Below are positions 1-64,000 of a stretch of 64,000 nucleotides of DNA, piece by piece (position 1 is the stretch's first letter; every line of letters begins with the position of its first letter). The stretch is from assembly GCF_006345805.1 (NCBI RefSeq), contig NC_042997.1:147994001-148058000 (forward strand). The letters run 5' to 3'. A program made the translations under genes and the position numbers. The notes under the pieces were generated by a model. That model searched no databases. It was not told the origin of the DNA and saw only the letters and a list, made by a program, of their open reading frames with translations. The stretch is from Octopus sinensis (lineage: Eukaryota).

Positions 1-157
1 AAGCTCGAGTATAACCAGCAGAAATGGCGAATGTAATCTGGAACTCTACTGAAGAAAGAAAACTTCAAATGACCCGTCCTTGTTTTTTCTTTCCGTTTTT
101 TGTATCATCTAACTGTCTGGACGTTTTGCTTTCTTGTCCCATTTTTTGTAGTTTTTA

Positions 158-583
158 CTGGGGCTAAAAACTACAGTAGCATCCACCCTTAGGGGTTAGC
201 CATATTGAAATGGCAAAAATACGTCACGATGTGTTACCGCTACTGTATATAACTCACTTTGATATTTATCATTGTTTGATTTCACTTTTTCAATATCAGC
301 GACAGTGGACGCTGGAAAAAGTATAAGTATTTGTGAAGGAAATCTAATTCTCGGCGACAACTATGATTGTCACACGCTGACGAGAGGTCAATACCTCGAA
401 ACTCGAGCCCGTGTGTATCATAAGTTGAAGACGGGAAGGATGACTTCCCTTTGCAAATACTGACAGGACACAGATAGTGTGTCTATTGCCAGCTGGAGGA
501 GTGTGTCCTCCTGGGGCTAAAAACTACAGTAGCATCCACCCTTAGGGGTTAGCCATATTGAAATGGCAAAAATACGTCACGAT
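158..583 (+). repeat. 73-bp exact direct repeat pair (158-230 and 511-583) bracketing the hammerhead; pLTR-like remnant
   Basis: CTGGGGCTAAAAACTACAGTAGCATCCACCCTTAGGGG...ACGTCACGAT occurs identically twice. Confidence 0.85.
371..415 (+). ncRNA. Minimal type I hammerhead ribozyme motif (Penelope/retrozyme type) with variant cleavage triplet GCC
   Basis: Stem I CACACG(371-376)/CGTGTG(410-415); core CTGACGA(377-383); stem II GAGG-tcaata-CCTC; GAAA(398-401); short stem III with palindromic TCGA loop; triplet reads GCC instead of GUC. Confidence 0.75.
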
Positions 584-670
584 ATATATATATATATATA
601 GACGTATATATATTTATACACATACGTATATATATGTATATATATATATACATTGTATAAATATATTTAT

Positions 671-738
<68 letters not shown>

Positions 739-770
739 CTATATACATACGTATATATATATCAATACAC
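584..770. repeat. Imperfect (TA)n microsatellite
   Basis: Direct reading. Confidence 0.9.
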
Positions 771-3424
771 AATATATTTTCCATATAAATTAATGTACAT
801 TTAAATACAAAAAGCGGTGACCCTTAACACGCCGCCTTACATGCTAGAAGGAGCAGTCAAAACGTCCAAACCACAGTTAAGAGCAATCTCGAAGGTAATG
901 AAAAATAAAAATAAACCATGTTTTACAGCCAGACTTAGGTTTCGAATTTTACTTAGTAAAATAAAATAACTTGCTAGGCGAAGTTCTAATTAGTGGGTAC
1001 GCCCAAATTATATGTTAATATAATTTTAGAGTGTTAATATCCACTCCTTTCTCGAATATCCACCTTTTAGATATTCTGAAACGATATGCCTACCGTAGAT
1101 GTTTCAGTAACTCTTTGTATTATAGCCAGCTGTTCTTTTTACTTCGTTGTAGCCGATGTCTCATGACTCATGAAAAACTAAGCAAAATATACAAATAAAT
1201 AAATAAATAAATACCTCTAGTATCCTTTCCGTTTGTAAATTTAACCGACCTTTTACCGTTTAAATGTATTAAATTTAATGACGAAGAGAATTGGTTAGTA
1301 CAAATCCTGCAGCGTAACTCTGCCGTAGTTCAACCCTATTTGGCTATGTATTAACTCTTCAAATAACTAAAAAAATGTTTGCATGAATTCTCTCATTACA
1401 CCTATTTGTAAAAGAGTCACTTCATCTCTTCTCAATAAAGGAAGACTGAGTAGATATAATTAATTATTCAATTGTCGTTCTAGGATCAGCAAAGCTTACT
1501 TAGCCCTTCGTACATGCACACCTCAACTGACTGGTTCACAAACCCATGTGTTCCCCTAAGGCTAGATATATTTTCGCATGTACTCTATGATGCGAAGTAA
1601 AATTTTCATCTGAGAGGAACTTCCTAATGTTTTCGTTTACCTATACACACAATAGTAATTTAATATTCAAGCTAGATGCCAAGAAAATGTTAAATATGCA
1701 AATTGGACTATCCACTTTACTTCAGCTATTAAAAGTAAATGACTCATAAACATTGTGTTCGTGTGTATTTAAGGACGTTGTACAGCTACAGACGAAACTC
1801 GATGCAGAATTGAAATGTGCAGCATTTACAGATGTTCCGTATTTTGTAACATTGACACCCAATGTAACGTACGGCAGTATGTTACATTGGGTGCAAAAAA
1901 TGTAATATACAGCAATATTTTACATTGGATGTAAAAGTGTGGAATAAAAATCTAAAGATAAGTTGTATAGCACATTATAGCAGCAAGACGATATATTAAC
2001 GCACACACATACACACACACACAAATATATATAATAATACAATCATGTACAATAATACCTTATAATCGTAGTCGGATTCAATGTTGGAATGTTCCTCATA
2101 ATTATACACACAAAATCTGTTGAACATTATCTCAAATATCTCTCATGTCGTTTTTCTTTTAACACATTCAGATTCCAGTAAAACAGTAATGTATAAAGTA
2201 CAGCGTTCGATATAATATTTCAGATACTTCAAACTAGTACACCAGCATGGTCGCAGTACAGAAACGGAATCCCGTAAATCAATGAAATAGTAGGCAGAAT
2301 GCTTTCCTAAAATTTTCTTAATAATTCTGTATAAAATCACAATGTTTGTATGGTAAGGCAACGTGACTCAGCATATATTTCTACATAACAATACTTATAT
2401 TTTTTATCATCTGAAACATCTTAATCTGATTCTATATGTTGTCCAGTGAGATGTCGTTAAAGTACTACGTCTAATTTTCTCGAGTAAACGACGAACATAC
2501 TGAATATAAAATGCAACGAATAAACCGTAATATTTTATCATGTCATTATTATTCCTACCACAAACCATCAATGGCAGTAAAGGAATTGCTTGTAAGTAGA
2601 TGTAATGAGAAGGAAGGACGTAATATATTTCTGCATCAAATACTTCGTTTATAGTAGAAATTTACACCTTATGAATTGGCTCGTAAATACAAGGCTTATT
2701 ATTGGTAGATGACAGCTTTACTTTGCTAATCAGCAACATATTTAACTTGGCACAGTTTTTATACTAAACAAGCCTGTTGTTAAATATAGTCGATGTCGCA
2801 CCAACATATGTCTTTCATATATTAATATAATTAACGTCATTCTGAAATCATATACAGTAGTTTGTATGTGTTCAGGGATTTCGAGGGATATAGTTTATTT
2901 ATTATAAGCATATCTTTATCTTGCATCTGCGTTCTTAAATTACATAAAACTGACAATAAATACTATAATTTCAGCTGTTCGTTTTCTTTTCTAAATGTTA
3001 TTCATCTCCCTAGGCTTGGTAATATTAGATTCTTAGTGAGCTTTTATCAATTATATAACAACAATTTGATTGAATTTGTGTGCAAATTATACACAATTTC
3101 TTCGTAAGTGTATGCATTGGGGAAGATGTGTGGATCCGCCGAGCAGAATTTGTGACTTTATTACTTTTTTCTGTTCATGCCATTCTAATTCTTTTACACC
3201 ACAAATGCCTTTGGGATTCTTGAAATGCTCCATACCATTTCAATAAATTTGAAATACCTAATAAAAGATAAAATAAAACAATATATATAATATAAACAAG
3301 CTATGTACGTCAGACTTTAGCAACGGACTTCCTTACAAAATTTCCCTATTGTCAGTCTTAATATTTTGATCTGTTTAACTTTAGACTAAAACAAAACTAA
3401 ACTAAACAATGTAACATCTATATA

Positions 3425-3724
3425 GCTCACAATACTGTTTGAATTTCTTAACACATCTCGTGAAGAGCAAAAGGAGAAAAAAAAAGCGACAATGAAATTT
3501 TTATGACAAAGTTTTAAGGTGATATTTGTGTCTAATTTTTAATGTTTACGACGAATTACTTTTTCAAGTCAAGTCAATAAATAATCTTGAATATCAGAAG
3601 TGTCACTAATAAAACATATGTGGGAAATATAATGGGTATTTAATGTTTTCTTTTATCATTTCGCTGCTATTTTATAATTACCGAATACTTAAAGCTGGTT
3701 CAAAAAGAAAGTCTTTCAATTTCT

Positions 3725-3787
<63 letters not shown>

Positions 3788-4124
3788 TTACAAGTATTTT
3801 TGTCTGTGGAGACATATTTTTGTAGAAAAAGGAAATAGTAGTCCTTTGGCTGCTAAATCTAAAATGTTCGGTATGTGGTCTAGGAACTTGTTGAAAAAAC
3901 CTTAATGTTAAAATTATGTAAGTTTTTACCGAATATCATCCTTTTCCATACCGAAATACTACCAGGTGAAATTTGTTGATTTTATTAAATCAATTATCTT
4001 TCATCCTATATCTGTAATGAGTATATATACATATATATATACTTTGTCATAAAAATTCCATTGTCGCTTTTTCTCCTTTTGCTCTTCTCGAGATGTGTTA
4101 AGAAATTTAAACAGTATTGTGAGC
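3425..4124. repeat. ~85-bp inverted repeat pair (3425-3512 / 4041-4124); possible MITE/fold-back element
   Basis: Right arm is the reverse complement of GCTCACAATACTGTTT...TTTATGACAAAGT, with 3 substitutions and a 4-nt poly(A) length difference. Confidence 0.75.
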
Positions 4125-4146
4125 CACACACACACACACACATACA

Positions 4147-4259
<113 letters not shown>

Positions 4260-4751
4260 TATATTCCTTTATCCTGTTATTCTTTTATATGTTTCAGACA
4301 TAAAGTCGTGGCCATGTTGATGCACCGCCGGTGTAATCACCTTTTAATTGCTCAATCCTATGCGATTGGATTTGGTGAAGGAGGGAGCTCGACACTCCTG
4401 CCCTCTTTTGAATTTACTGCTTTGGTATTGATTCATCTGGGATCTTGGATAGTAAGATGCCAAGTTGTTTTTTGAAAACAACTATCCCCACTAGCAGTGC
4501 GTCCTTGGATCGCAAACTATTGCAGTACATGGTTCTCATCTCAGATGGGGCAACTTGGGACCATTGGATCCATTGTTTCTGCTCTTAAAAGGATTTTATC
4601 CTTTATATATACTGTTCAGTATTTATGTGTTGAAAAAATATATCTTTCTACATCTTCGACAATTCCTTTCAACGCTTCAAAAACAAACTTATATTTGTTT
4701 ACATATGACGTTATATTTATATATATAAAGTGATATAATATGATATATATA

Positions 4752-6186
<1,435 letters not shown>

Positions 6187-6449
6187 GCTTTACTTTTAAG
6201 CTTCCACATTTCATTTATATGCATCAAGAAAGCCATTGAGCGCACACGATTTTCGTTGACTTTTTCATAATGGGGATATTTATTAGTTGGATTAGAGCCT
6301 GTAACACAGTACGCTGCATGAAGAGAACGCTGGTCTCAGGTAGATTTCCAGATTTCGTATTTCTGGAGAGAAATCTTTGCTGTTTACAGAAGGGGTTAGA
6401 AAAAGACTAAGGTAAAGAGAAATAGTGCTTGCTTAGTCTGGTACAGAGC

Positions 6450-6499
6450 CTGGTAATTCAGTGATGAAAGACAAATGTCTTTCATCACTGAATTACCAG
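6450..6499. repeat. Perfect 24-bp inverted repeat with 2-nt spacer
   Basis: CTGGTAATTCAGTGATGAAAGACA-aa-TGTCTTTCATCACTGAATTACCAG. Confidence 0.95.
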
Positions 6500-7454
6500 T
6501 ATCGTATCTGTAGCCACAGGAAAAGCGTACATTTTTGCAAAATAGAGAGTTCACTGTATTACAGCATGAATGGTTGTTAATTAGTAAGACTATATGTGTT
6601 GGAATACCGATGAAATGTTTACTCGTTTCAGTTGCTTCATACCCAGTTAAGCCCACACACCTCATATTTGTGCCGCACTCACGCACTAAAGGACTTCAGT
6701 ATTTGTTCACATTTGAAGTACACAATGCGGGCTTTGCTTTGTGTAATGTTTGTGTCACCGTTTTATACCAAATATTGTAAATCTTATCAACTCATAATAG
6801 TTTTAGTCTTGTATTTCCGTGTTTCACATTGGCGCAATTTTCTTTAGTGTGTCTATTATTTATCTAGAGAACGAATTTTGGTAATGCTGAATGGGATTAA
6901 GTTGTCATTGCACACTTAGGGAATGTTATCAAGCCTTCTGTTTAATAACAGTTATGCGTGACTTGTCAGTAGTTTCGATATTGAATCTTGATGACGCCTC
7001 CCTGAGAATGGTATTTTTATAAGCAAAGTTTCGTATTATTTGCACAGGATGTGTGTTTAAATGCAATAGCCAGATGGCCAATGAATAACATAGTATGTCA
7101 GAATCATTAACTGTCTAATAATACTTGTGATCCATAACAATTTCACCAAAATCAGCTAAGGATTTTACCTCGATTAAAATGTGCAATTACTTGGCAAAAT
7201 ATACGCATGCATGTAGCTTTCTTAATTATTCGACTTCTTCCTTAAAAGAAGGAGCTCGTTTCTAACAAAGAAAGAAAGCGCTTCGCTGAAATTTGAATAA
7301 CAAGAAGGATAAGTGTTACCTGTTTAATTTTCATCAAAGTCACATATATTTTATGTTCTGGTTATATTTTTAATTTGTAGTATACCTCCTAAATGGTCAC
7401 TTTCTTTGCTTGAAAAGCTTAGCTTTCGTGATTGTCTCATAAAAAATTGCTAAT

Positions 7455-7616
7455 GACAGCCAAGTGGCTGAGTGGTAAGTAGTTTGCTTCCAAAGCGCAT
7501 AGTTCCAGTTTCAGTCCTCCTGCTTAGCACGTTGACCAAATGTCTATTACTAAATCCTCGGACCGACGAAAGCCTCCTGATTGGATTTCTTGCACGGAAT
7601 CTGAAAGAAGCACACC

Positions 7617-7619
<3 letters not shown>
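7455..7619 (+). mobile_element. Degenerate tRNA-derived SINE (family S2)
   Basis: A-box-like GTGGCTGAGTGGTAAG and body similar to the copies at 32593, 44162 and 44735; followed by (TA)n. Confidence 0.75.
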
Positions 7620-7703
<84 letters not shown>

Positions 7704-7715
7704 GATATATATATA

Positions 7716-7746
<31 letters not shown>

Positions 7747-7859
7747 CATACATACATACATACATACGTATATATATTTATTTATTTATTTATCAGTTGC
7801 ATCTCAAAGCTGTGCACATCCCGGGACACCACTGTTTTGTGACACTATTATTGAGAGGG

Positions 7860-8075
7860 AATTTGATGTCACTACCCTCATTTGCACCTCCTGTCGCGAG
7901 GTAGGTTCACCTGGGATTCTCGACAGAAAGAGAACGAGTTTGATTTGAAAACACTTACATCCACTTTGTGTAGCTCCCTCAGGCTCGTTGGGAGAATATT
8001 AAACAGTTGTGGGCCCCTGAAACACAGACTGTTGCAGTAACTGGTCCTGATACACGACGGCACTCTGCAGTGGTG
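7860..8075 (-). mobile_element. CR1/L2-group LINE 3' coding remnant
   Basis: Translates to ...[34 protein letters not shown], typical of the post-RT tail of CR1-like ORF2. Confidence 0.65.
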
Positions 8076-8084
8076 ACCCAACAT

Positions 8085-8584
8085 TCTTAACCAACCAACC
8101 AAATATGAAACATTTTGTTGCACAAGGCGTCTCCATCTTTCCTTCAACTTGAAAATACCCTCTTTACAGAATAGAGGTGGTGTCATGGCAAATAATTCAT
8201 CAAGCTATCTTTTTACGTCATCTAAGGAATTGAAACTTTTACCATTAAGACTATTCTGCAGAGACCTGAATAAGTGAAAATCCGAAGGAGCAATATCTGG
8301 TGAAAACGGAAGGTGGGATAACACATCCCAGCGGAGCTGCAGCAAATTTTGCCTGGTTCCCAAAGCATCAAGTGCCGAAAATGAAGTTTCTTATCTTCCA
8401 TTTTAAAGGGTTACAGAATTAACACAGGTTATAGGAACATAAATCTTCTTCCACGAAAAGGTAGCTTAAGCTCTGCTCTAAATGGAGGTGTAGTCAAATC
8501 CTATTTTATGGACTCAACCATGTTTTAAAATAAGTCGAAATGTAAGCTACTATAAATCGGCACGAACTTTCCGGACAACCCAAC
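8085..8584 (-). mobile_element. Internally deleted mariner element (one TIR plus transposase C-terminus)
   Basis: Minus strand [31 protein letters not shown]...KLKERWRRLVQQN; TIR-like TTGGGTTGTCCGGAAAGTTCGTGCCGATTT at ~8554-8583. Confidence 0.85.
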
Positions 8585-8677
<93 letters not shown>

Positions 8678-9678
8678 TGTGTGTGTGTTTTCATGCGTGT
8701 GTGTGAGTGTGTGTGTGTGTGTACTTAGAAACATTCTTTATCAATGTTAACCGTTTAGCACAAGCATTGAACTACGAGATTCTGTTTTATGATTACAATA
8801 GCAACGAGCTTTTATTTATGACACTACAATCTAGTTGGTAATTGACATTTAGTATATCAGTAAATTGGAATGAGATATTAATTGACCGAAATTATATTCA
8901 AATACGTCAGTCAATGAAACAATGGTTATCAATGCATTAATGCATTCATATACTTTGATAAGAGCATATTATTAAATATATTTGCGATCATTATAAAATA
9001 TAACTTTCAATTTATTCTACGGGAATCTAAGTAAAATTTGTGATTACTTATATCTATTTCCCCTGGGATGGAAGATGTTGCATATTGCTTCATTAAAATT
9101 GATATTTTGAGTAAATGTTTCGATTCCATGCAGAACAGAACATTTTCTCATTATTGTCTCCAGCCCATCGCCCACCGAATGAAGAGGGAGCAGATAGGGA
9201 TCTATTATATTTTCACTTGATGTTAAAAAAAAATAGCAGATATATCTGCTGCACACCACAACGTTGTTTATTATGAGAAAATATAGAATGGTATACATAC
9301 ACAGAAAAGGCAAGAAAGACAGGGGTGGGATACTTTTAACTATAGGACTGCTAGACAAGAGCTGATGTGTGTTTACACAGCTACTAAAAATTCAGATCTT
9401 ATGAAAACAAAAAGGGAATTAGTTGTAAACAGAATAAGCTGGCATAAAACCAAAGTCTTTTAAATATTGTTAGTATAATGGGCTGTAGCGTGAGAAATAT
9501 TCAAGTCCAAACATAGACCCATGCAAAAAACAAAAAGAAAAAACTACATTTGTGTTGTAACATTTATATGTGATTCATATATGTCAATGTTTGGTTTTCT
9601 TCCGATTATGTGAATTATTATAAGGGATGCACACACTGCTAATAACTATACTGGAATGCATATTCGTATACACACACA

Positions 9679-9721
<43 letters not shown>

Positions 9722-12109
9722 GCACGCACAAACACACACATCGATATACTACACACACATCGATATACTACACACACAAATATTATTGCGAAACAAGATA
9801 TATTTTATCAAACAGATATTTTGCATATTTTGACCTACTCCTTATGGCAGATATCGAGCTGATAGTAATTCCGATATAAGAAGTTGATTTTTTTCTCAGT
9901 GAAAATTATTACTACGTTGTGATGATATCCAGCCATCGCGTAAATATAAAGGTGGCTTAATTACAGTACAGCAATGCCCCGAATGTTTTTACGTTTATAT
10001 TTCATGCGAGATAAAAAATATTGCAATATTTTTACGATAGAATTATTACAGAAATTTGCAAGGAATGACTATTATTATGAATAGAAATCACCTAGCACTT
10101 TTCCTCTGGAGCTCATTCGCTTGATTTGAGTTTCTTGCTAAAAATGAGGGAATTGTTAACCATATACTCTGCTTTTATTAAAATTACTTCCTAATGACAT
10201 TTTATACATGTCAAAATAAAAGGGGAATATATAATAAAACCAGAGTGGCGTAACTTGCCCTGTAATTTATAGAACATGTGTTCCTGAAAGAAAACATGCT
10301 GTCATCACTCTACATTTGACTTGCATAACCTTTTCTATTGATCTCCTATTCTCATCATGATGTTAACATGTTCTGTAGGTATATGAGTCCACACGTATCG
10401 TCACAAAATGCACACATGCAAGCATTAACACAAAGACGGAGATACATCCCATATGTATGTTTTGTTGTCATGTATGTGAGTGTGAAGGAATGTGAACTCA
10501 TGTGTAGTATCAAACAGGTAAGCTATCTGTCCTGTAATTTCCTACTCCATACCACACGTTTCTGGGATGTCTTGCTTTGCTTATTTTTAAAGTAATTTCG
10601 TATGAAGAGCTTCAACAGAGAGAAACGTTATCATTACACACTGGACATATTTATACACACATACACAGGCTAGTGCATTCACATATTAGCTTAAAAGGTT
10701 ACATCAACACATTCTGTTCCGGAATAGCTGCCCATACATGTTTAATATGTTGGATATGTCACCAATTCACTTATACACCTAGAAGCATTAATAGCCAAAG
10801 AGGTTCTCAACTGGCTGAACTTTGACGTGCGGCGCAAGATAATAATGATCGAAATGATAACTTTTAACATAATGCATAAATACACCTTATTGATATAATC
10901 ATTATCACATTCACTACGTGCGATATCATACATTATTGCTGGCGATATCTTAAGAAGCCAGTTCTGGAATAAGTGATAATCAACCTCGTTGGCTTTTGAA
11001 CTCTACTTAATAATTAACACGTAGCACTCTATGACTGACAGATTCATTGGCTCAACTGCACATGCACACACACACACACACACTTACATACACACACATA
11101 CGCACACGTACACACATACATACTTATGTGAATGTCTGTGTGTATGTGTGTGTGTTTTATTTGAGCGAATGTATACAACATATTCTGTAGTGATACGATA
11201 AGCAGAAATCGCTATATCTATGTGCAAAAGAGTTTTGACGATTATATTGACCCCGGTTCTTGATTGCAACTATATGATTGATCTCGGAAGAAAGAACAAA
11301 TTTGAATTCAGCGAGGTTTGAAATGAGAACATAAACACACGTACTTCACTCCGTATTTCACTCCGATCACCATGTTACCGATTCTTTCATTCACCATCCT
11401 GACTATGAGATTTAGCTGCCATGAAAATATAACACATGAATATATAGTGATATTTCCTTATCCTTTTCCATCAGTGCGTAACCGATTCTGTAGATCTACG
11501 TTCAAAAGCATGCCGGCTTTTACCAGGCTACCTATAGAGGAATATATTACAGTATAATACCAAATATGTTCTCGTTTGTAAAGCCGTCGTGGGGCGATTT
11601 GAGGCCATTTAAATGCTAATTCTAGCAGATTAAAAAACAACACAGAGGTCAGTGGTGGTTTTTGATAGTTTGTCTACAAGTTCGCAAAAACCGCAAAATG
11701 TTTGACTAAATACATAACTATTACTTTCCTCTTTCACTTCATTCTGAGGGGATCTGTCATTTGAGCCGATTCAAACTGTTATCATGAAATGCAATCAAAC
11801 CGAAACGATAATCTGTCTTACTTTCCTACAAAACCGACATTATTTTAAATGAAAAGAAAAAGAAATATCATTAATAATAAAAAAGAAAACCGAAAACCAT
11901 CGATGAAAAAGAGAAAACAAATGACTTCCGTAGTTTTCTATGGCTCATATCTTAATAGTACTGTTATTTTAATGATCGATATAAACGTTTTCTTTAAGGA
12001 TTACCATTAAACTCTATTGTAAACACGTACACTTTTCTACAGGAAGTTCCATAAATGCCAACGTTTACACGGAGAGCGGACAACAATAAGTTTCTTCGTC
12101 TTAGTCTAT

Positions 12110-12260
12110 CCCGCTCTTCGTGGACCATAGCTTCAAAGAAGATCTCCAACCAGCAATGTCGTAAGCTCCTTGAGCCTGCTCCCAAGTTAATCCCACATAT
12201 GTCAGATCATTCTTCCTATTCCTCAGATAAACCTTGACAGGCTTACCTCAGTTAATACAC
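12110..12260 (-). mobile_element. RTE-clade LINE 3' end remnant
   Basis: Minus strand NDLTYVGLTWEQAQGAYDIAGWRSSLKLWSTKSGID*, resembling the RTE ORF terminus. Confidence 0.6.
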
Positions 12261-12954
12261 CACCTTACACAATATTATACACCCTGATATTTCGTAAATC
12301 AACAGAACTGTTAGGAGTGTTAGAGTATCAAACGCCACACCATTCAGTCGCATATTTTTATATTCCGAGTGAGGATAATGTATTAATTTTGCTATTGAAC
12401 CTTCCGGATGTGATAAAATAATTACCAGTCATCTAATGGAATGGAATTAATAACTTGTAAGCTTTCCTAAAATGTCTGACTTTATGTTAATCTTAGAAAC
12501 AAATTATCTATAATAATACACACATATGCCTTTTGCTGAAGAAACCATACAAACCATATAACAATAAACAATCAAAATTTCTCTCTTAATATCTCTGTTG
12601 TATTTCTTTAGAATAGATAAAAATATGATGAGGCTCGATTATAATTATTTTCATTAAGAATTATAGTGGGAAACAATAACATAAAAACAGACAAAAACGT
12701 ACAATATATTCGTTAAAGTTAAAATTTTTCTAAGATACGATAAAGTTATTGCTGACGCAAGCATTGTGTAAAAATTAAAAGCTTCACTCCTAGAATCCCT
12801 GAAGTAATTGCAAATATTCTTCGTAATTTAATAAAACCACAGATAATTGATTTTTTATATAGTTTCTGGTTTTTATTTTATACAAAATTCTCTAATATAG
12901 TTGTGTTATGATAGAGAAATATTCCACAAAGTGTTGTTGTTGTCGATTAGTTCA

Positions 12955-14305
12955 GGCGAATAGCTGCGCAACTCAACACCTTGTTAAATGCCGACCAAGT
13001 AACACCAGAGTGGTTGACATTGGGTAGGACAGTGCTGTGCTTGAAAAACATCGATAAAGGCAATACCGTAGAAAATCCCATGCCGATATCCTGTTTGCCA
13101 CATGAGCAGTAGGGTTGAAGGCGTAAGTACAGAGATACGAAGGATCAACTCCTGATAGACAAAACTGTACTTAGAGACTCTAAGAAGAGGAAAATTAACT
13201 TAGCCATCTCATGAATCCACTATCGTATAGCGTACGATGTGATCTCACATTTTTGGATTATGGAATGTATGAACCTATTTGGAATTGCATCGAATATTGA
13301 GCGATTGCTTGAAAAAAGAATGGCGAATTGGAGGACGGACCTGACAGCATACAGAAGAAGTTTAGGGACAGTAGAAATTTAGAGGGGCATCTACCAAGGG
13401 GACTGCCTGTCCCCACTAATCTTTTGTACTGTGCATGATACTACTGACACTGATCCTAAGGAAAGCAAAAGCTGGGTATATATTCAAGAGCCATCAACAA
13501 AAATCAACCATTTGTTATTCATTTATGACCTCAAACTTTGTGGTAAAGATGAAGCCCATGTCAGTTCCCTCGTTGATACGGTGTATACTACCAGTGCTGA
13601 TATCAGAATGGAGTTCGGACTGAGAAAGTGTGGTGTGTAAGTCTTGAAGACAGGCAAAATCAAATATGTGGACGGGCTAACGATACCGTCGGGGGAGGTT
13701 ATGAAGCAGATAGAAGTGACGAGCTATAAGTACTTGGGGATTTTGGAAATGGATAAATTGATAAAGAAACAAATGACAGAAAAATTTAACGTGGAGTACT
13801 TGCGCAGACTCAGACTGATACTTAAGTCGAAATTAAACGGACGGAATAAGATCGAAGCTATCAACACCTAGGCGGTTGCACTCCTTAGATAATCGCACGG
13901 ACAGTAGTCGAACTAAACATCATAAACATCATAGACAAAAAGAATCGGAAGTTGCTAACTAGATATAGGTCACTCCACCGAAAACGTGACACAGACAGCC
14001 TGTATGTATCCAGATAAAAAGGGGAAAGTGGAATTAGTGGATGTGAACACAGCATTAAAGCAGAAGAAATCAACATAGCATGGTTTGTAAAAAATGCCAC
14101 ACTGGGAACAGTGATAAAATATCTCGAGAAGTACATGAAACAAATAGGGGCTGCAATAATGGTGGAGCACTTGCAGAAAGCAGCACTGCTTGGAACCGCC
14201 CGAAAACTCCGGAAGGTGCTCGAATTAAGAGGTGTCACCTTAGTTGTTTGGAATTTAACAGCTGACATAGTAGCTCATCTCCTGCGTTAGAAGCTGTGCA
14301 AAGGC
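12955..14305 (+). mobile_element. Degraded, internally deleted R4/Dong-type non-LTR retrotransposon (family C)
   Basis: [45 protein letters not shown] and LQKAALLGTAR remnants; 3' UTR ends ...AAGCTGTGCAAAGGC followed by (AAT)n. Confidence 0.88.
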
Positions 14306-14525
<220 letters not shown>

Positions 14526-14959
14526 CTGATACTCTGGAGGATAAGGAAGAAGAGTAAGAGGATTCTTATTTTTCACAGGAGCGTCAACTGAGGAACAATT
14601 ACAAGGAGTAGTTATCATTTGTGGGTTTATATAATATCGCCGAGTAAAAGGAAGTAGATTGGAAGAGATTTGATGCAAATATACATAGTATATACACAAT
14701 ATATCAAAATATGAGCGTTATAGTACTTTTGTTACAGGACGTCCCCCACCAGGTTCAATCAAAGAACCCGACATAATCAAAATAATCCAGACCACGAGGG
14801 ACAATAGCCATCCTCCAGCTAGAGGTCTATAACCTACACATTTATGCTGAGATTAGTTCCATTGACTCTAATAATATTCAACACAATCACCCATCTTTTG
14901 AGAAATTCACCAACAAAATTTTAATATAACAATATCAATAAAAAGAACCATAATAATAA

Positions 14960-15162
14960 TGGTTCGAAATTTTTCCACAATGGGGAGGGGATTAATCGAT
15001 TGCATCATCCTCAGTGAACAACTGGTACTTATTTTATAATCTCCGAAAGGATGAAATGCAAAGTCAACCTCGGCTGAATTTGAGCTCTGAATGTAGCGAC
15101 GGGTGAAATACCGCGAAGAGTTTCGTCTACCATGCTAACGATTCTGTCAGCTCGCTGCCTTA
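14960..15162 (+). mobile_element. SINE-like repeat (family S1), older copy
   Basis: ACTGGTACTTATTTTAT...GAAAGGATGAAATGCAAAGTCAACCTCGG...CTGTCAGCTCGCTGCC; tandem with the next copy. Confidence 0.75.
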
Positions 15163-15194
15163 AAGCCAGCTTGTCGCTTTAACAACGATAATAA

Positions 15195-15410
15195 TCTTTT
15201 CTAATCTAGGCACAAGGCCCGAAATTTTGGGGGAGGGGCCAGCCGATTAGATAGACACCAGTACGCAACTGGTACTTGATTTATCGACCCTGAAAGGATG
15301 AAAAGCAAATTCGAGCTCGGCGAAATTTGAACTCAAAACATAAAGACAGACGAAATACCGCTAAGCATTTCGTCCGGCGTGATAACGTTTCTGCCTGCTC
15401 ACCGCCGTAC
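15195..15410 (+). mobile_element. SINE-like repeat (family S1)
   Basis: GGCACAAGGCCCGAAATTTTGGGGG...CTGGTACTTGATTTATCGACCCTGAAAGGATGAAAAG...; short (AAT) tail. Confidence 0.8.
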
Positions 15411-18400
15411 AACAATAATAATAATGCTACCATAAGTGTTGAGCGTAATGTAGCAGAGCGGAGGCAATTCTACGATGAGTTTCTAAGCTTTATTTCCATA
15501 ATTTTACGCATTGTACGATATACAGTCATGTGAAACTGAACTTCATTTCATCTTACATGTCAATATAAAGACGCATGATTATGTAGAAAAGTTGATTACT
15601 ACATCACAACCACCTCGTTTCTCTTCCTAAGCATCTCCATATCAAAGTATTACTGCTATTACTTCAAGCATGCTTGAGATAAATATGTTATGTGGATGCA
15701 ATGCAAAATGAGCGTGTTTTGCTTAAATTGTTTCATCTTGTTCTTTTCTTGAAATTGTTCAAACAGAAAAATACGTTGAATTTACATCTCTTTTACTTCT
15801 CTACTTTCCTGTTTCTACTTCAATACATTTCTGAAGATATTATATTTAATTGTACATTTTAAAATAATATATACTACATAATGAAAAGAAATTTTCAAAG
15901 AATCATGATACATGTCTAAAAGAATCACGTCAAATCAAATTTCTTTTATCATCCGAACCAGTTTAATGACACTCGTATACATTTCTCTTTCATCTATGTT
16001 TCCATTAGAGATAATTTGGGCGCTATCAATCTTGAAATTGGTTCAGTCATTAGAAGTCACTTTGTTCAGTAAAATGAATCTATTTCTGATACTTGAATTA
16101 GATACACACGAGGTAAACAAACATTGAATCCATTCAACGTGATGTTTTATGTCAAGATTAAATTTGGTTAGTATCTCTCACATCACCCATCCTTCTGGAT
16201 TGCTACATTACTTCTAGAAATTGCGGAATAACGTACTGTCATTAGTCGTGCACAGTATCATTTCTGTTTTCTGTGAGATCTCATAGAAATGACATTACGT
16301 GTAAGAAAGGAAGAACATTTAATAATATATTAAATACATATACCTACACGAAGAACTAGCGACTGTCGCTCTACAGAAAATAATAAATTAAAAGGTATAT
16401 ACCAAAACACGATTAAAAATCGAATAATTCTAGTATAAGTATAAATGCATGCAATTATGTATTTATGTAGGCATATAGATCCAAATGTAACTCGATAATG
16501 ATATGATAATTATCTAAAAGGAAAGAGAAATAAAATATTTAATCCTGCTGAAATATATTAAAAACATCGATGATGCTGAAATAATACAGACTAAATTATA
16601 GTATGCTTCTATGATAATTTGTATAAAGTATTGTCATAGACAGTTCGAAACTTATTCGTTAATTTTGTATCTTGGAATACCAATTCAGAAGTTGAATAAT
16701 AAAAGAGCAACAATAAGCTAAGATAAAACATAACAAATAACATGGGAAAAAATTTTGTTTATATTTTTAAAGAGATTTGTAATTGTTTTCTAAATTTGTA
16801 TCCATAAAACATTTGTATAGTGTGTTTAAATTTGTGTTTCCAATTTGCATAGCTTCTTTTTCTTTATTTTACTGTTGTCTTGCATTTTCTAATTTATAAG
16901 AGTAAAAATTCAGTATTCCTGAAATTATTCAATATCGCTTCACTAAATCATTAATCCAACGAAATAAATTCGATAAATACGCATAACACTGAGATAAAAA
17001 TACCACACAAAAATAAACCAGTGTTTATAAAATATTGTATTTTAAAATCTTAGACGATTTCTGAATATTTTTTTCTGAATATTAACCATTTTTCTTTGTT
17101 ACTACTTTCTGATTATTATGGAAGGAATGATAGTTGCAAAAATCAGATATCTCTTATGAAGAGGAGAAATGATATTGGATTCTTCCCTCCTTTTCAAAAT
17201 ACAAAGGCAAATAAGGAAGTCTCTTCGGATGTAAACCATATTTGAAAACATTTTCTAATTTATTTTGTAGCTGTAAATTAAATAGGAAAGATAAGCAGCC
17301 ATGCGAAAAGTGACATGCAAATAGTAATTTTCGAGCAGATTGTATTTGGTATAAAAGTTAGTTATATAACAAAAATTGAATATATGATATATTTTAACAA
17401 ATATCTTGCTAACATTTCAAAATATTTCCGGTTGGAGACAATTCATATCTGTAACGCAACCATAACCCATAGAAAAGATATCAAGATACAATTAAAAAAA
17501 AAGTAATAATGATAATGTAGGCCGCAGTGTCAAGTCAAAGTAAGGCGATATTTCATTATTAGTCCAGAAAATATTGTAGTTGATTGATTACAGATACTTG
17601 TGAAGACTAGCAACTATTGTAAAATATTTAAATTACATGTTGTTTTTTTTAAAGAATAATAGTAAATCTGGAATGCGCAAATATCCGTGACTGCTGAATA
17701 GACAAATATCCGCTTACACGCAAACGAGCACAAAAAAGAAAAATAAACGAAAAAAAAAAAATTCACGTTATACCTCTAATTATTAAGTTCCTGCAAGATG
17801 TTAGGCTTATGCTATTGATTTTATTTATTTTATACCAATCATTGTATTTTTTTCTGTTAAATAGAAATTAAGAATGTGAAAAACAGTAATTTTATCTCTT
17901 AGAAAAACATCAATCTCATTCACTGCGATGAGTTTCAACGAATCTAAAGTTATATACTTTTATTTATGCGATAATAATTGTCGTATGCAGCTATATTTTA
18001 AACAACAGTTGAAACCACTTGTTATATGCATTGCATGGAAAAATGGCACACAACAGGCCACCCTACATATCTTTGCGTCATAATGTTCTACTCTTTTGGC
18101 AAGTAATTATTCTGAGTTTGTCTTCTAGAAAGCGCGACCTTTCTATTTAATTTTAAAATCTCAACGTCCATATTTATATATTTACTCTTCTTTCAATTTC
18201 AACTGTATAATTTGCAGATACATAAAATCTCACCTCGCCTACATGAAACAATTGTTGATCAATTAGTTATTTATTATAATGTTACAACTTGTGATATTAA
18301 AGCATGATGAGGCCTAGTGATGAGACAAATTTTTATAAGCAATTAAGCTATGTTTAATGTATCCGAGAATTAGAGTTAGTGTTAGTTCAAGCGACGAATT

Positions 18401-18549
18401 AAGCTTAACAATGAAGACAATTACTGGTTTCTCCTCTCACATAGTTTTCTCCATATTAAATATCATTTACTAAGATTTTGCATATGCGAAGTTATCGAAG
18501 ATGACGATTGCCCGAAGTAGCATACAATGAGAGTGAACGTAAAAGGACA

Positions 18550-18701
18550 AACATTATTTACATTATTTACATTTGACGGATATTTGTCCTCATCTTGTTT
18601 GTTGTTAACAAAACAGTTCGGCTGATATACCCTCCAGCCTTCAGCACGTGTCTTGAGGGAATTTCGAAACTGGGTTAAGGTATTTTCGATGTTATTGTTA
18701 T

Positions 18702-18734
<33 letters not shown>

Positions 18735-18745
18735 TATTATTATTA

Positions 18746-18797
<52 letters not shown>

Positions 18798-18863
18798 GGT
18801 CACTGCTTGGAATCGAACTCGGAATCTTGGGGCTAGTAGCCTGTGCTCTTAACCACTACGCCA
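18550..18863 (-). mobile_element. Composite SINE-like element: tRNA-derived head, (AAT/ATT)n spacer, degenerate hammerhead module
   Basis: Minus strand GGCGTAGTGGTTAAGAGC...GAGTTCGATTCC (A/B boxes, 18797-18863), then microsatellite, then GACAC-GTGCTGA-AGGCTG..CAGCC-GAAC (18607-18652). Confidence 0.65.
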
Positions 18864-19352
18864 CAGTGTTTAAGAGCGCGGGCTACTAATCCCAAGATTC
18901 CGAATTCGAGACAGCAATTATGCTGTGTCATTTCTGTGGAAGATGCAAGATTGCTCTCTAAATATAGACAGATGTACAAAGGCCAGGAAGATGACCATCA
19001 TAGCAATCTATCACTCAACAAAAAGACAACTCACACGCGAGATTGGCTGAAAAATCAACATAAAATTAAGTGTCGCGGTGCATTCTACGAGTGGTAAGTG
19101 GAGAGGAATAGCATCTTCTGCGTTCAAACAAGTTCATCGTATCTGGGATAAATACTAACAGATTATTAATCACATAGGAATAGGACTGGATGACAGATAA
19201 TTTAAGATGGCCCCAATTCAACATGACATCATACACCACGCACAGTTGTATATTTGAGGTAGCATTATGTAGTTTAAGTAAATGGGGAATCGTACACCTT
19301 TAGTATTAGGTATGTTAATCTCATACATTAATTTGACCAATTACAACTGACG

Positions 19353-19563
19353 CAGGTCTACTGACACAGGTCTACTGACACAGGTCCACTGACACAGGTC
19401 TACTGACACAGGTCTACTGACTCAGGTCTATTGACACAGCTTTACTGACACAGGTCCACTGACACACGTCTACCGACACAGATCCACTGACACAGGTCTA
19501 CTAGCACAGGTCTACTGATCACTCTACTGACACAGGTCTACTGAAACAGGTCTACTGACACAG
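19353..19563. repeat. 14-bp minisatellite (CAGGTCTACTGACA), ~15 copies
   Basis: 15 units counted by eye, with substitutions and two 13-nt units. Confidence 0.95.
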
Positions 19564-20957
19564 ATTTTCTCAATCACAGATTAAAAAAAGTGTTCTTAAC
19601 AAGATGAAAATATATCATGAATTCATCGGATTGAGCCAATTATAATAAATGTAAGCTCTTAGCAAACCAATATTTAAACTGGGTTACATCATTTCAACTT
19701 TCCGAGTTTGTAAACAACGAAACTAAATATTGTTTACTACAATATGGGTACGTTGATATGAAATGTATGGGTTAACTAAGAATGTCTCAAACAGAAACGG
19801 AAATAACTTCAATATTAAAGTATATGAAACTAACAAAGAAAACAACAATATGGTAAATGCTTTTTGCCATTTTCAGAATATCAGATTAAAACTTGCTGTG
19901 AATCATGACATTTTGGATGATATTATTTGAATATATTTTTTATTCAGAGGCATCCTTTTGTCGAGTCCAGACTGTGGCATAGACTAGAATTAATACATTG
20001 ATTTCTGGCAAGACAGATTTATGTATTATTAAAAGGAGACAAAGCAATGTAAGTATATACACTGACATATCTATTGGATGCAGATATACATAAACACAGC
20101 ATCAAATGTGCACATATGAATAATTACAAAAGCGCAATTTTGTTGAACTATTTAAAAGTTAGTATAAACTACGAAATGAAGCAAATCATGAAAGACAAAT
20201 ATATTCGTAAATATATTATTCTGGTGTCTTTTTATGTATATTTTTGGAATTATTTGTAATTTCATCTGTGTAACACGATTATATATTCTGACTACTTTGT
20301 GATTTTATAAACAAACAAACGATATTCATGTAGCTAAGAAAAGTAGAGTGTACAACTGATAAATAATATACGAACTTAATCACAACTAAATTTGAAGACC
20401 ATTACTACTGATGCACTAGTTGGTCATAACCGTTGTCTTTTCTTCCCAGATATAAATAGTGAATATTATGGAAACGAATAACAAATTTCACATAGTCTGC
20501 GACAATCTATGATATAGTTCCTCGTTATTTACTATTAGCTTGCATGCCAATGTTACATTATATGATCTATCTGAGATAAACCCAGTCAAGCGAATTTGAG
20601 ATTATAAACCCAACGTCCAAAGGAAACTATCTGAAGGTGTCGTTCAACAACATAAGGTTTCATTTCAAATACTTAATCTAGAGTGAAAGAATATTTCAAT
20701 TAAATATCAATGCTGTTATTAGTAAAAAAAAATAACCCTCTGAATCAGAAGTGTTATGATATAAAAGCAAGAAGCAAAGGTGACCAATCAGAACCTTCAA
20801 TAAACTACAATTTTGTAAATTACAGAAGATTCGCTGGAAGTGTGCATCCGCTCAAACAGTGCTGGTAAAGGCACAAATTCTTGTGTTGCTAGACCTCTGG
20901 AACGATTCATATCCTAACCAGATGCTAAATTAATCAATCTAACCTTTTATCGATCTG

Positions 20958-21017
<60 letters not shown>

Positions 21018-21607
21018 CACTTTCCTCTCTGGTCAACCTCTCAACTTCTTCAAGTACCACTTGAAAATTAAAAATTGAGAGAAGAGAGGCAAGCTTTGTC
21101 TAGCGAACGTTTTACAAAAACATGGGTGACTGTAGCAAGGATGGCACGTATGAATGACGAAGCCACCATGAGCATAATCCTATGAACCCAGAAATTGAAA
21201 ACAGAGGGTTACCCACTTGCAAACAAATGTGGTAACATATAACAATATTGACCAAGGTTACCGTGGTCTTTTTCGTAGGCTTTTCTTCCCACGGATAAAC
21301 CTTACTTGCTTTCCCCTTTATACCATACATCATGACACTGTGATACACGATCCCTATTGATCGTTTTTCTTTCCTCTTCCCCTTTTTCCTCTTTTGTCTT
21401 CTTTTTTCATTTTCCTTTTCTTTTGGTCCTTTTCCCTTTTTTTCTTTCCCTTTTTTCCTTTTTTTCTTTTTTTTTGTTCTTTTTTTCCCTTTTAAGATCC
21501 CTTTTGATCGAAAACCTACGCCATCTTTTTTTTTCTCCCCCAAAAGAAAAGCTCTACCTTGTAACTTGTCCCATCTGTGTGCAGCCCTGTGTGGCCAATA
21601 AAGAAAC

Positions 21608-21610
<3 letters not shown>
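21018..21610 (+). mobile_element. Tx1/L1-clade LINE 3' end (ORF2 C-terminus plus 3' UTR), flanked by (TCTA)n on both sides
   Basis: Homologous to 51460-52134; ends AATAAAGAAAC then (TCTA)n; (TCTA)n also at 20954-21017. Confidence 0.8.
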
Positions 21611-21641
<31 letters not shown>

Positions 21642-21727
21642 GTCTGTCTATCTGTCTGTCTATCTACCTATATATATATATATGCGTATGTGTGTTTGTG
21701 AGTCAGTGTGTGTCTATGTGTGTGTCT

Positions 21728-21781
<54 letters not shown>

Positions 21782-22334
21782 TCACACATATACACACAAT
21801 TAATAAAGTAGATACGTTAGCATAATATAAATGTAACAGAGAGAGACAGAGGTTGGAGAGAGGGAGAGAGAGGGAGAGAGGGGGAGGGCTGCAAAATTTA
21901 TTGAATAGCCAAAAGCGTCAGAATGTTTAAAATCTAAAAGCGGTGGTCAAAAGAGATACCTCCCACCAGATTAATTAATTGTAATTTTGGAATGTGGGAA
22001 ATTAGTTATATTTTGGAAAACTGAAGCAAGCAATGCACTTGTTTCCAGTTTATTAGACATCCTCAGCGTATTCTGTATATTCAGAACCATACCAATCTGG
22101 TTTCGGGCAATTTCTTCCTCTCTTCAGTACTGGACAGCTCATCTGCTAAAGATTAATTTTTTATTAGGGTAATCAATATCGTACATAGGAAAGGAGAAAA
22201 CAAGACAATACAAACAATTATTGTTCATATATTTAGTTTTTAAAAATATTGAATAATAGATAATTAAATTTGAGCTTATTTGGGGATTAAACCTGATGGG
22301 CTGAAAAGCACAGCGACTATGCATTTTCCTTTTA

Positions 22335-23105
22335 CCATGAGGATTAAGCAGGGTCACTTGCACCCACCTTTCTTACCACAGTCTTCCATTTCTTCTCTAA
22401 CACACATCGTGTCAGGCAACTCCTCTCCAGCCCTATCCTGCTCTTCTGATGATATCTGAAATATGTCTGCAAACCAGGGCTAGAGATGAAGGATCTCGTC
22501 CCGAGTTCTTGTAATCTGGTGTTCCACACATATTCTTTCAACACTTCAACTGAACAGTTTTTTCTTCCGCCATTCTTTACTCCTTGCCAGTTAATTTATC
22601 CAACCTGTTTAAGGCGTAGCGTATAAGGTGAAGCTCGTCTTGGATCGGCCTGCGAGGAATGGCGCATGGCTGCGCTTTCCCTACAAGCTTCTCCACGACA
22701 CGCGTCAACCTTTTTGCTAACACCTTGGCCAAAATCTTTAACTCTACATTCAGTAGATTTATGGGGCTATAATTTCTTATACCGTCCCCGTTGTTGGGGT
22801 CCTTCTGGATCAGCGTCACCACTCCTCGATCAAGTCCGGCATGCTATGATAACACTCAAAGTGTAGACCATCCAGTCCCGGCGACTTGTCCCAGGCGCAC
22901 TCGGCCAGAACCTCTTTGACCTCTGGAGGTGTAATCTGTCCTTCACAGCATTCCACCTCACGTGCCGAGAGTCGCGGTCCACCGGCGAGGAAGCTCTTAA
23001 TGCACTCACCATGCTCGAGCGCGTCGCTCTGCCCAAACAAACAGGCGAAATGCTGGTGATAGGTCTTTTGCATATTTTTCTGTCCATAGATCTTGCGCCC
23101 CTATT
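22335..23105 (-). mobile_element. Tx1/L1-clade LINE fragment with internal deletion
   Basis: KSPGLDGL and NYSPINLLNVELKILAKVLAKRL RT-proximal motifs joined to a C-terminal segment (LKEYVWNTRL...KKWKTV) homologous to the 51460 copy. Confidence 0.88.
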
Positions 23106-24171
23106 CGTCAGTTAAAGACTGCTGTAGGTTTGGTAAAGACGAGTTACTGGGTGAAAGCATATTGCACAGAAGCACCCGTTTTATAGATATGATGTTACTA
23201 GTCCTGAGCAAGAAAAACTGTATATTATAATGAGGTTTCAGCTCGTATTCCATTTGGATGAATATGGAATTAACTCCTTGTCCACATTACTCCTAGGTTC
23301 GCTCTCACTGGGGATGGTAGTATATTCCAATTAAAAGCCATGGTTCAAATTGGCAAATTGTAAAACGTTCTTCTCTGTCTACTTGAGAATTGAACAAAAC
23401 TTATGCCTCAGTGGGATATCGGCAGAAAAGGAGACTGAAAAATATACACTGTAAATAAACTGGTAAAAAGCAACGGAAAAATCACTGCGGTATCTTTCTC
23501 AAAGAAAATCATGGCTTGAGAATTTGGCAGGAAGATTTGTGGTCACTGAGTCAATATAATCAGTAATACCACATATAGGAAGATAGAGACAGAAATATAG
23601 CAAGAGAAAGAGGAATTGATACCATGCGTTTGTTATCTCTGTGAAGTGCTTCTTATCACCAGGGCATCAATTTAAAAGTATACTTGCAAATTCTGAGATC
23701 TGAACTGCATTCGAAACATTCTGTTCGACATCATATATGTTTGTGTTATTGTTGTCGGTGGTTACCGAAAATTTGTTTGAAATATTTCAGATTTTCACAA
23801 AAAATATCATAATTTTATACTTTTTCAAAATTAGAAACTCTACGTATAATACTACTGACTGTTGCATTTTCATTTTGTTTCGATGGTGTCTTACTCTGTT
23901 CCATATAATTTTTCATGATGAAGGGCGACTACAGTATTGATTAGGAATTTCTGTGCAAAAGAAAATGAAATTATTTTAAAAGTCAATTTATATCATACAT
24001 CGGTGCGGAAAAGTCTTTCAAACAGTTCATTAAAAATCTGTGTATGAAAGAAAATTTTTAATGAAATTTCTCTATTTCAGTTACATTAGAAATACATTCA
24101 GAATCCTAGGAGTAATTTCAGGCACGTCTGCACAAAGGCACGTTTGAACAAAGTCAGAAGTCAATAATAAT

Positions 24172-24252
<81 letters not shown>

Positions 24253-24254
24253 TC

Positions 24255-24435
24255 CTAACGTTTGGCAGAAGGCCAGCAGTTTTGGGTGGAGCAGGCTAGT
24301 CGCTTACATTGGTAGCAGTACTTGCTATCGACCTCCAGAAAGTGAAAGTCAATGGTAACATCAATGGCATTTGAACTTAGAAGGCAAGAAGCTAGCGGAA
24401 GTGCCGCTGAACATTCTACCAGTTTTCCGCTCTCA
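24255..24435 (+). mobile_element. Degenerate S1 SINE-like remnant between microsatellites
   Basis: GGCCAGCAGTTTTGGG...TACTTGCTATCGACCTCCAGAAAGTGAAAG similar to the 15195 copy. Confidence 0.55.
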
Positions 24436-24437
24436 TA

Positions 24438-24549
<112 letters not shown>

Positions 24550-24612
24550 TAATAATAATAATAATGCTGATGATGGTGATGGTGGTGAAGGTGATAGTAA
24601 TAACAATAATAA

Positions 24613-27600
24613 CTGACAGATCCCGTCTTTTTCCCTTTCTTTTCGTTTCCTTCTCCGTATTTTATTCTCATTATTTCGAACTAATACAGACACAGTAAGC
24701 CTTGAAGAAAGGAAGAGGAGGAAAGGAGGAAAAAAAAAAAATGTCCGGAGATAAAACTATCAACAAAAAAAATACAGACGAATATAGATCTGCTAGTCTT
24801 AAGAAGCGGCGCTATGAGCAATGCTTACATGTAGTGAACCCTAAACTGACAGAGCCATCTCCTAATATAAGAATGGATGCTCGTCATGCTTCAAGGTCAA
24901 CAAATCAAACAATAAACCGCATTGGTCATTGCGCGGATTACAAAAGACCACGTACCCGAAAATTGAACCAAATCCTGATTGAAAAATCAGTTACTGGATC
25001 AAATCTTCCCAACACACAGGAGCTGGACGAACCCCACAACCGGAATATTCCAACAGATGGCCATCCATGCTCATCACCAAATAATCAAAAGAAAAAGAAG
25101 GAAAAATGGTCTAGGGAAGATAATAAAGAAGTTCTTGAGGCCTTCTACCATGCCATATATTTCCCCACAGATAAGTCTAGCACTGTACAAGCATACTTAA
25201 ACTGGAGACAGAAACACCCTGAAGTAAGACCCTACATAGACAGTAACAAGCTTGCCAATGTTAGAAGAAACATTATAAAAAAGAAATTACTGACTGAAGT
25301 AGAGATTGATCAGGTTAGACAAGCAATATCGGATAAAATGAACGAAGCTGCAGCTAGAGAAGATAATACAGAGGAAATGATTATAGACCAGCCCAGGGCG
25401 GATAAAAACGAAGAGAGGATTGAAAGAGTTAGTATAAGTGATAGGCAAAGTGAAATACGCCCTGAACCAATCATAAACACTAAGACAGATGAGCATCAAA
25501 TAGATAAAGAAAGTCACACAAATATTGACCCAACAGAACTACATGAGCTAAAAAATCAAATCATGATTGAATGGCTGAAAATTAAAGAAACCAGCATGGA
25601 TGAGCGTGATACACTTCCTAAAATCCGCAACTCTAACCAAAACATGAAAATAATTGGTAAAATCCGGCTTGCACTTAAGGATATAATTTCAGTTAATGAT
25701 GTTGATATCACAAACCTCAACCACCTATACTATGCATCCGCGAAAATCTCAACGATCCTATGTGGTGTAAAGATTAGAAAACGGCAACAGTCCCACAAAA
25801 AGCCTTCTTGGCAAGAGCGTCTGCAACAACAAATTAAATATTTAGATCTGACATTGAATATTTGAAAAACCTTAAGGCTCACAAGACTACCAAACCTACA
25901 AAAACCCAAAAATTACTGAAAAAATACAATATGAAAACTATACTTGATATTGATGCCACCATAGAAACCATCAAACAAAAGGTATCTGCCAAAGCTGCCC
26001 GCATAGCGAGGTATGAAAAGCGTGTTAGATTTTTCAAGGACAACAACATGTTCAAAAATAACACCAAGAATTTTTACAGGAAGATAGGAAAAACAGCGTT
26101 TACTGCAGGGTCTGTACCATCAAAAGAAGAAGTGCAGAGATTTTGGAATAAAATCTGGGCAGAAGAAAAAACACACAACGAAAAGGCCCCCTGGATTGAC
26201 AGAATATCTACAGAACTGGACCTCTTAGAAGAGCAAAAGTGGGAGGGTGTCAAGGTAGAAGATATAAGATCTGCTCTCAGGAGGTCAAGCAAATGGAAGT
26301 CTCCAGGAAAGGATAAAATTCCTAACTTCTGGCTGAATGCCTTCCCAGAGAGCCATGAACTGCTAACAGAACTGTACAATGATGTTTTGCAACACCCTAG
26401 TAGGATGCCTCCTTGGCTAGTTAATGGGTTAACATTCCTGCTTCCAAAAAGTGAAGAAACAAATGAACCAAAAAACTATAGACCCATAACCTGCTTAACA
26501 ACTATGTACAAAACACTAACATCTGTCCTGACGGAATATACCTATAGTTTTTTAACAGACAGCAGCATATTCCCTAATGAACAGAAAGGATGTAAACGTG
26601 GATCCTACGGCTGTAAAGACCAACTACTCATCAATAAGATGATCTTAGAAGATTGTCACAAACGACACAAAAACTTATCAATAGCCTGGATAGACTATAA
26701 AAAGGCTTTTGATAGCCTACCACATAGCTGGATTAGGAAATGCCTTGAAATGTATAAGATAGCACCAACTCTGCGAAACTTCTTGACTGTAAGTATGAGA
26801 TCATGGAGAACCACACTAACTCTGAACAGTGACAGTGAATCCCTAAATGCTGGTGATGTAAAAATTTCGTGTGGCATTTTCCAGGGTGACTCACTGTCAC
26901 CACTCCTCTTTTGTTTATCCTTAATACCTCTCTCAAAGCTGCTCAATGACGCGCAGTACGGGTATAAAATGTTTGATAAAAATATAAATCATCTCGTTTA
27001 CATGGATGATTTAAAGCTTTTTGCAAAAAATGATCAACAACTCAAGGGCTTACTAGCGATAGTCAAACAATTCAGTGACGACATCAGAATGCAATTCGGC
27101 CTCGATAAATGTGCAAAGGCTACCTTTATCAAAGGAAAAATGACAGAAACATCTAACGTTAGCCTTGACCAACAGAATGTCATAAAAGAACTAGACCCAG
27201 CGGAGAGCTACAAGTACCTAGGGGTAATTGAAGGGAAGGGAATAAGGCATTCAGAGATGAAGGAAAGGATCAGGAGAGAATGCTATCGAAGAGTGAGAGC
27301 AATACTCAAGACAGAGCTGAATGCAAGAAACAGGATCGAAGCAATCAATGCATTAGCTATACCAGTCGTGACTTACAGTTTCAATATTGTTAACTGGTCA
27401 ATTACTGAAATATGTCAGCTCGACAGAAAAATAAGGAAACTGTTGACAATGCATAGAATGCACCACCCTAAGGCAGATACAGAACGACTCTATCTGCCAA
27501 GAAAAGAGGGAGGCCGTGGTCTTTTGCAACTGGCAATAACAATGAAGATTGCTACAATTGGCCTAGACACCTACCTGAAAAACTCTGAGGACTGGATGTT

Positions 27601-28774
27601 AAAACTTGTCTCAAAACATGAAAACAAGAAAGCATCATACTCAGTCACAAAACAGGCAAAGGAATATCTAAGTGAATTCCGAATACAACCAATTTCGGAA
27701 TTAGAGATAGACATACAAGAAACAAGCACAGAAAAAGCTAGGCGCATGAAAACCCGTGCCAAAACTGCGGCCTTAGATATTCTGAATAATAAATGGCAAG
27801 AAAAACCTCTCTATGGCAAATACCCAAAGAGAGCGAATAATGCAGATATCGACAAAGCCCTGACCCATCAATGGCTAATGGCCTCTGGCTTAAAATCTGA
27901 AACAGAGGGGTTTATCATAGCAGCTCAAGATCAATGCCTACCAACAAGAAACTACCAGGCCAACATATTAAATATCAGAAGCAGTCCAACGTGTCGTGTA
28001 TGCAAGCAACAAAATGAAACCATTGACCATGTGGTCTCCAAGTGCAGTCTTCTAGCGCCTACAGAGTATCTCAACAGGCACGATAGAGCTGCACAATATA
28101 TTCACTGGGTAATCTGTAAAAACCTGGATTTGCCCCATGAAAAAAACTGGTGGGAACACAAACCACCCCCAGTGCTTGAAAATGACCACATCTCACTCCT
28201 CTGGAACTTCACCATTCAAACTGACAGGAAGATAGATGCAAATAGGCCAGACATCATATTGAAAGACTTCAAACAAAGAACATGCCTCCTCATTGATATG
28301 ACTGTCCCAATCGATATAAACGTATCTGTCAGGACCTACCAAAAACTGAGCAAATATAAAGATCTTGAAATAGAAATCAGCAAAATGTGGAAGCTGAAGA
28401 CTAAAACAATACCTGTTGTCATAGGTGCCCTGGGAATGATAGCAAAAGGGGCTGATAGCTACCTAACTCAGATACCAGGAAACCCAAAAATGGCAGAAGT
28501 TCAAAAGATAGTGCTCATGGGAACTGCTCATATCCTACGCAAAATACTCTCTATGTAACCTCAAGGTTTAAAACAACCATAATTTTCGGTTTAAAAAAAA
28601 AAAAAAAAAAAAAACTTTTTTTTTAGACATTCATTAGTACAACATCCCCACCCCCCAAATATATGGCACACTAGGCATAACAACAACATGAACTTCCAAC
28701 CCTGTTGTCTCTTGAGGTCTCTGGGTGAGACTTGGAGCCAACTTGTACAAATATAAAGCAAAAGTCAAACATAG
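24613..28774 (+). mobile_element. Apparently full-length R4/Dong-clade non-LTR retrotransposon (family A), ~4.16 kb, inserted in (TAA)n
   Basis: Single-ORF architecture with Myb-like N-terminus, RT, CCHC knuckle and REL endonuclease; 3' UTR ends ...GTCAAACATAG then (AAT)n; (AAT)n-rich tract upstream. Confidence 0.95.
24741..28558 (+). pseudogene. Retrotransposon polyprotein (Myb-like/RT/zinc knuckle/REL), ~1272 aa if one frameshift at ~25844 is repaired
   Basis: KWSREDNKEVL; NYRPITCL; WIDYKKAFDS; GIFQGDSLSPLLF; YMDDLKLF; YKYLG; CRVC-X8-H-X4-C; RHD; RPDIILKD; KLSKYKDL. Adding one A at 25844 joins ORF 24702-25865 to ORF 25862-28558 as KYLRSDIEYLKN. Confidence 0.93.
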
Positions 28775-28817
28775 AATAATAATAATAATAATATAAATAA
28801 TAATAATAATAATAATA

Positions 28818-29575
<758 letters not shown>

Positions 29576-29599
29576 TAAATAATGATAATAATAATAATA

Positions 29600-29985
29600 A
29601 GAGCAGAATAGACAACACTACCTACAGCGACAAATGCATAATGTGTGGTAGGAGGGCTATAGTAAATATTCTGCCCAATAACACAGATTTGCTTGTCAGT
29701 TGTTTGACCTTAACCAGTTGAGCATTCCCTTGGTGGCTGACGATATGTGCATTTCTGATCACGAACAGAATTAGCGGGGGAGCATGATAGCCTTGTATTG
29801 AAAGTAATTTTGGGGGTTTACCACCGGAAAATATGGGTGGTTCGTTCATCATCCTTATACAACTTTTATGCAGGGACCTTTTGAGTGGGATGGGCTACTC
29901 GACCAGAAGAAAATTCTAATTGGACCCCATCTGCAAAGTATTGCGCTGTTTATCTTCATATGAGAACACCATGTCGCGCACGTAC
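29600..29985 (+). mobile_element. Diverged partial copy of non-coding (TAA)n-associated element D
   Basis: CACAGATTTGCTTGTCAGTTGTTTGACCTTAACCAGTTGAGCAT...CCATGTCGCGCAC matches the reverse complement of 36152-36709. Confidence 0.8.
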
Positions 29986-31388
29986 AGAGAGAAGAAAATA
30001 AATTGAGAAGAGAAGAACATGTTAATATTGAAATCACTTGCAAGTTCATTGCAAATCAAGCTTTAAAATAATTATATTCGAAGTCACACAGACCAGGCAA
30101 CTGGTATGGGTTCCGGTTGAAGCTCATTACCAAAGTAAGATATATAGATGAACGTTTTCCTGCTTCGAAGTAATCATAAATTGGATGACTAAAAGCAAAA
30201 TTTAACTTGTCATCAAGAAAGACAAAGATCTTAAGACCTCAAACTACAGACATAATTTTCAATAAAGTTTCTTGACAGGAGCTTTTGCAAATAAGGAGCG
30301 AGATTTATTCTGTATTAAACAGAAAGGTTATCGAAATGACTGCCAAAAAAAGTAAACAACGAAATATAAATAAACAAGCGAAAGAAAAAAATAAGAATAT
30401 TAATCAACAATATATTCGTAACATAATGCTTTAGGAGAAGAGCTAATGTAACAAAACCGCGGATTGTTTATAAATTTCCGTATTCTTAGATTTTTACGAC
30501 ACAGAATATGTTCAAAATTACGTGACATCATTGATTTGTTAAGAGTAAGCACACAAAATTGGACAACAGATTTAACTCTACGTGGGCACCAACAAGAAAA
30601 AAGTCAAACTGCTTGGTGTTGACAGTTAGTGTTGTTAGTTTTTTCTCTTATCTTCAGGAGCCTAGAACTGATAAATTAAAATGTGGATACTAATTAAAAT
30701 AGCAAAAGAAAGTTAACCATTTATTATTCATAGACGATCCAAAGATTTTTGACACGACTTACAGTATATTGTATCATATTTTCGGTATGCTGACAATATA
30801 TTTTGAGAAAAATAGATGCGGTAATTTCAAGCGCGGAATCCTTTTGAGTAAGAAATGGACATGCTTAACGAGAAAGTACAAGAGGTTGACACTGATGAGG
30901 TTTAAAAATAGCTGTGAGTTATCGAACCTGATTGCATAAAGATTGGATAAAGTAGTAAGGGGAGAATATTTCCAAGAGTTGAGAAAGTTATTAATATGCG
31001 AGCACGATGACGTAAATACCATAACTTCCACAAAATGAGCAGTATCAAACCAAATATTGTCCGTGAATAATCAATTCAATACGGAATTTTTCTTAAGAAG
31101 TCAGTTTTGAAAGTAGTGAGTTTGAACCTAGTTTCCATGATCAAGTAACAAGATACATAAGTAAGTATATCGATAATGAAGATGTCTATGACTGATGTAT
31201 AATTTATGGTGAAAAAACCCCCACATACCTTATATGCTCTTGATGTGCGGTAAGCAGGGAAAATCCATTTCACGAATATTTGATTGCTCCCTAGAGCCAG
31301 ATTCCTTCCATTACATATAGGTTTAAAATGACAGTTGCGTATATAAAGCAGTCATGAATGAAGTTAGTATATAAATGGGGAGCTAATA

Positions 31389-31570
<182 letters not shown>

Positions 31571-32343
31571 TACATACTGTTATTGGTCAAAATTAGTTTT
31601 GATGTGTACAGAAATGTGAGCGTTAATTAACTAATAGATTAATTACATCTGTTTTCTTTGATATATTTTGATTTAAATGACATAAAGTCTGTGTTTATCC
31701 GGTCAGTCAATGTGTTACAACCCAGAACAAGCGAAATCATGAACTCATATTCTATAGAATGCTGTAAAATATAAATTTACGGTTTTCCATACAGTTATTA
31801 TATTACATATTATTATTATATGATTATGTAAACGTATGAAAATGTTTTACCCACTCTCTCACATAAAACCATAGACATACACACATATATACACATATAT
31901 ATTACATATATACGCATGTGAATAGGCAGGCTCACATAAATATATAGTCTAAACATAAAATGTCTATGCCTCCATATTTGTCGCTCACAAAGCATTTCAT
32001 TCACAAACTCTCTCTGCATCGCTTCTTTTCTATTTTGTATTTCATAAGAATAATTTTATTTTATTAATTTTTATTTTGACTTCATAAGTTTTCCTAGATA
32101 TGTTTAACACTTCATTCGCGAATGATATATGATAAACCTTGTGTGAAAATACGTTCGGAAACGGAAGAAATTATTTGTTACAGCATCTTACTTGCTCACG
32201 GTGAAAAAAAAACGGAGTAATCTTACATGAACTTCGAGTGTTTTGTGAAAATTTTCTCGTATAGAACTTTTCAATATTTCTATGATTTATCAATATGTAT
32301 AATAGCTTCCTGAATCACTACTGCTATATACATACATACATAC

Positions 32344-32830
<487 letters not shown>

Positions 32831-33099
32831 TATGTGTGTGTGTGAGTTTGTTCGTGTGTGTTGTACGCATGTAAATATTATTTTGTGTTACAGTAAAGTT
32901 CTATCGTTACATATGTACAGTAATTTAAATACTTGGAAAGAATTGAATCATTCCCATGTCTACTTTCAGAATAATACTATCCTAGGTTACGTAAGCTGTG
33001 GATCTTTGATACGGCTTCGCGTATAGACATTTGATTAGAACAAATTTGTTGCGGCAAGGTATCTATTGCAGTATTATTTTCACTAGAGAATCAACTCGA

Positions 33100-33275
33100 T
33101 ATTAGTTGTGGCTGAGCAGGGAATGATCTAGACTACAGAATATCCAGGACTCACTGTAAGCATCACCACCACCACCACCGCTAGGCGTTCTTAATTTTTT
33201 TCGCGCCAAATTCAGAACAACTTCAGCATGGCCGCGGCCTTCGGGCTAAAACATTTTTAAGGATTTAAGGATTTA
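33100..33275 (+). mobile_element. Probable LINE/SINE 3' tail with short AAGGATTT repeats
   Basis: CAGCATGGCCGCGGCC...AAAAC motif resembles the S2 SINE tail; terminal AAGGATTT x2. Confidence 0.4.
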
Positions 33276-33542
33276 TAAAGAGTAAATATCCAAAAGCAAA
33301 TAACTATATAGACATTATTATTGCTATTATTATCTGTGATAAATATAGATGATTGATAATAACAACAACAATAATATAGGTGACTGCAGGCATTAAATAA
33401 CCATAGATATCTATACAGTTAACGATTCTATTTATCATAAGGGCACACGAATTTTTCAGTGTCATTGGTGGTTAAGTTGAGTATTTTAGCTCTACTTTCT
33501 AGTAGGTAAGCGCCTCATGTGCCCTTATGATAAATACACACA

Positions 33543-33606
<64 letters not shown>

Positions 33607-33659
33607 ATTTGTATTTTTTATTTTTCTTTATCGTCAATGATCCGTAGACAAAATTATAT

Positions 33660-33960
33660 CATTCTCACGTCAAGTTTTGCTGTGTCCAAAATATGACCTG
33701 GCTGCAAATTCTCTCTGAACCGTTTCTACTTCAGATATTTCCTTCTTGTAGATGGTTTTTGCTCCCTACGACTGGTGAGCACCAACTAATCTTGCCTGTA
33801 TTGGATGGCAGTAAACACGTCTGAATTCTCAGACTTTTGATATACAATACTTTTCATCCCGCAGGGTTTCCAAAAATCACCATTCTCACCATGCATGTTT
33901 CCTGGGGTTTCCGGTTTAGTTTCCGAATATTTACCCATGTAAAAGGTTGTGCTGAAATAC
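33660..33960 (-). mobile_element. Degraded CR1-like LINE RT fragment
   Basis: Minus strand WCSPV...YKKEISEVETVQREFAAR resembles the CR1 'YCSPVWSP...LE.VQR.FT' block. Confidence 0.6.
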
Positions 33961-35724
33961 ATGTTACCGGTAGCACTAGAAGGACCTGACATATACATGT
34001 ATGTAAGCAAACATATGATCTAGCATTTTAACGCGGGCCAGTAGCAGAAAAGAACGGCAGATAGTACTTATACCTATACGCATTGGTACGTTACAATTCG
34101 AGGAGCTGCTTCACCAAGATTAACTGTTTTATTAAGGACTTCTTTATCGATTTAGATACAATTTTCTCTAATTCATCTTTTGGAATGTACCGTTTTTATT
34201 TTGTTTACTAGTAATAGCAGGAGGAACGCATGCATTTGTTGTCTATCGAACAAGATATCTACTAGAATTACGAGAACTTCATATTTACGGCTCTTTTCTC
34301 TGTTGCATTTCCAATCGTTCATGGTTGTAGAAACTGGTGCATCGATGGAATACATTCCACGTATTATATAGTTACCTAATCTCACCGGATTCAACTATGA
34401 ACTATCATCTTTCCGATGTAATGAAATATTATACAAGTATTCACCTCGATGTAATCAATTATAAAACTACCCTTATCAAATTTAAGGCAAGGCATTGGAG
34501 CAAATATTGACAATTTTCTCTTCCTCGTTTTTCTCTTCCTTTCCTTCTTTTACTATTGCTTTTAACGATACTAGTACAGTAATATTTTTATCCCTATTGT
34601 TATTGCTATTAATACTGTAGTTATTATTAAAGTGACAGGCAGGCAGAAACGTTAGGTTGTCGGACAAAATTCTTGCGCCATATATCCTATCCTTTATGTT
34701 TTTTAGATCAAATCTCGCAAAGGTCAGTTTTACTTTTCACCTCTCCAGGAACGATGTAATCAACTATCTCCCAGATGCATAAAAATTGCTGACTTTATGG
34801 CAATCGTTTATATATTTATATATTTATATATTTTGAAAAGTTTTCAGCAAGTGCAAAAGATTCTTCTGACCCTCACGTTTGGCTAAATTTGACATTATTT
34901 TTCCTATGATTTTCAAAAATAAATTATATTTTTATGTACTTCATGTCTTGTTGGCAAAAACTCGTCAGATTTTATTGCATTTAATTCTCGCTTTATATCG
35001 AAAATAAATGATTTATGTATTTTCAATGTTACTTCATTGGCTGTTAACGGCGCCAAAATGTTTGGATTAATATATGTACAAGCATGACTATTATACAAGA
35101 AAGTACATTTTACTTCTTCAAATGAATTTATTTTGATATCATATTAATATCTTGATTATTATCGTGGTGGGAATTGACTCGATTCATGATGATGCCCAGT
35201 GAACCGACTAACACCAACCAAAAAATTTAGAAAAAAATTAATGAACGAAAGATGGTTCGTGTTCATACTATTTGCTCTTCCTTTGAATCAACACATATCC
35301 CCACAGAGTCATGCCTGAATTTATACTCTTTTTGTGCTAGTTTTGTCTCTTTCCCAAAGATTTTGTCTTTGCTCTCTATGGTTTATTGGTCTTTGACTTA
35401 TCACATTCACTCTAATGGCTTGTTCCAGAATGGTTATAAGTAACTATACAGTTTCTCGGTTCAGGTTTTCGTCCGGCAGGCATAACCAGCATTCTACACA
35501 TCCAACATTCTAGGGTTGTTGCATGAATCGATCATGTTTTTCTAGTTATTTCATTTTTTCGTGTTTCTTTATGTTCTTGAATTATCCTACAATTTCAATA
35601 CATTTTTGGAAATATTTAGCCGCCGATATGTTCCTTACTAACTACGTACCACATGGGTTTTTCGACCCAATAACCTGGTACTGATGGTATTTTTGTATTC
35701 ATCAATATTCTACTCCTTCCCTTC

Positions 35725-36065
35725 TTCAGAAAGCTCAAAAGACAACAAGTTAGAAGTTCATTTTGGTATTATGCCTAGGGTGTCATATATTTGGTTTTGT
35801 ACATAGTGTTGTTCTAGGGAATGTTTAAGAAAACCATGAGCAAGTTATGATGGTTTTAAAATTTGAGATTAGACAGACGGTATTTTACGTAGGATACCGG
35901 CAGTTCCCATGTGCACTATCTTTTGAATTTCGGCTATTTTGGGTTTTCCTGGTATCTGAGCTAGGTAGCAATCAGCTCCTTTTGCCATCATTCATAGGGC
36001 GCCTAGATTCCACATTTTGCTCATTTCTATTTCAAGATCTATATAATTCCTCAGTTTTTGGTAGG
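35725..36065 (-). mobile_element. Diverged family A R4/Dong 3' fragment
   Basis: Reverse complement aligns to 28337-28720 (CTACCAAAAACTGAG...CAGATACCAGG...CTAGGCATAA) with a short deletion. Confidence 0.85.
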
Positions 36066-36105
36066 TTAAGATCAGAATCCATGAGAGCCACTGCCTGGTA
36101 CTGCA

Positions 36106-36151
<46 letters not shown>

Positions 36152-36709
36152 GAATGAGAGAGCAGTGCATGCCATCAAAGTGACACTGGGGTAAAATATA
36201 CGAAGCCCTATATACCCATCATGACTACCCGTCTGATAAGGGTACACCAGGCACATGCATCACAACCATATGTGCGCGACATGGTGATCTCATATCAAGA
36301 TAAACAGCACATGACCTTGCAGGTGGGGCCCAGTTAGAATTATCTTCAGGTTGAGTAGCCCATCCCGCTCAAAAGGTCCCTGAATAAGGGTTGTTTAAGG
36401 ATGTTGAAAGAACTACCCATGTTTCCAGAGGTGAACTATTCAAACCCCAAAGAATCCCTCTCAACACATGGCTATGATGCTCCCCCACTACTTCTGCTCG
36501 TGATCAGAGATGCACATATCGTCAGCCACTAAGAGACATGCTCAACTGGTTAAGGTCAAACAACTGACAAGCAAATCTGTGGTATTGAGCAGAATATTTG
36601 CTGTAGCCCATCTTTTATACCAAGACAAAACAATGTACATGTTAACACTTCCAATCAGTTAAGATCAGAAGCCATGAGAGCCACTGCCTGGTACTGCATC
36701 AGGGCATTT
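36152..36709 (-). mobile_element. Non-coding ~558-bp element D flanked by (TAA)n on both sides
   Basis: Near-identical copy with the same ends at 60148-60683; no long ORF; orientation assigned by the TAA strand. Confidence 0.85.
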
Positions 36710-36732
36710 ATCATTATTACATTATTATTACA

Positions 36733-36862
<130 letters not shown>

Positions 36863-36868
36863 TTATTA

Positions 36869-36923
<55 letters not shown>

Positions 36924-36961
36924 TATTATTACTATTATTATTATTATTATTATCATCATCA

Positions 36962-37019
<58 letters not shown>

Positions 37020-37039
37020 CATCATCATTATTTTTATTT

Positions 37040-38845
37040 TTGGATGAACACGGGATCTGACCCTCTCACCTCTCTGACTTGGTAGCACTGTATGTTGAAA
37101 TCCCAGAGTAGTTCTGTATTGTTCGTTTTCCAGTACTCCCTCTGGCTTGTGTTCATACCATTGTTCAGCTCTCTCGAGTTTTGCTTTACCACACAACAAC
37201 CAGTGAACATATTTGGCCACATAAAATGTCTCCTTTTGTTTTCACTTCTGTGAACTTACATCACTCACTATCAATATAGCTTATACTTTCTCCTTTCTCA
37301 GAGCTCATCCTACACTGTTGCGAGCCAATGCTTTTATCAATGTGATATTTGGTGTAGTATGTTCAGAGAGCTTGTTCCTGAGCGCTGCAAACTAATGCCT
37401 TAGTAGGTCATTTTAAGTCTCCTTTCTGCAGCCATTGCCAGTTTCTATTCCAATCAATCCCATCTTTATTCTTCAAAAACTGTACAGTTTCTTGTCCTGC
37501 CAAATGTTTTTCATCTGCTCTCTCTGGTCTTCCTTAAATCGTGTCGGATCTACGGATTCGTTCACTTTTAAAGTTCCCTGCATTTTCACTGCTTCAGTCA
37601 TTTTTTCTTTACTCCCTTTGACGGTGGGCTATTCTCCTCTTCCCTTACGCAACCTTCATAACACCTCAATCTCCGTCCTCCTTCTTTCCTCTTTAAATAC
37701 AATCTTGACACATCACTCTTGGGCTGTAGTTCCTCGTTCATTGGCATTGATTTACGTGTTCTCCTGTCTGTCTCTTGTAATTCATACTTCTTCCAAGATA
37801 CTATCCCATATCTCATCAATGTGTTAATTGCTCTAATCTTATAGTGGCCATTCAGCTTCGAATGGAACACAAGCCGAGTCCTCCTCAAATGCACTTTCCT
37901 GTACATTTTTTTATCTTGTATTCATTCATCTTATTTGTTTCGATGACACCCATGTTCTTATATCCTTCCTCACTGACTTCGTTTATAGTTTCGTCACTTA
38001 CCAGCTTGATCCTATGGCTTTTACTGATTTCCCCCTCATTTGAGAATCACTACACCACATTTTTCGATCCCAAATTCCAAACCAATATCTATGCTAATCA
38101 TCTGCACAGTTGCCGTCAAACACAGTTGCCAAAAAATGTTTTCTCGGTCTTCGCAAATAGTTTTAGGTCATCCATAAAGCACGGGTTGTTTACTTTAACC
38201 CTGCCTAGCATGCACCCCACACGCATCTCTCTTAAAACGCTGGTTAGTGGCAGTATGCAGACAACAAATAGGAGAGGCGACAGACTGTCCCCTTTAAAGA
38301 TTCCTCTTTTGATATTTACCTCTCCCAACTTATCTCTCCATGCTGTGAGTTCAGTTCGCCGCGTTGCCATTGAGTTTTGTATTAACTTTACGATATTGTG
38401 GGAGTCCTTAAGCAGTTTAAGGCATTCAATAATCAAGGGTGTGGGACCATGTCATATGCTTTCCTGCAGTCCACCCATGGCATCGCCAATTTGTTTTGTC
38501 TCTTCTTGCAGTCAGCCAGGATAGTCTTATCGATTAATAATTGACCCTTTGTTCTTCTGCTCTTACGTCCACAGCCCTTTTGTTCCACTGGTAGTAAGTC
38601 GTTCTCATCTAGGTACTTATAGATGGTGTCTCCTAGAAGGGGTGTTCACGCGTTATGATTGCTTCTACCTCTTACGTATATACTATTTTGGTGGCTGTTG
38701 CCTCGTAAGAGTTCATTAGCCTTTTTATACAGGTCTTGTTTTGCTTCCTGTAGGGTGTCAAAATAGCAAGATTCATACGCTCTCCTCACAGAGCAAGCTC
38801 TGCAGGGCTACCGGTTTAGCGCCGTTGTCCAGACTACTAAAAATA
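37040..38845 (-). mobile_element. Degraded R4/Dong element (family C-like) with deletions
   Basis: GIFKGDSLSPLLF, FMDDLKLFAK, SKLNGHYKIRAINT, RLYLKRKEGGR and HWLLC...WYEHKPEGVLEN. Confidence 0.85.
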
Positions 38846-38862
38846 TTATTATTATTATTATT

Positions 38863-41506
38863 CAGTAGTTTTATTTTTATAGCGTGCTTTCACTTCACTA
38901 CCGAGCGCAGCTCTGTGTGCCTTGGGTATGTGCTGTGATTTGTTGTGATGCTCTGATGGTTATTGTATGGAAAGTGTTTTGCGTAGGATGTGTGCAGTGC
39001 CTAGTAGTGCAATTTTCTGTATGTTATATGTGTTTGTAAGTACTGGTGTTTTTGTTATGTATTTGTCTGAATATTTTTTTATCATGCCTAATGCACCTAC
39101 TATGATAGGAATTGTTTCTGTTTTCAGATTCCACATTCTAGTTACCTCTATTTCCAGGTCTTTGTATTTTGAGAGTTTCTCCATTTCTTTTAGAGACACG
39201 TTGTCATCTGCCGGTATTGATACATCAATTAGAAAGCATTTTTTCTTCATGATCTCTGACAACTATATCTGGTCTGTTGGCCTTAATTTCTCTATCTGTG
39301 TGTATCGGCATATCCCAGAGTATGGTTGCTTTCTCGTTTTCTGTGACCTTTTCTGGTGTGTGCCTATACCATTTTTTTTCTGTTGTTATTCCATAATGTT
39401 GGCATAGCTTCCAATGTATGTAGGTTCCAACTCTGTCATGTCTGTGAATATATTCCTTCTTAGCCAGGACTGGGCAGCTAGAGATAATATGATTTATTGT
39501 TTCTTGTCCATCTCCACATATTCTGCAGTTACTTGTAATATTTCTTTTCATTACATGTTTTTGGTAATTTCTGGTGGGGAGGCTTTAGTCTTGTGCTGCA
39601 ATTAAAAATCCCTCTGTTTCTGCTTTGAGTCCTGAGCTTCTCAACCATTGCTGGGATTTTTCTTTGTCTATTTCTTTTGCGTTTAGTTTAGTGCAGTATT
39701 TACCATGAAGGGGCTTTTCTTGCCATCGTTTTATCATGGCTCGTTGCTGTTCTATTTTTGTTTGGATTTCATTTGTTTTATAGCTTTTGTTGTTTCTTCA
39801 TCATCTTCTTCTTCTTCTTCGTGTTTATTAGGTGGTATGATTTCTTGTTTGTAATTGTCAGCTTCCTTAAATACTGAGAACAGTTATTTGTTTTGCTCGT
39901 GTTTTGCTGCTATCTGGATCAGTTCTCCTTCCTTCTGGAGTAGGTATTTTTGCAGTCCTATGGTGGTTATTTTATAGTAGTTTTCCAGCTGTATAAGGCC
40001 TCTACCACCTTCGATACGTTGTATATATAGTCTTTCTATGTCAGATTTTGGGTGGTGCATCCTAGATCCTGTCAGTATTTTTCTTGTTTTCCTATCTATT
40101 TTGGACAGTTCATTTCGTGTCCAGTTAAGGATATTGTAGCTGTAACTTATAACTGGGACAGCTAAAGTGTTGATACCTATTATCTTGTTTTTAGCATTGA
40201 GCTCTGTTTTTAGTATTGATCTAACTCGTCTATAATATTCTTTTTTTTATTTTTCTCTTTCATTTGTGTGTGTTGTGTCTTGTCTAGTTCATGGATTCCT
40301 AAGTATTTGTAAGTTTGGCTTTGGTCTAATTCTTTTATTTCATTTGCTTCATCTAGTGTGATGTTGTTACTCTTAACTAGTTTTCCTCTTTTCATGGTTA
40401 CCTTGGCGCATTTTTCTAATCCAAATTTCATATCTATTTCTTTGGTAAATCCATGAACTGTCTTTAATAGTGTTTCCAGCTGTTTGTCATTTGCAGCGTA
40501 TAGTTTTAGGTCATCCATATATAATAGGTGGCTGATCGTTTTGCCGTAACATTTATATCTGCATCCAGTTCTATTTCGCATATCAGATAGAGGTGACAGT
40601 GCCAAGCAGAAAAGGAGTGGAGAGAGCGTGTCTCCCTGGAATATTCCTCTTCTAATGGGGATGTCTTTGGTTTTCATGAGTCCCTCTTTTGTTTGGAGGT
40701 GTAGGACTGTTTGCCATTTATTCATATAGTGCTCTATGAATTTTATGATTGTTGGTGCTACTTTGTTAATGGCTAGTGTTTCGAGGATACATGTGTGGGG
40801 GATGCTATCAAACGCTTTTTTGTAGTCAATCCAGGCCATACTGAGGCCTTTCTTCTTTCTGTGGCTGTCTTCAGTTACGGCTTTATTAATCATTAGTTGG
40901 TCTTTACAGCCATATGAGCCTTTGCGGCATCCTTTCTGCTCTTCTGGGAACAGCTTGTTTTCGTCCAGGTGCTTGTTCAGCCTTTGCGATATCACTGCAG
41001 TAAATGCCTTGAACATAGTAGGGAGGCAGGTTATTGGTCTGTAGTTTTCTGGTTTTGCTGTTTCATTTGATTTGGGAATTAAGATGGTTTTCCCCTTCGT
41101 GAGCCATTCAGGCATTGTCTCTGGCTCTGCTAGTATGCTGTTAAAGTTTTCAGCCAGCTTTTTGTGCATTCCTGTTAGATATTTCAACCAGAAGTTGGGG
41201 ATCTTGTCATGCCCAGGTGCCTTCCAGTTGCTTAGTTTTTGCAGTGCCTGGGTGACCTCTTCAGTTGTTATGGGGGTCCAAAGTTATTCAGATGCCGAGT
41301 TTGTTATTTTGATACTCCTTTTTTTTGGCTGTTCGTTCGCCGACCATATTTCTCTCCAGAATTCTTCCAATTCTTCTGCCGTTGGTGCTGCAGTGACTCC
41401 TATTTTATTTTTTCCCAGTTCTTGGTAGAACTTTTTGGAGTTGGAGTTGAACTTTTTGTTCTGTTCAAAGAAGCGTTGGCGTTTCTCGTACCGGCGGATC
41501 CTTATT

Positions 41507-41508
<2 letters not shown>
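38863..41508 (-). mobile_element. 5'-truncated R4/Dong element (family B), ~2.65 kb, flanked by (TAA)n
   Basis: RT core ORF 40210-41187 (GIFQGDTLSPLLF, YMDDLKLY); CRIC...H...C and RHD at 39225-39551; REL at 38960-39262; several frameshifts in homopolymer runs. Confidence 0.95.
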
Positions 41509-41579
<71 letters not shown>

Positions 41580-43336
41580 CATCATCATTATTATAAATGA
41601 AGTGAATATAGGAAAGCTACATATTACATGGAATTAATTGTTATATGCAATGATGTACAGGATCGCTACAGTATAAATTTAGTGTCTATTAAAGTATAGC
41701 ATTAACTTTGCATGTGATTATAAAATAGATGCAGGGGTCTAACATATGAACACGGAATTTGGCTGCAAATAAAATAGTCAAGTAGCCTAACGATACTTAA
41801 AGTTATAGAGTACATCGGCAATATAGATTATTAATGACTATAAAGCGAAGCGTAAAAAAGTATACCGCCTTTAAAACTTGCAGCATTACTGTCTCCACAT
41901 ACATTTTACAAATTTCTAGTGGAGACAGTCTATAGTTTTCTCAACATTTTGTTGTTAGTCTTTGGTATGTTTTGTTATTTAATCGTCTCTCTTAGTAAGT
42001 GAAGATTACTTAAGTAATAGTGTATTTTATATATGAAATTATATATTGAAAATTACAATTCATATATTACCCAGTTTTTGCACATATCAATATGCAGAGG
42101 AAATTATATATATATATATATTGTTCATAGACTAAGCGTATTTCTGCATTCGTAAACTTTTCAGTTTCTAAATACAGTTAATATCGTTTTATACTACTTC
42201 ATCTAAAATCGAACGCTTCATTCATAAATATTGTTCTACTGCATATTTATAAATACGTTTTCGTGTATTGTATTCCAGTTGCGTATTATTGCCTGAAACA
42301 TTTCAAAAACGTCGACTACTCTCCACAAGTGAAAATCTAATTTGTTAGAACTACAATTTCCATAAAGTTTTCTAGAATCGGAGAGTTGACATTTGAAAAA
42401 TACAAAAAGAGAAAAAATGAGCGTACAGGAAAATAAATATATTACGACCAAATTAATGAGAAAACACATTCAGCAGCGCTGAACATTGGTGGTTAGAAAC
42501 AAATTAATATGGATGATAAATTTGTTTGCATACTTTCGTTCTTTAATATATATTCCGTAAAATTTCTTACAGTTTAATCATTCCTAATCCATGAATCTAT
42601 GGCATATGTGTGTATGTGAGTGTGCATATTATGTGTATATACACATAATATTATATTCACTGACATCGTCTATCAGAAAAATCTATCATGAATTTTATAT
42701 AGGTAGCGTACAGCTTATAACGGCTCTGTTATTTAAAGTATAGGCTTCACAACTGTTCGCTTCCTTCAATTGTTAAACACTTCTATCCACAATGAAATTT
42801 CAATGTGAAAACTCTATTTAAAACAATCACAAACTAGGGCAATACTGATTTAGCTAAAGAAATTTTTATATGTATCAGATTCAAACTGTTATTGCTTTCC
42901 TGTCCTCGGTACAAGTAATTGCAGGTTTTCACTAACTGACGGCCCAAATGCATAGAAACAAATCTCAGTAACAGGATGTACAATTTGATTTTCTTCTAAT
43001 GAAGGAAATAACCAGCTGTGTGTATATATTTGTAAAATTTCCGAGGCAGACATGGTATATTATATAGAATATAAATATATAAAATCGATCTTGAACTTTC
43101 TAAATATTTTTATTAAAACTTTAGCAAAAATTTAATGAAAAATTTAATGACACCGTCGTTTAATGCGCAATATGCAAATTATGTCTAACTATTGCAGTTA
43201 GGTCCATAATAATAATTACAATCGTCTTATCGTCTGCTATTAACTGGCTACGAAACGTTTAAGGATGATATTTTTATATCTACTTGCAAAACATTACGCA
43301 TCCTGTGCTTTATTAACAGTAGTTTAACTATATATA

Positions 43337-43880
43337 CAAGGGATGTATGAAAAGTTTTGAGCGTTAACCTAGAAACGGGACTGCTTGATGGCCGAGACAT
43401 TTTTTTCTGGTAAGGACAGCCTTTTCGGAGTATTATTGCTTATTTTCATGATTCTGATGTTTTTATTCGTTTTGTTGCAGATTTTTGAATAAACAAGTGT
43501 CGAGGTTACAAGTACCTTCACTTGAAAGCATAACTCCATCAGAAATCCATGAATATACGGTGAGAAACTTAACAGACAATGCTCCTTCATATGCAACAGT
43601 CAAACTCTGGGTAAATGAGTTCAAGCGTGGCAGGGAGAGTGTGGAACATGATCCCAGACCAGGGAGACCTCTAACTGCAAGCACCAAGGACAACCTTGAC
43701 CTTGATCTTGGTACGATAATGCAAGATCACCGAATGTTATGTCGTCAGATTGGCGAGAGTCTGGGCATCTCAAATGAAAGAGCAGACAACATTGTGACAA
43801 AGGAACTTGGCTTCTCAAAGGTTTCCGCAAGGTGGGTCTCTCGCCTTTTGACTCCTGAACAGAAACGCACCAGGTGTACG
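43337..43880 (+). mobile_element. Mariner 5' half (left TIR-like end plus HTH region of transposase), truncated at (TG)n
   Basis: TA|CAAGGGATGTATGAAAAGTTTTGAGC start; PSYATVKLWVNEFKRGRESVEHDPRPGRP...SARWVSRLLTPEQK. Confidence 0.88.
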
Positions 43881-44161
43881 AGCGTGTGCATATGTGCGTG
43901 TATGTGTGTGTGTGTGCCCTGCATGCATATGTATATGTGTATGTGTGAGTGTGTGTGTTTTTGCACACGTGTCTATTTGCATGCTACAATATCATATACA
44001 ATTTAAGTATAAGCATATATGAAAAAGTCCATGCTGAAATGTTGAATACCTTCATTAATTTCAATTTAGTTTAAGAATAATATTGGAACTTTGAACGAAG
44101 AACTGGTTAATTTCTTGTAAAATTAGAAGCGTCTGGAGCTTCACGTTAGGGTTATTGATAT

Positions 44162-64000: not shown

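What the first reader, a model, noticed from the sequence alone, without database searches (positions are those of the whole stretch)
36152..36709. Non-coding ~550-bp element with fixed ends, found only in (TAA)n arrays and co-oriented with R4/Dong LINEs: candidate non-autonomous partner
Seen: two copies (36152-36709, 60148-60683) share both ends and sit between TAA arrays. A diverged partial copy (29600-29985) and a 5' stub (36066-36106) follow the same strand rule. There is no ORF, no tRNA A/B boxes, no TIRs, and no obvious similarity to the 3' UTRs of families A, B or C. Known: R2-superclade REL elements mobilise SINEs and short internally deleted elements, and Dong targets TAA repeats. Inference: D uses a Dong-type target-primed machinery. 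Its fixed 5' end argues against random truncation and may reflect a promoter or a self-cleaving RNA.
Basis: partly seen in the sequence, partly recalled or inferred. Interest (0 to 1): 0.8.

Follow-up and report, generated by a model that had tools for sequence, protein, structure and literature searches.

The report
LINE-fragment-headed retroposon in TAA repeats
The ~550-bp repeat is real and was probably copied by the TAA-repeat-specific LINEs around it, but it is a chimera: 52 bases of a dead LINE gene fused to a non-coding body, with no sign of a ribozyme, which is fairly ordinary transposon biology.

Summary
The repeat is real. D1 (36152-36709) and D2 (60148-60685) are 97.4% identical apart from one 20-nt indel. 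A third copy (29654-29984) shares only a ~340-nt core. All three abut (TAA)n arrays in the same orientation as the R2-superclade, Dong-like LINEs in the window. So D's sense strand is the window's minus strand.

The "5' stub" (36065-36106) is not a D fragment. It is the first 42 nt of a 5'-truncated LINE copy (A', 36106->35675). D is also not unrelated to the LINEs: its first 52 nt are LINE ORF2 sequence from the restriction-like endonuclease motif C..ID.AVP.

At D1 the order is: 52-nt LINE piece, ~506-nt non-coding body X, (TAA)15, the same 42 nt again, then the rest of the LINE. This looks like X inserted into a dead LINE with a 42-bp target-site duplication. D2 carries the LINE piece along.

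I found no ribozyme, tRNA/5S/7SL head, ORF, TIR or shared LINE 3' end. The genome is absent from every searchable collection, so no census was possible.

Verdict: a plausible Dong-dependent chimeric retroposon of modest interest.

The parts
36152..36709 (-). D1, full copy (558 nt): head plus body X
   Evidence: blastn self-hit and match to D2. The sense strand is assigned from the TAA orientation and from the LINE-derived head.
36658..36709 (-). D1 head: 52 nt of LINE (family A') ORF2, reading KCPDAVPGSGSHGF. Its last 42 nt (36658-36699) are the left copy of the duplication.
   Evidence: Translation. Colinear alignment to LINE A ORF2 with apparent in-frame 9- and 3-nt gaps. The motif occurs only 5 times in the six-frame translation of the window.
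36152..36657 (-). Body X (~506 nt): non-coding, with its own 3' end ...CTGCTCTCTCATTC joined to AATAAT
   Evidence: No hit to the ORF2 C-terminal profile. No similarity to any LINE 3' end in the window. RNA folding z=-2.9 on the sense strand against +0.7 on the antisense strand.
36107..36151 (-). (TAA)15 tail between the 3' end of X and the right copy of the duplication
   Evidence: Sequence; TRF.
36065..36106 (-).
   Evidence: the repeat finder family D3, 98% identical, spacing 593. Contiguous with the LINE homology.
35675..36064 (-). Rest of the 5'-truncated, decayed LINE A' copy: ORF2 C-terminus with a frameshift and a deletion, then the 3' UTR. No TAA tail follows.
   Evidence: tblastn to ORF2 aa 821-898, 63%. 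Profile hit E=8e-16. Alignment A2. End coordinate.
36710..37038 (-). Upstream (TAA)~110 array separating D1 from the 3'-truncated LINE C fragment
   Evidence: TRF; sequence.
60148..60685 (-). D2, full copy (538 nt). Its head is 60634-60685. It lies between (TAA)47 (60687-60829, the tail of LINE E fragment) and (TAA)14 (60106-60147). No A' sequence lies downstream.
29601..29984 (+). Copy 3. A different 53-nt leader abuts (TAA)55. Then comes the ~340-nt core shared with X (29654-29984, 84%). X's last ~95 nt and any tail are absent.
24566..28774 (+). Intact Dong-like LINE A: ORF1 24702-25865 and ORF2 25862-28558, carrying RT, CCHC and the restriction-like endonuclease. It is a possible source of the enzymes.
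   Evidence: Pfam RVT_1 and zf-RVT. PDB R2 proteins match over aa 132-871. TAA flanks.

Best explanation
D is a chimeric, non-coding retroposed unit. It consists of 52 nt from the restriction-like-endonuclease coding region of a dead Dong-like LINE (family A'), fused to a ~506-nt non-coding module X. X has its own 3' terminus and is followed by TAA repeats.

Shown: at the D1 locus, X plus (TAA)15 lies inside a 5'-truncated A' LINE copy. It is flanked by a 42-bp direct duplication of that LINE's sequence. Joining the two flanks restores a colinear LINE ORF2.

Inferred:
- The duplication is the target-site duplication of an X insertion made by target-primed reverse transcription. The bottom-strand nick lay 10 bp beyond the array edge and the top-strand nick 42 bp further on.
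- D2 is a later retrocopy of such a composite. It carries the 52 nt of LINE flank as its head and landed in the TAA tail of another LINE fragment.
- The enzymes came in trans from the TAA-specific, R2-superclade LINEs that fill these arrays.
- The common 5' end reflects common descent, plus 5' joining inside TAA or A-rich sequence, not a promoter or ribozyme.

A variant I cannot separate: a composite A'::X LINE exists elsewhere. D1 plus the A' remainder would then be one 5'-truncated copy of it, and D2 a copy primed at the internal (UAA)15.
For: - 42-nt direct repeat at 36065-36106 and 36658-36699, 41/42 identical, bracketing X+(TAA)15 exactly.
- The right copy runs on without a break into ORF2 C-terminus and 3' UTR homologous to LINE A.
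- The D head extends that homology 10 nt further upstream (AAATGCCCTG against ACATGCC..TTG). It carries the clade motif C..ID.AVP as CPDAVP, which occurs only 5 times in the six-frame window.
- The joined flanks align colinearly to LINE A.
- Similarity between D and A' stops abruptly at CTTAAC.
- D2 has the same head but different flanks on both sides, so it is a separate insertion.
- All eight LINE pieces and all three D copies are co-oriented with the TAA strand. All 3' junctions read X|AAT....
- Head-to-stub divergence (1/42) and D1-D2 divergence (14/538) are similar.
- Relatives of the LINE in other organisms also sit in (AAT)n arrays in the same orientation.
- Long target duplications and template-jump chimeras are documented for R2-type elements (PMC3774820 reference list; PMC3414825).
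Against: - Only two full copies and one partial copy are available. There is no genome-wide census and no empty site.
- No other insertion in the window shows a target duplication to compare with.
- The A' copy lacks a TAA tail, and this is unexplained.
- The last ~6 nt at the 5' junctions of D1 and D2 differ more than the 2.6% body divergence predicts.
- 5' truncation at A-rich hot spots does recur here. The A and B fragments both start at ORF2 aa ~757-760. An A' fragment starting 10 nt from D's start could therefore be coincidence.
- X's 3' end shares nothing with any LINE 3' end in the window, so the partner LINE is not identified.
Confidence: 0.55

Rival explanations
1. D is a dedicated non-autonomous family, like a SINE or a SIDE (short internally deleted element). 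Its fixed 5' end is made by a promoter or a self-cleaving RNA, as in Bombyx Dong, whose 5' HDV-like ribozyme cuts at the TAA/element junction.
For: - Dong and R4 have 5' HDV-like ribozymes (PMC3774820).
- Two copies share the 5' end to within a few nt.
- The sense-strand RNA is more stable than shuffles: z=-2.9 for D1 and -1.8 for D2.
- Among the 14 D1/D2 differences, one pair is compensatory, A-U to G-C.
Against: - The 5' end is decayed ORF2 coding sequence, not a LINE 5' end.
- No ribozyme family in Rfam matches at E<=10.
- My HDV-like descriptor gives 2 hits against 1.5-2 in shuffles, none at the junction. It finds nothing at LINE A's own 5' end either.
- Copy 3 has a different leader and no excess fold stability.
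Confidence: 0.12
2. Template-jump chimera. While copying X RNA, the LINE reverse transcriptase jumped to an A' LINE RNA, creating head+X elsewhere. D1 then happened to land next to an A' fragment truncated at the same A-rich hot spot.
For: - R2 reverse transcriptase makes 5' chimeras with tRNA and U12 in vivo (PMC3414825).
- Recurrent 5' truncation points exist at A-rich sites.
- These arrays are packed with LINE fragments.
Against: - Known jumps go to the 3' end of the acceptor RNA, not to a point inside ORF2.
- It needs a coincidence. The neighbouring fragment must be of the same family (41/42 identical), must start 10 nt from D's start, and must lie exactly after D1's tail.
Confidence: 0.15
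3. D is simply the 3' end (end of ORF2 plus a long 3' UTR) of an undescribed or recombinant Dong-like LINE family. The two copies are 5'-truncated at a hot spot.
For: - The head is ORF2 sequence in the right place. LINE A has 430 nt from that point to its 3' end, against ~506 nt in D.
- 5'-truncated LINE tails are common here.
Against: - A profile of the ORF2 C-terminus from 120 homologues detects the B, A' and C fragments but nothing in D (E>2).
- The head is 98% identical to A', yet similarity falls to nil at one base.
- Stops occur in all frames.
Confidence: 0.1
4. D is not mobile. The copies arose by segmental duplication or array recombination. A further alternative is that D runs on the + strand as a retroposon with an (ATT)n tail, with the stub as a 5'-truncated copy.
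For: TAA arrays favour unequal exchange. On the + strand the stub is D's last 42 nt (minus 10) followed by a repeat, as a truncated copy would be.
Against: - The flanks beyond the arrays differ on both sides.
- The stub is contiguous with the LINE sequence, and D's end extends that LINE homology.
- Fold stability lies on the minus strand only.
- The orientation rule matches the LINEs.
Confidence: 0.05

Closest known systems
R2 SIDEs and R2 template-jump chimeras (Eickbush & Eickbush 2012, PMC3414825)
   Same: Short, non-coding, LINE-dependent units of the R2 superclade. They insert at the parent's specific target, and foreign sequence is joined to element sequence at the 5' side.
   Different: SIDEs keep the parent's 5' ribozyme and its 3' UTR. 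D keeps neither. It has 52 nt from codons ~791-808 of ORF2, and its 3' end is unlike any LINE 3' end in the window.
Dong (Bombyx mori) and other TAA-specific Dong elements
   Same: The autonomous elements here carry RT and a C-terminal restriction-like endonuclease, and they sit in (TAA)n in one orientation. Dong targets TAA microsatellites (PMC3812793).
   Different: D itself encodes nothing. Clade membership of the LINEs (R4/Dong as against other R2-like clades) was not tested by phylogeny. No HDV-like ribozyme was detected at LINE A's 5' end or at D's.
L1 5'-flank transduction and chimeric retrocopies; SINE-LINE pairs
   Same: A non-autonomous RNA is copied in trans by target-primed reverse transcription, with a tail, a target-site duplication and flank sequence carried along (from my own knowledge of L1 biology).
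   Different: The tail is (TAA)n, not poly(A). D has no pol III head: no A/B boxes or tRNA/5S/7SL match, and two to three T4 runs on the sense strand. No shared LINE 3' tail was found.
R9 of rotifers (very long target-site duplication)
   Same: An R2-superclade element that makes an unusually long target duplication (title cited in the reference list of PMC3774820). This makes 42 bp plausible.
   Different: R9 is an rDNA-specific autonomous element with no relation in sequence. It is cited only as a precedent for the length.

Membership tests
SINE (pol III retroposon with LINE-derived tail) | Head derived from tRNA, 5S, 7SL or snRNA, with an internal pol III promoter | tested here: not met
   ARAGORN finds no tRNA. 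Rfam at E<=10 gives no such family. The head is LINE ORF2 sequence. The sense strand has three T4 runs in D1 and two in D2.
SINE (pol III retroposon with LINE-derived tail) | 3' end shared with the partner LINE | tested here: not met
   No similarity to the 3' ends of A, A', B or E in the window. No common 3' hairpin. Families outside the window could not be tested.
SIDE (short internally deleted R2-type element) | 5' end of the parent element, including its self-cleaving ribozyme | tested here: not met
   The head maps to ORF2 codons ~791-808. Neither Rfam nor my own descriptor finds a ribozyme.
SIDE (short internally deleted R2-type element) | 3' UTR of the parent element | tested here: not met
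   The adjacent A' copy has a 3' UTR homologous to A's, and that UTR does not match X.
Insertion made by Dong-type target-primed reverse transcription | Fixed orientation relative to the TAA strand and a common 3' junction register | tested here: met
   All 3 D copies and all 8 LINE pieces are co-oriented. The junctions of A, B, E, D1 and D2 all read X|AAT. With only four independent families, this is weak statistically.
Insertion made by Dong-type target-primed reverse transcription | Dependence on a specific autonomous LINE's proteins | not testable with these tools
   This needs a retrotransposition or in vitro TPRT assay, or genome-wide co-amplification data.
Retrocopy with target-site duplication and carried-along 5' flank | Direct duplication of target sequence bracketing element plus tail, with restoration of the target when the flanks are joined | tested here: met
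   42-nt repeat, 41/42 identical. The joined flanks are colinear with LINE A ORF2. This is a single locus only.
HDV-like self-cleaving ribozyme at the 5' end | Nested double pseudoknot (P1, P1.1, P2, P3, P4) with a catalytic C, starting at the junction | tested here: not met
   The descriptor search gives hits equal to the shuffled expectation, and none at the junction. Rfam finds nothing. The descriptor is my own approximation, so a divergent ribozyme is not excluded.
R4/Dong clade (for the neighbouring LINEs) | RT followed by a CCHC motif and a C-terminal PD-(D/E)xK endonuclease, with no APE domain | tested here: met
   Pfam RVT_1 and zf-RVT only. R2 proteins in the PDB align over aa 132-871. 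The CCHC and RPD...D...K motifs are read from the translation.
R4/Dong clade (for the neighbouring LINEs) | Phylogenetic placement with R4/Dong rather than R2, NeSL, CRE or Hero | not tested
   No reference set of clade sequences was available. The assignment rests on the TAA target alone.

The most novel reading that the evidence does not exclude
X is a genuine dedicated parasite of a TAA-specific R2-superclade LINE. Either its structured ~500-nt RNA carries a recognition module unrelated in sequence to the LINE 3' UTRs, or a (UAA)n tail alone is enough for trans-mobilisation. The second case would be a relaxed mode in a superclade regarded as stringent. It would also account for the other short inserts next to TAA repeats in this window: the 185-nt element at 24253-24437 and the A/B-box tRNA-like unit at 18797-18870.
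Probability: 0.2. Interest if true: 0.6.

Novelty: new member of a known kind. Interest (0 to 1): 0.35.

Why it matters
If X is copied in trans by a TAA-specific R2-type reverse transcriptase, it would show what such an enzyme needs from its template. The requirement could be a specific 3' module or merely a (UAA)n tail. That bears on two things. One is how microsatellite-rich genomes build nested TAA/LINE clusters. The other is the use of R2-type proteins for template-directed insertion at repeated 'safe' sites.

Tried and rejected
- Census outside the window. Exact 21-24-mers from the invariant D core were scanned in JGI metagenome contigs (twice), IMG/VR and GTDB genomes, with 0 hits. LINE A ORF2 has no homologue above 64% identity among 5.8 billion proteins. 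Its exact product is not on record. The source genome is therefore not searchable and the organism stays unidentified.
- Rfam on 24000-42000 at E<=1 and on D1 at E<=10 gave only low-complexity chance hits.
- My own HDV-like descriptor, run on D1, D2, copy 3, LINE A's 5' end and element G, gave no signal above shuffles.
- A common 3' hairpin among A, B, E, D, G and A' was not found, and z-scores were ordinary.
- Covariation between D and copy 3 could not be judged. Three sequences are too few, there is one compensatory pair between D1 and D2, and that helix is broken in copy 3.
- D body as decayed ORF2 tail: rejected by the profile search.
- C fragment plus A' as two halves of one LINE split by the array: rejected. 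C is 33-46% identical to A at the protein level and A' is 63%.
- Target duplications around the other TAA clusters: none found.
- Similarity of the 185-nt element G to D or copy 3: none above shuffles.
- D or G in the relatives' loci L001 and L002: none.

Full report
**What is at the coordinates**

Reading 35800-37100 and 59900-61000 and running D1 against the window confirm the repeat.
- D1 lies at 36152-36709 and D2 at 60148-60685, on the same strand. A pairwise alignment gives 14 mismatches in 538 aligned nt (97.4%) plus one 20-nt indel.
- A third copy lies at 29984-29654 on the other strand. It covers only D positions 118-458, at 84.5%.
- A 42-nt match lies at 36065-36106.
- Every copy touches an AAT-type microsatellite (TRF).
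- No stop-free stretch exceeds 59 codons. ARAGORN finds no tRNA. There is no inverted repeat of 14 nt or more. Rfam gives nothing relevant at E<=1 over 24000-42000, or at E<=10 over D1.

**The neighbours and the strand**

The window holds an intact two-ORF LINE, here called A (ORF1 24702-25865, ORF2 25862-28558).
- It carries an RT domain and a zinc-binding RT-associated motif.
- Its ORF2 aligns with solved R2 proteins across aa 132-871.
- The translation shows a CCHC motif followed by RPD...D...K. This makes it an R2-superclade element with a restriction-like endonuclease.

tblastn with this ORF2 finds seven more LINE pieces of at least four families:
- B, 41502->38844, minus strand.
- A 98% identical 5'-truncated B copy, 28906-29452.
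- C, 38645->37039, minus strand.
- E, 12975-14305, and a second E piece, 61294->60830.
- A 5'-truncated copy of A, 59460-60071.
- A', 36106->35675.

All of them have (AAT)n on their own strand at the 3' side, and at the 5' side where it is visible. Relatives at 57-64% protein identity from other organisms are flanked the same way. These are therefore TAA-specific, Dong-like LINEs. Dong elements are the known TAA-targeting family (PMC3812793).

All three D copies obey the rule. D's 3' junction (..CATTC|AATAAT..CACTC|AATAAT) is in the same register as those of A, B and E.

RNA folding agrees with this strand. D1 sense gives -186 kcal/mol, z=-2.9, with 0 of 100 shuffles as stable. The antisense strand gives -136 kcal/mol, z=+0.7. 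D2 sense gives z=-1.8.

**The 'stub' is LINE sequence, and so is D's head**

On the minus strand, 36106->35675 is a 5'-truncated, decayed LINE copy (A').
- tblastn aligns ORF2 aa 821-898 at 63%.
- A profile of the ORF2 C-terminus built from 120 homologues scores it at E=8e-16.
- The nucleotide alignment to A and to the A fragment runs from the first base of the 'stub' to the 3' end.

The 'stub' is the start of that fragment. D's first 52 nt translate as KCPDAVPGSGSHGF. They match the stub at 41 of 42 positions and extend the LINE homology 10 nt further upstream: AAATGCCCTG in D against ACATGCC...TTG in A, with apparent in-frame 9- and 3-nt gaps.

The clade motif C..ID.(A/T/S)(V/I)P is present in 102 of 120 homologues. 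A relaxed form of it occurs only five times in the six-frame translation of the window: in A, in the A fragment, in the D1 head, in the D2 head, and at one other site. So D does share sequence with the LINEs, at its 5' end. The shared sequence is coding sequence of the endonuclease domain, not a LINE 5' end.

After ...GATCTTAAC the two sequences part abruptly. A' continues CTACCAAAAACTG (TYQKL..., as in A). D continues TGATTGGAAG....

**Anatomy of the D1 locus**

On the minus strand the order is as follows:
1. (TAA)~110.
2. AAATGCCCTG.
3. The 42 nt ATGCAG..CTTAAC.
4. X, ~506 nt.
5. (TAA)15.
6. The same 42 nt again, with 1 mismatch.
7. The rest of A', to its 3' end.

Joining the two flanks gives a sequence colinear with LINE A ORF2. 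This is the classical signature of a retroposed insertion with a tail and a target-site duplication, here 42 bp long. By TPRT geometry the bottom-strand nick lay at CCCTG|ATGCAG, 10 bp past the array edge. The top-strand nick lay 42 bp downstream.

D2 has the 52-nt head but no A' downstream. Its neighbours are the tail of an E fragment on one side. On the other side its own tail runs tail-to-tail into the tail of an A fragment. D2 is therefore a separate insertion of head+X.

The simplest history has three steps:
- X entered a dead A' copy.
- A transcript covering the 52 nt of flank plus X plus (UAA)n was later reverse-transcribed at another TAA site.
- Its 5' junction was resolved inside TAA or A-rich sequence.

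I cannot separate this from a variant in which a composite A'::X LINE exists elsewhere and both loci are 5'-truncated copies of it.

The divergence figures (1/42 for the duplication, 14/538 for D1 against D2) fit either version.

**What X is**

This is unknown.
- It does not score against the ORF2 C-terminal profile (E>2).
- It has no similarity to any LINE 3' end or to anything else in the window.
- No 3' hairpin is common to the LINEs and D.
- It is not a pol III SINE. It has no tRNA, 5S or 7SL match, and the sense strand has two to three T4 runs.
- Copy 3 shares only the ~340-nt core. It has another 53-nt leader directly on the array, and X's last ~95 nt and any tail are absent. Its fold is no more stable than shuffles.
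- So the core is a module found in more than one context. With three sequences, covariation cannot be judged. One A-U to G-C compensatory pair separates D1 and D2, but that helix is broken in copy 3.

**The fixed 5' end**

I found nothing to support it here.
- No ribozyme family in Rfam matches.
- A pseudoknot descriptor of my own gave as many hits as shuffled sequence, and none at the junction.
- The sequence in question is decayed coding sequence.
- The last ~6 nt before TGCCCTG differ between D1 and D2.
- Recurrent 5' ends occur here without any ribozyme. The A fragment and the B fragment, from families only ~50% identical in protein, both begin at ORF2 aa ~757-760, at A-rich sites with AT/AATAA microhomology to the array.

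**Limits**

The source genome is not in any collection I could search.
- The best ORF2 homologue is 64% identical.
- The exact product is not on record.
- Core 21-24-mers gave no hits in metagenome, viral or GTDB contigs.

All conclusions therefore rest on 2.5 copies in one 64-kb window. The partner LINE is not identified. The absence of a TAA tail after A' is unexplained. No second target duplication was found for comparison.

**Verdict**

D is best seen as a LINE-mobilised chimeric retroposon (LINE ORF2 fragment plus non-coding body X), with the birth of its head visible at the D1 locus. It fails the defining features of both a SINE and a SIDE. There is no evidence for a ribozyme or a promoter. 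It is a new member of a known kind, and its interest is modest unless a genome-wide census shows X to be an abundant, dedicated parasite of the TAA-specific LINEs.

Noticed in passing
window 18797-18909 (minus strand), with arrays 18692-18796: A tRNA-sized unit with a perfect A box (TGGCGTAGTGG) and a near-perfect B box (AGTTCGATTCC) ends ...CAGTGACCTT and is followed directly by (AAT)21. An inverted partial copy lies just upstream, forming a palindrome. ARAGORN and the Rfam tRNA model do not call it; Rfam reports only a miRNA-like hairpin hit. It may be a pol III SINE-like retrocopy with a TAA tail. If so, it is a better classical SINE candidate than D.
   Followed up: partly
window 24253-24437 (+): A 185-nt non-coding insert lies between (AAT)30 and (ATG)n(ATA)n, just upstream of LINE A. 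It ends ..CCGCTCTCAT|AAT. It has no similarity to D, copy 3 or any LINE piece. It is a second kind of short passenger in the TAA arrays.
   Followed up: partly
window 59462 and 28906 (5' ends of the truncated A and B copies): Two LINE families with ~50% protein identity have 5'-truncated copies starting at the same place in ORF2 (aa ~757-760). Both start at A-rich sequence with AT/AATAA microhomology to the array. This points to a truncation or joining hot spot.
   Followed up: partly
window 37039-37100 (minus) and 24645-24665 (+): LINE C stops at the RPD endonuclease motif (..GGGTCAGATCCCGTGTTCATCC) and is followed by (TAA)~110. A near-identical CAGATCCCGT string lies at the start of LINE A's apparent 5' UTR, just after the degenerate array. 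There may be a recurrent break or insertion point inside ORF2 between RPDIIL and C..ID.
   Followed up: no
window 60072-60147, 61331-61454, 18703-18796: Three places where an (AAT)n array flips directly into (ATT)n. At 60072-60147 the two halves are the tails of two oppositely oriented inserts (A fragment and D2) meeting tail to tail.
   Followed up: no
window 35675 (3' end of LINE A') and 29984 (end of copy 3): In both large TAA/LINE clusters, the most downstream element is followed by unique sequence with no TAA tail. All elements upstream of it have tails.
   Followed up: no
window 36650-36670 (minus strand), the head/X junction: The last bases of the head (CUUCUGAUC) and the first bases of X (GAUUGGAAG) form a 9-bp RNA hairpin with G-U pairs across the junction in both D1 and D2 folds. 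This may be chance.
   Followed up: no
window 4920-5453 (+): An ORF with HTH_32 and Mos1-type HTH_48 hits, which looks like a mariner/Tc1-like transposase remnant. The window as a whole is very rich in di-, tri- and tetranucleotide repeats (73 TRF rows).
   Followed up: no
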